Assembly (NCBI RefSeq): GCF_054482595.1
Contig: NZ_CM137008.1
Direction: 5' to 3' (one strand)
Length of the DNA: 64,000 bases
In this document: positions 1 to 64,000 of the stretch, in pieces
How positions within the stretch are numbered: the stretch's first letter is position 1
How the letters are laid out: each line of letters opens with the position of its first letter
Translations under genes and position numbers: made by a program
Notes under the pieces: model-generated
The model's input: the letters and a program-made list of their open reading frames with translations, nothing else
Told to the model about the DNA's origin: nothing
The model's database searches: none

Positions 1-110
1 ATCCGCAGAGGGCGTTCGGCGGTGTAAGAGAGATGTGAAGCACGTTCGCGCAGATGCTCAATTAACTGCATCACCTGTTCCGGCGCGCGATATTCATCAA
101 CAAAACGCAT
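1..110 (-). CDS. hypD: HypD hydrogenase maturation factor, N-terminal fragment (gene runs off the window start)
   Basis: Minus-strand ATG at 108..110 followed by [25 protein letters not shown], which I recognise as the HypD N-terminus; start overlaps the hypC stop by 1 nt (TAATG). Confidence 0.85.
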   Translation of the reverse strand, partial: MRFVDEYRAPEQVMQLIEHLRERASHLSYTAERPLR

Positions 111-382
111 TATTTTTCCTCGCCATACAACAGCGCGCCGACATCCGGCTCAACGTCAAACATGTTTTGTAAGGCGTCGAGAGTGTCGCGTGCTTCGGCT
201 TCATTAATTACGCTCATGGCAAAGCCAACGTGTACCAGTACCCACTGGCCCACGCGCGGCTGACCGTTTTCATCGCAGCTGCCGACTAACGTTAAATCGA
301 CATCGCGCTGAATGCCGCAGACGTCGACTTTCGCCTGGTTGCCGTCAATGGTGCGGATCTGGCCGGGAACGCCTATGCACAT
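110..382 (-). CDS. hypC: HypC hydrogenase maturation chaperone (90 aa)
   Basis: ORF-track 110..409; protein from the internal start is [25 protein letters not shown]..., the HypC N-terminus with its Cys2. Start moved to ATG at 380..382, which overlaps the end of hypB. Confidence 0.9.
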
Positions 383-1245
383 CGCTGTGTCTCCAGCCAG
401 TTCAGCCACTGGTCCATCCCTTCGCCGCTGGTGGCGGAAATAAGGATGATTTCAATTTCTGGATTGACTTCGCGGGCGCAGGCGATGCACTTCTCAACGT
501 CAAAGTTGAGATACGGCAACAGGTCAACTTTGTTGAGCAGCATCAGCGAGGCGGCGGCAAACATATGCGGATATTTCAGCGGTTTGTCTTCACCTTCGGT
601 AACGGAAAGCACCGCCACTTTGTGTTTTTCACCGAGATCGAAGCTCGCCGGGCATACGAGGTTGCCAACGTTTTCGATAAACAGAATACCGTTATCGTCC
701 AGTGGCAGGCGCGGTGCGGCGTCAGCAATCATCTGTGCGTCAAGATGGCAGCCTTTACCGGTATTCACCTGAATCGCTGGTGTGCCGGTAGCGCGAATGC
801 GTGCGGCATCGTTCACGGTTTGCTGGTCACCTTCAATAACCGCGCACGGAACGCTGTCTTTCAGGCGCATTAAGGTTTCCGTCAGCAGGGTGGTTTTACC
901 GGAACCAGGGCTGGAAACCAGGTTGAGCACCAGTTGCTTGCGGGCAGCAAAGCGCGCGCGGTTGCGTTCAGCCAGACGGTTGTTTTTGTCCAGCACGTCA
1001 ATTTCGACTTCCAGCATCCGGCGCTGGCTCATGCCCGGTGCGTGAGTGCCCGCTTCGCCATGACCGTAATGCAGGTCGCCTTCTTCAGTCTGGCTGGGGG
1101 TAAATTCAGGCGCTTTAATGCCGGTGATTTTCATCTTCGGGCGTGCCGCCGGGGCAAATGGCGCGCTACGAAACGCGGAATGAGGGTTATGTTCATCACC
1201 CTCGATATACAGGTTGCCTTCACCGCAACCGCATGTTGTACACAT
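373..1245 (-). CDS. hypB: HypB Ni-binding GTPase for hydrogenase maturation (290 aa)
   Basis: ORF-track protein begins [25 protein letters not shown] and contains a GSGKTT P-loop; length matches HypB. Confidence 0.95.
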
Positions 1246-1248
1246 CGC

Positions 1249-1599
1249 TCACTCCTGGTCTATTTCTATCCGCCGAATCTGTAAACCGTCGTCTGCCACA
1301 ATCTGTAGCATGTCACCATGACACTGTGGACAGCGGCGGACGCGCTGGGTCAGTAGCGTCACATACTGTTGGCATGTTTCACACCAGCATTCGGCCTCTT
1401 GTTCTTCGAGGTGCAGTTTACAACCTTCCGCCACGCTGCCGCGGCAAACCAGATCAAAACAAAAGGCAAGAGAGCTGGTTTCGACACAAGAAAATGCGCC
1501 AATTTTGAGCCAGACCCCAGTTACGCGTTTTGCGCCGTGTTTTGCGGCCTGCTGTTCGATCAATTCCAGTGCCCGTTGGCAGAGGGTTATTTCGTGCAT
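1249..1599 (-). CDS. hypA: HypA Ni insertion protein for hydrogenase 3 (116 aa)
   Basis: ORF-track 1249..1611; the recognised HypA N-terminus MHEITLCQRALELIE starts at the internal ATG 1597..1599. C-terminal CxxC...CxxC zinc motif present. Confidence 0.9.
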   Translation of the reverse strand: MHEITLCQRALELIEQQAAKHGAKRVTGVWLKIGAFSCVETSSLAFCFDLVCRGSVAEGCKLHLEEQEAECWCETCQQYVTLLTQRVRRCPQCHGDMLQIVADDGLQIRRIEIDQE

Positions 1600-1629
1600 A
1601 TCGCCTCCCATTAACTATGGCCAGCTACA

Positions 1630-1645
1630 AGCAATAATTGTGCCA
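1630..1645 (-). promoter_or_regulatory. sigma54 (-24/-12) promoter for the hyp operon
   Basis: Minus strand reads TGGCAC-aatta-TTGCT, a canonical GG-N10-GC sigma54 element about 30 nt upstream of the hypA start; hyc/hyp are known FhlA/sigma54 dependent. Confidence 0.7.
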
Positions 1646-1670
1646 GTATTGATTATCCCTGCGGTGAATA

Positions 1671-1713
1671 ATGTCGATGATGTCGAAATGACACGTCGAC
1701 ACGGCGACGAAAT
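1671..1713. promoter_or_regulatory. Putative FhlA upstream activating sequence between divergent hyp and hyc promoters
   Basis: Repeated TGTCG / CGACA half-sites (atgtcgatgatgtcgaaatgacacgtcgacacggcgacgaaat) centred between the two sigma54 promoters. Confidence 0.6.
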
Positions 1714-1758
1714 TCATCTTTAGCTTAAAAATCGTTTTAATAACAATGAATTAAAAGT

Positions 1759-1774
1759 TGGCACAGAAAATGCT
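1759..1774 (+). promoter_or_regulatory. sigma54 (-24/-12) promoter for the hyc operon
   Basis: TGGCAC-agaaa-ATGCT with GG-N10-GC spacing, about 37 nt upstream of the hycA ATG at 1811. Confidence 0.7.
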
Positions 1775-1810
1775 TAAAGCTGGCATCTCTGTTAAACGGG
1801 TAACCTGACA

Positions 1811-2272
1811 ATGACTATTTGGGAAATAAGCGAGAAAGCCGATTACATCGCACAGCGGCATCGTCGCCTACAGGACCAGTGGCACATCTACTGCAATTCG
1901 CTGGTTCAGGGGATCACGTTATCGAAAGCGCGCCTGCATCACGCCATGAGCTGCGCGCCGGACAAAGAACTCTGTTTCGTCCTTTTTGAACATTTTCGTA
2001 TTTACGTCACCCTGGCGGATGGCTTTAACAGCCACACCATCGAGTATTACGTCGAAACAAAAGAGGGCGAAGACAAACAGCGGATTGCGCAGGCGCAACT
2101 GAGCATTGACGGCATGATTGATGGCAAGGTCAACATCCGCGATCGCGAACAGGTTCTGGAACACTATCTCGAAAAAATCGCTGGCGTTTACGACAGCTTA
2201 TACACCGCTATTGAAAACAATGTGCCGGTGAATTTAAGCCAACTGGTAAAGGGACAAAGCCCGGCAGCATGA
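1811..2272 (+). CDS. hycA: HycA, negative regulator of the formate regulon (153 aa)
   Basis: ORF-track protein MTIWEISEKADYIAQRHRRLQDQWHIY... recognised as HycA; first gene of the hyc operon. Confidence 0.93.
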   Translation: MTIWEISEKADYIAQRHRRLQDQWHIYCNSLVQGITLSKARLHHAMSCAPDKELCFVLFEHFRIYVTLADGFNSHTIEYYVETKEGEDKQRIAQAQLSIDGMIDGKVNIRDREQVLEHYLEKIAGVYDSLYTAIENNVPVNLSQLVKGQSPAA

Positions 2273-2321
2273 GCTGAGGCTTTGCCCGTTTTGCAGGCGT
2301 TACGCCTGTTTGGGGATGGGC

Positions 2322-2367
2322 GTGTCGATGAGTGTCGAAAATGACATTTCATCGGCATGTTTTCGTC
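2322..2367. promoter_or_regulatory. Second putative FhlA-type site in the hycA-hycB intergenic region
   Basis: gtgtcgatgagtgtcgaaaatgacatttcatcggcatgttttcgtcaaaaatgaca: reiterated TGTCGAAAATGACA-like motifs resembling the upstream site at 1671..1713. Confidence 0.5.
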
Positions 2368-2396
2368 AAAAATGACAATCACCTGAGGAATGCCTG

Positions 2397-3008
2397 GTGA
2401 ATCGTTTTGTAATTGCTGACTCCACGCTCTGTATCGGCTGCCACACCTGTGAGGCCGCCTGTTCAGAGACGCATCGCCAGCACGGCCTGCAATCAATGCC
2501 GCGCCTGAGAGTGATGCTAAATGAAAAAGAATCTGCGCCGCAGCTCTGTCACCACTGTGAAGATGCACCCTGCGCGGTGGTCTGCCCGGTTAACGCCATC
2601 ACCCGCGTTGATGGGGCCGTGCAGTTGAATGAAAGCCTGTGCGTAAGCTGCAAACTGTGCGGCATCGCCTGCCCGTTTGGCGCAATCGAATTTTCCGGCA
2701 GCCGTCCGCTGGATATTCCGGCAAACGCCAATACCCCGAAAGCGCCACCGGCACCGCCTGCTCCGGCGCGTGTCAGCACATTGCTTGACTGGGTGCCAGG
2801 TATTCGCGCGATCGCCGTCAAATGTGACCTTTGTAGCTTTGATGAACAAGGTCCGGCCTGCGTGCGGATGTGCCCGACTAAAGCCCTGCATCTGGTGGAT
2901 AACACCGATATCGCCCGCGTCAGCAAACGTAAGCGTGAGCTGACCTTTAACACGGACTTTGGCGATCTCACCTTGTTTCAGCAGGCTCAAAGTGGAGAGG
3001 CTAAATGA
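2397..3008 (+). CDS. hycB: HycB, FHL complex Fe-S (4Fe-4S ferredoxin-type) subunit (203 aa)
   Basis: MNRFVIADSTLCIGCHTCEAAC with multiple CxxCxxCxxxCP motifs; GTG start at 2397 preceded by GAGGA. Confidence 0.93.
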   Translation: MNRFVIADSTLCIGCHTCEAACSETHRQHGLQSMPRLRVMLNEKESAPQLCHHCEDAPCAVVCPVNAITRVDGAVQLNESLCVSCKLCGIACPFGAIEFSGSRPLDIPANANTPKAPPAPPAPARVSTLLDWVPGIRAIAVKCDLCSFDEQGPACVRMCPTKALHLVDNTDIARVSKRKRELTFNTDFGDLTLFQQAQSGEAK

Positions 3009-4831
3009 GCGCAATTTCCCTGATCAATAGCGGCGTGGCGTGGTTTGTCGCCGCCGCTGTTCTGGCATTTCTCTTTTCTTTTCAAAAGGCGCTAAGCGGC
3101 TGGATAGCCGGAATTGGCGGCGCGGTTGGTAGTCTGTATACGGCAGCCGCGGGCTTCACTGTACTGACTGGCGCGGTTGGCGTGAGCGGTGCGCTGTCGC
3201 TGGTAAGCTACGATGTGCAAATCTCTCCGCTTAACGCGATTTGGCTGATTACGCTCGGTCTGTGCGGTCTGTTTGTCAGCCTCTACAACATTGACTGGCA
3301 TCGCCACGCGCAGGTGAAGTGCAACGGCTTGCAGATCAATATGTTGATGGCTGCCGCCGTCTGCGCCGTCATCGCCAGCAACCTCGGCATGTTCGTGGTA
3401 ATGGCTGAAGTCATGGCCTTGTGTGCGGTGTTCCTTACCAGCAACAGCAAAGAGGGCAAACTGTGGTTTGCGCTGGGGCGTCTTGGCACTCTGCTGCTGG
3501 TGATTGCTTGCTGGCTGCTGTGGCAGCGTTATGGCACGCTGGATCTGCGCCTGCTGGATATGCGTATGCAACAGCTGCCGCTCGGTTCCGATATCTGGCT
3601 GCTCGGTGTGATTGGCTTTGGCCTGCTGGCCGGGATTATTCCGCTGCACGGCTGGGTGCCGCAGGCACATGCTAACGCCTCTGCGCCAGCTGCCGCGTTG
3701 TTTTCTACGGTAGTCATGAAAATTGGCCTGCTGGGCATTTTAACCCTGTCACTGCTGGGCGGTAATGCACCGCTGTGGTGGGGGATCGCGCTGCTGGTGC
3801 TCGGTATGATCACCGCGTTTGTCGGCGGTCTGTATGCGTTGATGGAACATAATATCCAGCGTCTACTGGCTTACCACACCCTGGAAAATATCGGCATTAT
3901 CCTGCTGGGGCTGGGCGCTGGCGTAACGGGTATCGCGCTCGAACAACCGGCGCTGATTGCTCTTGGCCTGGTCGGTGGTCTGTACCATCTGCTTAACCAT
4001 AGCCTGTTCAAAAGCGTACTGTTCCTCGGGGCGGGGAGCGTCTGGTTCCGTACCGGTCATCGCGATATCGAAAAACTCGGTGGTATTGGCAAGAAAATGC
4101 CGGTTATCTCCATCGCTATGTTAGTCGGGCTGATGGCAATGGCTGCACTGCCGCCGCTGAACGGTTTTGCCGGGGAATGGGTTATCTATCAATCCTTCTT
4201 CAAACTGAGCAATAGTGGCGCGTTTGTTGCCCGTCTGCTGGGGCCGCTGCTCGCTGTGGGTCTGGCAATTACCGGTGCGCTGGCGGTGATGTGTATGGCG
4301 AAAGTCTATGGCGTCACGTTCCTCGGCGCGCCGCGTACCAAAGAAGCCGAAAACGCCACCTGTGCACCGCTCCTGATGAGCGTAAGCGTAGTGGCACTGG
4401 CGATTTGCTGCGTAATTGGCGGTGTTGCTGCGCCGTGGCTACTGCCGATGCTCTCTGCTGCTGTACCTCTGCCGCTGGAGCCTGCTAACACCACCGTTTC
4501 TCAACCGATGATCACGTTGCTGCTGATTGCCTGCCCGCTGCTGCCATTCATCATTATGGCGATTTGCAAAGGCGATCGTTTGCCATCGCGTTCCCGCGGC
4601 GCGGCCTGGGTGTGCGGCTACGACCACGAAAAATCAATGGTGATTACCGCTCACGGTTTTGCCATGCCGGTGAAACAGGCGTTTGCGCCGGTGCTGAAAC
4701 TGCGCAAATGGCTGAATCCGGTGTCGCTGGTGCCGGGCTGGCAATGCGAAGGCAGTGCGTTGCTGTTCCGCCGGATGGCGCTGGTTGAACTGGCGGTACT
4801 GGTGGTGATTATTGTTTCACGAGGAGCCTGA
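3005..4831 (+). CDS. hycC: HycC, FHL complex membrane subunit (NuoL/ND5-like antiporter-type, 608 aa)
   Basis: Long hydrophobic polytopic protein; start overlaps the hycB stop by 4 nt; position in hyc operon. Confidence 0.93.
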   Translation: MSAISLINSGVAWFVAAAVLAFLFSFQKALSGWIAGIGGAVGSLYTAAAGFTVLTGAVGVSGALSLVSYDVQISPLNAIWLITLGLCGLFVSLYNIDWHRHAQVKCNGLQINMLMAAAVCAVIASNLGMFVVMAEVMALCAVFLTSNSKEGKLWFALGRLGTLLLVIACWLLWQRYGTLDLRLLDMRMQQLPLGSDIWLLGVIGFGLLAGIIPLHGWVPQAHANASAPAAALFSTVVMKIGLLGILTLSLLGGNAPLWWGIALLVLGMITAFVGGLYALMEHNIQRLLAYHTLENIGIILLGLGAGVTGIALEQPALIALGLVGGLYHLLNHSLFKSVLFLGAGSVWFRTGHRDIEKLGGIGKKMPVISIAMLVGLMAMAALPPLNGFAGEWVIYQSFFKLSNSGAFVARLLGPLLAVGLAITGALAVMCMAKVYGVTFLGAPRTKEAENATCAPLLMSVSVVALAICCVIGGVAAPWLLPMLSAAVPLPLEPANTTVSQPMITLLLIACPLLPFIIMAICKGDRLPSRSRGAAWVCGYDHEKSMVITAHGFAMPVKQAFAPVLKLRKWLNPVSLVPGWQCEGSALLFRRMALVELAVLVVIIVSRGA

Positions 4832-4833
4832 GA

Positions 4834-5757
4834 ATGAGTGTTTTATATCCGTTAATTCAGGCGCTGGTGTTATTTGCCGTTGCGCCGCTGCTCTCCGGTA
4901 TTACCCGCGTGGCGCGCGCCCGCTTGCATAACCGTCGCGGGCCGGGCGTGTTGCAGGAGTATCGCGACATTATCAAACTGCTGGGTCGCCAGAGCGTTGG
5001 CCCGGATGCCTCCGGCTGGGTGTTCCGCCTGACGCCGTATGTGATGGTGGGCGTCATGCTGACTATCGCTACTGCGCTGCCGGTGGTGACCGTTGGTTCT
5101 CCGCTGCCGCAACTGGGTGATTTGATCACCTTACTGTATCTCTTTGCCATCGCGCGTTTCTTCTTTGCCATTTCCGGTCTGGATACCGGTAGCCCGTTTA
5201 CTGCTATCGGCGCGAGCCGTGAAGCGATGCTTGGCGTGCTGGTCGAACCGATGCTGCTGCTTGGTCTGTGGGTTGCCGCACAGGTTGCCGGTTCCACCAA
5301 CATCAGCAACATCACCGACACCGTTTATCACTGGCCGCTGAGCCAGAGCATCCCGCTGGTGCTGGCGCTTTGTGCCTGTGCGTTCGCCACTTTTATCGAA
5401 ATGGGCAAACTGCCGTTCGACCTGGCGGAAGCCGAGCAGGAGTTGCAGGAAGGTCCGCTCTCTGAGTATAGCGGCAGCGGCTTTGGCGTCATGAAATGGG
5501 GTATCAGCCTGAAACAGCTGGTGGTGCTGCAGATGTTCGTCGGCGTATTTATCCCGTGGGGACAGATGGAAACCTTCACCGCCGGTGGGCTGCTGCTGGC
5601 GCTGGTGATTGCCATCGTCAAACTGGTGGTCGGCGTCCTGGTTATCGCGCTGTTCGAAAACAGCATGGCCCGTCTGCGTCTTGATATTACTCCGCGCATT
5701 ACCTGGGCTGGGTTTGGCTTTGCATTTTTAGCGTTCGTCTCCTTGCTGGCGGCGTGA
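4834..5757 (+). CDS. hycD: HycD, FHL complex membrane subunit (NuoH-like, 307 aa)
   Basis: Hydrophobic 307 aa protein immediately after hycC; recognised operon position. Confidence 0.93.
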   Translation: MSVLYPLIQALVLFAVAPLLSGITRVARARLHNRRGPGVLQEYRDIIKLLGRQSVGPDASGWVFRLTPYVMVGVMLTIATALPVVTVGSPLPQLGDLITLLYLFAIARFFFAISGLDTGSPFTAIGASREAMLGVLVEPMLLLGLWVAAQVAGSTNISNITDTVYHWPLSQSIPLVLALCACAFATFIEMGKLPFDLAEAEQELQEGPLSEYSGSGFGVMKWGISLKQLVVLQMFVGVFIPWGQMETFTAGGLLLALVIAIVKLVVGVLVIALFENSMARLRLDITPRITWAGFGFAFLAFVSLLAA

Positions 5758-5774
5758 TTAAAGAGAGTTTGAGC

Positions 5775-7484
5775 ATGTCTGAAGAAAAATTAGGTCAACA
5801 TTATCTCGCCGCGCTGAATGAGGCATTTCCGGGCGTCGTGCTGGACCACGCCTGGCAGACCAAAGATCAGCTGACTGTCACCGTAAAGGTGAACTACCTG
5901 CCGGAAGTGGTGGAGTTTCTTTACTACAAACAGGGTGGCTGGCTGTCGGTGCTGTTTGGTAACGACGAACGCAAACTGAATGGTCATTACGCCGTTTACT
6001 ACGTGCTGTCGATGGAGAAGGGTACTAAGTGCTGGGTAACGGTACGCGTCGAAGTTGACGCCAACAAACCGGAATATCCGTCCGTGACACCGCGCGTTCC
6101 GGCGGCGGTATGGGGCGAGCGTGAAGTGCGCGATATGTACGGTTTGATTCCGGTAGGGCTGCCGGATGAACGCCGTCTGGTGCTGCCGGATGACTGGCCG
6201 GATGAACTTTATCCGCTGCGTAAAGACAGCATGGATTATCGTCAACGTCCGGCACCGACCACCGATGCTGAAACCTACGAGTTCATCAACGAACTGGGCG
6301 ACAAGAAAAACAATGTCGTGCCGATTGGTCCGCTGCACGTCACTTCTGACGAACCGGGTCACTTCCGTCTGTTCGTCGATGGCGAAAACATTATCGACGC
6401 CGACTACCGTCTGTTCTATGTCCATCGCGGTATGGAAAAACTGGCAGAAACCCGCATGGGTTACAACGAAGTGACCTTCCTCTCTGACCGTGTGTGCGGG
6501 ATCTGCGGCTTTGCCCACAGCACCGCCTACACCACGTCGGTGGAAAACGCGATGGGTATCCAGGTACCAGAACGCGCGCAGATGATCCGCGCCATTCTGC
6601 TGGAGGTAGAACGCCTGCACTCGCATCTGCTCAACCTCGGCCTCGCCTGCCACTTTACCGGCTTCGACTCCGGCTTTATGCAGTTCTTCCGCGTGCGTGA
6701 AACCTCCATGAAAATGGCAGAGATCCTTACCGGTGCGCGTAAAACCTACGGCCTGAACCTGATCGGCGGGATTCGTCGCGATCTGCTGAAAGATGACATG
6801 ATCCAGACCCGTCAACTGGCGCAACAGATGCGTCGTGAAGTGCAGGAGCTGGTGGATGTGCTGCTGAGTACGCCGAACATGGAACAGCGCACTGTCGGCA
6901 TTGGTCGTCTGGACCCGGAAATCGCTCGCGACTTCAGTAACGTTGGCCCGATGGTCCGCGCCAGCGGTCACGCCCGCGATACCCGCGCCGATCACCCATT
7001 TGTCGGCTATGGCCTGCTGCCAATGGAAGTCCACAGCGAGCAGGGCTGCGACGTTATTTCCCGTCTGAAAGTGCGTATCAACGAAGTCTATACCGCGCTG
7101 AACATGATCGACTACGGTCTGGATAACCTGCCGGGTGGCCCACTGATGGTGGAAGGCTTTACTTACATTCCACACCGTTTCGCGCTGGGCTTTGCCGAAG
7201 CGCCGCGCGGCGATGATATCCACTGGAGCATGACCGGCGACAACCAGAAGCTGTACCGCTGGCGCTGCCGTGCCGCGACCTACGCGAACTGGCCGACCCT
7301 GCGCTACATGCTGCGTGGCAATACCGTTTCCGATGCGCCGCTGATTATCGGTAGCCTGGACCCGTGCTACTCCTGTACCGACCGCATGACCGTAGTCGAT
7401 GTACGTAAGAAGAAGAGCAAAGTGGTGCCGTACAAAGAACTCGAGCGCTACAGCATTGAGCGTAAAAACTCGCCGCTGAAATAA
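5775..7484 (+). CDS. hycE: HycE, hydrogenase 3 [NiFe] large subunit (569 aa)
   Basis: Recognised N-terminus MSEEKLGQHYLAALNEAFPG at ATG 5775 (ORF track started 21 nt upstream); RVCGICGFAH N-terminal and DPCYSCTDR C-terminal Ni-Fe ligand motifs with a C-terminal extension. Confidence 0.93.
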   Translation: MSEEKLGQHYLAALNEAFPGVVLDHAWQTKDQLTVTVKVNYLPEVVEFLYYKQGGWLSVLFGNDERKLNGHYAVYYVLSMEKGTKCWVTVRVEVDANKPEYPSVTPRVPAAVWGEREVRDMYGLIPVGLPDERRLVLPDDWPDELYPLRKDSMDYRQRPAPTTDAETYEFINELGDKKNNVVPIGPLHVTSDEPGHFRLFVDGENIIDADYRLFYVHRGMEKLAETRMGYNEVTFLSDRVCGICGFAHSTAYTTSVENAMGIQVPERAQMIRAILLEVERLHSHLLNLGLACHFTGFDSGFMQFFRVRETSMKMAEILTGARKTYGLNLIGGIRRDLLKDDMIQTRQLAQQMRREVQELVDVLLSTPNMEQRTVGIGRLDPEIARDFSNVGPMVRASGHARDTRADHPFVGYGLLPMEVHSEQGCDVISRLKVRINEVYTALNMIDYGLDNLPGGPLMVEGFTYIPHRFALGFAEAPRGDDIHWSMTGDNQKLYRWRCRAATYANWPTLRYMLRGNTVSDAPLIIGSLDPCYSCTDRMTVVDVRKKKSKVVPYKELERYSIERKNSPLK

Positions 7485-7493
7485 GGAATCGCC

Positions 7494-8036
7494 ATGTTTA
7501 CCTTTATCAAAAAAGTCATCAAAACCGGCACGGCGACCTCGTCTTATCCGCTGGAGCCGATTGCGGTTGATAAAAACTTCCGTGGTAAGCCAGAGCAGAA
7601 CCCGCAGCAGTGCATCGGCTGCGCGGCCTGCGTCAATGCCTGCCCGTCAAACGCCTTAACGGTTGAAACTGACCTCGCCACAGGAGAGCTTGCGTGGGAG
7701 TTTAATCTCGGGCGCTGCATCTTCTGTGGACGCTGCGAAGAAGTTTGCCCGACGGCGGCGATCAAACTGTCGCAAGAGTACGAACTGGCGGTGTGGAAGA
7801 AAGAAGACTTCCTGCAACAGTCTCGCTTCGCGCTGTGCAACTGTCGCGTCTGCAATCGTCCTTTCGCCGTTCAGAAAGAGATCGACTACGCCATTGCGCT
7901 GCTTAAGCACAACGGCGACAGCCGCGCGGAAAACCACCGCGAAAGCTTTGAGACTTGCCCGGAATGTAAGCGCCAGAAATGCCTGGTGCCGTCCGACCGT
8001 ATTGAACTGACTCGCCATATGAAAGAGGCCATCTGA
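7494..8036 (+). CDS. hycF: HycF, FHL complex Fe-S subunit (180 aa)
   Basis: Two CxxCxxCxxxCP ferredoxin motifs ([24 protein letters not shown]); operon position. Confidence 0.93.
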
Positions 8037-8803
8037 TGAGCAATTTATTAGGCCCCCGTGACGCCAACGGCATTCCGGTCCCGATGACGGTGGATGAATC
8101 CATCGCCAGTATGAAGGCGTCGTTACTGAAAAAAATCAAACGCTCTGCCTACGTTTACCGCGTGGACTGCGGCGGCTGCAACGGCTGCGAAATCGAAATT
8201 TTCGCCACGCTTTCGCCGCTGTTTGATGCAGAACGCTTCGGCATTAAAGTCGTTCCTTCACCGCGTCATGCGGATATTTTACTGTTTACCGGCGCGGTCA
8301 CCCGTGCAATGCGATCCCCTGCGCTGCGTGCGTGGCAGTCCACGCCGGACCCGAAAATTTGTATCTCCTACGGTGCCTGCGGTAACAGCGGCGGGATCTT
8401 CCACGATCTCTACTGCGTGTGGGGCGGTACGGATAAAATCGTCCCGGTGGATGTCTACATTCCGGGGTGCCCGCCAACGCCTGCCGCCACGCTGTACGGC
8501 TTTGCAATGGCGCTCGGCCTGCTGGAGCAGAAAATTCACGCCCGTGGCCCGGGTGAGCAGGATGAACAACCGGCGGAGATCCTGCATGGCGATATGGTGC
8601 AGCCGCTGCGTGTGAAAGTGGATCGCGAAGCACGCCGCCTGGCAGGTTATCGTTACGGTCGCCAGATTGCCGATGACTTCCTGACACAGTTAGGGCAGGG
8701 CGAAGAACAGGTTGCACGCTGGCTGGAAGCGGAAAACGATCCGCGTCTGAACGAGATTGTCAGCCATCTGAATCATGTTGTTGAAGAGGCGCGTATCCGA
8801 TGA
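8036..8803 (+). CDS. hycG: HycG, hydrogenase 3 small subunit (NuoB-like, 255 aa)
   Basis: [10 protein letters not shown] and GCPP motifs typical of NuoB-type small subunits; 1-nt overlap with the hycF stop. Confidence 0.93.
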
Positions 8804-9210
8804 GTGAAAAGGTGGTGTTCAGTCAACTGAGCCGTAAATTTATTGATGAGAACGATGCCACGCCCGCCGAGGCGCAGCAGGTGGTCTATTACAGCCTGGC
8901 GATTGGTCACCACCTTGGGGTTATCGATTGCCTGGAAGCGGCGCTCACCTGCCCATGGGATGACTATCTGGCATGGATTGCCACTCTGGAGGCGGGCAGC
9001 GAAGCCCGCCGCAAAATGGAAGGCGTACCGAAGTACGGTGAGATCGTCATCGACATTAACCATGTGCCGATGCTGGCCAATGCATTCGATAAAGCCCGGG
9101 CAGCGCAAACTTCGCAGCAGCAGGAATGGAGTACAATGCTGTTAAGTATGCTGCATGATATTCATCAGGAAAACGCCATCTATTTGATGGTGAGGAGACT
9201 GCGTGACTGA
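8800..9210 (+). CDS. hycH: HycH, FHL complex maturation/assembly protein (136 aa)
   Basis: ORF-track protein and operon position; overlaps hycG stop by 4 nt. Confidence 0.9.
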
Positions 9211-9673
9211 CGTTTTACTCTGTGTTGGCAATAGCATGATGGGCGATGATGGCGCAGGTCCGCTGCTGGCGGAAAAGTGCGCCGCCGCGCCGAAAGGTAA
9301 CTGGGTGGTGATTGATGGCGGTAGTGCACCGGAAAACGACATCGTCGCCATCCGTGAACTGCGCCCTACACGACTGCTGATTGTCGATGCCACGGATATG
9401 GGGCTAAACCCCGGCGAAATCCGCATCATCGACCCGGATGATATCGCCGAGATGTTTATGATGACTACCCATAACATGCCGTTGAACTACCTTATCGATC
9501 AGTTGAAAGAAGACATTGGCGAAGTGATTTTCCTCGGCATCCAGCCGGATATCGTCGGCTTTTACTACCCGATGACCCAGCCGATTAAAGATGCGGTAGA
9601 AACCGTTTATCAACGGCTGGAAGGCTGGGAAGGGAACGGCGGCTTCGCGCAGTTAGCGGTGGAAGAAGAGTAG
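9203..9673 (+). CDS. hycI: HycI, endopeptidase that processes the HycE C-terminus (156 aa)
   Basis: [25 protein letters not shown], the hydrogenase maturation protease family signature; last gene of the hyc operon. Confidence 0.93.
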   Translation: MTDVLLCVGNSMMGDDGAGPLLAEKCAAAPKGNWVVIDGGSAPENDIVAIRELRPTRLLIVDATDMGLNPGEIRIIDPDDIAEMFMMTTHNMPLNYLIDQLKEDIGEVIFLGIQPDIVGFYYPMTQPIKDAVETVYQRLEGWEGNGGFAQLAVEEE

Positions 9674-9744
9674 TTTTTCAATAAGGAATCAGGACAGGGA
9701 TGTTCTTGATGGGGTGAACCAGCTCTGATGCCAAATGCTAAATT

Positions 9745-9824
9745 GCCCGATGCGCTGCGCTTATCGGGCCTACATGTCGCACGAACTATGTAGGCCGGAT
9801 AAGGCGTTCACGCCGCATCCGGCA
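9745..9824. repeat. REP/BIME element (two inverted REP copies) between hycI and ascB
   Basis: gcccgatgcgctgcgcttatcgggcctaca ... tgtaggccggataaggcgttcacgccgcatccggca, the canonical E. coli REP consensus in inverted pair. Confidence 0.85.
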
Positions 9825-9831
9825 CGGTTGC

Positions 9832-12722
<2,891 letters not shown>

Positions 12723-12807
12723 CGGATTTTATCCTGTTATCAGTAGGGTAGATGTAGTTGTTATCAGTCGACGTGACGGAAAAATGCCGATGCTGAAACG
12801 GAATTAG

Positions 12808-12819
12808 GAAACCGGTTTC
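12808..12819. promoter_or_regulatory. Perfect 12-bp palindrome GAAACCGGTTTC, candidate AscG (LacI/GalR-family) operator
   Basis: Exact palindrome in the ascF-ascG divergent intergenic region; LacI-family operators are short palindromes of this kind. Confidence 0.55.
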
Positions 12820-12881
12820 ACAAAATCATGAATAGTTGTCACTAAATAAGCAAGAGAGTTAATTGTTCATTTTTTATATTT

Positions 12882-12895
12882 GTGAAACCGGTCAC
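12882..12895. promoter_or_regulatory. Second candidate AscG operator half-palindrome (gtgaaaccggtcac)
   Basis: Shares TGAAACCGGT with the palindrome about 74 bp upstream; lies just upstream of the ascG start. Confidence 0.45.
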
Positions 12896-12981
12896 CTGAA
12901 TATTTTTCCCGCCGATTGCGCAAGGACAATCGGCAAACGGTGCAGTACACTGCGTTGATTGCGTGTAAAGGGATGAAAATG

Positions 12982-13992
12982 ATGACGACGATGCTGGAAG
13001 TGGCGAAGCGCGCCGGGGTTTCAAAAGCGACCGTTTCCCGCGTGCTTTCAGGTAATGGCTACGTCAGCCAGGAGACTAAAGATCGCGTGTTTCAGGCGGT
13101 AGAAGAGAGCGGTTACCGCCCAAACTTGCTGGCGCGCAATCTGTCGGCGAAGAGTACTCAGACGCTGGGGCTGGTAGTGACCAACACGCTTTACCACGGC
13201 ATTTATTTTAGTGAATTACTCTTTCATGCCGCGCGAATGGCGGAAGAGAAAGGGCGGCAGTTGCTATTGGCAGATGGTAAACACAGCGCCGAAGAAGAGC
13301 GCCAGGCGATTCAGTATCTGCTGGATTTGCGCTGCGACGCCATTATGATTTACCCGCGTTTTTTAAGCGTGGATGAGATCGATGACATCATTGACGCGCA
13401 CAGTCAGCCGATAATGGTGCTTAATCGCCGCCTGCGCAAAAACAGCAGCCATAGCGTCTGGTGCGATCATAAACAGACCAGTTTTAACGCCGTGGCAGAG
13501 TTGATAAACGCCGGGCATCAGGAGATTGCTTTCCTTACCGGCTCGATGGATTCCCCCACCAGCATTGAACGTCTTGCCGGGTATAAAGACGCGCTGTCGC
13601 AGCATGGTATTGCGCTCAATGAAAAACTTATCGCTAACGGTAAATGGACACCTGCCAGCGGGGCCGAAGGGGTAGAAATGTTGCTCGAACGTGGGGCTAA
13701 ATTTAGCGCGTTAGTTGCCAGTAACGACGATATGGCGATAGGTGCGATGAAAGCGTTACACGAGCGCGGCGTAGCGGTGCCAGAGCAGGTGTCAGTTATC
13801 GGATTCGATGATATCGCAATTGCCCCCTATATCGTTCCGGCGCTCTCCAGCGTAAAAATTCCGGTGACTGAGATGATTCAGGAAATTATTGGACGGCTGA
13901 TTTTTATGCTCGATGGCGGGGATTTCTCACCGCCGAAAACCTTCAGCGGAAAACTGATCCGCCGCGACTCACTCATTGCTCTTTCGCGATAA
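12982..13992 (+). CDS. ascG: AscG, LacI/GalR-family repressor of the asc operon (336 aa)
   Basis: HTH LEVAKRAGVSKATVSRVL followed by a periplasmic-binding-protein-like fold; start set at MTTMLEV (ATG 12982), though the adjacent ATG at 12979 or 12973 is possible. Confidence 0.88.
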   Translation: MTTMLEVAKRAGVSKATVSRVLSGNGYVSQETKDRVFQAVEESGYRPNLLARNLSAKSTQTLGLVVTNTLYHGIYFSELLFHAARMAEEKGRQLLLADGKHSAEEERQAIQYLLDLRCDAIMIYPRFLSVDEIDDIIDAHSQPIMVLNRRLRKNSSHSVWCDHKQTSFNAVAELINAGHQEIAFLTGSMDSPTSIERLAGYKDALSQHGIALNEKLIANGKWTPASGAEGVEMLLERGAKFSALVASNDDMAIGAMKALHERGVAVPEQVSVIGFDDIAIAPYIVPALSSVKIPVTEMIQEIIGRLIFMLDGGDFSPPKTFSGKLIRRDSLIALSR

Positions 13993-14005
13993 ACATTGTC
14001 ATCAC

Positions 14006-14033
14006 ATGTCATCGTCACTAGTGTCGATGACAT
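14006..14033. promoter_or_regulatory. Inverted repeat ATGTCATCG-N10-CGATGACAT upstream of hydN, possible FhlA-type site
   Basis: Inverted repeat seen directly; resembles the TGTCG/CGACA motifs at the hyc-hyp sites; hydN-hypF is reported to be formate regulon. Confidence 0.4.
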
Positions 14034-14140
14034 CTTTTTTCCTGCATTACAGAAATTAATTTCCTTAAATAACAGTGAATTAAAAACTGGCATGATTTGT
14101 GAATGTATCGGCGCATTAACTGTCATTGCTGGAGAATTTG

Positions 14141-14668
14141 ATGAACCGTTTCATCATTGCTGACGCGAGTAAATGTATTGGTTGCCGTACCTGTGAAGTG
14201 GCGTGCGTGGTTTCTCATCAGGAAAATCAGGACTGTGCATCGCTGACCCCGGAAACATTTTTACCGCGTATCCATGTCATTAAAGGTGTGAACATTTCCA
14301 CGGCGACAGTTTGCCGTCAGTGTGAAGATGCACCGTGCGCTAACGTCTGCCCGAATGGTGCTATCAGCCGTGATAAAGGGTTTGTTCATGTGATGCAGGA
14401 ACGTTGCATTGGTTGCAAAACCTGCGTTGTGGCTTGCCCGTATGGCGCGATGGAAGTGGTGGTACGTCCGGTGATTCGCAACAGCGGCGCAGGGCTGAAT
14501 GTACGGGCTGACAAAGCCGAAGCCAATAAATGCGACCTGTGCAACCATCGTGAAGACGGCCCGGCGTGTATGGCGGCTTGCCCGACCCATGCGCTAATTT
14601 GTGTCGATCGCAATAAACTTGAACAACTGAGCGCAGAAAAACGCCGCCGTACGGCGCTGATGTTCTAA
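14141..14668 (+). CDS. hydN: HydN, formate dehydrogenase-H associated ferredoxin-type electron transport protein (175 aa)
   Basis: [23 protein letters not shown] with four Cys clusters; start moved to ATG 14141. Confidence 0.92.
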
Positions 14669-14820
14669 AAATCTTACAGAACTGTTCTGGCATCAAAGGA
14701 ATTCCCGGAAATATTCGTAGAATACGGAGCGGGCGGTATCGCCGACCTGTGACTGCCGGATGCGACGCTGTCGTGTCCGGCTGGGCGGGTTACGCAATTC
14801 ATGATGGCGGGAATAACTCA

Positions 14821-17073
14821 ATGTCAAAAAACACATCTTGCGGTGTTCAACTGCGTATTCGTGGCAAAGTGCAGGGCGTCGGTTTTCGTCCGTTTGTCTG
14901 GCAACTGGCACAGCAATTAAATCTTCACGGCGATGTCTGTAATGACGGCGATGGAGTAGAAGTCCGGCTGCTGGAAGACCCGGAAACGTTTCTTGTTCAA
15001 TTGCATCAGCACTGCCCGCCGCTGGCGCGTATTGATAGCGTCGAGCGTGAGCCGTACATCTGGTCACAACTGCCCACTGAGTTCACCATCCGCCAGAGCG
15101 CGGGAGGTGCCATGAATACGCAAATTGTCCCGGATGCCGCTACTTGCTCTGCTTGCCTTGCCGAAATGAATACCCCAGGCGAACGGCGTTATCGTTATCC
15201 ATTTATCAACTGTACCCACTGCGGCCCGCGCTTCACCATTATTCGCGCCATGCCTTACGATCGCCCGTTTACCGTGATGGCGGCGTTTCCGCTGTGTCCA
15301 GCCTGTGATAAAGAGTACCGCGACCCGCTCGATCGTCGCTTCCACGCCCAGCCGGTGGCCTGCCCGGAGTGTGGCCCGCATCTTGAATGGGTAAGTCATG
15401 GTGAACATGCGGAACAAGAGGCGGCATTACAGGCAGCTATCGCACAGCTAAAAGCGGGCAACATTGTCGCCATCAAAGGGATTGGCGGATTTCATCTTGC
15501 CTGCGATGCACGTAACAGTAACGCGGTGGCGACACTTCGGGCGCGCAAACATCGCCCGGCGAAACCGCTGGCGGTCATGTTGCCAGTGGCTGACGGTTTA
15601 CCAGACGCTGCGCGCCAGTTGCTTACCACGCCCGCCGCGCCGATTGTGCTGGTGGATAAAAAATACGTTCCTGAGCTTTGTGATGATATCGCCCCTGGCC
15701 TTAACGAAGTCGGGGTAATGTTGCCTGCGAACCCGCTCCAGCATTTGCTGTTACAGGAACTGCAATGCCCGCTGGTGATGACCTCCGGCAACCTGAGCGG
15801 TAAACCACCAGCTATCAGCAACGAACAGGCGCTGGCGGATTTGCAGGGCATTGCCGACGGATTCTTGATACATAACCGCGACATCGTGCAGCGGATGGAT
15901 GATTCGGTGGTGCGCGAAAGCGGCGAAATGCTGCGCCGTTCACGCGGGTATGTGCCGGATGCGCTGGTTTTGCCTCCGGGCTTTAAAAATGTTCCGCCTG
16001 TGCTGTGTCTTGGCGCGGATCTGAAAAACACCTTCTGCCTGGTGCGCGGTGAACAAGCGGTGTTGAGTCAGCATCTGGGCGATTTAAGTGACGATGGCAT
16101 CCAGATGCAGTGGCGCGAAGCGTTACGCCTGATGCAAAACATCTACGATTTCACTCCGCAATACGTTGTGCATGACGTGCATCCGGGCTATGTCTCCAGC
16201 CAGTGGGCGAGCGAAATGAATATGCCGACGCAAACGGTGCTGCATCATCATGCCCACGCAGCGGCGTGTCTGGCAGAGCATCAGTGGCCGCTGGATGGCG
16301 GTGATGTCATTGCTTTGACGCTCGATGGTATCGGTATGGGGGAGAACGGCGCTTTGTGGGGCGGCGAGTGTCTGCGGGTGAACTATCGCGAATGTGAGCA
16401 CCTGGGCGGCTTGCCTGCAGTGGCGCTTCCGGGTGGCGATTTGGCGGCGACGCAGCCGTGGCGAAACCTGCTGGTGCAGTGCCTGCGCTTTGTGCCGGAG
16501 TGGCAGAATTATTCTGAAACAGCAAGTGTGCAACAGCAAAACTGGAGCGTGCTGGCGCGGGCCATTGAGCGTGGAATTAACGCGCCGCTGGCGTCATCGT
16601 GTGGGCGGTTGTTCGATGCCGTGGCGGCGGCACTGGGCTGTGCGCCAGCCACGTTAAGTTATGAAGGTGAAGCGGCTTGTGCTCTGGAGGCACTCGCAGC
16701 TTCGTGCCACGGAGTGACGCATCCGGTGACAATGCCGCTGGTGGACAATCAACTGGATCTCGCCACTTTCTGGCAGCAGTGGCTGAACTGGCAGGCACCG
16801 GTTAATCAACGCGCGTGGGCGTTTCATGATGCGCTGGCGCAGGGTTTTGCCGCGTTGATGCGTGAGCAGGCCACGATGCGTGGTATCACTACGCTGGTAT
16901 TTAGCGGCGGGGTTATTCATAACCGTTTGCTGCGTGCACGTCTGGCGCATTATCTCGCTGATTTCACATTGCTCTTTCCACAGAGTTTACCGGCGGGTGA
17001 TGGCGGTTTGTCTCTGGGGCAGGGGGTTATTGCTGCGGCGCGTTGGTTAGCGGGTGAAGTCCAGAACGGATAA
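14821..17073 (+). CDS. hypF: HypF, carbamoyltransferase for [NiFe] hydrogenase maturation (750 aa)
   Basis: Acylphosphatase-like N-terminus ([10 protein letters not shown]), two CxxC...CxxC zinc fingers, YrdC and Kae1-like domains; start at [15 protein letters not shown] (ATG 14821). Confidence 0.93.
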
Positions 17074-17097
17074 AACGTGTTGCATTTGGACACCATT

Positions 17098-17180
<83 letters not shown>

Positions 17181-17200
17181 TTTTAGGCACAGTAGCCCAC

Positions 17201-18334
17201 CTACATAGGCAATGTTTTCAACAATCCAAATGCCTCTTTCATCCGATCCTCACTGACCACAAAGGCGCGAAGCTGGTCAGCATCGTCAACGCCGCGCGCC
17301 ACCATTCCCTGGCGTTCGGTATTAATTTGCCAGCGTAAATCCTGACGCTGGGTTTCGCCTGCCAGATGCAGCGGTAATTCCGGCGTTTTGATTTTCACCA
17401 GCATCGCCGGTAGTTTCAGTGGCGTGTTATTGCCGAGAAGATTTTTTGCCAGCACCATCGCGCTAAGTTGAATCGGCTGGAGGAACGGCAATACCTGACC
17501 GTTAATTTCCGCGCAATCGCCCAGCGCGTAAATATCGGCATTACTGGTTTGCAGATAACTATCGACGCAAACGCCGCGATTAATCGTCAGCCCGGCGCGT
17601 CGTGCCAGGGCGGTTTCCGGGCGCAGTCCGGTGGCGGCAATTACCGCATCCACTTCGATACTGCGCTGGCGGTCCAGCGTTGCCAGAATGCCAGAATCTG
17701 TTTTTTCCAGCCCCTGCAACTGAGATTTCAACAACAGATGAACGCCCATCTCCGTCAACCGATGCTGCAAGCGGCTGCTTACTTCCGGTGGCATTAATGA
17801 CGCCAGAATACTGGCAGCGTTGTCGATTAGCGTGACCGCTTTGCCTGCACGACAAAAATCCATCGCCAGTTCGCTACCAATCAAACCACCGCCAACAATC
17901 AACACGCGTCGGGCATCCCGCAGTTGCGTTTCACAGGCGCGATACTCTTGCTGACTATTTAACGTCAGCATTAACTCACGCCCAGGCACAGGCGGGACAA
18001 AGGCACTGGCACCGGTTGCCAGTACTAGCTTGTCGTATTGCCACTGATTATTCTGGCTTTTCACCACACGGGCTTCGGCATCGATATCCGTCACCCAGGT
18101 TTGTGGAAACAGGTGCAGATTAAACTGCTCGGCAAATTCACCCGCCGTCTGGCGGGTAAGGTCATCGGCACGTTGCCCCTGACTGATAACATGGCTGAGG
18201 TCAGGTTTGTTGTACTCATCCATGCTGTCGGCGGCAATCAGGGTTAATGGAATAGTGGCGTCCTGTTTGCGAATATTTTTCACCAGTTGGCGGGCGGCGA
18301 AGCCCGAACCGATGATCACAATGCCGTTACTCAT
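17201..18334 (-). CDS. norW: NorW, NADH:flavorubredoxin oxidoreductase (377 aa)
   Basis: [24 protein letters not shown] Rossmann motifs; overlaps norV stop by 4 nt. Confidence 0.93.
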
Positions 18335-19770
18335 TTTGCCTCCGATGCCAGTTCTTCAAAGACGTCTTTGCCGAGGGAGCATTCCGGGCAGAGGAAGTTA
18401 TCCGGGACTTCACTCCACGGCGTTCCTGGCGCAACGTCCTGCATTGGCTCGCCTTTTGCCGGATCGTAAATCCACTGGCAGACGCTGCACTGCATCCGTG
18501 GGCCGAGGTCAGCCGTCGTGGTGGCAGAGGTTTCTTCTTTAACCACCGTATTCACCGTGCTCTGCGGCAGCGGCGCGAGCGCCCACTGACGGGCGATTTC
18601 GCGACCGTGTTCACGACATAACTCCAGAGCGTCCTGGTCTGGTCGCCATTTGGCTTTCAGGCTAAGCGACATTTCGAAACCCGCATCCTGCAGGCGCGTG
18701 GAAAGACGATCCACCGCACCGCCGCTCCAGCCGTGAGAGCCGAAAGCACTGGCGCGTTTGTTACGGAAGCGTAAACCAGTCATCTCCTCCACCAGCCCGG
18801 CGATTTTCGGCATCATCACGTTATTCATCGTCGAAGTGCCGACCAGCACGCCTTTTGAGCGGAAGACATTGGTCAGGATTTCGTTTTTATCGCTTCGGGC
18901 GACGTTGAAAATTTTCACCGCCACGCGTGGGTCGGTTTCCGCAATCCCCTGGGCGATAGCGTCAGCCATCATGCGGGTGTTATTCGACATGGTGTCGTAG
19001 AAAATGGTGATTCTGTCTTCCTGATAATCAGCGGCCCACTTCAGGTACAGCTCGACAATTTGCGTCGGGTTATCGCGCCAGACCACGCCGTGGGAGGTCG
19101 CTATCATATCGACTGGTAAGTTAAAGCCCAGGATCTCGGTAATTTTCGGCGTTACCAGGCGGCTGAACGGCGTCAGGATATTGGCGTAGTAACGCTGGCA
19201 CTGCTCGAAAAGCTCCGTCTGATCCACTTCATCGTTGAACAGATGCTCGTCGCAGTAGTGCTGACCGAAAGCATCGTTACTGAACAGCACCGCGTCGCCT
19301 GTCAGGTAAGTCATCATGCTGTCCGGCCAGTGCAGCATTGGTGTTTCGACAAAAATGAGCTGTTTGCCGTTGCCGATATCCAGCGTGTCGCCAGTTTTCA
19401 CCACATTAAAATTCCACTCCGGATGATGGTGATGACCATTTATCGAGTCGATAGCGTTGGCAGTACAGTAGATCGGCGTATCGGGAATTTGCGCCATCAG
19501 TTCGGTCAGCGCCCCAGCGTGGTCCTCTTCTGCATGGTTAATCACGATGTAATCGATATCCGCCAGATCGATTTCATTACGCAGGTTCTGCACAAATTCG
19601 CGGCTGAATTTATGGTCGACGGTGTCGATCAGCACGTTTTTTTCTTCGCGGATGAGGTAGCTGTTGTAGCTGCTGCCGCGCAGCGTTTTATATTCCGTGC
19701 CGTGAAAATCACGCACTTCCCAGTCACGTTGACCCACCCAATGAATGTTATTTTTCACCACAATAGACAT
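18331..19770 (-). CDS. norV: NorV, anaerobic nitric oxide reductase flavorubredoxin (479 aa)
   Basis: Metallo-beta-lactamase-like diiron domain, flavodoxin domain and C-terminal rubredoxin CxxC...CxxC ([10 protein letters not shown]...CPEC). Confidence 0.93.
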
Positions 19771-19817
19771 AGCAACCTCAATTTATTCAGCGTGTTCTAA
19801 AAAGATGTCTTGCTAAT

Positions 19818-19833
19818 TGCAGATTGCGTGCCA
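19818..19833 (-). promoter_or_regulatory. sigma54 promoter of norVW
   Basis: Minus strand reads TGGCAC-gcaat-CTGCA (GG-N10-GC), about 45 nt upstream of the norV start. Confidence 0.75.
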
Positions 19834-19888
19834 GTTTTTTATCTGATTGTTTTTACTCTATAAATAAAATTATGCTCATTAATGAGTA

Positions 19889-19944
19889 GTCAAAATGACT
19901 ATCAATCAAATGGTCAATATGACAATATCTATAGTCAAATTGAC
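19889..19944. promoter_or_regulatory. Three NorR enhancer-binding sites (GTCA-N3-TGAC)
   Basis: gtcaaaatgac (19889..19899), gtcaatatgac (19913..19923), gtcaaattgac (19934..19944) in the norR-norV intergenic region, matching the known GT-N7-AC NorR site. Confidence 0.85.
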
Positions 19945-19956
19945 AGTGAGGCAAAG

Positions 19957-21471
19957 ATGAGTTTTTCCGTTGATGTGCTGGCGAATATCGCCATCGAATT
20001 GCAGCGTGGGATTGGTCATCAGGATCGTTTTCAGCGCCTGATCACCACGCTACGTCAGGTGCTGGAGTGCGATGCGTCTGCGTTGCTACGTTACGATTCG
20101 CGGCAGTTTATTCCGCTTGCCATCGACGGTCTGGCAAAGGATGTACTCGGTAGACGCTTTGCGCTGGAAGGGCATCCACGCCTGGAAGCGATTGCCCGCG
20201 CCGGGGATGTGGTGCGCTTTCCCGCAGACAGCGAATTGCCCGATCCCTATGACGGTTTGATTCCTGGGCAGGAGAGTCTGAAGGTTCACGCCTGCGTTGG
20301 TCTGCCATTGTTTGCCGGGCAAAACCTGATCGGCGCACTGACGCTCGACGGGATGCAGCCCGATCAGTTCGATGTTTTCAGCGACGAAGAGCTACGGCTG
20401 ATTGCTGCGCTGGCGGCGGGAGCGTTAAGCAATGCGTTGCTGATTGAACAACTGGAAAGCCAGAATATGATGCCAGGCGATGCCACGCCGTTTGAAGCGG
20501 TGAAACAGACGCAGATGATTGGCTTGTCCCCTGGCATGACGCAACTGAAAAAAGAGATTGAGATTGTGGCGGCGTCCGATCTCAACGTCCTGATCAGCGG
20601 TGAGACGGGAACCGGTAAGGAGCTGGTGGCGAAAGCGATTCATGAAGCCTCGCCACGGGCGGTGAATCCGCTGGTCTATCTCAACTGTGCCGCACTGCCG
20701 GAAAGTGTGGCGGAAAGTGAACTGTTCGGGCATGTGAAAGGAGCGTTTACTGGCGCAATCAGTAACCGCAGCGGGAAGTTTGAAATGGCGGATAACGGCA
20801 CTCTGTTTCTGGATGAGATCGGCGAGTTGTCGTTGGCATTGCAGGCCAAGCTGCTGAGGGTGTTGCAGTATGGCGATATTCAGCGCGTTGGCGATGACCG
20901 CAGTTTGCGGGTCGATGTGCGCGTGCTGGCGGCGACTAACCGCGACTTACGCGAAGAGGTGCTGGCAGGGCGATTTCGCGCTGACTTGTTTCATCGCCTG
21001 AGCGTGTTTCCACTTTCGGTGCCGCCGCTGCGTGAGCGGGGCGATGATGTCATTCTGCTGGCGGGGTATTTCTGCGAGCAGTGTCGTTTGCGGCTGGGGC
21101 TCTCCCGCGTGGTATTAAGTGCCGGAGCGCGAAATTTACTGCAACACTATCGTTTTCCGGGGAACGTGCGCGAACTGGAACATGCTATTCATCGGGCGGT
21201 AGTGCTGTCGAGAGCCACCCGCAACGGCGATGAAGTGATTCTTGAGGCGCAACATTTTGCTTTTCCTGAGGTGACGTTGCCGACGCCAGAAGTGGCGGCG
21301 GTGCCCGTTGTTAAGCAAAACCTGCGTGAAGCGACAGAAGCGTTCCAGCGTGAAACTATTCGTCAGGCGCTGGCACAAAATCATCACAACTGGGCTGCCT
21401 GCGCGCGGATGCTGGAAACCGACGTCGCCAACCTGCATCGGCTGGCGAAACGTCTGGGAATGAAGGATTAA
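19957..21471 (+). CDS. norR: NorR, NO-responsive sigma54-dependent transcriptional activator (504 aa)
   Basis: GAF domain, AAA+ sigma54-interaction domain ([14 protein letters not shown]), C-terminal HTH; start at [18 protein letters not shown] (ATG 19957) so the ORF does not run over its own binding sites. Confidence 0.93.
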
Positions 21472-22433
21472 ATAATCCCGGCCTGATAGAAATCCTGCAG
21501 GTTAATTGCGCCGGTGAGTTTGCCGTTTTCATCTACCACCGGTGCGGCAGTGATTTTGCGCTTCATCAGGATCTCTTTGGCGTCGATGGCGCGACTTTGT
21601 GCCTGTAATGTGGTGCCGCCTGTCGTCATCGCTTCATTGACTGGCGTGGTGAGTGCGCCGCCGCCAACCAGCCAGCGACGTAAATCGCCGTCGGTAAAGA
21701 CGCCTTGTACCTGTTGTTGAGCGTCACATACCGCCACCAGCCCCAGACCGGTGCGGCTGAGTTCCAGCATCGCATCCATCACGCTGGCGGTTAACGCCAC
21801 CTGTGGGATGGCATCGTCACGGCGCATCAGATGATGCACTTTATTCAGCAAGCGAGCGCCCAGTGCTCCAGCAGGGTGGGAGCGGGCAAAATCTTCTTCA
21901 TTAAATCCGCGCGCCTGCATGACTGCCATCGCCAGCGCGTCACCCATCATCAGGGTATTGACGGTGCTGGAGGTCGGCGCAAGGTGCATCGGGCAGGCTT
22001 CGCGTTCTACGGAGATATCCAGCACCGCTTTCGCCGCCAGGCCCAGCGGTGACGTCGGTTTGCCGGTCATCGCCAGCAGCGCGATAGATTTGTCTTCCAG
22101 ACGCGGAATAATCAGATCCAGTTCCTTCGCCCCACCGGAGTAAGAGATAAACAGCATCACATCGCGGCTTTCGATCATCCCCAGATCGCCGTGCAGCGCT
22201 TCTGCCGGATGGACAAAAAAAGCCGGTGTGCCGGTACTGGCAAGCGTTGCGGCGATTTTCTTACCAATGTGGCCCGATTTGCCAATTCCCGAAACCACCA
22301 CTTTGCCTTCGCAGTGCAGGATGATATTGGCGGCGCGAACAAAATCATCGCCCAGACGTTCCGGTAAACGGCTTGCTTCCTGCAATTCCAGCATTAACGT
22401 CTGACGTCCCGCGTTCAGTAGTGCTTCACTCAT
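21468..22433 (-). CDS. gutQ: GutQ, D-arabinose 5-phosphate isomerase (SIS + CBS domains, 321 aa)
   Basis: SIS domain motif [14 protein letters not shown] and tandem CBS domains; last gene of the gut/srl operon. Confidence 0.92.
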
Positions 22434-23199
22434 TGCTCTCTCCGGTTATGATCACATCGATCCCTTTCTCTTCCAGCGCCTGACGAAACGCCGGATCGAT
22501 ATCTGCGTCGGTAATCAGCTTATCGACGCTTTCAAGACTGCAAACTACGTTGGGGCTTTTACGGCCAAACTTTGATGAGTCCGCCATCAAAATCACTTCG
22601 CGCGCGGCATTGCACATTGCCTTACTGACGGTATAGACCTCGTTGAAGGTGGTTACGCCCGCATTGAGATCGATGCCGTCAGTACCCATGAATAATTTGT
22701 CGAAGGTGAAATGCTCGAAGGCATTCTCTGCCAGCTGCCCGTGAAATGAGGCCGATTTTTTACGAAACGTTCCGCCTGGCATCAGGATAGTTTGTTCGTT
22801 ATCCAGTTCGGATAGCGCATTGACGATATGCAGGCTGTTGGTCATCACCGTGATGTTATTAAAGCGCGAGAGCAGAGGCACCATCTGCAAAACGGTGCTG
22901 CCAGCATCAAGAATGATCGAATCGCCATCATGAATAAAACCAACGGCAGCTTCTGCTATCAGCTCTTTCTTGTGGGTGTTGATGAGTGTTTTATGATCGA
23001 TAGGCGGATCGGATTCCTCTTTATTCAACACCACTCCGCCATAAGTACGAATGACGGTTCCGGCATGTTCCAGAATGACCAGATCTTTGCGAATGGTTGT
23101 GCCTGTGGTGTCAAAGTATTGCGCCAATTCTTCAACCGAGCATTTACCCTGCTTTTGCAGATACTCCAGAATGGCGGCCTGACGCTGACGAGGTTTCAT
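22426..23199 (-). CDS. srlR: SrlR (GutR), DeoR-family glucitol operon repressor (257 aa)
   Basis: DeoR-type N-terminal HTH and sugar-binding C-terminal domain; operon context. Confidence 0.92.
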
Positions 23200-23265
23200 G
23201 GGCGTGATTACCTGATTTAGGTTTCAAAATGATAACTTCGCAAGCAAGTAACATTCACAACGAAA

Positions 23266-23625
23266 TTATCCACGTTTCAGTTTAAGCGCCAATGATAGAG
23301 CATTCTGTGATAGTGGATCATGGGGAAAGATCACATCGGGCTGTAAATCACCCGCATGCATGCCGGTAATTGCGGGAATTTTTTGCGGTCGGGCGAAGAC
23401 GGTCAGTCCTTTCATAAACAAGGTGTCGGCGATGCGCTGCTGATCGTCCAGGGCGATGGCGACCACGACCCGCGGTTTAAAGCGCTCGCTGGAACGGCCC
23501 ACGCCAACCCGCCCTTGCTGGCATAGTGTGTCGAAGGCACGGTTAAAACGAGAAATTTGCCAGCCGCCTAAGGCCAGTTGCGCACACCAGGCGATAACGG
23601 CGACAGTGATGAGTGCGGATACCAT
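23266..23625 (-). CDS. gutM: GutM (SrlM), glucitol operon activator (119 aa)
   Basis: ORF-track protein MVSALITVAVIAWCAQLALGGWQISRFNRAF recognised; context between srlD and srlR. Confidence 0.9.
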   Translation of the reverse strand: MVSALITVAVIAWCAQLALGGWQISRFNRAFDTLCQQGRVGVGRSSERFKPRVVVAIALDDQQRIADTLFMKGLTVFARPQKIPAITGMHAGDLQPDVIFPHDPLSQNALSLALKLKRG

Positions 23626-23653
23626 AACTTTTCCTTAATGTAGTGGCGGAAGT

Positions 23654-23686
23654 CCTGTAGGCCTGATGAGCGTAGCGCATCAGGCA
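23654..23686. repeat. REP element between srlD and gutM
   Basis: cctgtaggcctgatgagcgtagcgcatcaggca matches the REP consensus; an adjacent 9-bp-stem hairpin lies at 23701..23723. Confidence 0.75.
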
Positions 23687-23730
23687 TTCTATTAGTCTCA
23701 CGGAGATCCTTAACGGATCTCCGCTGTTAA

Positions 23731-24885
<1,155 letters not shown>

Positions 24886-24895
24886 GTTTCAGCCT

Positions 24896-26433
<1,538 letters not shown>

Positions 26434-26670
26434 TTATTGTTTTATTACCAAACGGCAACCTAATCTAATCAGATTGAAAGATTTAAAAGTGTTATTTTGA
26501 TCGCAAAATGAAAGATAAATATTTTAATTTGAAAGTTTGAGTAAAAGGATAGCGAGGAGAATGAGTTGAGTTATGTAAAGTCCGTATCGGGCAGTGACTA
26601 CCGCTTCCTTGTGCGGGGCGTGATGCTTTACCATACTTGCCCCTGGTTGAATCTGTTAAATGGACCCCTC

Positions 26671-27756
26671 ATGTTCAAGCGTCGTTATGTAACATTGCTT
26701 CCCCTTTTTGTGTTGCTTGCCGCCTGTAGCAGCAAGCCAAAACCTACTGAGACTGAAACGACCACCGGAACGCCGTCTGGCGGCTTCCTGCTTGAGCCGC
26801 AGCACAATGTGATGCAGATGGGCGGCGATTTCGCTAATAACCCGAATGCCCAGCAGTTCATCGACAAAATGGTGAACAAACACGGTTTCGATCGTCAGCA
26901 GTTGCAGGAAATTCTCTCCCAGGCGAAACGTCTGGATTCGGTACTGCGGCTGATGGATAACCAGGCACCAACGACATCGGTGAAACCGCCATCAGGTCCG
27001 AACGGCGCATGGCTGCGTTATCGCAAAAAATTTATTACGCCGGACAATGTACAGAACGGTGTGGTTTTCTGGAATCAGTATGAAGATGCGTTGAATCGCG
27101 CGTGGCAGGTGTATGGCGTACCGCCGGAAATTATCGTCGGGATTATCGGCGTTGAAACCCGCTGGGGGCGCGTGATGGGGAAAACTCGCATCCTCGATGC
27201 GCTGGCAACGCTGTCATTTAACTACCCACGCCGCGCGGAGTATTTCTCTGGCGAGCTGGAAACCTTCCTGTTGATGGCGCGCGACGAGCAGGACGATCCG
27301 CTCAATCTGAAAGGTTCCTTTGCCGGGGCGATGGGCTACGGACAGTTTATGCCGTCGTCTTACAAACAATATGCAGTGGATTTCAGCGGCGATGGGCATA
27401 TCAACCTGTGGGAGCCGGTTGATGCGATCGGTAGCGTGGCGAACTATTTCAAAGCGCACGGCTGGGTGAAAGGCGATCAGGTCGCGGTAATGGCAAACGG
27501 TCAGGCTCCAGGCTTGCCAAATGGCTTCAAAACCAAGTACAGCATTTCGCAGCTTGCCGCGGCAGGTTTAACGCCACAGCAGCCGCTGGGCAACCATCAA
27601 CAAGCCAGCCTGCTGCGTCTGGATGTCGGTACCGGTTACCAGTACTGGTACGGTATGCCGAACTTCTACACCATTACCCGTTATAACCACAGCACCCATT
27701 ACGCAATGGCGGTCTGGCAGTTAGGACAAGCCGTGGCGCTGGCGCGCGTGCAGTAA
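26671..27756 (+). CDS. mltB: MltB, membrane-bound lytic murein transglycosylase B (361 aa)
   Basis: Recognised start MFKRRYVTLLPLFVLLAACSSKP with lipobox LAAC (ATG 26671; ORF track began 105 nt upstream); divergent from srlA. Confidence 0.9.
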   Translation: MFKRRYVTLLPLFVLLAACSSKPKPTETETTTGTPSGGFLLEPQHNVMQMGGDFANNPNAQQFIDKMVNKHGFDRQQLQEILSQAKRLDSVLRLMDNQAPTTSVKPPSGPNGAWLRYRKKFITPDNVQNGVVFWNQYEDALNRAWQVYGVPPEIIVGIIGVETRWGRVMGKTRILDALATLSFNYPRRAEYFSGELETFLLMARDEQDDPLNLKGSFAGAMGYGQFMPSSYKQYAVDFSGDGHINLWEPVDAIGSVANYFKAHGWVKGDQVAVMANGQAPGLPNGFKTKYSISQLAAAGLTPQQPLGNHQQASLLRLDVGTGYQYWYGMPNFYTITRYNHSTHYAMAVWQLGQAVALARVQ

Positions 27757-27900
27757 CTATTTGCAAGAGGGGGGCGTGAGCTTCCCTCTGGCTAATCAGC
27801 TTTTTTCTGAATCCTCCTCGTAAAATTGCAACGCCAACACCATCTTCCTGACGAAAGTGCTATCTTGTCCGGCATAAATTTTTGACTGACAGAGGTTGTG

Positions 27901-28398
27901 ATGACTGACAGTGAACTGATGCAGTTAAGCGAACAGGTTGGGCAGGCGCTGAAAGCCCGTGGCGCAACCGTAACAACTGCTGAGTCTTGTACCGGCGGTT
28001 GGGTAGCGAAAGTGATTACCGATATTGCCGGCAGTTCCGCCTGGTTTGAACGCGGATTTGTCACCTACAGTAACGAAGCGAAAGCGCAAATGATCGGCGT
28101 ACGCGAAGAGACGCTGGCGCAGCATGGCGCGGTGAGCGAACCCGTCGTGGTGGAAATGGCGATAGGCGCACTGAAAGCGGCTCGTGCTGATTACGCCGTG
28201 TCTATTAGTGGTATCGCCGGGCCGGATGGCGGCAGTGAAGAGAAGCCTGTCGGCACCGTCTGGTTTGCTTTTGCCACTGCCCGCGGTGAAGGCATTACCC
28301 GGCGGGAATGCTTCAGCGGCGACCGTGATGCGGTGCGTCGTCAGGCTACTGCGTATGCATTGCAGACCTTGTGGCAACAATTTCTACAAAACACTTGA
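27901..28398 (+). CDS. pncC: PncC (YgaD), NMN amidohydrolase / CinA-like (165 aa)
   Basis: MTDSELMQLSEQVGQALKARGATVTTAESCTGGW, CinA C-terminal domain family; start taken at ATG 27901. Confidence 0.9.
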   Translation: MTDSELMQLSEQVGQALKARGATVTTAESCTGGWVAKVITDIAGSSAWFERGFVTYSNEAKAQMIGVREETLAQHGAVSEPVVVEMAIGALKAARADYAVSISGIAGPDGGSEEKPVGTVWFAFATARGEGITRRECFSGDRDAVRRQATAYALQTLWQQFLQNT

Positions 28399-29539
<1,141 letters not shown>

Positions 29540-29733
29540 TCGTTCGTTATTGATGATAATAGATAATGTGTGCACGGACGGTCCCCTCGCCCCTTTGGGG
29601 AGAGGGTTAGGGTGAGGGGAACAGGCCAGCACTGGCGTGAAAAATTACTCTCACCTCGATCCTCTAACGAATTGGGCCTGCGGGAACATTCTGCACACTC
29701 ATTGACTATTAAATCTGTTTATCAGCAAAACCT

Positions 29734-29763
29734 GGGTCGCATCTGCGGCCCTTTTGCTTTTTT
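29734..29763 (+). terminator. Intrinsic terminator after recA, immediately upstream of recX
   Basis: Hairpin gggtcgc-atct-gcggccc followed by TTTTGCTTTTTT, ending 19 nt before the recX ATG. Confidence 0.7.
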
Positions 29764-29781
29764 AAGTTGTAAGGATATGCC

Positions 29782-30282
29782 ATGACAGAATCAACGTCCC
29801 GTCGCCCGGCATATGCTCGCCTGTTGGATCGTGCGGTACGCATTCTGGCGGTGCGCGATCACAGTGAGCAAGAACTGCGACGTAAACTCGCGGCACCGAT
29901 TATGGGCAAAAATGGCCCGGAAGAGATTGATGCCACGGAAGAAGATTACGAGCGCGTTATTGCCTGGTGCCATGAACATGGCTATCTCGATGACAGCCGA
30001 TTTGTTGCGCGCTTTATCGCCAGCCGTAGCCGCAAAGGTTATGGACCTGCGCGTATTCGCCAGGAACTGAATCAGAAAGGTATTTCCCGCGAAGCGACAG
30101 AAAAAGCGATGCGTGAATGTGACATCGACTGGTGCGCACTGGCGCGCGATCAGGCGACGCGAAAATATGGTGAACCTTTGTCAACTGTCTTTTCAGAAAA
30201 AGTTAAGATCCAGCGTTTTCTGCTCTATCGTGGCTATCTGATGGAAGATATCCAGGATATTTGGCGAAATTTTGCCGACTGA
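29782..30282 (+). CDS. recX: RecX, RecA inhibitor (166 aa)
   Basis: ORF-track protein [36 protein letters not shown] recognised; position directly after recA. Confidence 0.93.
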
Positions 30283-30409
30283 ACGCATACGGTATTTTAC
30301 TTCCCAGTCAAGAAAACTTATCTTATTCCCACTTTTCAGTTACCAGCCCGGCGGTTAAGACACGCTGGAGCTGGTGGCGATATTTCGTTAGCTTGATTTC
30401 AGGATAATT

Positions 30410-33040
30410 ATGAGCAAGAGCACCGCTGAGATCCGTCAGGCGTTTCTCGACTTTTTCCATAGTAAGGGACATCAGGTAGTTGCCAGCAGCTCCCTGGTAC
30501 CCCATAACGACCCAACTTTGTTGTTTACCAACGCCGGGATGAACCAGTTCAAGGATGTGTTCCTTGGGCTCGACAAGCGTAATTATTCCCGCGCTACCAC
30601 TTCCCAACGCTGTGTGCGTGCGGGTGGTAAACACAACGACCTGGAAAACGTCGGTTACACCGCGCGTCACCATACCTTCTTCGAAATGCTGGGCAACTTC
30701 AGCTTCGGCGACTATTTCAAACACGATGCCATTCAGTTTGCATGGGAACTGCTGACCAGCGAAAAATGGTTTGCCCTGCCGAAAGAGCGTCTGTGGGTTA
30801 CCGTCTATGAAAGCGACGACGAAGCCTACGAAATCTGGGAAAAAGAAGTCGGGATCCCGCGCGAACGTATTATTCGCATCGGCGATAACAAAGGTGCGCC
30901 ATACGCATCTGACAACTTCTGGCAGATGGGTGACACTGGTCCGTGCGGCCCGTGCACCGAAATCTTCTACGATCACGGCGACCACATTTGGGGTGGCCCT
31001 CCGGGAAGTCCGGAAGAAGACGGCGACCGCTACATTGAGATCTGGAACATCGTCTTCATGCAGTTCAACCGCCAGGCCGATGGCACGATGGAACCGCTGC
31101 CGAAGCCGTCTGTAGATACCGGTATGGGTCTGGAGCGTATTGCTGCGGTGCTGCAACACGTTAACTCTAACTATGACATCGACCTGTTCCGCACGTTGAT
31201 CCAGGCGGTAGCGAAAGTCACTGGCGCGACCGATCTTAGCAATAAATCGCTGCGCGTAATCGCTGACCACATTCGTTCTTGTGCGTTCCTGATCGCGGAT
31301 GGCGTAATGCCGTCCAATGAAAACCGTGGTTATGTACTGCGTCGTATCATTCGTCGCGCAGTGCGTCACGGTAATATGCTCGGCGCGAAAGAAACCTTCT
31401 TCTACAAACTGGTTGGTCCGCTGATCGACGTTATGGGCTCTGCGGGTGAAGACCTGAAACGCCAGCAGGCGCAGGTTGAGCAGGTGCTGAAGACTGAAGA
31501 AGAGCAGTTTGCTCGTACTCTGGAGCGCGGTCTGGCGTTGCTGGATGAAGAGCTGGCAAAACTTTCTGGTGATACGCTGGATGGTGAAACTGCTTTCCGT
31601 CTGTACGACACCTATGGCTTCCCGGTTGACCTGACGGCTGATGTTTGTCGTGAGCGCAACATCAAAGTTGACGAAGCTGGTTTTGAAGCTGCAATGGAAG
31701 AGCAGCGTCGTCGCGCGCGCGAAGCCAGCGGCTTTGGTGCCGATTACAACGCAATGATCCGTGTTGACAGTGCATCTGAATTTAAAGGCTATGACCATCT
31801 GGAACTGAACGGCAAAGTGACCGCGCTGTTTGTTGATGGTAAAGCGGTTGATGCCATCAATGCAGGCCAGGAAGCTGTGGTCGTGCTGGATCAAACGCCA
31901 TTCTATGCGGAATCCGGCGGTCAGGTTGGTGATAAAGGCGAACTGAAAGGCGCTAACTTCTCCTTCGTGGTGGAAGATACGCAGAAATACGGCCAGGCGA
32001 TTGGTCACATCGGTAAACTTGCTGCGGGTTCTCTGAAAGTGGGCGACGCTGTGCAGGCTGATGTTGATGAGGCTCGTCGCGCCCGTATTCGTCTGAATCA
32101 CTCCGCAACGCACCTGATGCATGCTGCGCTGCGCCAGGTTCTGGGTACTCATGTATCGCAGAAAGGTTCACTGGTTAACGACAAGGTGCTGCGCTTCGAC
32201 TTCTCACACAACGAAGCGATGAAACCAGAAGAGATTCGTGCGGTCGAAGACCTGGTGAACGCACAGATTCGTCGCAATTTGCCGATCGAAACCAACATCA
32301 TGGATCTCGAAGCGGCGAAAGCGAAAGGTGCGATGGCGCTGTTCGGCGAGAAGTATGATGAGCGCGTACGCGTGCTGAGCATGGGCGATTTCTCCACCGA
32401 GCTGTGTGGCGGTACTCACGCCAGCCGCACTGGTGATATTGGTCTGTTCCGCATCATCTCTGAATCGGGTACTGCTGCAGGCGTTCGTCGTATCGAAGCG
32501 GTAACCGGAGAAGGTGCTATCGCCACCGTTCATGCAGACAGCGATCGCTTAAGCGAAGTCGCGCATCTGCTGAAAGGCGATAGCAATAATCTGGCTGATA
32601 AAGTGCGCTCAGTACTGGAACGTACGCGTCAGTTAGAAAAAGAACTACAACAGCTTAAAGAACAAGCTGCCGCACAGGAGAGCGCAAATCTTTCCAGTAA
32701 GGCAATTGATGTTAATGGTGTTAAGCTGTTGGTTAGCGAGCTTAGCGGTGTTGAGCCGAAAATGTGGCGTACCATGGTTGACGATTTAAAAAATCAGCTG
32801 GGGTCGACAATTATCGTGCTGGCAACGGTAGCCGAAGGTAAGGTTTCTCTGATTGCAGGCGTATCTAAGGACGTCACAGATCGTGTGAAAGCAGGGGAAC
32901 TGATTGGTATGGTCGCTCAGCAGGTGGGCGGCAAGGGTGGTGGACGTCCTGACATGGCGCAAGCCGGTGGTACGGATGCTGCGGCCTTACCTGCAGCGTT
33001 AGCCAGTGTGAAAGGCTGGGTCAGCGCGAAATTGCAATAA
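30410..33040 (+). CDS. alaS: AlaS, alanine-tRNA ligase (876 aa)
   Basis: [24 protein letters not shown]..., class II aaRS motifs and the C-terminal editing/C-Ala domains; length matches AlaRS. Confidence 0.97.
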
Positions 33041-33274
33041 TATAAGCGTCAGGCAATGCCGTGGACTCGCTTCACGGCATTCGCATTAACGCTATCGACA
33101 ACGATAAAGTCAGGTTGAAGTTGTGTATATCGGCTAAACTTAGGTTTAACAGAATGTAATGCCATGACTGCTTAGATGTAATGTGTTTGTCATTGCTTAC
33201 TTTTTGGCGTTATATGATGGATAATGCCGGGATACAGAGAGACCCGACTCTTTTAATCTTTCAAGGAGCAAAGA

Positions 33275-33460
33275 ATGCTGATTCTGACTCGTCGAGTTGG
33301 TGAGACCCTCATGATTGGGGATGAGGTCACCGTGACAGTTTTAGGGGTAAAGGGCAACCAGGTACGTATTGGCGTAAATGCCCCGAAGGAAGTTTCTGTT
33401 CACCGTGAAGAGATCTACCAGCGTATCCAGGCTGAAAAATCCCAGCAGTCCAGTTACTAA
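33275..33460 (+). CDS. csrA: CsrA, carbon storage regulator (61 aa)
   Basis: [61 protein letters not shown], the CsrA sequence. Confidence 0.97.
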
Positions 33461-33776
33461 TCTTTCCGCGTCTCATCTTTATCGGTGAGACGCACCCTCA
33501 AAATTTCTCCTTCACTCTATAGTCTTTTCGCTTTACTCCCGTTCATTCAACTTAAGTCTCCATATTTTTTACATTACTGCTATCTGTCAGACCTCCGTTT
33601 TTCTGTTGATAAAACACTCTTTTTGACGTTTTTACAGACTAATTGAGCGTGAAGTGTGCAAACGATAAAAGTGTGGGAAAAATTGTTTGACTTATAAGTC
33701 TCAGAAAGTAATATGTGCGCCACGCAGCGACGATGAGCGATAAACAAGTTCTTCGAAGCACTCGTAAGAGGCGTGT

Positions 33777-33869
33777 GGTGAGGTGGCCGAGAGGCTGAAG
33801 GCGCTCCCCTGCTAAGGGAGTATGCGGTCAAAAGCTGCATCCGGGGTTCGAATCCCCGCCTCACCGCCA
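33777..33869 (+). tRNA. serV: tRNA-Ser (anticodon GCU), 93 nt with long variable arm and encoded CCA
   Basis: GGTGAGGTGGCCGAGAGGCTGAAGGCGCTCCCCTGCTAAGGGAG...GGTTCGAATCCCCGCCTCACCGCCA; cloverleaf with GCT anticodon. Confidence 0.93.
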
Positions 33870-33872
33870 TTT

Positions 33873-33949
33873 GCATCCGTAGCTCAGCTGGATAGAGTAC
33901 TCGGCTACGAACCGAGCGGTCGGAGGTTCGAATCCTCCCGGATGCACCA
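33873..33949 (+). tRNA. argV: tRNA-Arg (anticodon ACG), copy 1 of 4
   Basis: GCATCCGTAGCTCAGCTGGATAGAGTACTCGGCTACGAACCGAGCGGTCGGAGGTTCGAATCCTCCCGGATGCACCA; 3 nt after serV. Confidence 0.93.
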
Positions 33950-34085
33950 TATTCTCCGTAACTTTCAGCGATGAAGGTATGGAAGAGGTGGCGGTACTAA
34001 CCGCAGGCACCAGGGAGGATAACGTTGCTTTAGCAACGGCCCGAAGGGCGAGCCGCAAGGCGAGTAATCCTCCCGGATGCACCAT
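33950..34085 (+). repeat. tRNA-operon spacer repeat unit A (about 136 nt) ending in a duplicated tRNA-Arg 3' end
   Basis: GC-rich structured segment ...ccgcaggcaccagggaggataacgttgctttagcaacggcccgaagggcgagccgcaaggcgagtaATCCTCCCGGATGCACCAt; last 17 nt identical to the tRNA-Arg 3' terminus. Followed by a 63-nt unit B (34086..34148). Confidence 0.8.
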
Positions 34086-34148
34086 CTCTTACTTGATACG
34101 GCTTTAGTAGCGGTATCAAAAAATCTGCAGTAAAGTAAGTTTCCCGAT

Positions 34149-34225
34149 GCATCCGTAGCTCAGCTGGATAGAGTACTCGGCTACGAACCGAGCGGTCGGA
34201 GGTTCGAATCCTCCCGGATGCACCA
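34149..34225 (+). tRNA. argY: tRNA-Arg (anticodon ACG), copy 2
   Basis: Identical 77-nt tRNA-Arg sequence. Confidence 0.93.
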
Positions 34226-34287
34226 TCTCTTACTTGATATGGCTTTAGTAGCGGTATCAATATCAGCAGTAAAATAAATTTCCCGAT

Positions 34288-34364
34288 GCATCCGTAGCTC
34301 AGCTGGATAGAGTACTCGGCTACGAACCGAGCGGTCGGAGGTTCGAATCCTCCCGGATGCACCA
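34288..34364 (+). tRNA. argZ: tRNA-Arg (anticodon ACG), copy 3
   Basis: Identical 77-nt tRNA-Arg sequence; preceded by a unit-B-only spacer (34226..34287). Confidence 0.93.
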
Positions 34365-34500
34365 TATTCTCCGAAATCTTCAGCAATGAAGATATCGAAG
34401 AGGTAGCGGAATTAACCGCAGGCACCAGGGAGGATAACGTTGCGCCAGCAACGGCCCGAAGGGCGAGCCGCAAGGCGAGTAATCCTCCCGGATGCACCAT
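34365..34500 (+). repeat. tRNA-operon spacer repeat unit A, copy 2
   Basis: Near-identical to 33950..34085, again ending in ...aATCCTCCCGGATGCACCAt; followed by unit B (34501..34562). Confidence 0.8.
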
Positions 34501-34562
34501 CTCTTACTTGATATGGCTTTAGTAGCGATATCAATATCAGCAGTAAAATAAATTTTCCCGAT

Positions 34563-34639
34563 GCATCCGTAGCTCAGCTGGATAGAGTACTCGGCTACGA
34601 ACCGAGCGGTCGGAGGTTCGAATCCTCCCGGATGCACCA
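34563..34639 (+). tRNA. argQ: tRNA-Arg (anticodon ACG), copy 4
   Basis: Identical 77-nt tRNA-Arg sequence. Confidence 0.93.
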
Positions 34640-34773
34640 TATTCTCCGAAATCTTCAGCAATGAAGATATCGAAGAGGTAGCGGAATTAACCGCAGGCAC
34701 CAGGAAGGATAACGTTGCTTTAGCAACGGCCCGAAGGGCGAACGCCAGTGAGTCATCCTCCCGGATGCACCAT
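34640..34773 (+). repeat. tRNA-operon trailer repeat unit A, copy 3 (diverged)
   Basis: Same unit with substitutions (...gaacgccagtgagtcATCCTCCCGGATGCACCAt) after the last tRNA. Confidence 0.75.
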
Positions 34774-34919
34774 CTTCTCCAAAAAATTTCCTTCAAAAAT
34801 ATCTCATTTCTAAATAACTACTTTATCCATTTCCTGAATTTTCTTCTCCTTCGCCATCAGCGACAAAATCAAGCAATTACGCTAAAGTAGCGTCATATTT
34901 TTCGACTTGCGAGAAGACC

Positions 34920-35486
34920 ATGTACGAGCGTTATGCAGGTTTAATTTTTGATATGGATGGCACAATCCTGGATACGGAGCCTACGCACCGTAAAGCGTGG
35001 CGCGAAGTATTAGGGCACTACGGTCTTCAGTACGATGTTCAGGCGATGATTGCGCTTAATGGATCGCCCACCTGGCGTATTGCTCAGGCAATTATTGAGC
35101 TGAATCAGGCCGATCTCGACCCGCATGCGTTAGCGCGTGAAAAAACAGAAGCAGTAAGAAGTATGCTACTGGATAGTGTCGAGCCGCTTCCTCTTGTTGA
35201 AGTGGTGAAAAGTTGGCATGGTCGTCGCCCAATGGCTGTAGGAACGGGGAGTGAAAGCGCCATCGCTGAGGCATTGCTGGCTCACCTGGGATTACGCCGT
35301 TATTTTGACGCCGTCGTCGCTGCCGATCACGTCCAACACCATAAACCTGCGCCAGACACATTTTTGTTGTGCGCGCAGCGTATGGGCGTGAAACCGACAC
35401 AGTGTGTGGTCTTTGAAGATGCCGATTTCGGTATTCAGGCGGCCCGTGCAGCAGGCATGGACGCTGTGGATGTTCGCTTGCTGTGA
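34920..35486 (+). CDS. yqaB: YqaB, HAD-family sugar phosphatase (188 aa)
   Basis: HAD motif I FDMDGTILDTEP near the N-terminus; recognised context downstream of the tRNA operon. Confidence 0.9.
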   Translation: MYERYAGLIFDMDGTILDTEPTHRKAWREVLGHYGLQYDVQAMIALNGSPTWRIAQAIIELNQADLDPHALAREKTEAVRSMLLDSVEPLPLVEVVKSWHGRRPMAVGTGSESAIAEALLAHLGLRRYFDAVVAADHVQHHKPAPDTFLLCAQRMGVKPTQCVVFEDADFGIQAARAAGMDAVDVRLL

Positions 35487-35911
35487 GTGAAGCGTTATCG
35501 CTTTTCTCGTTGTTTGCCAGTAGTTTTCTCAGCGCTACACTATTACCCGGCAACTCCGAAGTCGTGCTGGTGGCAATGTTGCTTTCCGGGATCAGTCATC
35601 CCTGGGTTTTAGTTTTAACAGCAACAATGGGTAATAGCCTTGGAGGGTTAACTAACGTTATCCTTGGGCGTTTCTTTCCATTGCGTAAAACATCGCGCTG
35701 GCAAGAGAAAGCTACCGGCTGGCTGAAACGCTATGGTGCAGTCACGCTATTATTAAGCTGGATGCCCGTGGTTGGCGATTTACTGTGTCTGTTAGCGGGA
35801 TGGATGCGCATCTCCTGGGGGCCAGTAATCTTTTTTTTGTGCCTTGGTAAAGCGTTACGCTATGTTGCAGTTGCAGCAGCGACCGTTCAGGGCATGATGT
35901 GGTGGCACTAA
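35483..35911 (+). CDS. yqaA: YqaA, DedA/SNARE-associated family inner membrane protein (142 aa)
   Basis: Hydrophobic 142 aa protein; GTG start overlapping the yqaB stop. Confidence 0.88.
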   Translation: MSEALSLFSLFASSFLSATLLPGNSEVVLVAMLLSGISHPWVLVLTATMGNSLGGLTNVILGRFFPLRKTSRWQEKATGWLKRYGAVTLLLSWMPVVGDLLCLLAGWMRISWGPVIFFLCLGKALRYVAVAAATVQGMMWWH

Positions 35912-35956
35912 TTGTAGGCCTGCACATATGGTCACCATTACAGTTATGCTAATTAA

Positions 35957-37540
<1,584 letters not shown>

Positions 37541-37548
37541 CAGAAAAG

Positions 37549-37621
37549 AAAAAGGCCACTCGTGAGTGGCCAAAATTTCATCTCTGAATTCAGGGATGAT
37601 GATAACAAATGCGCGTCTTTC
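37549..37621 (-). ncRNA. micA: MicA (SraD) small regulatory RNA, about 73 nt
   Basis: Minus strand reads GAAAGACGCGCATTTGTTATCATCATCCCTGAATTCAGAGATGAAATTTTGGCCACTCACGAGTGGCCTTTTT, which I recognise as MicA; ends in its hairpin (37554..37571) plus U-run. Lies between gshA and luxS. Confidence 0.92.
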
Positions 37622-37689
37622 ATATACTCAGACTCGCCTGGGAAGAAAGAGTTCAGAAAATTTTTAAAAAAATTACCGGAGGTGGCTAA

Positions 37690-38205
37690 ATGCCGTTGTT
37701 AGATAGCTTCACAGTCGATCATACCCGGATGGAAGCGCCTGCAGTTCGGGTGGCGAAAACAATGAACACCCCGCATGGCGACGCAATCACCGTGTTCGAT
37801 CTGCGCTTCTGCGTGCCGAACAAAGAAGTGATGCCAGAAAGAGGGATCCATACCCTGGAGCACCTGTTTGCTGGTTTTATGCGTAACCATCTTAACGGTA
37901 ATGGTGTAGAGATTATCGATATCTCGCCAATGGGCTGCCGCACCGGTTTTTATATGAGTCTGATTGGTACGCCAGATGAGCAGCGTGTTGCTGATGCCTG
38001 GAAAGCGGCAATGGAAGACGTGCTGAAAGTGCAGGATCAGAATCAGATTCCGGAGCTGAACGTCTACCAGTGTGGCACTTACCAGATGCACTCGTTGCAG
38101 GAAGCGCAGGATATTGCGCGTAGCATTCTGGAACGTGACGTGCGCATCAACAGCAACGAAGAACTGGCGCTGCCGAAAGAGAAGTTGCAGGAACTGCACA
38201 TTTAG
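37690..38205 (+). CDS. luxS: LuxS, S-ribosylhomocysteine lyase (171 aa)
   Basis: [25 protein letters not shown]... with HTLEH metal-binding motif. Confidence 0.96.
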
Positions 38206-38236
38206 TCAGTAAACTATCTTCACAATTAATTGAAAA

Positions 38237-38260
38237 AAGCCAGTTCAAATGAACTGGCTT
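38237..38260. terminator. Bidirectional intrinsic terminator between convergent luxS and emrB
   Basis: Hairpin aagccagttc-aaat-gaactggctt; A6 on the plus side upstream gives a U-run for the minus-strand emrB transcript. Confidence 0.75.
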
Positions 38261-38268
38261 AGTTGTAC

Positions 38269-39807
38269 TTAGTGCGCACCGCCTCCGCCGCCACCTGCGC
38301 CAAAGGGCGGTTTAGCAAACCACACCAGCCCCAGCAAGACGAGGAATATCCCGGCTGACATCCAGAAGATCTCATTTGCGGAAATAATCAGCCCCTGATT
38401 GGTGATCTGCTGGGCAATCCAGCCTGATGCCTGCTGTTGCGTCATCCCAAGTCCTTCCAGTTGACTGTACATCGCCTGGGCATTCGGGTTGAACGGGTTT
38501 ACCGACTCGGTTAACTGCGCATGGTGCATCGACTCGCGGTTGGTCCACATGGTTGTGGTTATCGACGTGCCGATAGACCCCGCCAGCGTACGCGTAAAGT
38601 TGGAGAGGCTCGATGCCGCCGCCAGTCGTTCCGGTGGCAAACCAGACAGCGTAATGGTGGTCAGCGGCATAAAGAAGCAGGCCACCGCAAACCCCTGGAT
38701 AAACTGCGGCCAGGCCGACGCGCCAAAATCCATACCTGGTTCAAAGGTATAGGCACGCCAGTAGAAGCAGACGGCATACATAATAAAGCTGAAGGTTACC
38801 AGTCGGCGCATATCCAGTTTATGCGCGAAGCGGCCGATAATCGGCGACAGTATCACTGGAATAATCCCTACCGGCGCAGAGGCCAAACCTGCCCAGGTCG
38901 CCGTGTAACCGTAGACCTCCTGCAACAACTGCGGCAGCAGAACAATCGCGCCGAAGTAGAGCATATACGCGAGGCTGATACACAAACAGCCGATGGTGAA
39001 GTTGCGCGACTTAAACAACGACAGATCGACTATCGGGTTATCGTCGGTCAGCTCCCAGACAATCAGGAAGCAGATAGCCACCACCGCCACCACGGTAAGG
39101 ATGATAATTTCCTGTGATGAAAACCAGTCCAGCTCTTTACCGCGGTCGAGCATAATCTGCAGGCTGCCTATACCAATAACCAGCAGTGCCAGCCCCACGG
39201 CATCAATCCGCCGCCGTTCGGTGCGGGTTTCGCGTCCGCGCAGAGTTTGCAGTGTCATCAACACCACCGCCACGCCAATCGGCACGTTGATGAAGAATAT
39301 CCAGCCCCAGTGGTAATTATCGCTGATATACCCGCCGAGGATTGGGCCGCAAATTGGCGCGACAATCACCGTCATCGACCACAACGCCAGCGCGATTGAG
39401 CGTTTGGCTGGCGGGTAATTATTCAGCAATAGACTTTGCGAAAGCGGGATCAACGGCCCGGCGACAATCCCCTGAATCACGCGGAAGAAGATCAGCATAT
39501 TCAGGCTGCTGGAGACACCACACGCCCACGACGCAATAGCAAAGGCGATGGTTGACCAGAGGAACAGTTTCACTTCCCCGACGCGCTTTGCCAGCCAGCC
39601 GGTAAGCGGGATCGAGATGGCATTCGCCACCCCGAAAGAAGTGATTACCCACGTTCCCTGGCTGAGCGATGAGCCCAGATTCCCGGCGATAGTGGGGATC
39701 GCCACGTTAGCAATGGTGGAGTCCAGCACCTGCATGAATGTCGCTAGTGACAGCGCAATCGTCATAATGACCAGTTGCGCGCCTTCCAGCGGTTTTTGCT
39801 GTTGCAT
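38269..39807 (-). CDS. emrB: EmrB, MFS multidrug efflux pump subunit (512 aa)
   Basis: Recognised start MQQQKPLEGAQLVIMTIALSLATFMQVLD (ATG 39805..39807); 14-TMS MFS protein. Confidence 0.93.
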   Translation of the reverse strand: MQQQKPLEGAQLVIMTIALSLATFMQVLDSTIANVAIPTIAGNLGSSLSQGTWVITSFGVANAISIPLTGWLAKRVGEVKLFLWSTIAFAIASWACGVSSSLNMLIFFRVIQGIVAGPLIPLSQSLLLNNYPPAKRSIALALWSMTVIVAPICGPILGGYISDNYHWGWIFFINVPIGVAVVLMTLQTLRGRETRTERRRIDAVGLALLVIGIGSLQIMLDRGKELDWFSSQEIIILTVVAVVAICFLIVWELTDDNPIVDLSLFKSRNFTIGCLCISLAYMLYFGAIVLLPQLLQEVYGYTATWAGLASAPVGIIPVILSPIIGRFAHKLDMRRLVTFSFIMYAVCFYWRAYTFEPGMDFGASAWPQFIQGFAVACFFMPLTTITLSGLPPERLAAASSLSNFTRTLAGSIGTSITTTMWTNRESMHHAQLTESVNPFNPNAQAMYSQLEGLGMTQQQASGWIAQQITNQGLIISANEIFWMSAGIFLVLLGLVWFAKPPFGAGGGGGGAH

Positions 39808-39823
39808 CACACGCACCTCTGGA

Positions 39824-40996
39824 TTAGCCAGCGTTAGCTTTTACGATATCGTCGATCAGTTTATTGACAGGTGCCAGGCTGATTTCACGCGCGGTGCTTA
39901 CCGCTACCGGAGTGGAACGTACTTTATTTGCCAGTACCTGACCGTCACGGTTAGTGGTATTGACGCTCACCAGCGTGGATAAACCGATACGCAGCGGATA
40001 TTGCTCCAGCTGTTTCTGGTCCAGTTCGATACGCACAGGCAGACGCTGAACGACTTTGATCCAGTTACCGGTCGCATTTTGCGCTGGAAGCAGTGAGAAC
40101 GCGCTACCTGTGCCCATATCCAGACCAACCACTTTACCGGTGTATTTCACATCATCGCCGTAAATATCGGTGGTGATGGTGACCGGCTGACCGATGCGCA
40201 TATTGGCAATCTGCGTCTCTTTAAAGTTGGCATCCACCCACATATTGGTGGCTGGAACGACCGCCATCAGCGGCGTCGTTGGGCTAATTTGCGCCCCAGG
40301 CTGTACCGCGCGGCGGGAGACATAACCGGTCATCGGACTGACAATACGAGTACGCTCCAGCGCCAGCCAGGCGTTACGTACTTCGGTGGCAGCCTGTTGC
40401 ACGGCAGGCTGATCTTCCAGTTTAGTCCCCAGAATCATCGCCTGATTGGCATTGTATTGTTGAATCGCGACGTCCAGTTGCGCCTGGGCACTGGTAACGG
40501 CGTCGCGGGCGTGTTGCAGCTCTTCGCGACCAATCAGGTTGGCATTGCCCAGCGGCACACGGCGGTTGTAGTCGCTTTGTGCTTTCGCGAGGGCGATTTT
40601 TTGCACCTCAATATTCGCCTGCAACTGTTTGCTGTTAATCATCAGCTGGTGGGTTTGGCGAACGCTGGAAGCCAGTGCAGTTTTGGCTTTTTCAAACGCC
40701 TGGCGAGCATCTGTCGGGTCGAGAGTGACCAGCACGTCGCCTTCTTTTACAAAATCGGTGTTATCGGCCCAGACTTTCGTCACGCTGCCAGACACCTGAG
40801 ACATAATTTGAATTTGATTCCCTGCCACGTATGCGTCATCGGTTTCTTCGAAGTGACGCAGTACCAAAAACCAATAAATCCCTATCGCTACGGCAATAAT
40901 TATAAAGAGCAAGGTGAGAAGGAGGAGCAGACGCTTACGTTTGCCGCTCTTCTTTACCGGTTGCTGCGGGGTTTGAGTCTCCGCATTTGCGCTCAT
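39824..40996 (-). CDS. emrA: EmrA, multidrug efflux periplasmic adaptor protein (390 aa)
   Basis: Recognised start MSANAETQTPQQPVKKSGKRKR; single N-terminal TM then coiled-coil/HlyD-family fold. Confidence 0.93.
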   Translation of the reverse strand: MSANAETQTPQQPVKKSGKRKRLLLLLTLLFIIIAVAIGIYWFLVLRHFEETDDAYVAGNQIQIMSQVSGSVTKVWADNTDFVKEGDVLVTLDPTDARQAFEKAKTALASSVRQTHQLMINSKQLQANIEVQKIALAKAQSDYNRRVPLGNANLIGREELQHARDAVTSAQAQLDVAIQQYNANQAMILGTKLEDQPAVQQAATEVRNAWLALERTRIVSPMTGYVSRRAVQPGAQISPTTPLMAVVPATNMWVDANFKETQIANMRIGQPVTITTDIYGDDVKYTGKVVGLDMGTGSAFSLLPAQNATGNWIKVVQRLPVRIELDQKQLEQYPLRIGLSTLVSVNTTNRDGQVLANKVRSTPVAVSTAREISLAPVNKLIDDIVKANAG

Positions 40997-41122
40997 ATTG
41001 TTCTCCACGATCTTCTTAACTCATCGGCTGAGCCGACCTGCTTGCCAAAAAGGCCAGCATGTTGCGATGCTGGCCAGTCATTTTTTCTTTTATAAATCTG
41101 GATTTTTGAGCGAGATGACGCG

Positions 41123-41653
41123 TTAGCTCATCGCTTCGAGAACCACACCGTCTTGTTCCATCTGGTCGAGACGGGAGAGCAATTTGCGGGTGATTTGCTC
41201 GAGCTGATCTTTTTCTGTTGTGCTGAGCGCGGACCAGAGTTGATGCAGGCAGTTATGCTGCGGTGGTAAAACCTCGCGCAAAAACTCGTGACCTTTTTCC
41301 GTTAATTGCAGATGCAGGCAGCGGCGATCATTATCGCTTTCACGACGTTCGATCCAACCGCGTTTTTCCAGTTCATCGGCAATACGCGTCGCGTTGGTAC
41401 GGGATGATCCAAGAGCACAACTTAATTCAGAAGGCTGAATACTGTGGTTTTCCTGAGACTCCAGCGTAATCAACGCCATAAACAACGTCTCGTTAATCCC
41501 CTGAGCCTTCAGCATTTTATTGCGGTTCTCCAGCAGCTTGCTTTGCATGTGCATGCAAAGACGAGTCAGAAGGATCTCCTGATAAGGAAAATCTTCGTGG
41601 CGGCTGGCGCGAAATTTTAGCATTTGTTCAATGGGCGTAAACGAACTATCCAT
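41123..41653 (-). CDS. mprA: MprA (EmrR), MarR-family repressor of emrRAB (176 aa)
   Basis: [32 protein letters not shown]..., MarR winged-helix; first gene of the emr operon. Confidence 0.93.
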
Positions 41654-41743
41654 TTGGGTATGACCTCATTAATTTCAGCCGATATAGTAACGACAGTGAC
41701 AAATAAAGTAAATGTATTGTTTTAGAAAAATGATTCTTGTGGG

Positions 41744-42079
41744 TTATATAATCGCCATCACTTTCCAGGCGAGCCCATAGGCCAGCGCACTAAGCAGTGT
41801 TGGGATGATAATGCTGCGTGTTTTATAGAAACTGGCACCCAGTACCGCGAAGCCGACCAGCGTGGGCACGAAACGGCGTGTATCGTGCATCACTTCTGGT
41901 GCGGTAGAGACAACCAGCAGAGCGCATATCGAGGCGATGCCAATGGTGTCGAGCAAAATACCTACCGCGCCACGTTTGGTTGGGCGGGCATTACCCACAC
42001 GCAGGCGCAGCGGCAAATAGCGGAAGCAATAATTCGCTGCGCCAACCAGTAACCCAAGCAGCAGAACCTCATAGCTCAT
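41744..42079 (-). CDS. ygaH: YgaH, L-valine exporter small subunit (AzlD-like, 111 aa)
   Basis: Small hydrophobic protein; start overlaps the ygaZ stop by 11 nt. Confidence 0.88.
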
Positions 42080-42806
42080 CGGGCGCTCCTTGCCAGAATG
42101 CCTGGATTAACGCAGTGAGGCAGCCACAGACAATGCCTGCCAGAATGGCGACGGGAATAGAAAATAGCGTTACGCCTGCAAGGGCACCAACTAACGCTGC
42201 GGTAACGCAAAGAGATTGTTTGCGCTGGAAAGAGGCGAGCAGGAAACTCATAAAGAGTGCCGGAAGCATAAAACCTAATGCTGCTTCAACGGCGGGATAA
42301 CCTTGCAGCAAGCCGCTGCCGGAGAATGCCCCTATTACCGTACCAAATACCCACGATGACCATGAACTGAAGGCAATGCCGATCATCCAGTTCTCGCTCC
42401 AGCGGCGATTATTGCGTACCAGTTTTGCGGTGGCGGCGGCAAAAACCTCATCCGTCAGGCCAAACGCCCATAGGGCGGTTTTCGATTTTTGCAGACGCTG
42501 AATAATACGGCTACGCAGTGACGGGCCATACAACACATGGCGAACATCCATTGCCATGACGGTCAGTGCAGCAACCCACAAACTACTCCCGGCTGCCAGC
42601 ATCGCGGTAATGACGAACTGGCTCGCGCCTGCATAAATGATGCAGGAGAAAAAAACGCTTTCGAGAGGAGAGAATCCCAGACGGGTCGCATTCAGACCGA
42701 ACGCAAAGGCCACCGGAATATAACTAATAACAATCGGTAAACTGTCTTTGCATCCTTCCATGAAGGTCGCCGAACCAGGAGCAGGCTGTGGAGTAGGGCT
42801 TTCCAT
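42069..42806 (-). CDS. ygaZ: YgaZ, L-valine exporter large subunit (AzlC family, 245 aa)
   Basis: Polytopic membrane protein [26 protein letters not shown]...; context. Confidence 0.88.
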
Positions 42807-42929
42807 AGAGTGTACGCTTAACGATTGTTAATATTATAAATAGACTGAATGAATATCTTAACCTTATCAGACTGATGGGCTTCTTAACACCCTTATAAGT
42901 GTAAAGCCACGAAAACGGTTGCTGATTGC

Positions 42930-44114
42930 TTAATTTGCGGCTTCCTGACGATGAAAACCTCGCCACCAGACCAGTAAGTTAACCAGGGCAATTGTCGCGC
43001 CAGCCAGACAAACGCCAGCCCAACCGCCATGTTGCCAGGCTGAGGCTGAAATTAGCGAACCGGCGGCACCGCCAATAAAGTAGCTGGTCATGTAACCTGC
43101 AGTCAGGCGATTACGCGCATCAGGATGTATTCGATAAATTACCGTCTGGTTAGTGATATGCACGCCCTGTACGGTGAGGTCCAGCACCAGAATGCCGATA
43201 ATCAACGCCAGTACGGAAGTGTGACCAAACCAGATTGCCAGCCATGAAAGTAATAGCAGCAGCAGACCGAAAGTTGTGGTGTGGTGCGATTTGCCCTTGT
43301 CGGCAAAACCGCCCGCCGGACGAGCGCTCAACGCTCCGGCAGCTCCCGCAAGCCCAAACAGACCAATGACACCATCGCTGTAGTTAAAAGGTGGAGCGGC
43401 AAGCAAAAAGGCCATTGAGGTCCAGAGAATGCTGAAGTTGGCAAAGGTCAGGCAGCCCAGCAACGCGCGGGTGCGCAGGATCTTATTGCTGATAAACATA
43501 CTGAAAACGGAACCCAACAACTGTGGGTAATTGAGGTGGGTTTCTGATTTCATTTGTGGCAGACCACGCCATAATGCCAGCGCCATCAGTGCCATTAACA
43601 CCGAGGCAACCCAAAAGACGGTGCGCCAGCCGCCGAGGTTTGCCAGTAACCCGGCAACGGTTCGTGCCAGCAAGATCCCCAACAGCAGACCGCTCATAAT
43701 GGTGCCAACCACTTTGCCGCGTTTGTCCGGTGAAGCCAGCGTCGCTGCCAGTGGAACCAGAATTTGTGCCACGACTGAGAATAAACCGGTTAATGCCGTA
43801 CCGAGGATCATCATCGCCAGCGACTGACTGCTGGCGGTAATCAACATGCCGCATGCCGCCAGTAAGGTCATCGAGACAATCAGGCGGCGGCGTTCAAACA
43901 TATCACCGAGGGGAACAAGAAACAGTAGACCTGCGGCATAGCCCAACTGCGCGGCGGTAACAATAAAGCCTGCCGAACTGGCGGAAAGGGAAAAGTTACG
44001 CGCGATGGTGTCGAGCAATGGCTGGGCGTAATAGTTACTGGCGACCGCCAGACCGGTGGCGATAGACATCAGCACGATCAGCGCCGGGCTAAGCTCATGA
44101 TTAGGTTTAGTCAT
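42930..44114 (-). CDS. ygaY: YgaY, MFS transporter, intact 394-aa reading frame
   Basis: Uninterrupted MFS-like ORF (12 predicted TMS pattern) between ygaZ and proX. Confidence 0.85.
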   Translation of the reverse strand: MTKPNHELSPALIVLMSIATGLAVASNYYAQPLLDTIARNFSLSASSAGFIVTAAQLGYAAGLLFLVPLGDMFERRRLIVSMTLLAACGMLITASSQSLAMMILGTALTGLFSVVAQILVPLAATLASPDKRGKVVGTIMSGLLLGILLARTVAGLLANLGGWRTVFWVASVLMALMALALWRGLPQMKSETHLNYPQLLGSVFSMFISNKILRTRALLGCLTFANFSILWTSMAFLLAAPPFNYSDGVIGLFGLAGAAGALSARPAGGFADKGKSHHTTTFGLLLLLLSWLAIWFGHTSVLALIIGILVLDLTVQGVHITNQTVIYRIHPDARNRLTAGYMTSYFIGGAAGSLISASAWQHGGWAGVCLAGATIALVNLLVWWRGFHRQEAAN

Positions 44115-44213
44115 TATTTTTGTTCATCAGGTGATGATTAAGCTGGAAATCAATAATAGCGGATGTTGATGAATATGGGATGAAAGATAGATTGTTGAAA
44201 TGTGCGGTGTGGT

Positions 44214-44297
<84 letters not shown>

Positions 44298-44305
44298 AAT
44301 AAAAA

Positions 44306-45298
44306 TTACTTCTGCGCTGCCAACGCCTCATTCACCCAGCCATCGAACTGTTGCTGGTGGGCTTTGATCCAGCCATCAACGTGGCCCTGAATATCGCCTT
44401 CTGAGGCTTTGCCGTCATGCATAATGGCGTTCTGGGCGTTAATATCTGCCACTGGCAACTGCATAATGGCAAACAGTTTCGCTGCTGCCGGGTTTTTCTC
44501 GGCCCAGGCTTTATTGGCAACGATATGCATGGTGCTGACCGGGAAGCCGTAATTCGCGCCATTCGGCAGTTTGGTATCGGCATTTTTATCGCCCGGCAGT
44601 GCAGAGAACGGCACCTGCAACCAGACCACATCTTTCCCTGGCTTCAGCTCATTACTCACCCAGTACGGCGTCCAGGTGTAGTAAAACACCGGTTTGCCCT
44701 CTTTGTAACGACTGATGGTGTCAGCCATCATCGCCGCGTAGTTCCCCTGATTATGCGTCACGGTATTGGTCAGTTCATACGCGGCAAGCTGGTGGTTGAT
44801 CGCCCCTTCGCAGCCCCAGCCAGGGTTACAGCCAGTCAAATCCGCTTTACCGTCGCCGTTGGTATCGAACAGTTTGGCGATCTTCGGATCTTTTAGTTGT
44901 GCGATGTTGGTGATTTTGTACTGGTCGGCGGTTTTCTTATCGATCAGGTAACCCTGTGCCGCGCCGTTAACAAATACCCCTTCACGATAAAATTTCTTAT
45001 CGCCACCGGCAGCTTCGTACATGTTGTCATGCAGTGGCGTCCAGTTCACGGCGGTGAAGGTTGCATCGCCGGAAGCAAGCGAGGTGTAGCCAACGTTGTA
45101 ATCCACTTCGCTGGGTTTATTGACGGTATAACCTAATTTCTCCAGCGCACGACTGACCAGCAGTGTCTGGAAGGTTTCTTCGGTGATGGTGCTTTGAACT
45201 GGATTAACAGTAATGCCTTTGCCCGGCAGATCGGCAGCAAAAGTTTGTGTAGAGATAAGCGTGGCAAACGCTGTCGCAAAAAGTACGCTATGTCGCAT
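44306..45298 (-). CDS. proX: ProX, glycine betaine/proline ABC transporter periplasmic binding protein (330 aa)
   Basis: Recognised start [21 protein letters not shown] (signal peptide) at ATG 45296..45298; ORF track began 48 nt upstream. Confidence 0.93.
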
Positions 45299-45354
45299 TG
45301 TTATTCCTTTTTTTGGCAGGGTGATATGCCCGGCGTCACCGGGCAAGTGCAGAG

Positions 45355-46419
45355 TTACTTAATGAATGGGCGGGTCAGCAGACCGACAGGGCCAGTGGTG
45401 TACCAGCGACGGTTGCCGCGACTGCGTGAGTCGCGCCCAACGGCCTGCGTCAGACGATCGAGGATAATGGCGAGGATCACAATCCCGACGCCGCCAACGG
45501 TGGCAAGCCCCATATCCAGACGACCGATACCGCGAAGTACCATCTGACCCAGCCCGCCGACGGCAATCATCGAGGCGATGACCACCATAGAAAGGGCCAG
45601 CATCAGCGTCTGGTTAACGCCCGCCATAATGGTCGGCATCGCCAGCGGTAACTGAACTTTGAACAGCATCTGGCGCGGGCTGGCACCGAATGAGCGCGAG
45701 GCTTCAATCAGATCCGCCGGAACCTGGTTAATCCCCAGAATGGTCAGACGGATAATCGGCGGCAGAGCAAAGATGATCGTCACCACCACGCCCGGCACGT
45801 TACCGATACCAAATAGCATGACGATTGGCACCAGATAAACAAACGCTGGCGTGGTCTGCATGGCATCAAGCAGTGGACGAATAATTTTCGCCGCTCGCGG
45901 ACTTCTCGCCAGCCAGATCCCCAACGGCAAACCGATGACGATACAGAACAGCAGGGCGGTTAACACCAGCGCCAGAGTCACCATTGCCTGCGACCAGGCA
46001 CCGATTGCGCCGATGGCAATCAGCGAAACCAGCGTCGCCACACCCATTCCGACCCCGGAAATCTGCCAGGCGATGAGAGCGAAAACGATAATCGCCACCG
46101 GTGCGGGCATACCCAGCAGCAATTGCTGGAAACCGTTGAGGATATAATCAACCGGAACGCGCACGCCCTGGAAGACGGGACGGAAATGGGTAACGACCCA
46201 GTCGATCCCTTCAGTGACCCAACTGTCGAGCGGGATCAGCGTTTTATGGAACGGATCGAGAATATTAAAATGCTCGACGTTTGGCGCAGGCGTACTGGTC
46301 AGCCAGTCAGCACCACCGCCGTCAGTCGGTGCAGTCGCCGGTGTACCCCAGGCGTCTGCGGATTGTGCGGCACTGTCCGCCGCTGGCGTGGTATCCCACG
46401 GATTATTTTGATCAGCCAT
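45355..46419 (-). CDS. proW: ProW, glycine betaine/proline ABC transporter permease (354 aa)
   Basis: [25 protein letters not shown]... followed by an ABC permease domain; overlaps proV stop. Confidence 0.93.
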
Positions 46420-47614
46420 TATTTACCCCCTCACGATCTAAAGCGCGCAGCAGCATTCCTTTCGAAATGATGCCGACATACTGTTGGTCCTCGTCGACCA
46501 CGGGCACCGCACAGGGTGCCTGTCCGACATGAGAGAGCAACTCGCTAAGAGGCGTTTGTGCATCGACTGCTAACGGCGCATCAATCAGCGCCGCATCAAG
46601 ACCTTGCTGCTGCGTTAACGCGGTTTTAAGCGAATCGATGGAGACAGCGCCGACAAACTTATTACCGCGTTCGATAACGTAGCCATATTCGCGATCTTCA
46701 TCCTGCAATAATTTCAGTGCCGAACGTGGGCCGAAGCCAGGGGTTTTACGAATTAAGCCATTTGGTGTCCGGCGGGCAATATCTTTCGCACTGAATACCT
46801 GACTAATATCAACGCCACGGAAGAAGGTACGGACATAATCATTCGCCGGATTATTGAGAATTTCATCCGGTGTGCCGACCTGTACCACTTCACCATTTTG
46901 CATAATGGCAATTCGGTCGCCAATACGCATGGCTTCATCGAGATCGTGGGAAATAAAGACAATGGTGCGCTGATGTTTCGCCTGTAATTTTACCAGCTCA
47001 TCCTGCATCTCGGTGCGAATTAATGGATCGAGCGCCGAGAAGGCTTCATCCATTAATAAAATATCCGGATTAATTGCTAACGCGCGGGCTAATCCCACAC
47101 GTTGACGCATCCCGCCAGAGAGTTCATCCGGGTAGCTGTGGGCATAATTTTCCAGCCCGACCTGACGCAGTGCATCAATGGCTTTTTCCCGGCGTTCTTC
47201 GGCATTAATTCCGGCCAATTCCATACCAAACGCAGTATTGTCCAGCACGGTCATATGCGGCATTAAGGCAAAGGACTGGAAGACCATCGCAATCTTTTTT
47301 CTGCGCACCTCACGGAGTTCGGCGTCGGATATTTTGGCAATATCCACACCATCAATCAGTACTTGCCCGCGGGTGGGTTCAATCAGGCGATTGAGAAGGC
47401 GTACCATTGTGGATTTACCCGAACCGGATAATCCCATGATGACAAATATCTCGCCTTCTTCAATGGCCAGACTGGCGTCTTTTACGCCAAGCGATAGCCC
47501 AGTTTTTTCCAGAATTTGTTCTTTTGAAAGTCCTTGTTCGATATATTTGAAAGCTCGCTGTGGATGCTCACCAAATATTTTATAAAGATTTTTAATTTCT
47601 AATTTAATTGCCAT
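46412..47614 (-). CDS. proV: ProV, glycine betaine/proline ABC transporter ATPase with C-terminal CBS domains (400 aa)
   Basis: Walker [13 protein letters not shown] signature LSGGMRQR, then CBS pair. Confidence 0.95.
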
Positions 47615-47969
47615 GCAATAGAAAGATTCCTGTTATTTGTTTATGTCGATACATTACCCAATGGAAATAGTCACTTTTTTCTACCCTAACATACTGAGAA
47701 TCTGAGGCAACCCCTGAGGGCAAATGTGGCATGAATATTGATGTGAGCAAATCGCCGGAATTTCCCGTGATATAAGGGCTGAGAGCAAATCGAGAAAAGT
47801 TGATATTTTTTGTCAAAGATAGCGAAAAAACGCCTGAATATTGTGGTTTCAGGCGAATAATGCAACAGAGTATCAGTGTAGATCACCACAAAATATTTGC
47901 GTGATAAAAAGCTATTTGGCGGGAATTATTTCCCTGTCGCGGGTAGTGATATTTTTGAAAATAACACCC

Positions 47970-48938
<969 letters not shown>

Positions 48939-51083
48939 TTAAAGTGCACAGGAGACGCAGCCTTCAATTTCAGTGCCTTCCAGCGCCATCTGACGCAGGC
49001 GGATGTAATAGAGCGTTTTGATACCCTTGCGCCAGGCGTAAATCTGCGCTTTGTTGATATCGCGAGTGGTGGCGGTATCGGGGAAAAACAGCGTCAGCGA
49101 CAGCCCCTGATCGACATGGCGAGTCGCTTCCGCGTAGGTGTCGATGATCTTTTCTGCGCCGATTTCGTAAGCGTCCTGATATAGCGCCAGATTTTCGTTA
49201 GTCATAAACGGGGCAGGGTAGTAAACGCGTCCTGTTTTGCCCTCTTTGCGTATCTCTACTTTCGCCACAATCGGATGAATACTCGACGTAGCATGGTTGA
49301 TATAAGAGATAGAACCGGTTGGCGGCACCGCCTGGAGATTCTGGTTGTAAATGCCGTATCGCATCACGTCATCGCGCAGTTGCGCCCACATCTCACGGGT
49401 AGGTAACGTAATACCGCTGCGGGCAAACAGTTCGCCAACTTTCGCCGTTTTCGGCTGCCAGTTACCTTGCAGATATTGGCTGAAATATTCACCACTGGCA
49501 TAGCGTGACTGTTTGAACCCGGCGAAGGTTTGACCGCGTTCGCGCGCCAGCAACATCGAGGTACGCAGTGCGTGCCAGGTGATGGTATAGAAATAGAGAT
49601 TGGTGAAATCCAGTGCTTCCGGCGAACCATAAGCGATGCCTTCCCTCGCCAGATAACCATGTAAATTCATCTGCCCCAGTCCGATGGCGTGCGAGGCGGC
49701 ATTTCCGGCTTCGATGGAGGGCACGCTGCGGATATGACTCATATCTGACACCGCCGTTAAACCGCGTACGGCAGTCTCTACCGTGCGGGCAAAGTCGGGG
49801 GAATCCATGGTGTGGGCAATATTCAACGAACCTAAATTGCAGGAGATATCATGGCCTGTGCGGGCATAGTCGAGATTCTCGTTATACTCTGAGGCGCTGT
49901 TAACCTGCAAAATTTCTGAGCAGAGATTACTCATATTTATGCGCCCGGCGATAGGGTTAGCACGGTTTACCGTGTCTTCATACATGATGTACGGATAGCC
50001 AGACTCAAACTGGATTTCTGCCAGTCGCTGGAAGAAATCACGGGCGTTGAGGTATTTTTTGCGAATGCGTTCATCGGCAACCAGTTCGTCATAGTGTTGG
50101 CTGATGGCCACATCGGCAAACGGCTTGCCATAAACTCGCTCTACGTCATAAGGCGAAAACAGCGCCATCTGCGCATTCTCTTTTGCCAGATGGAAAGTGA
50201 TATCCGGGATCACCACGCCCAGCGACAGTGTTTTAATGCGGATTTTTTCGTCGGCATTTTCCCGTTTCGTGTCGAGAAAACGCAGAATATCGGGATGATG
50301 AGCATGTAAATAGACTGCACCAGCCCCCTGACGAGCGCCGAGTTGGTTGGCATAGGAAAATGCGTCTTCCAGCATTTTCATCACCGGAATTACGCCAGAA
50401 GATTGATTTTCAATACGTTTAATTGGCGCGCCCGCTTCTCGCAGATTCGACAGCAAAAATGCCACGCCGCCGCCGCGTTTCGACAGTTGTAGTGCGGAAT
50501 TTACCGCCCGGCCAATCGACTCCATATTGTCTTCAATACGCAGCAGAAAACAGGAAACCAGTTCGCCGCGCTGCTGCTTACCGCAGTTGAGGAATGTCGG
50601 CGTGGCTGGCTGAAAGCGTCCTGACAGCATCTCATCAGTGAGCTGCGTCGCCAGTGTTTCATCGCCTTGTGCCAGCGTCAGCGCCACCATCGTGACTCGA
50701 TCGGCAAAATCTTCCAGATAACGTTTACCGTCGAATGTCTTCAACGTATAGCTGGTGTAAAACTTCCATGCCCCGAGGAATGTCTGGAAACGAAAACCGC
50801 TGGTGTGTGCGTGGGCAAACAGCGTAATGACAAAGTCGCGAGGGTAGCGATTAAGAACGCTTTCATCATAGTAACCTTCGTTGACCAGCCAGTTCAGGCG
50901 CTGCTGCTGGCTACTGAAGGTCACACTGTTCGGACGCACATGCGTCGCAATAAAGGCGTCAACGGCCTGGCGGTCTTTATCGAACTGAATGCGACCTGCG
51001 CTATCGTAGAGGTTAAGCATCGCATTCAGCGCGTGATAATCCATCGTTTCCTGCGTCAGGCGTTCTGCGGTTGTCGTTGCCAA
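48939..51083 (-). CDS. nrdE: NrdE, class Ib ribonucleotide reductase alpha subunit (714 aa)
   Basis: [27 protein letters not shown]...; RNR large-subunit catalytic motifs including NLCSEI. Confidence 0.95.
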
Positions 51084-51466
51084 AATTCGGTTACTCCTTT
51101 ACGAACGTTTTCGATATCGCTTTGCGTACCCATGAGTTCAAAACGGTACAGCCACGGCACGCCGCATTTCCGGGCAATCACATCTCCGGCGCGGCCATAC
51201 GCCTCACCAAAGTTGCGATTACCCGAAGCAATAACGCCGCGCAGCAATGCCCGGTTATGCTCGTTGTTTAAAAAGCGAATTACCTGTCGTGGCACCGCGC
51301 CAGCCGTACCGCCGCCGCCGTAAGAGGGCACGATCAGGATGTAAGGCTCGTCTACCTGAATCCGTTCCCGCTCATTGAGCGGGATGCGCACCGCGGGCAG
51401 CCCTAAACGTTCGATAAAACGCTGCGTATTTTCGGAGCTGCTGGAGAAGTAGACGAGCTGGCTCAT
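51056..51466 (-). CDS. nrdI: NrdI, flavodoxin-like RNR Ib activation protein (136 aa)
   Basis: [30 protein letters not shown]...; 3' end overlaps the nrdE start by 28 nt. Confidence 0.93.
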
Positions 51467-51708
51467 GCACTGGCCGCGTGTGGCGCTGGATGCAGACGGT
51501 TAATCATGTCCGGACGGAAACCAGACCAGCTAAGATCGCCAGCAATCACTACCGGCAACTGACGAAAGCCCTGAGCACGCAACGCTTCTGCCGCTTCAGG
51601 AACGCGATCGACATTAATCATTTCAAAATCAAAGCCCCGGTTTTCCATCGCCCGTTTGGTGGCGTGGCACTGAACGCAATCGTTACGAGTGTAAATAGTA
51701 ATGCGCAT
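51463..51708 (-). CDS. nrdH: NrdH, glutaredoxin-like redoxin (81 aa)
   Basis: [26 protein letters not shown] with CVQC active site. Confidence 0.95.
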
Positions 51709-51812
51709 GATTCGTATTTCCGTTTAAAATGAAGATACGGCGCGATGATACGCGTCGGGTTGTCTCTCTGTTGATACAGAGATACTAGATGTAGTTGAAA
51801 AAAGATTCAACC

Positions 51813-51828
51813 ACACAATATATAGCAA
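51813..51828 (-). promoter_or_regulatory. Candidate NrdR box upstream of nrdHIEF
   Basis: acacaatatatagcaa matches 13 of 16 positions of the NrdR palindrome as I recall it (acaCwAtATaTwGtgt). Confidence 0.4.
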
Positions 51829-51892
51829 ATAGTGGTCGGAATTACCCTGGATATGAGCGTGACGGGGTAGGGGGATTTGTGTGATTTAAGAG

Positions 51893-51924
51893 GCAAAAAG
51901 AAACCCCGAAAACAGGCTTCGGGG
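51893..51924 (-). terminator. Intrinsic terminator of ygaM
   Basis: Hairpin ccccgaa-aacaggc-ttcgggg with the plus-strand A-run (gaggcaaaaagaaa) providing the minus-strand U-tract just downstream of the ygaM stop. Confidence 0.7.
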
Positions 51925-51955
51925 TCAAAGACGCGTATTTATTATCATTTTTGCA

Positions 51956-52285
51956 CTACGATTTGCGCATGCTTAACAGTGCGCCGATAAAAATACCTAC
52001 CGCAGCTGCTGTACCCACGCTACACCAGGGTCTTTCACGAACAAAAGAATCCGCGCAGCCAACGGCATCGCGTGCGGCTTGCTGGACGCGAGTACGACCA
52101 TGCATTCGCGCCCTGGTTTCTTTCAGCAATGCCTGAGCTTTACTTCGTGCGGCTTCAGCTTCCCCTTTGGCGTCGCTGCCCCAGGACTTCAATACAGATT
52201 CGAGGCTGTCAGCTAATTGATTGACATCATTCTGGATATCCTGCACGCCATCATCAACGTCGTTGCGGTTCGGTCGGTTAAACAT
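51956..52285 (-). CDS. ygaM: YgaM, ElaB/YqjD-family ribosome- and membrane-associated protein (109 aa)
   Basis: MFNRPNRNDVDDGVQDIQNDVNQLADSLESVLKSW... with C-terminal TM anchor; start at ATG 52285 (an in-frame ATG 12 nt upstream is possible). Confidence 0.85.
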   Translation of the reverse strand: MFNRPNRNDVDDGVQDIQNDVNQLADSLESVLKSWGSDAKGEAEAARSKAQALLKETRARMHGRTRVQQAARDAVGCADSFVRERPWCSVGTAAAVGIFIGALLSMRKS

Positions 52286-52436
52286 ATGATCCCCCATTAG
52301 AATTCGATGTAATTTTCAGTGTAGACCATAATTTTCTTAACTGAGGTTCATCGCGGCTTTATGGACTTTTCTGAAAGCGTTGTGAATGCGCAATCAGGTA
52401 AGGTAGGCCCGCGGTTGATAATAACGAGGATCAAAT

Positions 52437-52781
52437 ATGTATTTACGACCAGACGAGGTGGCGCGCGTACTTGAAAAAGTCGGTTTTACTGTCGATGTGG
52501 TAACCCAGAAAGCGTATGGTTACCGCCGTGGGGAAAATTATGTCTATGTTAATCGCGAAGCGCGAATGGGACGTACCGCACTGGTAATTCATCCAACATT
52601 AAAAGAACGTAGTTCGACACTGGCTGAACCCGCTTCCGATATTAAAACTTGCGATCATTATCAACAATTTCCGCTCTATTTAGCAGGCGAGCGACACGAG
52701 CATTACGGTATCCCGCATGGCTTTAGTTCGCGTGTTGCGCTTGAACGTTATTTGAATGGTTTATTTGGCGAAGCCAGTTAA
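52437..52781 (+). CDS. ygaC: YgaC, uncharacterised DUF2002-family protein (114 aa)
   Basis: ORF-track protein [35 protein letters not shown]...; recognised context. Confidence 0.85.
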
Positions 52782-52817
52782 AGACGCGACTGGCGATGCC
52801 AGTCGCGAAAAGAAGAG

Positions 52818-53267
52818 TCAGGCTTTTACCTGCTGGTAATGGCTGACTTTAAACAGTCGGCGGCAATAATCGAGGAAGTAGCCATAAACCGCCCCCATCA
52901 ACATCGAAACAACGATGTTTGAACTGACCGCCGCCATAATCTGATGCCAGTCTGCGCCCACCACTAACAAGATCGCCACATACACCGGTGACTGGAACGT
53001 CACATAAGCCAGGATATCCGCCAGATTTTTTATCCAGCCCGACGGGCTAACTTTGCGTGCCGCGCGCATAAACAGATCGCGGTACATACCGTATGGCCAT
53101 GCAATTAAGATGTTCACCGGAATCGCTACCAATCTGGAATAAAAAGACTGTTCGAAGCTCATTCCGGAGAGGAAAACTTCAATACACATGTTCACGACAG
53201 AACAGTAAACAACCATCGCGAACGTATCTGCAACTGCATGACGCAAGCGTGACTGCGGTGAGAACAT
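52818..53267 (-). CDS. alaE: AlaE (YgaW), L-alanine exporter (149 aa)
   Basis: Small 4-TMS membrane protein [27 protein letters not shown]... Confidence 0.88.
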
Positions 53268-53934
53268 GCTAATGCTCCTTAATAAAAGCGTAATGGGATG
53301 TTAATGGAGATGAAAGCAGTGGATCTCATTGCCATCTGCATTTTCGCATAGCGTATATCGCTGGCTATGACTAATCAATTAGTGAAAAATTTTTATTTAG
53401 TCAGTTTTTGTAGATAAAATATTCCGTAACGGCTCGTTTTTTGTACATTGTGGATTTTTACATGCCGATATGATTTATTTTCAATTAAATCAATTAGATA
53501 TGACCTTGCCTTTAATTTCACTAATGAAAGTTTGGGGGTGAGGTAACGCTATAAGCGTAGAGAATTCGGTGTATGTCGTGACCGGGTCATTTACAGCATT
53601 TTTTATGCCAGAAAATGTACATTAACAGCAGAAAGCACCAGTGATGGATGTTTTCTTTTATTCTGTTATATTGCATTTTTATTCACTTTGGTTTTGTCAG
53701 GCTTGCGGAATTAGCGAGCAGAGAGCGCCGTTCTGTTCACCAATAATCTAAATTACTCATCAAAATGGCTAATATATAATCTTGAAATTATTCTGAGAGT
53801 TTCAGAAAATAACAGCTGAAATAATCTCGCGCAGGACTGTAAATAGATTAAATTTTGTGGAAATATAATAAGTGATCGCTTACACTACGCGACGAAATAC
53901 TTTTTTGTTTTGGCGTTAAAAGGTTTTCTTTATT

Positions 53935-54339
53935 ATGTCCGTAATGTTACAAAGTTTAAATAACATTCGCACCCTCCGTGCGATGGCTCGCGAATTCTCC
54001 ATTGACGTTCTTGAAGAAATGCTCGAAAAATTCAGGGTTGTCACTAAAGAAAGACGTGAAGAAGAAGAACAGCAGCAGCGTGAACTGGCAGAGCGCCAGG
54101 AAAAAATTAGCACCTGGCTGGAGCTGATGAAAGCTGACGGAATTAACCCGGAAGAGTTATTGGGTAATAGCTCTGCTGCTGCACCACGCGCTGGTAAAAA
54201 ACGCCAGCCGCGTCCGGCGAAATATAAATTCACCGATGTTAACGGTGAAACTAAAACCTGGACCGGTCAGGGCCGTACACCGAAGCCAATCGCTCAGGCG
54301 CTGGCAGAAGGTAAATCTCTCGACGATTTCCTGATCTAA
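53935..54339 (+). CDS. stpA: StpA, H-NS paralog nucleoid protein / RNA chaperone (134 aa)
   Basis: [36 protein letters not shown]...[10 protein letters not shown], the H-NS family DNA-binding motif. Confidence 0.95.
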
Positions 54340-54385
54340 TTACTGAGGCCGGATGTCGCTGCCAGGGCGCGTCCGGCGTCGCTTC

Positions 54386-54910
54386 TCAAGCTCGTTGGTT
54401 CCACGGCATCTTATCTAACAACCTTGCCATTCCACAAAAACCGCTGATTCCTGCAAACAGTAACCCGGCACCAACCAAGCCACTTAATAAGAAGAAACCG
54501 CTATTTACGGTATAACCCAGTACAACGCCGATTAATATTAAACCACCCGCAGCGATCTGCACCTGGCGCATTAACGGCAAGGGTTGAGATTTATTTACCG
54601 CTACTGGCAATCCTGCTTTTTTCCAGCCATCAATCCCATCTTCGAGTAAAAAGATTTCTGCGGGGGCGGCAATCGCTGCTAATTTATCGGCATTATTACT
54701 GGTGCGTTTACCTGCCTGGCAGTGGAATATAATTTGCTCGTGACGTAATTTAGCCGGAAGACCTGACTGTTCCAGCACGGATAATGGAGCCAGATCTGCT
54801 TCAGGAATATGTTCACGAAGATATTCATCAGCATCACGAATATCGATTAACTTTGCGCCGCGTGCGATTAATTCTTGTGCATCATGCGGCGAAATGGTTG
54901 TCAAAGCCAT
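54386..54910 (-). CDS. ygaP: YgaP, membrane-anchored rhodanese (thiosulfate sulfurtransferase, 174 aa)
   Basis: Rhodanese domain with active-site CQAGKR, C-terminal TM helices. Confidence 0.9.
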
Positions 54911-54919
54911 AGTGACTCC

Positions 54920-55219
54920 TTACGGACAATAGACATTTTTCAGGGTGGCGATAATGGCATTTACCGCCTCATTTTTAATGGAATATAGAATGCGTTGGGC
55001 ATCCCGTTGGCTGTCGATAAGCCCTTCGTCCCGCATACGAGCGAGATGCTGTGATGTCGCAGAGGCACTCAGTCCGGTAATGCGCGTCAGCTCTCCCGCG
55101 CTGGTGCCGGGGGAACCGCTAAGCATGCACAGAATCAGCAATCGTTTAGGGTGGCTCATTGCTTTCAATAAGGCCGCTGCCTGTTCAGCACTGGCCTGTA
55201 ATTGCGTGAGTTCGGTCAT
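54920..55219 (-). CDS. ygaV: YgaV, ArsR/SmtB-family transcriptional regulator (99 aa)
   Basis: Winged HTH ...LKAMSHPKRLLILCML...; co-oriented immediately upstream of ygaP. Confidence 0.9.
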   Translation of the reverse strand: MTELTQLQASAEQAAALLKAMSHPKRLLILCMLSGSPGTSAGELTRITGLSASATSQHLARMRDEGLIDSQRDAQRILYSIKNEAVNAIIATLKNVYCP

Positions 55220-55401
55220 AGTTATTTAAGTATTTTCTAAATTAAGTAAACTCTAAACTAAAAATGCAACATATACCAGCCTCAGCAGCGTAAATGAGAG
55301 TAAAAGCGTAAGCTGAAACTGGCAGCCTCCGCTAAAATTACTACGCTTAAGAGATAAAATCTCTTTTTAAACAATGAGTAATTTTCTTATAGGGAGTACA
55401 T

Positions 55402-55560
55402 ATGGGTTTCTGGAGAATCGTCATCACCATCATTCTGCCGCCGCTCGGCGTGCTGCTCGGTAAAGGGTTCGGTTGGGCGTTCATTATTAATATTCTGCTG
55501 ACACTGCTTGGGTATATCCCCGGTTTGATTCACGCGTTCTGGGTGCAAACCCGCGATTAA
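55402..55560 (+). CDS. yqaE: YqaE, Pmp3/UPF0057-family small membrane protein (52 aa)
   Basis: Not in the ORF track (<60 aa). ATG 55402 after RBS-like agggag; translation MGFWRIVITIILPPLGVLLGKGFGWAFIINILLTLLGYIPGLIHAFWVQTRD. Confidence 0.85.
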   Translation: MGFWRIVITIILPPLGVLLGKGFGWAFIINILLTLLGYIPGLIHAFWVQTRD

Positions 55561-55643
55561 ACCTGTGCTCATCCCCGCGGCGTTAACGCGCCGCGTTCCT
55601 CTGCTACACTTTCTGAGTGTTTCCGTTAACGAATGAGGTAGCT

Positions 55644-56093
55644 ATGGGTCTGTTCAATTTTGTGAAAGATGCCGGAGAAAAACTCTGGGACGCGGTTACA
55701 GGTCAGCACGATAAAGACGATCAGGCGAAGAAGGTGCAGGAGCATCTGAACAAAACCGGTATACCTGATGCCGATAAAGTGAATATTCAAATTGCCGACG
55801 GCAAAGCGACGGTCACTGGTGACGGCCTGAGTCAGGAGGCGAAAGAGAAAATCCTTGTTGCGGTGGGGAATATTTCCGGCATTGCCAGTGTTGATGATCA
55901 GGTGAAAACGGCGACACCAGCCACTGCCAGCCAGTTTTATACCGTTAAGTCTGGCGACACTCTGAGTGCCATTTCCAAACAGGTCTACGGTAACGCCAAT
56001 CTGTACAATAAAATCTTCGAAGCGAATAAACCGATGCTAAAAAGCCCGGATAAAATTTACCCGGGGCAAGTGTTGCGTATTCCTGAAGAGTAG
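55644..56093 (+). CDS. kbp: Kbp (YgaU), K+-binding BON + LysM domain protein (149 aa)
   Basis: Recognised start [15 protein letters not shown] (ATG 55644); C-terminal LysM ([19 protein letters not shown]). Confidence 0.92.
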
Positions 56094-56756
56094 TTAATTG
56101 CCAGCCATCGCCTGCTGGATAATGGGAATTGGCGTCAGTAAATGCTGGCGCATTAACTCACTGGCGCGCGCGGTATCTCGCGCCAGTACCGCCGCAGTCA
56201 GGGTCTGGTGCTGATCGTGTTTATCCTCCAGCATTTCCACCGAAAGCACTGTTTGTCGCAGCCAGATAAATCGATAGCGCGCCGCCAGATCAAACAACCG
56301 TTCACGCATTTGCAGCAAATAGTGAGAACCACAGCCCGCCACAATTGCCGTATGAAACGCCTGATGACGCAGATCCCACTCATCAAGCATTTTCTCGCTG
56401 GCGTCACGGGCCTCAAGCTTACTCAACAGATGCGCTTTTGCGAGAACGTCTGCCTCCCACTCATCGCCACCGCGGGCAATCGCCAGACTCACTAACATCG
56501 CTTCCATATTGGCGCGGGCGTCGAAAATATCGAGCAGCTCCTGCTCTGACATAGACGCCACCCGATACCCTTTTTGATTCACCACCGTGACCAGCCGTTC
56601 CGCCACCAGTTGCGAAAGAGCTTCCCGTAACGGCCCAACGCCAAGTGCATAACGCGATGTCAGCAAACTCATTCGTAATTTTTCATCCGGTTGAAAATTA
56701 CCGCGAATAATATCGTTCTTCAGCCAGCGATAGCCATCCAGAGACGTAATGGTCAT
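56094..56756 (-). CDS. csiR: CsiR (GabC), GntR/FadR-family repressor of csiD-lhgO-gabDTP (220 aa)
   Basis: Start at MTITSLDGYRWLKNDIIRGNF (ATG 56754..56756); GntR HTH plus FCD domain. Confidence 0.9.
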   Translation of the reverse strand: MTITSLDGYRWLKNDIIRGNFQPDEKLRMSLLTSRYALGVGPLREALSQLVAERLVTVVNQKGYRVASMSEQELLDIFDARANMEAMLVSLAIARGGDEWEADVLAKAHLLSKLEARDASEKMLDEWDLRHQAFHTAIVAGCGSHYLLQMRERLFDLAARYRFIWLRQTVLSVEMLEDKHDQHQTLTAAVLARDTARASELMRQHLLTPIPIIQQAMAGN

Positions 56757-56776
56757 GGTGTGACTCCTGATCATTA

Positions 56777-58177
56777 TCAGCGCGTATTATGAACGGGTGT
56801 TTTTTGCCACAATACCAGCTTTTTCCAGCGCGCCATAATCGGCACGGTACAGATAATCCCTATCGCTAATAAGCCGGTAGAGATCACTTCTAACTGTTGC
56901 GCCGGGCGGAATAACATCACCACCAACACAAAGGTAATAAAGCCTATTACCAGCCAGGTGAGCCACGGGTAAAGCCACATGCGCAAGCGAATTTCGCTTC
57001 CTTCTGCTCGCAGAATTTTACGCATCCGCAACTGTGAAACGGCGATGACTAAATAAACCAGCAGGGCGATAGCACCGGAGCTATCTATCAGGAATTTAAA
57101 CACTTTCGCAGGTGCGTAATAGTTCACCACCACCGTTAAAAATGCCGCTCCGGTGGAGAGTAACACCGCCACGTACGGGGTTTTACTGCGGTTGATTTTG
57201 CCCATTACCGCGGGCGCATCACCGCGACGGCTTAAGGAGTAGAGCATCCTTGACGCGGTATACAGCGCCGAGTTCAGACAGCTGGTTACGGAAAGTAATA
57301 TCACGCAGTCCATGATTAATTTCGCATGGGGAATATTGAGCAATTCCAGAACCGAGCGATAAGAACCAACGGCTTTCAGCCCCGGCATATTCCACGGTAT
57401 TAACGCCACTACGACAAAAATAGAGCACAAATAGAAGATAGAAATACGCCAGATAACCGAGTTGGTAGCGCGGACAATATGTTTTTCCGGCGTGTCGGAT
57501 TCCGCGGCGGCAATGGTGACAATTTCTGCGCCCATAAACGAGAACATGGTGATCAACATCGCGCTTAATACCGCACCGAAGCCGTTGGGCATAAAGCCGC
57601 CGCTATCCCACAATCTTGAGATCCCGCTCACGTCGGCATACGGGTAAAAACCGCTAATTGCGACTGCACCAAGGAAAATAAAGGCCAGGATAGCGATGAC
57701 TTTGCACAGCGCCAGCCAGAACTCAAATTCGCCGTAGTTTTTAACGCTTAATAAATTACTGCCGGTTAAAGCGAGAGTAATGACGAGGGAAAATAACCAG
57801 ATGGGAATACCGGGAACCCACGAGTGCAGGATCATGGCGGCGATGTTGGCTTCCAGCGGGATAACCAGTACCCAAAACCACCAGTACAACCAGCCGATGG
57901 TATAGCCCGCCCAGCGACCAATGGCTTTATCGGCATAGGTGGAAAACGAACCGGTATCGGGCGTGGCAACCGCCATTTCCGCCAACATCCGCATAATCAT
58001 AACCACCAGTAGCCCGGCGAACAGATAGGCCAGTAATACCGCCGGGCCCGCTTCGGCGATGGCGACGCTGGAACCGACAAACAGACTTGCGCCGATAACA
58101 CCGGCAATAGACAACATGGTGACATGGCGTGATTTCAGCCCGCCGCCTAACTCATGTGGTTGCGATGATTGCCCCAT
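56777..58177 (-). CDS. gabP: GabP, GABA permease (APC family, 466 aa)
   Basis: Recognised start MGQSSQPHELGGGLKSRHVTMLSIAGVIG (ATG 58175..58177); ORF track began 63 nt upstream. Confidence 0.93.
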   Translation of the reverse strand: MGQSSQPHELGGGLKSRHVTMLSIAGVIGASLFVGSSVAIAEAGPAVLLAYLFAGLLVVMIMRMLAEMAVATPDTGSFSTYADKAIGRWAGYTIGWLYWWFWVLVIPLEANIAAMILHSWVPGIPIWLFSLVITLALTGSNLLSVKNYGEFEFWLALCKVIAILAFIFLGAVAISGFYPYADVSGISRLWDSGGFMPNGFGAVLSAMLITMFSFMGAEIVTIAAAESDTPEKHIVRATNSVIWRISIFYLCSIFVVVALIPWNMPGLKAVGSYRSVLELLNIPHAKLIMDCVILLSVTSCLNSALYTASRMLYSLSRRGDAPAVMGKINRSKTPYVAVLLSTGAAFLTVVVNYYAPAKVFKFLIDSSGAIALLVYLVIAVSQLRMRKILRAEGSEIRLRMWLYPWLTWLVIGFITFVLVVMLFRPAQQLEVISTGLLAIGIICTVPIMARWKKLVLWQKTPVHNTR

Positions 58178-58326
58178 CCTGAATCCTCTCGAAAGTGTGT
58201 CACTTGGGAGAGCGCCCCGACATTTCCCGCGTCGGGTCACGCGTATAATTGTTATTGATTCTTTTTGCCGGAGAGCGGCTCCGCCTTACCCGGCCAACAT
58301 AGATTTCTTCCTGTTCACGTACAGAT

Positions 58327-58401
58327 TGTCGGATGCGGCGTAAACGCCTTATCCGACCTACACTCTCGTAGGCCGGACAAGACGCGTAGCGTCGCCTCCG
58401 G
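58327..58401. repeat. REP/BIME element between gabT and gabP
   Basis: gtcggatgcggcgtaaacgccttatccgacctaca ... gtaggccggacaagacgcgtagcgtcgcctccggca. Confidence 0.85.
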
Positions 58402-58414
58402 CATGGGTGCGGTG

Positions 58415-59695
58415 CTACTGCTTCGCCTCAGCAAAACACTGGCTGATGATCTCCAGACCCTGACGGATCTGAGCGTCTTCAATGGTGAGCGGTACAAGGA
58501 TGCGTAGCACGTTGTAATACGGGCCGCAGGAGAGAAGAATCAGGCCCTTATCGCGGGCGCGCGCCACGATCTCGGCGGTGAGTTTTGCGTCCGGTTTGCT
58601 GTGATCGCCATCTTCAAACAGCTCGATGGCGATCATCGCTCCCAGCCCGCGTACGTCGCCGATCTCCGGGTGTTTTTCGGCTATCGCCAGCAATCCGTCT
58701 TTCAACTTCTGCCCCAGATCGTTGGCTTTTTGCAGCAGATTTTCCTGCTCAAACACCTTCAACACTTCCAGCGCCGCCACGCAGGCAATCGGATTACCGG
58801 CATAGGTGCCGCCCAGCCCGCCTGGAGCGACGGCATCCATCACTTCGGCGCGCCCGGTGACGCCCGCCAGCGGGAAGCCGCCTGCGATCGATTTCGCAAA
58901 GGTGGTGAGATCTGGTGCCACGCCCATTTGCTCCATCGCAAACAGCGTGCCGGTACGCCCCGCGCCGCTCTGCACTTCATCGGCAATCAGCATGATCCCG
59001 TGCTCGTCACACAGCGCGCGTAAACGCTGCATAAACGCAGGCGTCGCGGCGTAGAAACCGCCTTCGCCCTGAACCGGCTCAATCACGATGGCGGCGATAT
59101 CTTCCGGCGCGGCGTCATTTTTGAAGATCCGGTGGATGCTGGCGATAGCGTCATCTTCACTGATGCCGTGCAGCGGGCAAGGATAAAGCGCGCGATAAAC
59201 GTGCCCTGGCATCAGGCCCATGCCCGCAGAGTACGGATTCACCTTGCCGGTCAGCGCCAGCGTGTAATGCGTGCGCCCGTGATACGCGCCGCTAAAAGCG
59301 ATGGTGCCGCTACGTTTGGTGGCTGCGCGGGCGATTTTCACCGCGTTTTCCACCGCTTCGGAACCGGTCGTAACCAGCAGCGTTTTCTTGGCAAAATCGC
59401 CCGGCACCTTCTGATTCATAATCTCGCACAGCTCCAGATACGGCTCGTAAGCCAGCACCTGGAAGCAGGTGTGCGACAATTTTTTCAACTGCGCTTCCAC
59501 CGCCGCAACCACTTTCGGATGCAGGTGCCCGGTATTGAGCACCGCAATGCCGCCCGCGAAATCAAGATACTCACGGCCTTCAACGTCCCACACCCGGCAG
59601 TTTTCTGCGCGATCAGCGAAAATGGGGTGAATTTGCCCAACGCCACGAGGAACTGCCTGACTACGGCGCTGCATTAACTCTTTATTGCTGCTCAT
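58415..59695 (-). CDS. gabT: GabT, 4-aminobutyrate aminotransferase (PLP-dependent, 426 aa)
   Basis: MSSNKELMQRRSQAVPRGVGQIHPIFADRAEN...; class III aminotransferase. Confidence 0.95.
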   Translation of the reverse strand: MSSNKELMQRRSQAVPRGVGQIHPIFADRAENCRVWDVEGREYLDFAGGIAVLNTGHLHPKVVAAVEAQLKKLSHTCFQVLAYEPYLELCEIMNQKVPGDFAKKTLLVTTGSEAVENAVKIARAATKRSGTIAFSGAYHGRTHYTLALTGKVNPYSAGMGLMPGHVYRALYPCPLHGISEDDAIASIHRIFKNDAAPEDIAAIVIEPVQGEGGFYAATPAFMQRLRALCDEHGIMLIADEVQSGAGRTGTLFAMEQMGVAPDLTTFAKSIAGGFPLAGVTGRAEVMDAVAPGGLGGTYAGNPIACVAALEVLKVFEQENLLQKANDLGQKLKDGLLAIAEKHPEIGDVRGLGAMIAIELFEDGDHSKPDAKLTAEIVARARDKGLILLSCGPYYNVLRILVPLTIEDAQIRQGLEIISQCFAEAKQ

Positions 59696-59708
59696 TCGCG
59701 TTCTCCAG

Positions 59709-61157
59709 TTAAAGACCGATGCACATATATTTGATTTCTAAGTAATCTTCGATGCCATACTTCGAACCTTCACGACCCAGACCCGAGGCTTTGATGCCGC
59801 CGAACGGGGCCACTTCATTGGAAATAATCCCGGTATTGATGCCGACGATGCCATACTCCAGCGCCTCGCCCACGCGGAAGACGCGACTTAAATCACGGGC
59901 GTAGAAATAGGCGGCAAGGCCAAACTCGGTGTCATTGGCCTGCGCAATCACATCGGCTTCATCTTTAAAACGGAACAGTGGGGCGAGGGGGCCGAAGGTC
60001 TCTTCTTTCGACACTTTGGCGTTAGCCGGAACGTTCACCAGAATGGTCGGCTGGAAGAAGTTACCGCCACGTTCATGTGCTTTACCGCCGCAAACCACGC
60101 GCGCGCCTTTCTCCAGCGCATCGGCAATATGCTCTTCCACTTTTGCTACCGCTTTTTCATCGATCAGCGGCCCGATGGTGACGCCTTTATCCAGCCCGTC
60201 GCCGATGTGCAGTTTGCTTACCGCCTGCTGCAATTTTTCGGCAAAGCGGTCATACACGCCGTCCTGCACGTATAAACGGTTGGCGCAGACGCAGGTTTGC
60301 CCGGCGTTGCGGAATTTCGAGGCCAGTGCGCCTTCCACGGCTTTATCGAGATCGGCATCGTCAAAGACGATAAACGGCGCGTTGCCGCCCAGCTCCAGCG
60401 ACACTTTTTTGATGTCTTTCGCGCACTGTTCCATTAACTGGCGGCCAATTTCGGTCGAACCGGTAAACGACAGTTTGCGTACCAGCGGGTTGCTGGTCAG
60501 TTCGTTACCCACCGCGCCCGCCGAACCGGTGACCACGTTAAACACGCCAGCCGGAATGCCCGCGCGGATCGCCAGCTCCGCCAGCGCCAGCGCAGAGAAC
60601 GGCGTTTGACTGGCGGGCTTCAGCACCATGGTGCAGCCTGCCGCCAGCGCCGGGCCGGCTTTACGGGTAATCATCGCCGCCGGGAAGTTCCACGGCGTGA
60701 TGGCAGCGGTAACGCCAATCGGCTGCTTGATCACAATCAGGCGCTTATCGGCCTGATGACCGGGAATGGTGTCGCCATAAATGCGTTTGCCTTCTTCGGC
60801 AAACCACTCAATAAAAGAGGCGGCGTAGCTGATTTCGCCTTTCGCTTCAGCCAGCGGTTTACCCTGTTCGAGGGTCATCAGGCGCGCTAAATCGTCCTGA
60901 TGCTCCATCATCAAATTGAACCAGTTGCGCAGAATGTTGGCGCGTTCTTTGGCGGTGAGCGCACGCCAGGCGGGCAGGGCGCGGTTGGCGGCGTCGATAG
61001 CGGCGCGGGTTTCATCTGCGCCCATTTTCGGCACGCTACCCAGCTTGTCGCCGTTCGCCGGATTGGTGACGTCGATGACCTCGCCATTGTTGGCGTCCAG
61101 CCATTCCCCGTTAATTAACGCCTGCTGGCGGAATAAGTTACTGTCGTTCAGTTTCAT
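59709..61157 (-). CDS. gabD: GabD, succinate-semialdehyde dehydrogenase (NADP+, 482 aa)
   Basis: MKLNDSNLFRQQALINGEWLDANNGE...; aldehyde dehydrogenase motifs (ELGGNAP, catalytic Cys region). Confidence 0.95.
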   Translation of the reverse strand: MKLNDSNLFRQQALINGEWLDANNGEVIDVTNPANGDKLGSVPKMGADETRAAIDAANRALPAWRALTAKERANILRNWFNLMMEHQDDLARLMTLEQGKPLAEAKGEISYAASFIEWFAEEGKRIYGDTIPGHQADKRLIVIKQPIGVTAAITPWNFPAAMITRKAGPALAAGCTMVLKPASQTPFSALALAELAIRAGIPAGVFNVVTGSAGAVGNELTSNPLVRKLSFTGSTEIGRQLMEQCAKDIKKVSLELGGNAPFIVFDDADLDKAVEGALASKFRNAGQTCVCANRLYVQDGVYDRFAEKLQQAVSKLHIGDGLDKGVTIGPLIDEKAVAKVEEHIADALEKGARVVCGGKAHERGGNFFQPTILVNVPANAKVSKEETFGPLAPLFRFKDEADVIAQANDTEFGLAAYFYARDLSRVFRVGEALEYGIVGINTGIISNEVAPFGGIKASGLGREGSKYGIEDYLEIKYMCIGL

Positions 61158-61179
61158 CGTTACGTCCTGTTTTCAAAGG

Positions 61180-64000: not shown

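Follow-up and report, generated by a model that had tools for sequence, protein, structure and literature searches.

MicA belongs with RybB and MicL to the small RNAs that are transcribed from sigma-E promoters, bind Hfq and repress mRNAs for outer-membrane proteins or lipoproteins; RybB and MicL are unrelated to MicA in sequence and are encoded at other loci. To our knowledge, MicA is the only one of these sigma-E-dependent sRNAs that is antisense to the leader of a neighbouring gene. The dependence on sigma-E has been demonstrated for the very promoter sequence considered here, in a study that also remarked on an AT-rich element at the promoter and published northern blots of MicA for the identical sequence (Udekwu & Wagner 2007, PMC1851643). 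The neighbouring gene is luxS, and northern blots together with primer extension have shown that MicA and RNase III convert long luxS mRNAs to a short one; over-expression of MicA alters the luxS transcript pattern, and the level of LuxS protein is unaffected (Udekwu 2010, PLoS One 5:e13449). Among more general arrangements, the bidirectional promoters described by the Grainger laboratory have common spacings of 18, 10 and 23 bp, with small variations allowed (NAR 2026, gkag028).

The locus examined here lies in a stretch of 64,000 nucleotides, referred to below as the window, to which all positions refer. In the list of open reading frames (ORFs), 37541-37689 is a 149-bp spacer with gshA upstream and luxS downstream. 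The gshA coding sequence (glutamate-cysteine ligase) is a 518-residue ORF at 35984-37540 (+) that begins with TTG at 35984, and its limits agree with the RefSeq annotation of identical DNA. The luxS coding sequence (S-ribosylhomocysteine lyase), identified as a 171-residue ORF and by annotation, occupies 37690-38205 (+) and is preceded by a Shine-Dalgarno sequence, GGAGG, at 37678-37682 (+), 7 nt ahead of the ATG. The ORFs and the K-12 annotation place micA between the two genes on the strand opposite to both, such that it is convergent with gshA and divergent from luxS.

An alignment with E. coli K-12 MG1655 reveals no mismatch in the spacer or at either of its edges, and K-12 coordinates are converted to window positions by subtraction from 2852423. 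The 391 aligned bases contain five substitutions, all within gshA and outside the P1 promoter of luxS, and no spacer difference that could set this copy apart from K-12 is found in this alignment. The 401 bp around the spacer are present in 5,423 of 5,426 complete E. coli genomes, with 100% identity in many of them. The Rfam family MicA (RF00078) matches the minus strand at 37550-37621 across model positions 1-75 of 75, with a score of 83.9 bits (E = 3e-12) against a gathering score of 41 bits; the Rfam scan returns no other RNA family in the spacer at the gathering threshold. A sequence-only reading of the DNA had recognised MicA as an RNA of about 73 nt on the minus strand of the gshA-luxS spacer, divergent from luxS. 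The Rfam match, together with the identity of the spacer to K-12 DNA in which micA (b4442) is annotated at the matching bases, confirms this observation; the placement and strand far exceed chance, and the length is 72-76 nt. Identity, anatomy, conservation and geometry were computed in the present analysis, and sigma-E dependence, transcript starts, 3' ends and RNase III processing come from published work on K-12, whose sequence here is identical.

On this combined basis, we are highly confident that the interval is the canonical E. coli micA locus, physically interleaved with luxS transcription. This sRNA gene has been characterised thoroughly, and the window carries its type copy at the customary position with the customary signals; the micA promoter, the terminator and the overlap with luxS transcription have all been published before, with nothing new added by this copy.

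The wider surroundings contain further RNA features. A tandem tRNA cluster at 33777-34639 (+), consisting of a tRNA-Ser(GCT) followed by four tRNA-Arg(ACG) with identical Rfam scores, lies approximately 1.3 kb upstream of yqaB-yqaA-gshA, and comparable runs of Arg tRNA genes occur near micA in Yersinia, Klebsiella, Pantoea, Serratia, Tatumella and others. Additionally, naRNA4 (RF02564) matches 44219-44296 (-) with 76.4 bits (cut-off 59.5); the matched sequence is an intergenic REP/BIME-type repeat with two GC-rich palindromes.

The MicA RNA occupies 37546-37621 (-). Its +1 at 37621 corresponds to K-12 2814802 in the table of PMC7967276, the annotated 3' end lies at 37549/37550, and Term-seq places the 3' end at 37546 (K-12 2814877) under each of the three growth conditions (Adams et al. 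2021, supplementary file 1). A minus-strand micA transcript from 37546-37621 is therefore already documented by published dRNA-seq and Term-seq data. The RNA starts with GAAAGACGCG from 37621, and its predicted fold (-20.5 kcal/mol, z = -2.98 relative to shuffles) leaves the 5' region open and forms an internal stem-loop and then a GC stem of 7 bp followed by UUUUUCUUUU. The internal stem-loop (nt 23-44, 37578-37599, -) appears in this fold, in the Rfam consensus structure and in the alignment fold. The single-stranded 5' seed (nt 8-24, 37598-37614, -) is complementary to positions -21 to -6 of ompA, and the corresponding duplex has an energy of -23.1 kcal/mol, which is reached by none of 1000 shuffles. 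The ompA gene is absent from the window, and the K-12 gene was used for this comparison; pairing full-length MicA with the whole ompA leader yields an unrealistic end-to-end duplex, and a 26-nt seed test was used instead. In the cell, the unstructured nt 8-24 pair, with the aid of Hfq, with ompA and other envelope mRNAs at their ribosome-binding regions and thereby repress them.

Upstream of the +1, a sigma-E-type core promoter is present at 37628-37654 (-), with a -35 element GAACTC (37654-37649), a 16-bp spacer and a -10 element TCTGA (37632-37628) whose end is separated from the +1 by 6 bp. Promoters of the sigma-E type have a -35 resembling GGAACTT and, after about 16 bp, a -10 resembling TCTGA or TCAAA. 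The pattern GAACT-N17-TCTGA occurs once in the 64-kb window, where 0.11 occurrences are expected. Beyond the -35 lies an AT-rich element (37655-37676, -) with a conserved T/A-run, and the opposite strand of this element belongs to the luxS leader. During envelope stress, RNA polymerase carrying sigma-E binds GAACTC-N16-TCTGA (37654-37628) and initiates the minus-strand transcript at 37621.

The proximal promoter of luxS is a sigma-70-like element at 37599-37636 (+), with a -35 element ATGATA (37599-37604), an 18-bp spacer and a -10 element TATACT (37623-37628). In a consensus scan, it is the sole sigma-70-like site in 37200-37900, with a match to 9 of 12 consensus positions, of which 0.6 would be expected by chance in 700 bp. 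The start predicted from these elements, approximately 37635-37636, agrees with the start at 37636 (K-12 2814787) determined by dRNA-seq (Thomason 2015, as tabulated in PMC7967276). The -35 element falls within the MicA seed, and TATACT on the plus strand shares base T 37628 with TCTGA on the minus strand. The two divergent starts, 37621 for micA and 37636 for luxS, are thus 15 bp apart, and the micA +1 is 68 bp from the luxS ATG. With 37628-37676 taken up by the micA -10, -35 and AT-rich element, and 37678-37682 by the Shine-Dalgarno sequence of luxS, there is no space for a separate luxS promoter. The sequence-only reading had set the micA and luxS promoters back to back within about 70 bp; the sigma-E-type promoter of micA is present as proposed, but the two promoters interpenetrate rather than lie side by side. 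The -10 of the proximal luxS promoter abuts the opposite-strand micA -10, with its -35 inside the body of micA, and we infer that sigma-E and sigma-70 polymerases would be unable to occupy the shared -10 region together.

The 5' ends of luxS mRNA, for which De Lay and Gottesman reportedly performed the first 5' RACE in 2009, are more numerous than this single start. A distal promoter, P1, is located within gshA at 37345-37359 (+), with its published start at G -332 (window 37358/9) and a dependence on sigma-S (rpoS) (Udekwu 2010, PLoS One 5:e13449). The -10-like element TATGAT of P1 (37345-37350, with a C at 37344) was placed here by reading the sequence and is not taken from that paper; the P1 stretch is unchanged relative to K-12, and the P1 start, micA coordinates and primer sites of the same paper map unchanged onto the window. 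A second luxS 5' end at 37585 (+; K-12 2814838), which may have arisen by initiation or by processing, is listed in the table of PMC7967276 and gives a 37-nt antisense overlap with the 5' end of MicA. The P2 ends, described as lying 'within MicA', were independent of TAP treatment, and a fusion carrying luxS -84 to +6 (37606-37695) showed no promoter activity (Udekwu 2010, PLoS One 5:e13449). In the text of that paper, an overlap of 14-15 nt with MicA is given for the short luxS species, whose end would then fall near 37607/8; this disagrees with the dRNA-seq table, in which the start at 37636 lies 15 bp to the luxS side of the micA +1. The short species was both enriched by TAP and dependent on RNase III, a combination that its author found "perplexing" (Udekwu 2010, PLoS One 5:e13449). 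The longer luxS mRNAs from 37585 and 37358/9 cross micA in antisense, and MicA together with RNase III trims them to the short form.

At the other end of the RNA, the MicA intrinsic terminator (37544-37571, -) is formed by the stem GGCCACU/AGUGGCC at 37554-37571 and the following UUUUUCUUUU. The terminator scan and the fold agree on a Rho-independent type, with a 7-bp stem containing five G-C pairs and a U-tail, TTTTTCTTTT; such a terminator with its U-tail constitutes the Hfq-binding 3' module. Transcription of micA halts at this GC hairpin and U-run (37571-37544), 5-9 bp from the gshA stop codon, to yield the RNA of 72-76 nt. The hairpin begins 13 bp past the gshA stop, in keeping with the earlier description of a terminator adjoining that codon, which had further supposed that the hairpin may also terminate gshA transcripts. 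The scan flags the hairpin on the minus strand only, and the gshA-sense tail after the stem is AAAATTTC. In all 120 sequences scored, the 8 nt past the stem contain 5-7 T on the micA strand versus 0-4 on the gshA-sense strand; a U-tract on both sides is thus not found in these sequences, and the hairpin lacks the U-tract by which a bidirectional intrinsic terminator is defined. Transcripts from luxS P1 pass through the hairpin (Udekwu 2010, PLoS One 5:e13449).

A gshA-sense 3' end at 37562 (+; K-12 2814861) is nevertheless recorded in one of three Term-seq conditions, and it lies in the loop of the hairpin rather than past the stem. A different condition yields a strong 3' end in the gshA sense at 37509 (K-12 2814914), among the final 32 nt of the gene (Adams et al. 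2021, supplementary file 1). The gshA-sense RNA therefore sometimes ends at the hairpin, in a manner that does not look like canonical termination, and a role of the hairpin as a gshA terminator is weakly supported. One possibility is that the 37562 end results from cleavage of a putative duplex between gshA-sense RNA and MicA. Additionally, Term-seq locates a Rho-dependent termination region antisense to gshA at approximately 37178 (-; K-12 2815245, + strand), approximately 370 nt beyond the micA terminator, and this points to read-through on the micA strand or to a distinct antisense transcript there.

Conservation was assessed in a pattern scan of species-representative genomes, in which MicA nt 3-27 served as the search pattern and 120 loci were recovered from Enterobacteriaceae, Erwiniaceae, Yersiniaceae, Pectobacteriaceae and Hafniaceae. 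The order gshA, opposite-strand micA and luxS is found at every locus with sufficient flanking sequence. In 111 of 119 loci, 66-92 bp separate the micA +1 from the luxS ATG, and in 112 of 114 the U-run of MicA, taken as its 3' end, finishes 4-22 bp from the gshA stop; each of ten diverse loci exceeds the Rfam threshold for MicA. In the micA promoter, AAC of the -35 and GTCT.A of the -10 are at least 90% conserved among 110 distinct promoters, with a T/A-rich run upstream; in the plus-strand luxS -10, A2 and T6 are retained in 77 of 97 distinct homologues. The 5' part of MicA is near invariant in a 38-sequence subset of 89 distinct homologues, an invariance that counts only outside nt 3-27 because these nucleotides defined the search. 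In the same subset, compensatory changes are present in 3 of 13 stem pairs, with a covariation term of -0.17 kcal/mol; as the stems are near invariant, covariation says little about the fold, and the structure is supported by the Rfam model and the energy z-score.

The spacing is not uniform. Eight species carry 50-110 extra bases between the micA AT-rich element and the luxS Shine-Dalgarno sequence (approximately 37673-37676 in the window), which indicates that the tight fit of micA and luxS is not obligatory. These loci (L006, L013, L023, L038, L044, L047, L048 and L052) come from Superficieibacter, Enterobacter sp. BIGb0383, Pluralibacter, Kluyvera, Pseudocitrobacter and the Enterobacteriaceae isolate RIT691 (L044), and folding predictions give the extra bases a long hairpin within the luxS leader, with -23 to -33 kcal/mol for the whole spacer. 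Two other loci are unusual as records. In Enterobacter sp. EA-1 (L108, CP025776.1), the tblastn matches to gshA and luxS are fragmented and frame-shifted with an intact MicA seed, and this fragmentation could be real pseudogenisation or a product of assembly indel errors. A record titled Martelella alba BGMRC 2031 (L122), which bears an alphaproteobacterial genus name, contains a typical enterobacterial gshA-micA-luxS locus with a LuxS 86.6% identical to that of E. coli; there may be an error in the assembly or in the name given to it.

The compactness of the spacer admits readings other than interleaved transcription units. If two separate promoters stood back to back within about 70 bp and a bidirectional terminator closed the other side, the packing might serve to couple stress and quorum responses. 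The divergent orientation, the published luxS start at 37636 inside the 68-bp stretch, the tight spacing in most Enterobacterales, the gshA-sense 3' end that one Term-seq condition records at the hairpin and the shift of the luxS transcript pattern upon MicA over-expression all fit this arrangement, but we regard it as very unlikely. It is largely refuted by the inactivity of the luxS -84 to +6 fragment, and the occupation of 37628-37676 by micA elements leaves a separate luxS promoter without space, the luxS -35 lying within micA itself. The terminator half of the proposal meets the count of 0-4 T in 8 nt on the gshA-sense side across the 120 sequences, a scan that flags the minus strand only, the read-through of P1 transcripts and a gshA-sense 3' end situated in the loop. 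The coupling meets the unchanged level of LuxS protein and the eight species with 50-110 extra bp, in which a tight fit is dispensed with. The statement in the sequence-only reading that the packing implies coupled envelope-stress and quorum-sensing regulation therefore overreaches: luxS mRNA is processed and LuxS protein is unchanged.

The packing may alternatively be a matter of history, with micA having arisen in an already short gshA-luxS spacer and the overlap with luxS being tolerated noise with no regulatory output; we consider this a serious possibility, somewhat short of an even chance. MicA is known as an enterobacterial RNA, which favours this reading, although the loci recovered here, all from Enterobacterales, cannot show that MicA is absent elsewhere because they were found by a search with MicA sequence. 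One survey found gshA upstream of luxS in all Gammaproteobacteria sampled, from which it follows that the adjacency of these genes is probably older than micA. The unaffected LuxS level upon MicA over-expression, the tolerance of insertions between micA and luxS in eight species, and a 2015 review that termed the effect of MicA on luxS unclear and mentioned only a possible 'sterical influence' point in the same direction. Against mere noise stand the reproducible MicA- and RNase III-dependent conversion of luxS mRNA seen by northern blot and primer extension, the retention of the plus-strand -10-like hexamer in 77 of 97 distinct homologues, and the finding in Salmonella that deletion of the luxS coding sequence alters the MicA level and biofilm formation independently of AI-2. 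That a small protein is encoded instead of, or besides, the RNA has a negligible probability. The mechanical ORF list does include a 48-aa ORF at 37477-37623 (-) and a 46-aa ORF at 37562-37702 (+), but conservation tracks the RNA stems and the seed, and the length-changing indels seen in the loops would break a reading frame. The ATG of the 48-aa ORF is at 37623-37621, and the ORF runs antisense into gshA; since its G is the MicA +1, the AUG is missing from the transcript. The start codon of the 46-aa ORF is a GTG within the hairpin, and this ORF runs over the luxS start in a different frame.

Within the canonical, interleaved locus, it is conceivable, if unlikely, that MicA is linked to two effects beyond pairing in trans, namely occlusion of the luxS promoter and shaping of the 3' end of gshA mRNA. 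In the putative occlusion, activation of sigma-E would directly shut the proximal luxS promoter through footprints that overlap at approximately 37601-37656; if true, this would be a switch by exchange of holoenzymes, separate from the processing by RNase III. In the putative effect on gshA, MicA could shape the gshA 3' end if the end at 37562 were generated by cleavage of a duplex between MicA and read-through RNA.

The value of the locus is mainly one of caution, not discovery. Because the micA promoter lies in the luxS leader and the luxS promoters lie in or beyond micA, deletions or fusions of luxS can disturb MicA, and vice versa. The altered MicA level and biofilm formation of the Salmonella luxS deletion likewise indicate that the micA and luxS loci interfere mutually. 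Quorum-sensing work has already been misled in this way: the biofilm defect of that deletion was traced to the level of MicA and not to the loss of AI-2.

A comparison with the known systems reveals both shared and distinct features. The locus resembles bidirectional intrinsic terminators in that gshA and micA converge on one GC hairpin, and differs from them in that the T-run of the hairpin is present on the micA strand only. It resembles the bidirectional promoters of the Grainger laboratory in its overlapping opposite-strand -10 elements and close divergent starts, with a distance of 15 bp, within the range of approximately 10-23 bp, and the shared base at 37628; the 15-bp distance is not among the spacings named in that study, which makes no mention of micA or luxS (NAR 2026, gkag028). 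In those promoters, pseudo-symmetric sigma-70 elements are read both ways, whereas a single pseudo-symmetric sigma-70 -10 for both directions is not found here: micA uses a sigma-E -10 (TCTGA) and -35, and luxS uses the sigma-70-like TATACT, such that two holoenzymes would compete at the site. The window shows no sequence difference from the described MicA/luxS cis-antisense pair (Udekwu 2010, PLoS One 5:e13449). Relative to the type member of MicA (SraD, psrA10; RF00078; b4442), there is likewise no difference and the window copy is not a variant: the sequence, the two stem-loops, the U-tail, the sigma-E-type promoter, the ompA seed and the position are all alike.

Follow-up and report, generated by a model that had tools for sequence, protein, structure and literature searches.

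An intact ygaY, a YnfM-family transporter gene, in a natural Escherichia coli lineage and the 7-bp deletion that disrupts it in K-12

In E. coli K-12 MG1655, ygaY (b2681, formerly split into ygaX and ygaY; NC_000913.3, 2808316-2809493) is an annotated pseudogene of 1178 bp between proX and ygaZ, and the RefSeq label for ygaY of one K-12 derivative reads 'frameshifted'. The Transporter Classification Database (TCDB) lists YgaY (UniProt P76628) as 2.A.1.36.3, a member of the 'Acriflavin-sensitivity (YnfM) family' whose function is given as 'Unknown' (PMC5417439). The type member of 2.A.1.36, YnfM (b1596), exports glutarate in E. coli BL21 in a CCCP-sensitive manner (PMC12622518) and also acts as an exporter in C. 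glutamicum (PMC8112011). The E. coli literature on ygaY itself treats it as a pseudogene control, as an integration site (judging from titles) or in connection with H-NS bridging at proU; in K-12 its transcript is largely insulated from that of proU, and the 'crypticity' of the gene has been remarked upon (PMC10656529). Our literature search returned no phenotype or substrate for an intact ygaY allele.

Here we analyse ygaY in a stretch of 64,000 nucleotides (hereafter the window), in which the gene lies on the minus strand in the order proV-proW-proX-ygaY-ygaZ-ygaH-emrR(mprA)-emrA-emrB. The features to which the following paragraphs refer are these, listed in the direction of transcription of ygaY:

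44306..45298, minus strand: proX, glycine betaine/proline ABC transporter binding protein, upstream of ygaY (end derived from the 993-bp annotated CDS)
44115..44305, minus strand: proX-ygaY intergenic region of 191 bp, with REP/BIME-type palindromic units after proX followed by an A+T-rich leader
42930..44114, minus strand: ygaY CDS, intact, encoding a 12-helix MFS transporter orthologous to TCDB 2.A.1.36.3 (ORF, Pfam, AF2 model, RefSeq annotation)
43876..43914, minus strand: MFS motif A in the TM2-TM3 loop, codons 67-79, VPLGDMFERRRLI (conservation table, model helix boundaries)
43846..43859, minus strand: perfect tandem 7-bp repeat GCGGCAT GCGGCAT, gene nt 256-269, codons 86-90 (alignments, MG1655 junction and translation)
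42807..42929, minus strand: ygaY-ygaZ spacer of 123 bp, with a sigma-70-like TTAAGA-17-TATAAT at 42861..42833
42069..42806, minus strand: ygaZ, AzlC family, L-valine exporter subunit (ORF, annotation)
41744..42079, minus strand: ygaH, AzlD family, L-valine exporter subunit (ORF, annotation)

Both the ORF listing and a direct reading of the sequence give a single uninterrupted frame for ygaY, with an ATG start, 394 codons plus the stop and no internal stop. There is no in-frame start further upstream, the listed ORF opening at the first start codon past the preceding stop. The translation matches Pfam MFS_1 (PF07690) with 141.1 bits against a gathering cut-off of 33.4 (E = 5.3e-41), RefSeq annotates an identical 1185-bp CDS as 'MFS transporter' in XH990 and other genomes, and full-length orthologues of 92-99% identity are present in Escherichia, Shigella, Citrobacter and Salmonella; the frame is therefore a real gene and not a chance ORF. 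The original prediction of an intact 394-codon MFS gene was exact in coordinates, length and neighbours. Position between proX and ygaZ together with near-identical sequence identifies the gene as the orthologue of K-12 ygaY. The finding of an intact ygaY is correct and ordinary, and it was already known from reference annotation, the literature and TCDB. In the homologue search, the top match was a 596-residue protein from an ENA metagenome (P0001), which is 72% identical to YgaY with a bit score above those of the true orthologues and probably reflects a duplication or mis-assembly.

The statement in the original prediction that ygaY is a disrupted pseudogene in MG1655 proved right, and the alignment to MG1655 that it had proposed locates the inactivating lesion precisely. 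The sole indel between the K-12 gene and that of the window is a 7-bp gap in K-12 at gene nt 256-262, which corresponds to one missing GCGGCAT unit. At this site the intact allele reads CTG GCGGCAT GCGGCAT G and the window keeps both copies, whereas K-12 retains only one; the exact K-12 junction sequence is present in MG1655. Translation of MG1655 in frame 1 runs to ...SMTLLAAC and then a stop, leaving 88 residues that are truncated within TM3, as placed by the AF2 model. Outside the indel the two coding sequences are 97.5% identical in nucleotides, with 30 substitutions in the 1178 shared positions. Restoring the 7 bp in silico yields a K-12 protein of 394 residues that differs from that of the window at N210D and S263G only, the codon differences comprising 28 synonymous and 2 nonsynonymous changes. 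The simplest mechanism would be slipped-strand replication dropping one GCGGCAT unit in K-12, and this one-unit loss shifts the frame such that K-12 YgaY ends at residue 88, inside TM3. The corresponding site in Citrobacter reads GCCGCAG GCGGCAT, so the perfect repeat is a feature of Escherichia. We also considered a sequencing error in MG1655 as the source of the lesion and rejected it, because the junction is common to 354 separate assemblies, with 60 of 60 sampled being K-12-derived. We regard the identity of the gene and the nature of its K-12 lesion as practically certain.

How widely the two alleles are distributed can be read from complete E. coli genomes, 5413-5418 of 5426 of which contain ygaY. 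When a 72-bp query across the K-12 junction was searched against 5404 genomes, the exact junction was found in 354; the other genomes with full coverage align over 79 bp, meaning that the 7 bp are present, and about 5,050 of the 5,404 are accordingly intact at this site. The junction carriers that we sampled (60 of the 354) are K-12 laboratory strains without exception, among them MG1655 variants, C600, J53, DH5alpha, DH1, NCM3722, HMS174, RR1 and AG100. The 7-bp deletion marks the K-12 lineage and is restricted to K-12 derivatives among the genomes sampled. Intact ygaY is the norm in E. coli, and it is K-12 rather than the window that is unusual. With the K-12 pseudogene as the query, the block of K-12 strains is followed, as next-best matches, by wild isolates of dog, pig and human origin at 99.4% identity over 1185 bp. 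The wild strains D9, EC416, LR-64-2 and MINF_8D equal K-12 at every shared base and yet span the full 1185 bp. Wild isolates that carry the K-12 allele with no substitutions and with the 7 bp retained indicate that the deletion is very recent and arose on an allele that still circulates intact.

Lesions of ygaY other than that of K-12 are rare. In S115, a human urine isolate (NZ_CP158441.1, locus 2532-2533), a 19-bp deletion, ACTGGCGGCATGCGGCATG, which corresponds to window positions 43845-43863, takes out the GCGGCAT repeat, and the gene is annotated as 'frameshifted'. This deletion is independent of that in K-12 and marks a possible small indel hotspot, or else an assembly error. In the seawater isolate PCP06021 (NZ_CM129877.1), the first 158 bp of ygaY alone match and the features annotated there are an MFS transporter and ygaH, which suggests a natural deletion that extends from ygaY through ygaZ into the ygaH region. 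Two further genomes with matches of odd length, H34 and H35, were set aside as candidates for additional lesions: both are intact, and the length differences lie in the REP-containing spacer.

The original prediction had also placed the sequence outside the MG1655 lineage, and comparison of longer segments bears this out. Over 24 kb (32000-56000) the window is 100% identical to TUM18780, TUM18530, SM107, W619 and DETEC-C31, with XH990, 88COLEC, APEC37 and GF66.1 also at about 100%; identity to K-12 is 98.5-98.6% over 7.5-10 kb. The natural isolates that the window matches in this way make up a small clade and come from human, pig and chicken. At the right edge of the window (about 63781-64000, minus strand) lies the 3' end of a gene for an alpha-amylase-family glycosyl hydrolase, upstream of glaH. 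In XH990, whose match to the window covers 32000-56000, this gene is an intact 2253-bp CDS, whereas its counterpart in MG1655, ygaQ (b4462), is equally long and annotated as a pseudogene. Like the nearby ygaY, it may be functional in the lineage of the window but inactivated in K-12.

The pattern of substitution in ygaY is that of a gene under strong constraint. Compared to the Citrobacter orthologue (81% nucleotide and 92-93% protein identity), dN/dS is 0.041 at a dS of 1.15, and against the repaired K-12 sequence it is 0.024. A dN/dS of 0.04 represents strong purifying selection; ygaY is functional in the species. The alternative that the frame is open yet silent or dispensable and heading towards decay, with the K-12 lesion as the first visible case, draws on the survival of K-12 without ygaY, on the use of a ygaY deletion as a neutral control and of the locus as an integration site, on the lack of a visible consensus promoter or Shine-Dalgarno sequence upstream, and on the separate lesions in S115 and PCP06021. 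We consider it very improbable indeed, given that the low dN/dS holds across a dS of 1.15, that some 5,000 genomes, as well as other genera, have kept the gene at full length, and that lesions outside K-12 are so rare. Separately, the synonymous divergence between the window and K-12 in ygaY (~0.097) is above the overall figure of about 1.5% for the 10 kb around it; recombination in the past, or local allelic diversity, may be the cause.

The transporter that has been preserved in this way is a 12-helix MFS protein. The original prediction had called for a topology prediction; the AF2 model, built on a 93-sequence alignment (pLDDT 95.3, pTM 0.93), places 12 TM helices in the two six-helix bundles of the MFS. 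Homologues are abundant, with 1,153 clusters at 50% identity having E <= 1e-30. End to end, YgaY and E. coli YnfM are 26% identical over 409 aligned columns (E = 9e-21), which supports the assignment to the YnfM family; the homology is full-length and the two proteins have the 12-TM MFS architecture in common. At the level of curated NCBIfam models, none reaches its cut-off for YgaY: the best named-exporter models give 63-72 bits against cut-offs of 400 or more, and the DHA1 equivalogs score, in bits and all below their cut-offs, 63.1 against 401 (SotB-like PRK03545), 52 against 303 (Bcr/CflA), 51.7 against 400 (Cmx/CmrA) and 37.6 against 479 (EmrD). Sequence searches of the PDB give weak partial matches only, to GlcP, Qdr2 and EmrD. 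Foldseek searches of the PDB with the model return SotB (TM-score 0.84-0.90), MdfA (0.84) and NorA (about 0.80), followed by YajR. The top 12 matches are all SotB, MdfA or NorA, which shows the likeness of YgaY to these proteins and not membership of DHA1, and other MFS classes (SPNS2, FLVCR, G6PT and the symporter DgoT) score only slightly below the DHA1 exporters. The matches to the DHA1 structures SotB (6kkk/6kkl), MdfA (4zp0/6euq) and NorA (8tte) have TM-scores of 0.80-0.90 with an rmsd of 2.3-4 A over about 385 residues.

Using a conservation table of 93 homologues with 33-56% identity to YgaY, we could locate candidate functional residues. YgaY resembles the DHA1 antiporters in having motif A (G-x3-D-[RK]-x-G-R-[RK]) in the TM2-TM3 loop, where it reads P68-L-G70-D71-M-F-E-R75-R76-R77 and is degenerate at the first and second Gly; P68 is conserved in 100% of the homologues, G70 in 92%, D71 in 97% and R75 in 80%. 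It differs from them in its low sequence identity (15-17%) and in motif C (G-x3-G-P-x2-G-G), which is absent along with any 'GP' dipeptide in the whole protein; TM5 instead reads G137-TIMS-G142-LLL-G146-ILLA-R151. Further conserved positions are Y28, Q31 and P32 past TM1, D272 in the C-half counterpart loop of motif A, R151 in TM5 (98%), D312 (88%), Q316 and N322/Q323 in TM10, and R336 (97%). TM1 contains no conserved acidic residue, D35 not being conserved; MdfA, with its E26 and D34, differs from YgaY in this respect. The TM5 arginine equivalent to R151 and a TM10 histidine occur in both YnfM and YgaY, whereas D312, Q316, N322/Q323 and R336 of the YgaY subfamily are not conserved in YnfM; the two proteins are only distantly related. 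As D312 and R336 are not shared, the substrate of YnfM cannot be transferred to YgaY. The two genes also differ in their setting: ynfM has a divergent LysR regulator, ynfL, and no such regulator adjoins ygaY.

In order to rationalise how such a protein might work, we combined these lines of evidence into a mechanism. YgaY would operate by the rocker-switch alternating access usual for the MFS and would use the proton motive force to export a small metabolite, perhaps an organic anion. D312 in TM10 is a candidate protonation site; NorA uses a TM10 aspartate, D307. R151, D312 and the cluster formed by Q316, N322 and Q323 could then bind substrate and proton, and the intramembrane position of R151, which is common to YnfM, fits an anionic substrate. 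We modestly favour export as the direction of transport, since the nearest structures are DHA1 drug or sugar:H+ antiporters, the best full-length profiles are those of efflux proteins, YnfM is an H+-dependent exporter and the conserved residues agree with such a role. YgaY could also be an importer that takes up a nutrient by H+ symport. Symporters do occur among MFS proteins with this fold, and the galactonate symporter DgoT and G6PT obtain Foldseek scores near those of the exporters; in addition, the glucose symporter GlcP supplies, with its N-half, the best PDB match by sequence (E = 2e-8), and the antiporter motif C is missing. Set against this, DHA1 exporters account for all the top structural matches, the NCBIfam profiles that align best over the full length are those of the efflux proteins SotB-like PRK03545, Cmx/CmrA and Bcr/CflA, and the characterised member of the YnfM family exports, which makes import the unlikely direction.

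The neighbourhood of ygaY had been put forward in the original prediction as a pointer to its substrate, and for this the analysis gave no support. YgaY might act together with its neighbours, as a partner of YgaZH in the export of branched-chain amino acids or of ProU in osmoprotection. The genes lie on one strand, and their order, proVWX-ygaY-ygaZH-emrR-emrAB, is indeed kept in E. coli and Citrobacter, where the whole arrangement nrdEF-proVWX-ygaY-ygaZH-emrR-emrAB is identical. In K-12, moreover, the ygaY transcript rises modestly after hyperosmotic shock and ygaY DNA is bridged by H-NS to the downstream regulatory element of proU, even though proU is transcriptionally insulated from ygaY (PMC10656529). 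A simple scan called no terminator-like hairpin in the ygaY-ygaZ spacer, which would permit read-through from ygaY, but ygaZ has a promoter-like site of its own in the spacer. That site (10 of 12 matches to the consensus) is the only sigma-70-like site in the scanned region; the same simple scan finds no consensus sigma-70 promoter upstream of ygaY, no obvious Shine-Dalgarno sequence precedes the ATG, and the promoter and terminator scan overall gives nothing above shuffled expectation. Upstream, the REP/BIME-type units occupy 44195-44300; because of them, ygaY with its flanks matches at 9 places in the median E. coli genome, the CDS alone being single-copy. Three homologues, at 57%, 50% and 46% identity, have unrelated neighbours that include neither AzlC/AzlD nor OpuA/ProU genes, and on these grounds we rejected an inference of function from the adjacent ygaZH or proU. 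The K-12 annotation, in addition, treats YgaZH as a functional valine exporter although ygaY is inactive in that strain. We therefore judge joint action with either neighbour improbable, and any polar effect of the K-12 frameshift on ygaZH is speculation.

Taking the evidence as a whole, we hold with high confidence that the window carries the ancestral, functional allele of ygaY, a core gene of Escherichia and its close relatives that encodes a YnfM-family MFS secondary transporter of 394 residues and 12 helices, for which we infer H+-driven export, and that K-12 is exceptional through the loss, most simply by slippage, of one 7-bp unit. A bolder version would have intact YgaY export an endogenous small metabolite, e.g., an organic acid akin to but distinct from glutarate, in a physiologically relevant role that has been missed because almost all physiology was done in K-12, with the doubled GCGGCAT as a recurrent inactivation hotspot and with a K-12 frameshift that might lower ygaZH expression by polarity; this larger picture we consider rather doubtful. 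What is new here is modest and consists of the exact lesion, its restriction to K-12 derivatives, its recency, the second, independent deletion at the same spot and a structural model with candidate residues.

For practical purposes, the 7-bp lesion, being restricted to K-12, is a handy marker of the K-12 lineage. In K-12, ygaY has been used as a 'neutral' integration site and as a control locus, and work on the function of YgaY should use a wild allele such as that of the window, or K-12 with the 7 bp restored. More generally, the locus illustrates that K-12 does not stand for E. coli as a whole: the reference strain lacks a conserved core transporter on which purifying selection is strong.

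Follow-up and report, generated by a model that had tools for sequence, protein, structure and literature searches.

The 355 bp that separate nrdF from proV in the window (the whole 64,000-nucleotide stretch of DNA analysed here) are very probably the canonical Escherichia coli region controlling transcription of proU (proVWX), the salt-induced operon for an osmoprotectant importer, with the nrdF 3' UTR adjoining at the nrdF end, a reading to which we assign a probability of roughly 95% on the strength of its homology to the K-12 locus. The control region found here is intact, ordinary, already known and well characterised, and its presence simply confirms that the window is ordinary E. coli chromosome. 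ProU is a textbook example of osmoregulation and of H-NS silencing from within a transcription unit, and what the present work adds is modest and comparative, setting a P2 -10 element and an RNase III hairpin with an order-wide distribution against a P1 promoter, a terminator-like hairpin and a conserved sequence block that are limited to the Enterobacteriaceae.

The interval had been described as a 355-bp non-coding gap at 47615-47969, and the open reading frame listing shows these coordinates to be exact. Both nrdF and proV lie on the minus strand, a point that the original prediction did not state, so that 'upstream of proV' corresponds to higher coordinates. The interval and the genes around it are as follows.

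47970 to 48929, minus strand: nrdF coding sequence, class Ib ribonucleotide reductase beta subunit, upstream flank (open reading frame, NCBIfam, RefSeq annotation)
47972-47970, minus strand: nrdF stop codon, TGA
47615 to 47969, minus strand: nrdF-proV intergenic interval, 355 bp (open reading frame listing)
47612-47614, minus strand: proV start codon
46412 to 47614, minus strand: proV coding sequence, ATP-binding subunit of the ProU glycine betaine/proline ABC importer (open reading frame, NCBIfam NF007480/NF008196/NF008334 set)
45355-46419, downstream of proV: proW (open reading frame and NCBIfam equivalog)
44306-45298, downstream of proW: proX (open reading frame and NCBIfam equivalog)

NCBIfam equivalogs identified ProV (925 bits) together with ProW and ProX (NF007480, NF008196, NF008334), while NrdF matched NF007182 with 634 bits and TIGR04171 with 477 bits. 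An 801-bp query across the interval found matches of 95-100% identity in 5420 of 5426 complete E. coli genomes, and in the matched genomes this region always lay between genes annotated as nrdF and proV in RefSeq. Most Enterobacteriaceae genera with nrdF upstream keep a nrdF-proV spacer of 330-412 bp, and a GC trough of 0.29-0.31 runs across the proV start. Within it, positions 47501-47700 have a GC content of 0.30 against a window mean of 0.527, so that, of 2552 overlapping 200-bp stretches in the window, this one shares the highest AT content with two others. Given the retained spacer length and the AT trough, the interval is more than a chance gap.

Curated features of the K-12 locus (Rashid et al. 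2023, PMC10656529, introduction and Supplementary Data 1A) were placed on window coordinates through alignment with K-12, and all of the transferred features land on the expected sequences, which supports the proU assignment. The promoters and H-NS elements anticipated upstream of proV are indeed found there, since 47615-47969 contains P1, the upstream regulatory element (URE), P2, the IHF site and the beginning of the downstream regulatory element (DRE). The interval is ~98% identical to that of K-12, and at this level of identity H-NS and IHF binding, osmotic induction and the start sites would be expected to carry over. The H-NS footprints (Lucht 1994) and the start-site mapping (Dattananda 1991), both made in K-12, are used here as cited in PMC10656529, and H-NS ChIP and 3C at K-12 proU are reported in PMC10656529 and bioRxiv 10.64898/2026.02.10.705075. 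Genome-wide tables of start sites and operons gave no usable entry here. Read from the nrdF end, the elements are as follows.

47882 to 47969, minus strand: nrdF-proximal 3' UTR (conservation profile, alignment)
47722 to 47905, minus strand: URE, P2 -229 to -47 (PMC10656529, transferred by alignment)
47905-47886, 47874-47853, 47850-47822, 47816-47786, 47779-47751 and 47740-47719, minus strand: six H-NS DNase I footprints of the URE, obtained in vitro (PMC10656529)
47875 to 47881, minus strand: P1 (sigma-S) -10 element CTACACT (K-12 start site transferred by alignment)
47867/47866, minus strand: P1 transcription start, K-12 map positions 1704/1705 (Dattananda 1991, as given in PMC10656529 Supplementary Data 1A)
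47825 to 47855, minus strand: terminator-like hairpin with U6 (stem-loop 47855-47831, U6 47830-47825)
47760 to 47782, minus strand: near-invariant 23-bp block CTCAGCCCTTATATCACGGGAAAT (= CTCAGCCCTTATATCAYGGGAAAT), P2 -107 to -85, inside the URE
47683 to 47710, minus strand: P2 (sigma-70) core promoter (PMC10656529 Supplementary Data 1A, transferred by alignment)
47710-47705, minus strand: P2 -35 element TTGCCT, with a 16-bp spacer to the -10
47688-47683, minus strand: P2 -10 element TAGGGT, GC-rich
47676/47675, minus strand: P2 transcription start, by homology to K-12
47651 to 47708, minus strand: IHF binding site, P2 -33 to +25, with an A6 tract at 47680-47675 (Khodr 2015 as cited in PMC10656529, alignment)
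47498 to 47715, minus strand: DRE, P2 -40 to +177, covering P2, the 5' UTR and proV nt 1-117 (PMC10656529 and alignment)
47646 to 47655, plus strand: H-NS high-affinity nucleation site 1, at about P2 +25 (motif scan; binding by homology)
47628 to 47631, minus strand: putative Shine-Dalgarno sequence AGGA of proV (read from sequence)
47611-47566, minus strand: strongest H-NS footprint, over proV codons 2-16
47538 to 47547, plus strand: H-NS high-affinity nucleation site 2, TCGATATATT, at about P2 +130 within proV (identical to K-12)
47380 to 47469, minus strand: RNase III processing hairpin in proV, P2 ~+206 to +295 (PMC10656529 Supplementary Data 1A)

These elements are consistent with the following model, established experimentally in K-12. 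Transcription of proVWX, shown in K-12 to arise chiefly from the sigma-70 promoter P2, would do so here as well. The GC-rich TAGGGT and the 16-bp spacer would give a poor open complex at P2 unless cytoplasmic K-glutamate rises, and because its -10 is GC-rich, P2 would be intrinsically K-glutamate-responsive. At low osmolarity, H-NS would nucleate at the two high-affinity DRE sites flanking the proV start codon, spread over the AT-rich DNA and bridge to the URE (and to ygaY), and IHF would bend the P2 region, with the result that P2 is silenced. Hyperosmotic shock would then bring a K+ influx that both loosens the H-NS bridges and stimulates P2. The sigma-S-dependent P1, ~250 nt upstream of proV, would be largely cryptic, its transcripts being terminated early, and upon a hypo-osmotic shift rapid decay of the proU mRNA would start at the RNase III hairpin inside proV. 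The original prediction proposed measuring H-NS occupancy and mapping start sites under low and high osmolarity; for K-12, such data were published long ago.

A generic promoter and terminator consensus scan of the region gave zero matches, which is not evidence of absence: the P2 -10 fits 3 of 6 consensus positions, P1 is of the sigma-S type, and the 9-nt loop of the hairpin exceeds the 8 nt that the scan allows. Sequence scans alone would therefore have missed these non-consensus promoters and the 9-nt-loop hairpin.

The comparative evidence comes from 80 Enterobacterales loci, gathered in one ProV scan of species-representative genomes, in which nrdF is the upstream neighbour in 58 of the 80 and motifs were counted at fixed distances from the proV ATG. 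P2 (TTGYCW-N16-TAGGGT, with up to two mismatches) is present in 74/80 loci, 67 of the 80 having a -10 of exactly TAGGGT, and the 5'-arm motif of the RNase III hairpin occurs in 80/80. In a 24-species alignment the near-invariant parts are the P2 core with its spacer, the Shine-Dalgarno sequence and ATG, the synonymous sites of the first ~15 codons, H-NS site 2 and the RNase III hairpin. Such stretches indicate that selection acts on the DNA or RNA as such, in agreement with the published mechanism. In these loci the GC-rich P2 -10 and the intragenic RNase III hairpin are conserved across the order Enterobacterales, and P1, the hairpin downstream of it and the 23-bp block are restricted to the Enterobacteriaceae. 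The P2 sequence of the window (47710-47675) is identical to that of K-12, with 61 nt from its start site to the proV ATG here and 60 nt in K-12.

Control had been expected to continue beyond the intergenic DNA into the first part of proV, and this is borne out by the DRE, which runs to 47498, by H-NS site 2, by the RNase III hairpin and by a negative regulatory element (NRE) extending ~1100 bp into the gene. The last of these is genetically defined (PMC10656529). The DRE has a GC content of 0.33, the first ~15 codons of proV are almost invariant at synonymous sites in 23 genera, and the run ACAGGAA...TATTGCATG around the Shine-Dalgarno sequence is conserved in ~20 genera. The 96 nt over the RNase III site (47380-47475) fold with -38.8 kcal/mol (z -4.55). 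A K-12 Term-seq 3' end at genome position 2805035, scored as Rho-independent (Adams 2021, PMC7815308 supplement), corresponds to proV nt 221, P2 +281 and window position 47394, on the 3' arm of this hairpin. A perfect H-NS motif at 43131-43140 was considered as a ygaY bridge partner of the DRE; on the K-12 map it lies ~950 bp beyond the start of the proU11 fragment, and we claim no link.

Differences between the window and K-12 are few. K-12 MG1655 has an interval of 353 bp, with no RefSeq annotation inside it, and the 355-bp interval here carries two additional single bases (47798 and 47632) and seven substitutions, with three further synonymous-site differences in early proV. The locus and its flanks are otherwise the same: P1, P2, the IHF site, H-NS site 2 and the promoter hexamers show no change, and in the conserved RNase III hairpin there is one synonymous-site difference (47423). 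Both extra bases are shared with E. albertii and a divergent E. coli lineage, and 47632, the C immediately 5' of the proV Shine-Dalgarno sequence that K-12 does not have, is present in nearly all other aligned genera. Because these outgroups share the extra bases of the window, the 353 bp of K-12 reflect two derived 1-bp deletions.

One of the seven substitutions, at 47652, falls in H-NS site 1, which reads TCGATACATT in the window and TCGATATATT in K-12, with G on the proV-sense minus strand here and A in K-12. An exact 49-mer carrying the G allele was found in 1956/5317 E. coli genomes, and the K-12 base is also that of E. albertii and the divergent E. coli lineage; by this comparison the G allele is derived. 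Even with the SNP, site 1 departs from the TCGATAAATT consensus at a single position, and it is a predicted high-affinity site. Across the 80 loci, site 2 (AATATATCGA, with up to one mismatch) recurs at proV +67 in 41/80 and site 1 in 13/80. Together, the SNP in site 1 and the two 1-bp insertions relative to K-12 mean that quantitative behaviour could differ slightly. With about a third of sequenced E. coli carrying a SNP in one of the two nucleation sites, nature may also offer a potential test of the nucleation model.

At its other end, the interval includes DNA that plays no part in this control. The ~65-90 bp nearest nrdF (47969 to ~47880) show no conservation between genera and differ in length from one to another, and when folded as 96 nt this stretch is no better than shuffled sequence (z -0.97), with only weak hairpins in E. 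coli. Of these bases, ~41 fall outside the NRE (start 47928) and ~64 outside the URE (start 47905). This nrdF-proximal part is nrdF 3' UTR and not proU control DNA.

It could be argued from this that the whole interval is mostly passive spacer, made up of nrdF 3' UTR and terminator, in which just the short P2 matters and the 355-bp length is meaningless. Such a view would draw on the unconserved, length-variable ~90 bp nearest nrdF, on the terminator-like hairpin 115-145 nt beyond the nrdF stop in E. coli, and on the disputed in vivo support for H-NS binding to upstream curved DNA (a note in PMC10656529 Supplementary Data 1A). We regard it as very unlikely, however, as, from genus to genus, the P1 -10 and the hairpin keep their spacing to the ATG within a few bp, the length variation lying upstream of P1, and as the region between P1 and P2 is filled by conserved blocks at 47811-47800 and 47782-47760 and by the six H-NS footprints. 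Furthermore, published deletion and 3C data assign a function to the URE (PMC10656529), and in K-12 a URE deletion that keeps P2 alters the repression/induction ratios, as cited in the same source. The URE has a GC content of 0.38, and its AA/TT helical periodicity, a proxy for curvature, was reached by 111/2000 shuffles, a marginal signal (p about 0.04-0.1).

Within the proU control region, P1 and the structure just downstream of it deserve closer attention. The P1 segment is identical in sequence to K-12, pointing by homology to sigma-S dependence, and its start lies ~252 nt from the proV ATG in the window and 250 nt in K-12. In 19 of the 80 Enterobacterales loci the P1 -10 (CTAYACT) stands at an equal distance from the ATG. 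Starting 11 nt past the P1 start, at +12 to +42, is a hairpin formed by a perfect 8-bp inverted repeat with five G-C pairs (CGCCUGAA-9 nt-UUCAGGCG) followed by U6, with a fold energy of -12.6 kcal/mol (z -3.0 to -3.2). It overlaps two of the Lucht 1994 H-NS footprints (47874-47853 and 47850-47822). The stem and U6 fit the form of an intrinsic terminator, namely a G+C-rich stem-loop directly before a U-tract, but the 9-nt loop is longer than usual, the structure begins 11 nt past a promoter start, and in most genera the U-tract is unconserved though the stem is kept. In E. coli no other canonical terminator-like structure lies between nrdF and proV, and this putative terminator probably ends nrdHIEF transcripts in that species. 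The K-12 Term-seq tables of Adams 2021 (PMC7815308 supplement) contain no 3' end near the hairpin; as nrdHIEF is weakly expressed under the conditions used, this absence carries no weight for nrdHIEF termination.

Conservation of the stem is clear from the pairing itself. Across 24 species, 77.9% of cells are paired, as against 22-48% in slid controls, and the 18 cells with double-sided changes were reached by 0 of 500 shuffles, with variants that include CGCCTG/CAGGCG, CACCTG/CAGGTG, CGTCTG/CAGACG, CGGCTG/CAGCCG, CCTCTG/CGGAGG and AGCCTG/CAGGCT. Loop length varies from 5 to 9 nt between species, a variation that speaks for a hairpin and against a protein-binding palindrome. The CTGAA...TTCAG core is present in 18/80 loci, and a direct hairpin search brings this to ~24. 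The U-tract is not conserved alongside the stem: it is good only in Escherichia, Salmonella and Citrobacter, and among the ~24 loci the tails elsewhere mostly mix A and T, as in GAAATTTCC, and have 2-4 T in 8. RNAalifold returned no structure from a 53-column alignment of the hairpin, because several genera in it are without one, and pair counting and a longer alignment recovered the hairpin. A long-range pair proposed by RNAalifold, CAGCCCU/AGGGUUG, is invariant on both sides and was not accepted, since it has zero covariation.

A conserved terminator-like hairpin this close to a promoter might be taken as the end of an unannotated gene, such as an sRNA of ~42-48 nt initiated at P1 and ending at the hairpin and U6, or alternatively a small protein might be encoded. 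The compensatory changes in the stem and the several short open reading frames on both strands are compatible with such a gene, yet we hold it to be highly improbable. A search of 46300-49000 against Rfam matched zero families at E <= 1, the U-tract holds up poorly in genera other than Escherichia, Salmonella and Citrobacter (3-4 T in 8), and the Term-seq tables lack a corresponding 3' end. The longest minus-strand open reading frame crossing the interval (47604-47816, 70 codons) is frameshifted in K-12 by two 1-bp indels, for which reason we consider it non-coding, and the region carries indels between genera. In Salmonella, moreover, P1 transcripts reportedly run beyond +60.

Because it begins 11 nt downstream of P1, the hairpin would be contained in both an nrdHIEF read-through transcript and the P1 leader, and it may also attenuate P1 transcripts. 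Compensatory maintenance of the stem, a fixed distance to proV and a poor U-tract suggest that it may serve the P1 leader besides, or instead of, nrdHIEF termination. That it acts chiefly as an attenuator in the P1 leader, as part of the proU module, and not as the nrdHIEF terminator, is a possible but on balance doubtful reading. In its favour, the hairpin keeps its position relative to the proV ATG (-242 to -214) and the P1 -10 across ~24 loci while its distance from the nrdF stop varies, Cedecea loci retain it with nrdF 1.48 kb distant, and many genera carry a separate hairpin straight after the nrdF stop. P1 is also known to be largely cryptic through early termination, although the termination described is Rho-dependent (PMC10656529). 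In E. coli, on the other hand, no other canonical terminator follows nrdF. Rho-dependent P1 termination in Salmonella maps further downstream than the hairpin, at ~+60 to +85. The attenuator and nrdHIEF-terminator roles are compatible and not mutually exclusive.

The second feature to emerge from the alignments is the near-invariant 23-bp block of the URE. The motif CAGCCCTT-N3-TCAYGGGAAA is present in 37/80 loci, all of them Enterobacteriaceae, always 70 bp upstream of the P2 -35, and its conservation across this family matches that of P2 itself. It is kept in Kluyvera and Leclercia loci that are without nrdF, P1 and the hairpin. The block lies mostly beneath one H-NS footprint, with GC-rich invariant bases flanking it, and its RNA fold is non-significant (z 0.02). 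By-eye comparison with a plus-strand extended -10, sigma-E, sigma-32, sigma-54, IHF, CRP and PmrA-type sites gave none that fits the invariant positions.

The conserved hairpin and the 23-bp block are the only leads beyond the textbook picture, and they are modest ones. Their strongest form would hold that the hairpin is a dedicated P1-leader attenuator, melted for instance by Csp-type RNA chaperones, and that the block is the binding site of a sequence-specific factor or an anchor for the URE-DRE bridge, making both uncharacterised cis-elements. We judge this combination unlikely; if it were true, chaperone melting of the hairpin would explain the reported cold activation of P1.

The Salmonella enterica locus retains the same architecture in diverged sequence. 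It too has a 355-bp interval: the P1 -10 CTACACT lies at -267, the hairpin spans -244 to -214, the conserved block is found at -166 and P2 at -96, and H-NS sites occur at -41 and +67. The sequence between these blocks has diverged, however, the P2 -35 is TTGTCT, and a strong separate hairpin lies directly past the nrdF stop. The stem of the P1-proximal hairpin, CACCTGG.../...TTCAGGTG, is compensatory relative to that of E. coli. With H-NS-silenced promoters that have downstream nucleation sites, such as bgl and hdeAB, proU has in common AT-rich DNA over the promoter and early coding sequence, matches to the 10-bp H-NS motif TCGATAAATT and repression from within the unit. Unlike these, proU is a core locus, vertically inherited and conserved across the Enterobacterales rather than horizontally acquired, and its promoter is itself K-glutamate responsive.

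Between nrdF and proV lies a block whose sequence, CTCAGCCCTTATATCAYGGGAAAT, is near-invariant in 37 of the 80 Enterobacterales loci recovered in a ProV-based scan of species-representative genomes, all 37 of them belonging to the Enterobacteriaceae. It is listed here with the other features of this analysis.

47760-47782, minus strand: the block CTCAGCCCTTATATCAYGGGAAAT, near-invariant across loci
47689-47704: 16-bp spacer of P2, the sigma-70 promoter of proU
47646-47655: H-NS nucleation site 1, with a SNP relative to K-12 at 47652
47825-47855, minus strand: terminator-like hairpin, 11 nt downstream of the start of P1, the sigma-S promoter
47885-47894 and 47838-47847: 10-nt inverted repeat, 90% complementary
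43131-43140, plus strand: H-NS motif (10 bp, TCGATAAATT), matched at every position

The block lies at a constant spacing from P2, 70 bp upstream of the -35 element, and is kept in loci that lack nrdF, P1 and the terminator-like hairpin. By-eye comparison of the block with known binding sites and promoters gave no convincing match, and its RNA fold was not significant. The 16-bp P2 spacer is nearly invariant order-wide; in many genera (loci L004, L007, L017 and L024 of the scan, among others) its sequence is CTCAGAATCTGAG, a perfect 6-bp inverted repeat, and that of E. coli, CTCAGATTCTCAG, is not a palindrome.

The stem of the hairpin downstream of P1 shows covariation over some 24 species, with conservation of its U-tract limited to Escherichia, Salmonella and Citrobacter; in many genera besides these three, a separate hairpin stands directly 3' of the nrdF stop codon. 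Within Escherichia, to which its conservation is confined, the inverted repeat joins the DNA immediately 5' of the P1 -10 element with the loop and 3' arm of the hairpin, and could provide an alternative pairing, possible solely in RNA that reads through from nrdF. Further downstream, Adams 2021 (PMC7815308) lists for K-12 a Term-seq 3' end, scored as not Rho-dependent, whose genome position, 2805035, corresponds to approximately 47394 on the minus strand, within proV at P2 +281; there it lies on the RNase III hairpin's 3' arm.

Comparison with K-12 revealed a single difference in nucleation site 1, which reads AATGTATCGA in the window and AATATATCGA in K-12. Among 5317 complete E. coli genomes, 1956 contain the 49-mer bearing the window's allele without a mismatch; since E. 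albertii and one divergent E. coli lineage have the K-12 base, this allele is derived, though common. One base at each of 47798 and 47632 is missing in K-12 but present in E. albertii as well as in a divergent E. coli lineage, so both 1-bp deletions are derived in K-12. Position 47798 lies in sequence alignable within Escherichia only, whereas the C at 47632, whose deletion directly adjoins the proV Shine-Dalgarno AGGA on its 5' side, is present in nearly all other aligned genera.

A second stretch, at approximately 53270-53935, matches the proV start in AT-richness (GC 0.30-0.31). It is the equivalent of the K-12 stpA-alaE intergenic region, which puts the gene of StpA, a paralogue of H-NS, some 6 kb upstream of proU. 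The match to TCGATAAATT, the sole perfect one in the 64-kb window, falls downstream of proX in the ygaY-equivalent region, where local GC is normal, about 950 bp past the start of proU11, a ygaY fragment reported to bridge to the downstream regulatory element.

Follow-up and report, generated by a model that had tools for sequence, protein, structure and literature searches.

The nrdHIEF locus and the nrdI/nrdE junction

The sequence analyzed, referred to below as the window, is a 64,000-nt stretch of contig NZ_CM137008.1 (NCBI RefSeq assembly GCF_054482595.1). It is E. coli DNA that matches strain XH990 (NZ_CP019359.1) over its full length save for three bases. In both the open reading frames (ORFs) and the RefSeq annotation, nrdH, nrdI, nrdE, and nrdF follow one another in this order on a single strand, which identifies the locus as the nrdHIEF operon of class Ib RNR. 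The first gene of the operon, nrdH (51463..51708, minus strand), shares a 4-nt ATGA overlap with nrdI (51466..51056, minus), which encodes the 136–amino acid (aa) flavodoxin-like NrdI. The next gene, nrdE (51083..48939, minus), starts with TTG and encodes the 714-aa alpha subunit of class Ib RNR. The ends of both genes were taken from the ORF list and from RefSeq annotation, in the case of nrdI that of a near-identical strain. The beta subunit gene nrdF (47970..48929, minus; annotation mapped from XH990 with an offset of 1124097) begins after an annotated gap of 9 nt from the nrdE stop.

The identity of the two overlapping genes was assessed by homology. Homologs 98 to 99% identical to the window NrdI carry PF07972 in precomputed Pfam assignments. 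Residues 1 to 200 of the window NrdE match Salmonella NrdE [Protein Data Bank (PDB) 1PEM] end to end from residue 1 (phmmer E = 3.9e-114), and the protein also matches B. subtilis NrdE (6CGL). The ends of nrdI and nrdE given by RefSeq/PGAP for XH990 and K-12 C600 are identical to those in the window. Between K-12 and the window, a single base of the overlap differs (GAACGCC→GAATGCC); the change is silent in nrdI and corresponds to R8C in NrdE.

In E. coli P276M (NZ_CP044293.1; 90.6% identity to the window), frameshifted or partial pseudogenes are annotated throughout the region from ygaP to nrdE; an error-rich assembly, not biology, seems to be the reason. Separately, proteins of 216 and 240 aa that contain both glutaredoxin (PF00462) and NrdI (PF07972) domains are called as NrdH-NrdI fusions. 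These may be genuine, or they may have arisen as frameshift or assembly artifacts where nrdH and nrdI share the 4-nt ATGA.

The dual-coding overlap between nrdI and nrdE spans 28 nt (51056..51083, minus), as the earlier note had reported and as both the sequence and the RefSeq annotation confirm. In the NrdI frame, it encodes the end of the protein, (F)WQRQPQNA, followed by the TGA stop (51056..51058, minus); in the other frame, it encodes the NrdE N terminus. The nrdE TTG (51081..51083, minus) is composed of the third base of a NrdI Phe codon (TTT, 51085..51083) and the first two bases of the adjacent Trp codon (TGG, 51082..51080), i.e., ttT TGg. A Shine-Dalgarno (SD) sequence, AAGGAG (51094..51099, minus), lies within the NrdI Lys-Gly-Val codons, 10 nt 5′ of the TTG. 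Since an in-frame TAA (51099..51101, minus), five codons upstream of the TTG, closes the nrdE frame, a start located further upstream is impossible. Only two starts are thus available ahead of the conserved N-terminal helix of the window NrdE: the TTG and an in-frame ATG at Met14 (51042..51044, minus), 11 nt past the nrdI stop. The latter is preceded by AGGA (51052..51049, minus) with a 4-nt spacer.

The overlap among the gene junctions of the window

To place this overlap among its neighbors, we used annotation of the window-equivalent region. No other same-strand overlap in the window is as long as that of nrdI/nrdE (28 nt); the rest measure 1 to 11 nt. Overlaps of 1 nt are found at hypC/D and hycF/G and overlaps of 4 nt at hycB/C, hycG/H, norV/W, srlA/E, yqaB/A, and nrdH/I. 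Overlaps of 8 nt occur at hycH/I (approximately 9203-9210), srlR/gutQ (approximately 22426-22433), and proV/W (approximately 46413-46420). The hypB/C overlap is 10 nt (approximately 373-382, mapped annotation), and that of ygaZ/H is 11 nt, as previously claimed. The statement in the earlier note that most junctions overlap by 1 to 4 nt is broadly right, but gutQ/srlR, which it placed there, overlap by 8 nt, and the 8- to 10-nt class was overlooked. The convergent genes norR and gutQ overlap at their 3′ ends by 4 nt (approximately 21468-21471, mapped annotation).

In published surveys, 4-nt overlaps make up ~45% and 1-nt overlaps ~15% of same-strand overlaps (PMC3887535). The class with a length of 1 modulo 3 ("phase 2") is 87% short, and its long members constitute roughly 9% of all overlaps (PMC3887535). 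A long overlap in the frame class of the 28-nt nrdI/nrdE junction is, therefore, uncommon but not rare. Mechanical ORF calling extends a gene to the furthest upstream start; because of this, an overlap alone proves nothing about the start that is used.

Conservation of the TTG start inside nrdI

To evaluate the two candidate starts comparatively, we collected nrdI/nrdE junctions from 80 species-representative genomes and anchored them on the start of the conserved helix, Asp-Tyr-His-Ala-Leu. When the sampling was widened with E. coli NrdI as the protein query, only close Enterobacteriaceae relatives were recovered; a second query reached Mycobacterium. Firmicute junctions (Bacillus, Staphylococcus, and Streptococcus) lie outside this sample.

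The NrdI end contains a Phe-Trp motif (G-V-x-E-F-W-Q) in 76 of the 80 loci. In 72 of 80, a TTG lies inside the NrdI Phe-Trp codons, in the nrdE frame, and this frame is open through to the conserved helix. These 72 loci come from Enterobacterales, Halomonadaceae, Pseudomonas oryzihabitans, and several Actinobacteria (Dietzia, Cellulomonas, Leifsonia, and Myceligenerans). The conserved TTG is the sole in-frame ATG, GTG, or TTG in 39 of them. The ATG equivalent to Met14 is kept in only 5 of the 72; most other genera have Leu, Pro, Thr, Ala, Gly, or Arg at this position. The earlier note had proposed comparing the NrdE start with downstream start codons; in this comparison the TTG is conserved and the Met14 ATG is not, which rejects a downstream start that would remove the overlap.

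The use of synonymous codons in nrdI follows the same pattern. The NrdI Phe codon is TTT in all 72 TTG loci, compared to a mean TTT usage of 41% in nrdE of the same genomes. In genomes of 60 to 68% GC, TTT accounts for 1 to 10% of nrdE Phe codons, and yet the Phe codon of the overlap is always TTT. The NrdI Gly codon four positions upstream is likewise GGA or GGG at all TTG loci (background GGR usage, 24%), which yields GGAG or GGGA upstream of the TTG. Naive probabilities of these patterns are ~1e-40 for TTT and ~1e-47 for GGA/GGG, calculated by treating the loci as independent of shared ancestry. GGAGT is invariant wherever the overlap is 28 nt long (29 loci). In these 29 loci, the entropies at nrdI codon positions 1, 2, and 3 are 0.49, 0.48, and 1.47 upstream of the SD and 0.58, 0.80, and 0.54 within the overlap. 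The nrdI wobble signal thus collapses in the overlap, where the nrdE wobble position is the most variable one.

The nrdI stop is found at a variable distance from the conserved TTG (7 to 52 nt), with 29 loci at 28 nt and 23 loci at 19 nt. The part of NrdE between the TTG and the helix also varies, with 15 different lengths of 11 to 37 codons among the 72 loci, in frame every time. In Enterobacteriaceae bacterium RIT691, nrdI stops earlier (after EFWQR), the overlap is 13 nt, and the TTG and the SD are unchanged. This locus illustrates that the position of the nrdI stop drifts independently of the nrdE start.

NrdE proteins from the ten Actinobacterial loci are 73 to 76% identical to E. coli NrdE, on par with those of Halomonadaceae. 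This level of identity is consistent with horizontal transfer of nrdHIEF between Actinobacteria and Gammaproteobacteria, and the TTG-in-Phe-Trp arrangement may have traveled with the cluster in several Actinobacterial loci.

Overall, a start is conserved at the TTG without a conserved alternative, and nrdI synonymous sites are constrained at both the SD and the start. Because the TTG and its SD are conserved against codon usage, the overlap is functional. On these comparative grounds, we consider it highly probable that the overlap is genuine and that translation of NrdE starts at the UUG (51083..51081), directed by AAGGAG 10 nt upstream.

Lineages with a relocated nrdE start

Lineages that place the nrdE start elsewhere act as natural controls. 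Morganella and three Photorhabdus (four loci) have TTC for the NrdI Phe, GGT for the Gly, and an nrdE ATG located after the nrdI stop. The four Phe-Trp loci with TTC are exactly those in which the nrdE ATG lies beyond the nrdI stop.

In three Mycobacterium species, nrdE starts with a GTG located 15 nt further downstream, still within nrdI and with its own SD, GGAAGGAG; the NrdI Phe codon is TTT in one of these species and TTC in two. Brevibacterium has a GTG at the homologous position, and its NrdI has Leu-Cys there. In Corynebacterium, the overlap is lost; the genes are separated by ~90 nt, and nrdE starts with ATG. Mycobacterium persicum and M. xenopi NrdE are 1129 to 1139 aa long and have Hint and LAGLIDADG matches, because of which they are taken to contain an intein; the 721-aa M. 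lepromatosis NrdE lacks an intein.

Initiation signals, RNA structure, and the NrdE N-terminal tail

The strength of initiation signals along the operon was estimated from predicted duplex energies with the anti-SD. The nrdE TTG has the strongest one in the operon, −8.2 kcal/mol, followed by nrdF (−6.1 kcal/mol), the Met14 ATG (−4.3 kcal/mol), nrdH (−3.5 kcal/mol), and nrdI (−1.7 kcal/mol). The RNA of the junction is less structured than shuffled sequences [minimum free energy (MFE) z = +1.69; 196 of 200 shuffles reach an equal or better fold], and the mean unpaired probability around the TTG is 0.50. The consensus fold of a 14-genus alignment has an energy of −0.51 kcal/mol and zero covarying pairs, and a conserved helix is absent from it.

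In an AlphaFold2 model built with a 31-sequence alignment, NrdE residues 1 to 10 form a coil with a pLDDT below 50, and the first helix comprises residues 16 to 25. Both the length and the sequence of the tail vary across taxa. Given this predicted disorder and variability, the start seems to have kept its position because of expression and not because the tail has a structural role.

Alternative accounts of nrdE initiation

Several other accounts of how nrdE is initiated were weighed against use of the UUG. The first is that, in E. coli and Salmonella, translation begins at both sites, yielding full-length NrdE from the UUG and a form lacking 13 residues from ATG14, i.e., two proteoforms. As an initiation site, a UUG whose SD is 10 nt away is suboptimal, and ATG14, located 11 nt past the nrdI stop, is at a favorable distance for reinitiation and may serve as an additional start in E. 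coli. Each of the two sites comes with an SD-like motif, and their mean unpaired probability is equal (0.50); in E. coli, ATG14 seems to be fixed, and Salmonella has it as well. This codon is, however, lineage-restricted (5 of 72 loci), and given the predicted disorder of the tail, the second form would be without an obvious functional consequence. The start-site and N-terminomics datasets searched (TRAINSPOTTER, INRI-seq, and Salmonella riboproteogenomics) do not contain nrdE, and no internal nrdE start was found in them. A search of full-text literature for the nrdI/nrdE overlap or an nrdE TTG start returned nothing relevant. We regard dual initiation as unlikely.

A more elaborate version, which concerns E. 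coli and Salmonella and which we hold to be rather unlikely, has NrdE made from the conserved UUG and from a lineage-specific Met14 AUG that ribosomes terminating on nrdI could feed. In a wider sense, elongating nrdI ribosomes could occlude the nrdE ribosome binding site (RBS) located inside nrdI. If this were true, the ratio of NrdE proteoforms would depend on nrdI translation, and transient occlusion of the nrdE RBS would set the low-NrdI/high-NrdE output of the operon.

The earlier note had suggested that long overlaps imply translational coupling or reinitiation that fixes subunit stoichiometry. Applied to this junction, ribosomes terminating at the nrdI TGA would step 28 nt back to the UUG, thereby fixing the NrdE/NrdI ratio. 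The two genes are co-transcribed and overlapping, and the SD close to the nrdI stop could catch post-termination ribosomes; in general, subunits of complexes are enriched among overlapping pairs (PMC10666635). Distance speaks against this scenario. Overlaps predictive of coupling are up to 8 nt long, and stop-start distances of −8 to +10 nt are treated as coupling-predictive (PMC10666635), compared to 28 nt here and 7 to 52 nt in orthologs. In reporters of native E. coli gene pairs, in which distances were measured for starts downstream of the stop, reinitiation efficiency was decreased by 40 to 80% at 14 nt and was about nil at 38 nt (PMC10666635). Since the TTG-to-stop distance varies widely around the same TTG and SD, it is not under selection. 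Moreover, with the SD of nrdI being the weakest in the operon, NrdE would be undersupplied if its synthesis were coupled to nrdI, and there is nothing structured at the junction for a ribosome to unwind.

The pairing of subunits does not favor a fixed NrdE/NrdI ratio either. In class Ib RNR, NrdI is a flavodoxin that activates NrdF; it binds NrdF, not NrdE, and is not a stoichiometric partner of the latter. The true partner subunits are NrdE and NrdF, and 9 nt lie between their genes. The stoichiometry reading is weakened by this. As formulated, coupling that fixes stoichiometry is thus unsupported, given the variable stop distance, the strong SD of nrdE itself, and the lack of structure. Some form of nrdI-nrdE coupling may exist, but reinitiation by back-stepping ribosomes at the UUG is, in our estimate, quite improbable as the explanation, and we infer that back-scanning is at most a minor contributor to nrdE initiation.

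According to the other possibility raised earlier, the start is misassigned; NrdE would begin at ATG Met14, there would be no overlap, and the TTG would be an accident of maximal-ORF calling. ATG outperforms TTG as a start codon, AGGA is located 4 nt upstream of this ATG, and the +11-nt distance from the nrdI stop matches short E. coli intergenic spacings (PMC10666635). Met14 is retained in K-12 and Salmonella NrdE, and the variant without Met14 carried by one draft genome has zero counterparts in the 5,414 complete genomes of E. coli, although polymorphism of ATG14 was bounded only indirectly in this way, by exact-match counts over ~5,400 genomes. Residues 1 to 13, which would be lost, are predicted to be disordered. 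The comparative data speak against this reading. An ATG is found at this position in 5 of the 72 loci in which the TTG is universal, and in 39 of them the TTG is the sole candidate; the TTT and GGA synonymous constraints are explained only by the use of the TTG and its SD; codon periodicity within the overlap follows the nrdE frame; and the SD of ATG14 is weaker, with a short spacer. Taken together, these data place the start of translation in the nrdE frame at the TTG and reject misassignment for the gene family; a Met14-only start in the window is very improbable indeed.

Coupling through structure, with the nrdE RBS hidden in a conserved hairpin, was rejected given the z score of the junction and the missing conserved helix. 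A programmed frameshift that would fuse NrdI to NrdE at A-AUU-UUG-G was rejected on inspection: relative to nrdI, nrdE lies in the −1 frame, and once a ribosome had slipped by −1 from UUU-UGG, tRNA-Phe on AUU and tRNA-Trp on UUG would both re-pair poorly. A frameshift is also unneeded, as the data are already accounted for by the conserved SD and start.

Discussion

Our analysis favors initiation of NrdE at the conserved UUG. Both the SD AAGGAG and the UUG of nrdE are written into the C-terminal codons of NrdI (Lys-Gly-Val and, further on, Glu-Phe-Trp). The nrdE start is a non-ATG codon because NrdI Phe-Trp (UUU-UGG) leaves UUG as the only option in the nrdE frame. In our interpretation, selection acts on the SD and the UUG rather than on how far away nrdI stops, and the 28-nt length is a by-product of the length of the NrdI tail after Phe-Trp in Enterobacteriaceae. 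Initiation most likely occurs at an SD-directed, unstructured internal site on the nrdHIEF mRNA, to which ribosomes finishing nrdI would make a secondary contribution at most. Initiation of nrdE thus appears to be largely independent of nrdI termination.

The overlap is an ordinary internal-RBS junction that is known and already present in standard annotation. The long-standing annotation of a 714-aa NrdE with a TTG start and a 28-nt overlap with nrdI is confirmed. The biological significance is small, and no new question is opened. Nevertheless, the junction is a clean case of dual coding that fixes a non-ATG start, with Phe locked to TTT and Gly to GGA even in high-GC genomes. Start-site prediction can be validated against it, and it can guide the design of nrdI or nrdE deletions and expression constructs. 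When the 3′ end of nrdI is recoded or deleted, the nrdE SD and start (51081-51099, minus) are removed, and translational polarity on nrdE is expected in nrdI knockouts that take the last ~50 nt of the gene.

The gene order of the window is the same as in annotated E. coli and Salmonella nrdHIEF. Compared to RefSeq E. coli nrdHIEF, the gene ends and both overlaps, 28 nt for nrdI/nrdE and 4 nt for nrdH/nrdI, are also the same; the window copy is ordinary and differs in nothing. Mycobacterium offers a similar but distinct arrangement. There, too, the nrdE start is located inside the 3′ end of nrdI, the overlap is 31 to 34 nt, and the SD lies in NrdI codons. In contrast to the window, the start is a GTG, the SD GGAAGGAG falls within codons for Trp-Lys-Glu, and there is no constraint on the Phe codon.

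Short-overlap coupled pairs (ATGA or TAATG) share with nrdI/nrdE the same-strand arrangement of neighbors and the location of the downstream initiation region inside the upstream coding sequence. Their overlaps are typically 1 to 8 nt, unlike the 28 nt observed here (PMC10666635, PMC3887535). Two further differences are that the nrdI/nrdE stop-start distance is unconserved, ranging from 7 to 52 nt, and that NrdI and NrdE are not partner subunits. Among same-strand overlaps with a length of 1 modulo 3, nrdI/nrdE is a long member of a frame class that it shares with the common 4- and 1-nt overlaps. According to PMC2478687, long overlaps are often suspected to be start mispredictions; unlike such suspected cases, the nrdI/nrdE overlap is validated by conservation.

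Follow-up and report, generated by a model that had tools for sequence, protein, structure and literature searches.

Repression of ribonucleotide reductase genes by NrdR is a textbook-level circuit, and it has been proposed as an antibacterial target. Among the operons under this control is nrdHIEF, the operon of the class Ib, manganese-dependent ribonucleotide reductase. The nrdHIEF operator of E. coli K-12 was reportedly the subject of earlier work by Rodionov and Gelfand in 2005 and by Torrents in 2007, and the latter study is said to be the source for derepression in vivo in an E. coli nrdR or box mutant.

The nrdHIEF operator is one of three NrdR operators in E. coli and, like those of nrdDG and nrdAB, it consists of two 16-bp boxes separated by a 15-bp linker. 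All three bind NrdR with similar affinity (KD ~100-190 nM with ATP-dATP or ADP-dATP; Rozman Grinberg et al., FEBS J 2025). The box sequences of nrdDG and nrdAB nevertheless differ from those of nrdHIEF, as do the co-regulators, which are FNR and H-NS for nrdDG, DnaA and H-NS for nrdAB, and Fur and IscR for nrdHIEF. In addition, the functional box pair of nrdAB lies downstream of the promoter, unlike that of nrdHIEF. The closest described system outside E. coli is nrdHIEF of Salmonella Typhimurium, which is regulated by both NrdR and Fur (Panosa, 2010), and whose validated Fur box is found at -309, inside a carboxymuconolactone-decarboxylase-family gene. Here, we compare these systems with the nrdHIEF promoter region found in a 64,000-nucleotide stretch of DNA (hereafter, the window).

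Gene context of the nrdHIEF promoter region

The window is E. coli DNA; the 451 bp around the site of interest match many E. coli chromosomes with 100% identity, and RefSeq annotates ygaM and nrdH there. The genes and the terminator that frame the site are as follows.

52297..51956, minus strand: ygaM, upstream of nrdH and in the same orientation (open reading frame list; RefSeq annotation of identical DNA)
51895..51926, minus strand: intrinsic terminator of ygaM (terminator scan: stem-loop 51926..51902 with a 10-pair stem, then the T-run TCTTTTTGCC)
51708..51463, minus strand: nrdH, first gene of nrdHIEF (open reading frame list; RefSeq annotation of identical DNA)
51466..51056, minus strand: nrdI (open reading frame list)
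51083..48939, minus strand: nrdE (open reading frame list)

A preliminary description of this region had placed a 16-mer resembling the NrdR box between the ygaM terminator and nrdH, and this gene context is correct (terminator 51926..51902, nrdH 51708..51463). A search of Rfam over 51400..52100 returned nothing relevant; a single sub-threshold match, to MicA and on the wrong strand, is attributed to chance and overlies a Fur-like 19-mer (discussed below) and the beginning of the ygaM terminator stem.

From box 1 of the NrdR operator to the nrdH ATG, the window is identical base for base to K-12; the few bases that distinguish the two are located upstream of box 1 and in the loop of the ygaM terminator. 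The position and spacing of the box pair are also those of Salmonella Typhimurium nrdHIEF (loci L012 and L025).

A two-box NrdR operator upstream of nrdH

The 16-mer is present as described, ACACAATATATAGCAA on the plus strand at 51813-51828, and it reads TTGCTATATATTGTGT on the gene (minus) strand. Compared with the NrdR consensus ACACWATATATWGTGT, it agrees at 13/16 positions, and no other 16-mer in the 64-kb window comes within three mismatches. The preliminary description regarded it as the single convincing box, and thereby missed a second box, CAACTACATCTAGTAT at 51797..51782, which together with the first forms the best pair in the window. The elements of the operator are listed below, with distances given from the putative transcription start.

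51813..51828, minus strand: NrdR box 1, TTGCTATATATTGTGT, at ~-53..-38; 13/16 to the consensus, single best match in the window
51798..51812, minus strand: 15-bp linker, GGTTGAATCTTTTTT, containing the putative -35 hexamer TTGAAT (51810..51805)
51797..51782, minus strand: NrdR box 2, CAACTACATCTAGTAT, at ~-22..-7; its last six bases, TAGTAT (51787..51782), form the putative -10 hexamer

Read along the gene strand, the layout is ACTAT-TTGCTATATATTGTGT-GGTTGAATCTTTTTT-CAACTACATCTAGTAT-CTCTG, and the pair, which belongs to a ribonucleotide reductase operon promoter, precedes the ATG of nrdH by 73-120 nt. NrdR operators comprise two partially palindromic 16-bp boxes with a linker of 15-16 bp (31-32 bp from centre to centre), and the window has just this arrangement, with its box centres exactly 31 bp apart. 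Box 2 on its own is the poorer match, agreeing with the loose consensus (acaCwAtATaTwgtgt) at only 11 of 16 positions; taken together, the two boxes are the top-scoring pair in the 64-kb window (24/32). Mutational analysis has identified C4, A6, A8, T9, T11, and G13 as the critical positions of a NrdR box (2026 preprint from the group of Rozman Grinberg et al., 2025), and all six are present in both boxes of the window.

One has to consider whether the 16-mer is simply an AT-rich near-palindrome that arose by chance and plays no part in regulation. Indeed, when the window was shuffled with dinucleotide composition preserved, at least one match with three or fewer mismatches arose in 37 of 100 shuffles, so that a 13/16 match to a single box is not, by itself, beyond chance. 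A chance match would not be expected to have a partner box at exactly 31 bp, nor to be retained with that partner in every orthologous region. We searched species-representative genomes with NrdH and obtained 80 loci from more than 20 genera of Enterobacteriaceae, to which the O157:H7 locus and the window were added, giving 82 in total. In 82/82 loci, the linker of the best box pair was 15 bp long and the pair was situated 118-122 nt upstream of the ATG, and the critical positions are near-invariant: all six are kept in box 1 of 78 loci and in box 2 of 81. Within box 1, A6, T7, A8, T9, T11, and G13 are the same in all 82 loci and C4 is found in 78, while positions 1-3, 5, 10, and 15 vary freely; the form of box 1 seen in most other genera is of the TTCCCATATCTTGTAT type. 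Box 2 is the better conserved of the two, with positions 4-16 almost invariant. The linker opens with 6-7 nearly invariant bases (GGTTGAA), after which its sequence is variable. Across the alignment, the block that holds the box pair is the best-conserved part of the 200 nt upstream of nrdH.

Published biochemistry also argues against a chance match. The 57-mer 'nrdEF' probe, which represents the nrdHIEF operator of E. coli K-12 (boxes, linker, and 5-bp flanks; Rozman Grinberg et al., 2025), has a single, fully identical copy in the window (51833..51777, minus strand). Microscale thermophoresis (MST) with purified E. coli NrdR gave a KD of 138 nM for this probe in the presence of ATP and dATP, and of 187 nM with ADP and dATP; with other adenine nucleotides, binding was absent or much weaker (KD >5000 nM) (Rozman Grinberg et al., 2025). 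The 2026 preprint further reports that NrdR does not bind to box 1 or box 2 of nrdEF in isolation, that the G44C substitution in box 2 and the T12G/G13T substitution in box 1 each abolish binding, and that the sequence of the linker has no influence on binding. These binding and mutation data, obtained on a probe identical to the window, refute the idea of a chance near-palindrome, to which we assign a negligible probability.

Based upon its position, its partner box, its conservation, and its identity to an experimentally bound probe, the 16-mer is confirmed as the real upstream half of the already characterised two-box NrdR site in the E. coli nrdHIEF promoter. The NrdR assignment of the preliminary description is therefore borne out, the 16-mer being box 1 of the known operator. 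Its sequence, spacing, and conservation were established here directly, and NrdR binding is taken from the literature on the exact sequence. As the operator was already known, we consider this the rediscovery of a well-characterised site, with no new biology in the NrdR assignment.

Putative promoter and transcription start, and proposed mechanism of repression

According to the literature, the NrdR boxes overlap the site of RNA polymerase. From the sequence, we infer a promoter with a -35 hexamer TTGAAT (51810..51805), a 17-bp spacer, and a -10 hexamer TAGTAT (51787..51782). TAGTAT is invariant at the end of box 2 in the alignment, and the combination TTGAAT-17-TAGTAT scores 8/12, which is under the threshold of the sigma-70 tool. 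The only match that the sigma-70 scan returned, TCAACA-18-TATCAT at 51774..51745, was rejected as the main promoter because its hexamers are not conserved across genera.

Transcription would start near the A at 51775, 7 nt past the -10 hexamer, giving a 67-nt 5′ UTR (51775..51709). A comparison with Salmonella leads to the same position. The Salmonella nrdHIEF Fur box is reported at -309 from the start site (Panosa, 2010), and in Salmonella locus L012 the 19-mer matching this Fur box ends at -376 from the nrdH ATG; the start would thus lie at -67 from the ATG, which is equivalent to 51775 in the window.

Since NrdR binding is independent of linker sequence, the conservation at the beginning of the linker is best explained by the -35 element, and it is also attributable to a second regulator, IscR, whose half-site the literature places over the same hexamer. 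Both Fur and IscR are described as acting on nrdHIEF, and the nrdH -35 hexamer is said in the literature to be embedded in the right half-site of a type II IscR site. In the window, a TGTGG right half-site directly abuts TTGAAT; by eye, we found no convincing left half-site of the symmetrical type II motif (CCxYA) at the expected spacing.

With the -35 hexamer in the linker and the -10 hexamer within box 2, part of the conservation of this block would be driven by the promoter itself, and one could argue that the conserved positions reflect the sigma-70 hexamers only, with NrdR contributing little in vivo at this locus. We consider this very unlikely. Box 1 is upstream of the -35 hexamer, yet its A6, T7, A8, T9, T11, and G13 are invariant in 82/82 loci, and positions 4-10 of box 2, which are upstream of the -10 hexamer, are almost invariant as well. 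Moreover, mutations in the nrdHIEF boxes of Salmonella derepress the operon and raise its transcription up to the level of an nrdR mutant (Panosa, 2010).

We hold with high confidence a reading in which 51775..51833 (minus strand) is the nrdHIEF core promoter together with its NrdR operator, with two boxes and the promoter hexamers, presumably repressed by occlusion and co-regulated by Fur and IscR. In the mechanism we propose, the two boxes, which are three helical turns apart from centre to centre, would span ~-53 to -7, with the -35 hexamer lying within the linker and the -10 hexamer forming the 3′ end of box 2. Given this span, a DNA-bound NrdR tetramer would occlude RNA polymerase, and occlusion is the most likely means of repression. 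When dATP is plentiful, the operon would be repressed in this way; with ATP alone, NrdR assembles into higher oligomers incapable of DNA binding, which frees the promoter. Superimposed on this, the literature describes repression of nrdHIEF by Fur under iron sufficiency and its activation by apo-IscR from a type II site overlapping the -35 hexamer.

The 67-nt 5′ UTR folds no more stably than its shuffles (z -0.37). Two inverted repeats are nevertheless apparent within or near it. The first is a hairpin, GACGCG-TATCAT-CGCGCC (51753..51736, minus strand), which is followed by a U-rich stretch; its G+C arms are conserved in Enterobacteriaceae and its loop is variable, the arms being too conserved to yield a covariation signal. 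The second is a perfect 7-bp inverted repeat, TCTCTGT-ATCA-ACAGAGA (51781..51764, minus strand), which straddles the putative start; it is found in the E. coli alleles and is poorly conserved in other genera.

Two allele classes between ygaM and nrdH

The interval between ygaM and nrdH occurs in two forms in E. coli. In 4033 of the 5421 E. coli genomes that carry the region, it is uninterrupted, as in K-12 and in the window. In the other ~1,390 of 5,421 (about a quarter), including O157:H7 Xuzhou21 and CFT073, two extra genes are found between ygaM and nrdH. The inserted genes are divergently oriented and encode a MocR/PdxR-type regulator and a carboxymuconolactone-decarboxylase-family protein (locus L001, 5905..8010; locus L082, 646..2640).

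The two allele classes become nearly identical from 51823, a position inside NrdR box 1. Box 1 itself has different alleles, TTGCTATATATTGTGT in the K-12 type and TTACCATATCTTGTGT or TTCCCATATCTTGTGT in the O157/CFT073 type; TTGCTATATATTGTGT and TTACCATATCTTGTGT differ at three non-critical positions, and all six critical ones are kept. The window, K-12, and O157 share the same sequence between position 11 of box 1 and the nrdH ATG, and the sole departure of CFT073 in this stretch is one base of the 5′ UTR.

We also noted, at 35-60 nt upstream of box 1, a block rich in C, ATCCCCCTACCCCG, with GCTCAT after it (51862..51875 and 51846..51856, minus strand). The block is common to both E. coli allele classes and is more loosely conserved across genera. 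In several genera, the equivalent region consists of a hairpin with a C-arm and a G-arm followed by a T-run, resembling a terminator for the upstream gene; in the window, the block folds no better than shuffles (z +0.27).

Candidate Fur operators near nrdH

In contrast to the NrdR operator, that of Fur at E. coli nrdHIEF has been located only loosely to date. Counting matches to the plain Fur consensus in the 64-kb window gave 16 sites at 13/19 and one at 14/19; matches at 13/19 are so common that plain counting is uninformative, and we therefore replaced it with a 19-bp matrix derived from 14 strong Fur ChIP-seq peaks of CFT073 (coordinates from Banerjee, 2020). In this calibration set, the distance from the motif centre to the peak maximum had a median of 18 bp and was at most 88 bp. 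Between 51600 and 51990, just three positions exceeded 3 bits (51934..51952, 51703..51721, and 51697..51715), and nothing reached 3 bits between 51722 and 51933, core promoter included. The candidates, along with the site cited in older literature, are listed here; all are given without strand.

51703..51721: GGAAATACGAATCATGCGC, a weak Fur-like match of 7.8 bits at +55..+73, covering the Shine-Dalgarno sequence and ATG of nrdH; the candidate operator with the best support
51697..51715: second Fur match, shifted by 6 bp; 4.9 bits
51934..51952: strongest Fur-matrix match of the region, AAAAATGATAATAAATACG (gene strand); 12.4 bits, 13/19, ~-177..-159 from the putative start
51828..51846: Fur box of earlier literature, GGTAATTCCGACCACTATT, just upstream of box 1; 11/19, <3 bits

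The preliminary description had found no clear Fur box in the interval 51709..51892, and the scan with the ChIP-derived matrix agrees, finding nothing strong inside it; the 7.8-bit candidate at 51703-51721 falls partly within the interval, across its lower end. Canonical Fur operators (among them fepA-fes, fhuF, chuA, and entS) belong to the same 19-bp motif family and also contain overlapping matches shifted by 6 bp, as does the candidate near the ATG. However, their scores range from 12 to 24 bits and they overlap both promoter hexamers (-35 and -10), whereas those near nrdH reach 7.8 bits (at +55..+73) or 12.4 bits (at ~-168). A modest score accords with an earlier information-theory scan, in which the nrdHIEF site had only 10.1 bits, compared with >13 bits for true iron-uptake operons (Chen, 2007).

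Deletion of fur in CFT073 increases nrdHIEF expression 68- to 147-fold, and there is a single Fur peak at this locus, with a height of 849 and its maximum at 3081278, which is 18 bp into nrdH counted from the A of its start codon (3081260) (Banerjee, 2020). The sequence of 51703..51721 is identical in CFT073 and is centred 22 bp from that maximum, the sole one in the region, in data that come from another strain with a different upstream allele and that resolve position only to tens of bp. At 7.8 bits, the candidate is weak, and 26 sites of the 64-kb window have an equal or higher score. Its sequence is nearly invariant in the 82 loci; it overlaps the ribosome-binding site and coding sequence, and its conservation could equally reflect constraints on translation initiation and on the coding sequence. 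No distal Fur site is positionally conserved across genera in the orthologous upstream regions of nrdH. Taking the CFT073 data and the weak motif together, we think it quite possible, if just short of probable, that Fur acts at or near 51697..51721.

Alternatively, in the K-12-type allele the functional Fur operator might be the 12.4-bit site at 51934..51952, acting from ~-168. It is by far the top matrix match near nrdH and one of the top three in the window; its strength is similar to that of the one nrdHIEF site of ~10 bits reported by Chen (2007); and there is a precedent for action at a distance, in that Salmonella Fur represses nrdHIEF from the -309 site (Panosa, 2010). The location of the site argues otherwise, since it comes after the stop codon of ygaM but upstream of the terminator of that gene. 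Likewise, the identical 19-mer in CFT073 follows ygaM at a distance of 2.1 kb from nrdH, where no ChIP peak is listed; in that strain, nrdHIEF is nevertheless strongly repressed by Fur and the peak sits on the nrdH start. A related motif ending in AATAAATACG is also found after ygaM in Trabulsiella (L032, L036, L041), which suggests an element of the ygaM 3′ flank. The motif may thus belong to the 3′ end of ygaM and be unrelated to the control of nrdH. A role for 51934..51952 at nrdH is doubtful, and we regard it as unlikely to be the operator, while giving it some weight.

Older literature favours a third location, in which Fur binds to an element just upstream of box 1, at 51828..51846. An 8-mer Fur box has been cited at this position in both E2348/69 and MG1655 (Cendra, 2012), and it aligns with GGTAATTC in the window; a weak Fur-like, AT-rich sequence also recurs at ~-138 from the ATG in several genera. 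Nevertheless, the element scores <3 bits in the window, and although its CFT073 equivalent reaches 6.3 bits, that sequence is 145 bp from the ChIP peak, past the largest offset of 88 bp in the calibration set. Furthermore, the sequence of 51828..51846 differs between the two E. coli allele classes, even though Fur regulation and binding are reported to be conserved between CFT073 and MG1655. We therefore consider binding at this element improbable.

The Salmonella -309 box was rejected as a candidate for the window. It maps inside the upstream carboxymuconolactone-decarboxylase-family gene, which is absent from the allele of the window, so that the site is unusable here. In Salmonella, it corresponds to a GCTGAAGATAATGTTTATC-like 19-mer within the decarboxylase-family coding sequence (-394..-376 from the nrdH ATG in L012). 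This 19-mer recurs as a degenerate version in many genera (e.g., Citrobacter and Klebsiella), and it is degraded in E. coli O157 and CFT073 (11/19).

Returning to the ATG-proximal site, we tentatively suggest, as a possibility rather than a probability, that a weak, non-canonical operator at 51697..51721 (+55..+79), where the ribosome-binding site and ATG of nrdH are found, serves Fur in the control of nrdHIEF, in place of the upstream sites cited to date and of the Salmonella -309 box.

Implications for the control of nrdHIEF

With regard to NrdR, the biochemistry of one of the E. coli operators has already been performed on the exact sequence found in the window. With regard to Fur, the position of the ChIP-seq peak and the matrix scan jointly point to the translation start of nrdH, and not to the sites that are usually cited. 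If Fur does act there, K-12-type strains, in which all sequence upstream of NrdR box 1 has been replaced and the genes for the MocR-type regulator and the decarboxylase-family protein have been lost, would have kept their iron control, because the operator would lie downstream of the promoter.

Follow-up and report, generated by a model that had tools for sequence, protein, structure and literature searches.

Predicted divergent promoters, conserved upstream boxes and a predicted ArgR operator in the AT-rich alaE-stpA intergenic region of Escherichia coli

Identity and base composition of the locus

The 667-bp segment at positions 53268-53934 of the window (the whole 64,000-nucleotide stretch of DNA that was analysed, whose numbering is used throughout unless K-12 is named) is the divergent intergenic region between alaE (ygaW) and stpA of E. 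coli, as annotated in RefSeq for both strain TUM18780 and K-12 MG1655. The flanking genes are placed by the TUM18780 annotation as follows.

52818-53267, minus strand: alaE (ygaW), L-alanine exporter
53935-54339, plus strand: stpA, H-NS paralogue

The window differs from E. coli TUM18780 (NZ_AP023197.1) by 1 SNP across its first 50 kb, and several sequenced E. coli strains match it at 100% identity from position 40000 onward. The intergenic region is single-copy and chromosomal, was found in 5,419 of 5,426 complete E. coli genomes, and was never seen on a plasmid among the 5,419 genomes with a match. Its K-12 counterpart (NC_000913.3, 2798496-2799163) is the same locus, with nearly identical flanks and a central 361 bp that is 97% identical; the two differ by 12 SNPs and a 1-bp indel, mostly within 53477-53731, and several chance open reading frames (ORFs) that are open in the present strain are closed in K-12. 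For positions below 53901, subtracting the position from 2852431 gives the K-12 coordinate. Because the locus is the same, published Lrp, H-NS and ArgR data for the K-12 stpA-alaE region apply directly. The gap is free of annotated features in every record inspected, including the K-12 RefSeq record, in which many verified small genes are present.

The initial annotation had described the segment as the longest non-coding stretch of the window, strongly AT-rich and dense in A/T tracts, and these descriptions hold. At 667 bp it exceeds the next longest gaps of the annotated window (355, 335 and 316 bp). Its GC content is 34.2%, compared with 52.7% in the window as a whole and 43.1% in the remaining intergenic DNA, and only 0.09% of all 667-bp windows in the 64 kb are equally AT-rich, placing the region at about the lowest value. 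A/T tracts of at least four bases occur at 33 per kb, a density 3.5 times that of the window (9.4 per kb), the value for other intergenic DNA being 18.3 per kb. A helical periodicity test detected no phasing of AA/TT dinucleotides at 10-11 bp in the region. The same annotation placed the segment upstream of stpA, which it does adjoin; it lies equally upstream of the divergent alaE, a gene omitted from that title.

In the strain Combat11I9 (L002, NZ_CP021726.1, 1-1539), the DNA beyond ygaM carries genes of the PLP-dependent aminotransferase and carboxymuconolactone decarboxylase families and, unlike the window and K-12, has no nrdH beside ygaM, suggesting an insertion or rearrangement between ygaM and nrdH.

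Conserved ends and a fast-evolving centre

A scan anchored on AlaE, with one genome per species, yielded 80 loci. stpA lies divergently upstream of alaE in 58 of these, with a spacer of 475-789 bp (median 557) and a spacer GC content of 31-43% within loci of 47-57% GC, so that both the length class and the AT-richness of the spacer are kept across many genera. Scoring each column of the E. coli sequence against 53 non-Escherichia species divides the region into three zones.

53268 to ~53500: zone 1, ~230 bp, alaE-proximal, with sharp conserved blocks
~53508-53850: zone 2, low conservation and many indels
~53855-53934: zone 3, ~80 bp, stpA-proximal, conserved again

Two segments of the middle zone show little sequence constraint.

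53508-53625, no strand: fast-evolving spacer, with islands conserved within Escherichia and 48-60% identity to other Escherichia
53688-53761, no strand: AT-rich spacer of variable length, unconserved, with gap fractions of 0.3-0.9

Over the central 350 bp, E. coli is only 48-60% identical to four other Escherichia species apart from small conserved islands, whereas six flanking genes show 65-72% identity at their fourfold-degenerate sites; the two rates are the same for the closest relative (L004). The centre, less identical than fourfold-degenerate sites, thus changes at no less than the neutral rate, and possibly faster, yet it retains its AT content and rough length. This pattern fits a spacer constrained by composition rather than by sequence, as would be expected of a scaffold for H-NS/StpA and Lrp; the scaffold idea does not explain the excess divergence of the middle.

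An IS1 element is present in the E. coli urine isolate A1.S1.18 (L088, NZ_CP146595.1, 2766-3522) at about 53761-53769, ~165 bp upstream of stpA, and cuts the stpA promoter off from alaE and from the ArgR/Lrp module described below. The matches flanking the element overlap, suggesting a 9-bp target duplication.

A predicted alaE promoter with conserved upstream boxes

Zone 1 contains a predicted leftward promoter and leader for alaE, together with a series of AT-rich boxes upstream.

53268-53343, minus strand: predicted alaE 5' leader of ~76 nt; AGGAG and ATG invariant in 24 species
53275-53280, minus strand: alaE Shine-Dalgarno sequence AAGGAG (plus-strand CTCCTT), within the leader
53350-53355, minus strand: predicted alaE -10 element TACGCT; T1, A2, C5 and T6 invariant in 24 species
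53373-53378, minus strand: predicted alaE -35 element TTGATT, 17 bp from the -10 element; TTG invariant in the 24-species alignment, conservation 0.9 in 53 species
53385-53399, minus strand: AT-rich box TAAATAAAAATTTTT, near-invariant columns
53406-53421, minus strand: AT-rich box ATTTTATCTACAAAAA, near-invariant columns
53436-53495, minus strand: distal boxes CAAAAAAC, AAAAATCC and ATTGATTTAA, conservation 0.8-0.9 in 53 species

The four -10 positions that are invariant in the 24-species alignment are ~90% conserved in the 53 non-Escherichia species. Judged from the position of the -10 element, alaE transcription would start near 53343-53345 and give a leader of ~76 nt. Little of the leader other than AGGAG/ATG and a CACT(A/G)C motif is conserved in the 24 species, and RNAalifold returns a consensus structure with zero pairs. 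The CACT(A/G)C motif (53318-53323, minus strand, at about +20 of the leader) has two C residues that are invariant in the 24 species, and no known site or structure accounts for it. In Citrobacter amalonaticus only (L011), a GC-rich insertion of ~140 nt is found inside the alaE leader, just upstream of alaE; it contains GGCCCCTGAGGGGCGAAGCCC-type palindromes, resembles a small repeat or mobile element, and has no Rfam match.

The boxes TAAATAAAAATTTTT and ATTTTATCTACAAAAA are the most conserved sequences of the whole region and span about -41 to -78 relative to the predicted alaE start. In other genera the second box (53406-53421) has the sequence GTCGATAAAAT, which differs from the H-NS motif TCGATAAATT at one position, and scans for Lrp and H-NS sites place weak consensus matches at 53398 and 53411. 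The boxes at 53385-53421 probably act as Lrp sites or as an UP-like element. The distal boxes (53436-53495) are candidate Lrp sites needed for alaE induction. Ihara, in 2017, reportedly obtained an Lrp footprint from -161 to -83 and found a 240-nt fragment to be inducible and a 180-nt fragment not to be. We take this footprint to fit an alaE start near 53343-53345, and it would presumably bracket the distal boxes if the start is as predicted.

A predicted stpA promoter with a short leader

On the opposite side, zone 3 contains a predicted rightward promoter for stpA.

53762-53857, plus strand: stpA upstream region, with TATAAT at 53775-53780, conserved within Escherichia only
53858-53863, plus strand: predicted stpA -35 element TGGAAA; T of TGG invariant in 23 species and ~0.9 conserved in 53 species
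53881-53886, plus strand: predicted stpA -10 element TACACT, with a 17-bp spacer; TA...T invariant in 23 species and ~0.9 conserved in 53 species
53892-53934, plus strand: predicted stpA 5' leader of ~42 nt; GTTAAAAGGTTTT conserved
53918-53923, plus strand: stpA Shine-Dalgarno sequence AAAAGG, conserved

The two ends share a predicted divergent sigma-70 layout, TTGATT-17-TACGCT for alaE and TGGAAA-17-TACACT for stpA, with key bases invariant or ~90% conserved in 23-58 species. The stpA start is placed provisionally at ~53892-53894, corresponding to a leader of ~42 nt whose folding energy is no better than that of shuffled sequence (z = 0.04). A perfect TATAAT (53864-53869) lies inside the spacer of the stpA promoter and is limited to Escherichia, Salmonella and Citrobacter. 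Beyond 53750 only one SNP is found among four diverse E. coli, and the segment 53762-53857 may provide contacts for an activator, H-NS or Lrp, or contain a minor promoter. The sole terminator-like hairpin nearby, TCGCACGGAGGGTGCGA with a T-rich tail after it (53967-53983, minus strand), falls within the beginning of the stpA coding sequence and is probably a chance match.

A predicted two-box ArgR operator in the middle of the spacer

The least conserved part of the region contains a cluster of regulator-type sites.

53626-53641, plus strand: Lrp-like box CAGCAGAAAGCACCAG; AG invariant or almost invariant across 26 aligned long intergenic regions
53649-53666, plus strand: ARG box 1, TGTTTTCTTTTATTCTGT, 5 mismatches to the consensus WNTGAATWWWWATTCANW
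53670-53687, plus strand: ARG box 2, ATTGCATTTTTATTCACT, 1 mismatch to the ARG-box consensus

The two 18-bp ARG boxes are separated by 3 bp (TAT), the canonical layout of a two-box ArgR operator. ARG box 2 is the sole match with at most two mismatches in the 64 kb, where 0.03 would be expected by chance. Conservation was examined in the 29 species with a spacer of at least 600 bp: 20 of them carry the two-box layout 370-405 nt from the alaE ATG at up to three mismatches, the layout is recognisable in ~26, and the columns TG..A...TATTCA are 70-90% conserved. The species concerned include Escherichia, Salmonella, some Citrobacter and Enterobacter, Lelliottia and Leclercia, as well as Pseudocitrobacter, Klebsiella, Raoultella and Yokenella; the module is missing from short-spacer species. 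A new ArgR association 'upstream of ygaW', detected by ChIP-exo and confirmed by EMSA, was described in PMC4381063.

No sigma-70-like promoter with a conserved position was found next to the ARG boxes. Canonical ArgR operators, for instance those of argECBH and carAB P2, overlap the -35/-10 elements of the promoter that they repress. The predicted operator resembles them in having two 18-bp boxes 3 bp apart, one strong and one weak, but differs in its position, which by our start predictions would be ~210 bp from the stpA start and ~335 bp from the alaE start.

The conserved YAG...CTG box ~30 bp upstream of the ARG boxes is a good match to the Lrp consensus in other genera; the homologue of the Lrp-like box in Citrobacter and Salmonella, TAGCATAAAATTC..., agrees with the Lrp consensus YAGHAWATTWTDCTR at 13 of 15 positions. 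The E. coli copy appears to be a weak consensus match. E. coli has a decayed CRP-like half-palindrome (CGTGA-N5-TCATT, 53577-53591) ~75 bp upstream of the ARG boxes, and in K-12 four SNPs fall within the half-palindrome. A good CRP-type palindrome, TGTGA-N6-TCAC(T), occurs only in Klebsiella, Raoultella, Yokenella and relatives (L070, L078, L080-L082 and L073), ~310 nt from the alaE ATG; a good palindrome being absent from E. coli, a CRP site there was rejected.

With these assignments, the part of the region to which a function could not be attached is smaller than the initial annotation held: ~230 bp belong to the alaE side, ~80 bp to the stpA side and ~100 bp to the ArgR/Lrp-type cluster. 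That annotation had also proposed a conservation comparison across Enterobacteriaceae, which, run here on 58 species, finds the two promoter-side blocks and the mid-region ArgR operator conserved.

Lrp and H-NS/StpA at the intergenic region

The initial annotation had likened the segment to DNA bound by H-NS, StpA and Lrp, and the literature on H-NS and Lrp bears this out. By ChIP-seq, lacZ fusions, qRT-PCR and AFM, a strong Lrp peak was located over the stpA promoter and intergenic region and Lrp-mediated bridging was demonstrated at stpA-alaE (PMC10127797). A second Lrp peak lies inside ygaP, and its removal cuts Lrp activation of stpA more than 5-fold; bridging of the stpA-alaE fragment is leucine-sensitive in AFM; and a PalaE-lacZ fusion is Lrp- and leucine-dependent, Lrp repressing alaE slightly in minimal medium and activating it strongly with leucine (PMC10127797). 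Activation of alaE by Lrp in response to alanine is stated in PMC6801825, which cites Ihara 2017, and the literature reviewed in PMC4668568 describes stpA as silenced by H-NS, Lrp-dependent in minimal medium, and responsive to osmotic and temperature shifts. Genomic SELEX assigns both RpoD binding and an H-NS mark to the stpA/alaE spacer (PMC3946193).

Two published signals fall to the right of the intergenic region, namely the second Lrp peak, within ygaP (54386-54910), and a weak ArgR ChIP-chip signal at the promoter of yqaE (55402-55560). The regulatory neighbourhood therefore extends beyond 53268-53934.

Consensus searches locate these proteins poorly. The Lrp consensus YAGHAWATTWTDCTR has 3 matches at three mismatches in the region, compared with ~0.8 expected from the window density, and 77 matches window-wide compared with 67 expected, a scan that is barely or not enriched; the homologous boxes in other genera match the consensus better. 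The high-affinity H-NS motif TCGATAAATT has no good match in the region and one match with two mismatches (53411-53420). The AT-richness itself is of the H-NS/StpA type and is kept in 58 species.

Other Lrp-bridged double-peak regions, such as fadR-ycgB-dadAX and oppA, share with the present one a set of degenerate AT-rich Lrp boxes, a second peak at a distance of ~1 kb, and a higher-order complex that is sensitive to leucine (PMC10127797). The stpA-alaE complex differs in serving two divergent genes with opposite logic, stpA being activated in minimal medium and alaE with leucine or alanine, and in that its individual Lrp boxes are not pinned down by consensus search. H-NS-silenced AT-rich regulatory DNA is also found in the control regions of hns and proU. 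The likeness to these lies in low GC content, many A/T tracts, the H-NS SELEX mark and repression of stpA by H-NS; unlike them, the alaE-stpA region of E. coli lacks A-tract phasing and a good match to the high-affinity H-NS motif, and its composition, shared by 58 species, is not of a foreign kind.

Small RNAs, long leaders and small proteins

The initial annotation considered the segment long enough to hold an unannotated small RNA or small ORF. We regard it as very unlikely that the middle encodes an E. coli-specific small RNA, or belongs to a long stpA leader transcribed from a distal plus-strand promoter. Promoter candidates for such a transcript are an extended -10 element TGTTATATT (53664-53672), which lies over the ARG boxes, and TTTACA-17-TT(C/T)AAT (53457-53485). 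The first is confined to E. coli and overlaps ARG box 2 in a classical repressor layout, and a TTTACA-17-TTTAAT promoter is given for stpA in the SELEX paper (PMC3946193). Yet promoter-like sites are not enriched in the region (3 found, 3.5 expected), and the ARG boxes are not accompanied by a positionally conserved -10 element. Similarly, sliding-window folding finds plus-strand segments of the present strain that fold better than shuffled sequences (53468-53567, z = -3.7; 53593-53692, z = -3.3), but hairpin stability falls from -21.7 to -13.7 kcal/mol in other E. coli phylogroups, and other Escherichia lack the hairpins. These folded segments (z of about -3.5) were rejected as candidates, losing 5-8 kcal/mol in other phylogroups and being unrecognisable elsewhere in the genus.

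Small RNA genes are expected to be conserved in sequence or structure, and here the middle is the least conserved part of the region and its predicted hairpins are not conserved. The promoter and terminator scan returned no terminator-like site inside the region. An Rfam search of 52700-54500 gave nothing credible at E values up to 10, and the homologous loci of 8 other species, including Salmonella, gave no match at the gathering score. The Term-seq sheet of Adams et al. lists no 3' end between 2798243 and 2800533 of K-12, an interval that includes 2798500-2799099.

A small protein translated from the region is more improbable still. Three ORFs were considered individually.

53304-53351, plus strand: 15-codon ORF MEMKAVDLIAICIFA
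53648-53746, plus strand: hydrophobic 32-codon ORF
53341-53279, minus strand: 20-codon upstream ORF in the alaE leader, ending in the alaE Shine-Dalgarno sequence

Such ORFs do exist as strings, and nine ORFs of 15-42 codons were traced in K-12, a further four E. coli sequences and five additional Escherichia species. The 15-codon ORF, which the initial annotation had offered as an example, is present where it was placed and, like the 32-codon ORF, is intact in five diverse E. coli (the latter starting with GTG rather than ATG in L086). It is not conserved within Escherichia, however: a stop interrupts codon 8 in three species and E. albertii lacks the ATG. Its conservation within E. coli follows from its position antisense to the alaE -10 element and leader. 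Differences in the 32-codon ORF among E. coli are almost only amino-acid-changing, and elsewhere its start is lost or stops are gained. E. coli, Escherichia sp. MOD1 and E. albertii keep the ORF of the alaE leader whole, but in three Escherichia species only 5 codons of it are left, and other genera have no equivalent of this ORF; broken in three lineages of the genus, it was rejected as an upstream ORF. The 36-, 23- and 29-codon ORFs are interrupted already in K-12, and all other ORFs of at least 20 codons are broken within the genus, several of them in K-12 itself. None of the nine is conserved across Escherichia and diverse E. coli, and K-12 RefSeq, rich in verified small proteins, has none here. 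The suggestion of an additional small RNA or small ORF is thus not supported by any test run: the ORFs are broken within Escherichia, and neither an Rfam match, a terminator, a conserved structure nor a 3' end in the Term-seq sheet of Adams et al. was found for the region.

Lastly, we give almost no credence to the AT-rich stretch being an H-NS-silenced remnant of horizontally acquired or mobile DNA instead of a native control region: its very low GC content, the rapid divergence of its middle and the IS1 insertion in the spacer of one strain would be in keeping with such an origin, but it occurs once, on the chromosome and never on a plasmid, in 5,419 genomes, its synteny, length class, AT-richness and conserved sequence blocks are shared by 58 species of many genera, and no repeat or transposase remnant is visible among its ORFs.

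Discussion

The region is an ordinary, already known and already characterised bidirectional regulatory region. More specifically, it very probably serves as the bidirectional control region of alaE and stpA, composed of promoters, Lrp boxes, an ArgR operator and a scaffold spacer, without a further gene. At each end, a sigma-70 promoter with a short leader would direct transcription outward, leftward into alaE and rightward into stpA. Upstream of the alaE promoter, the conserved AT-rich boxes, ~150 bp in all, would bind Lrp and thereby switch alaE on with alanine or leucine. In the middle, the conserved two-box ArgR operator (53649-53687) lies beside the Lrp-like box. The remaining AT-rich DNA, unconstrained in sequence, most likely provides a scaffold on which H-NS/StpA filaments form and an Lrp oligomer assembles, the oligomer bridging the region to the second Lrp site in ygaP and activating stpA. 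The anatomy, the pattern of conservation and the ARG-box match come from the present analysis and the binding of Lrp, H-NS and ArgR from publications, while the exact start sites, the protein assigned to each box and the scaffold function are inferred.

How the ArgR operator and the Lrp-like box work is a more speculative matter. Together they might form a distal, enhancer-like part of a looped Lrp/H-NS/ArgR complex, or repress a distal promoter, a pair of readings that we think doubtful even when taken jointly. As part of a looped complex, the module may tie both StpA and the alanine exporter to the status of arginine, leucine and alanine. As a repressor site in E. coli, it may control the predicted extended -10 element at 53664-53672 and, through it, a long-leader stpA mRNA with ~255 nt of leader.

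The locus already serves in the literature as a model of DNA bridging by Lrp and of cross-regulation between H-NS and StpA, and the present analysis matters little beyond a tidy annotation. What it adds are base-level predictions of both promoters from footprinting across 58 species, the placement of an ArgR operator with cross-genus conservation in the seemingly 'empty' middle, and a clear negative result for RNA or peptide genes hidden in the region. Should the ArgR/Lrp module prove to act at a distance on both genes, the alaE-stpA region would be a compact case of several amino-acid-sensing regulators working on one AT-rich scaffold.
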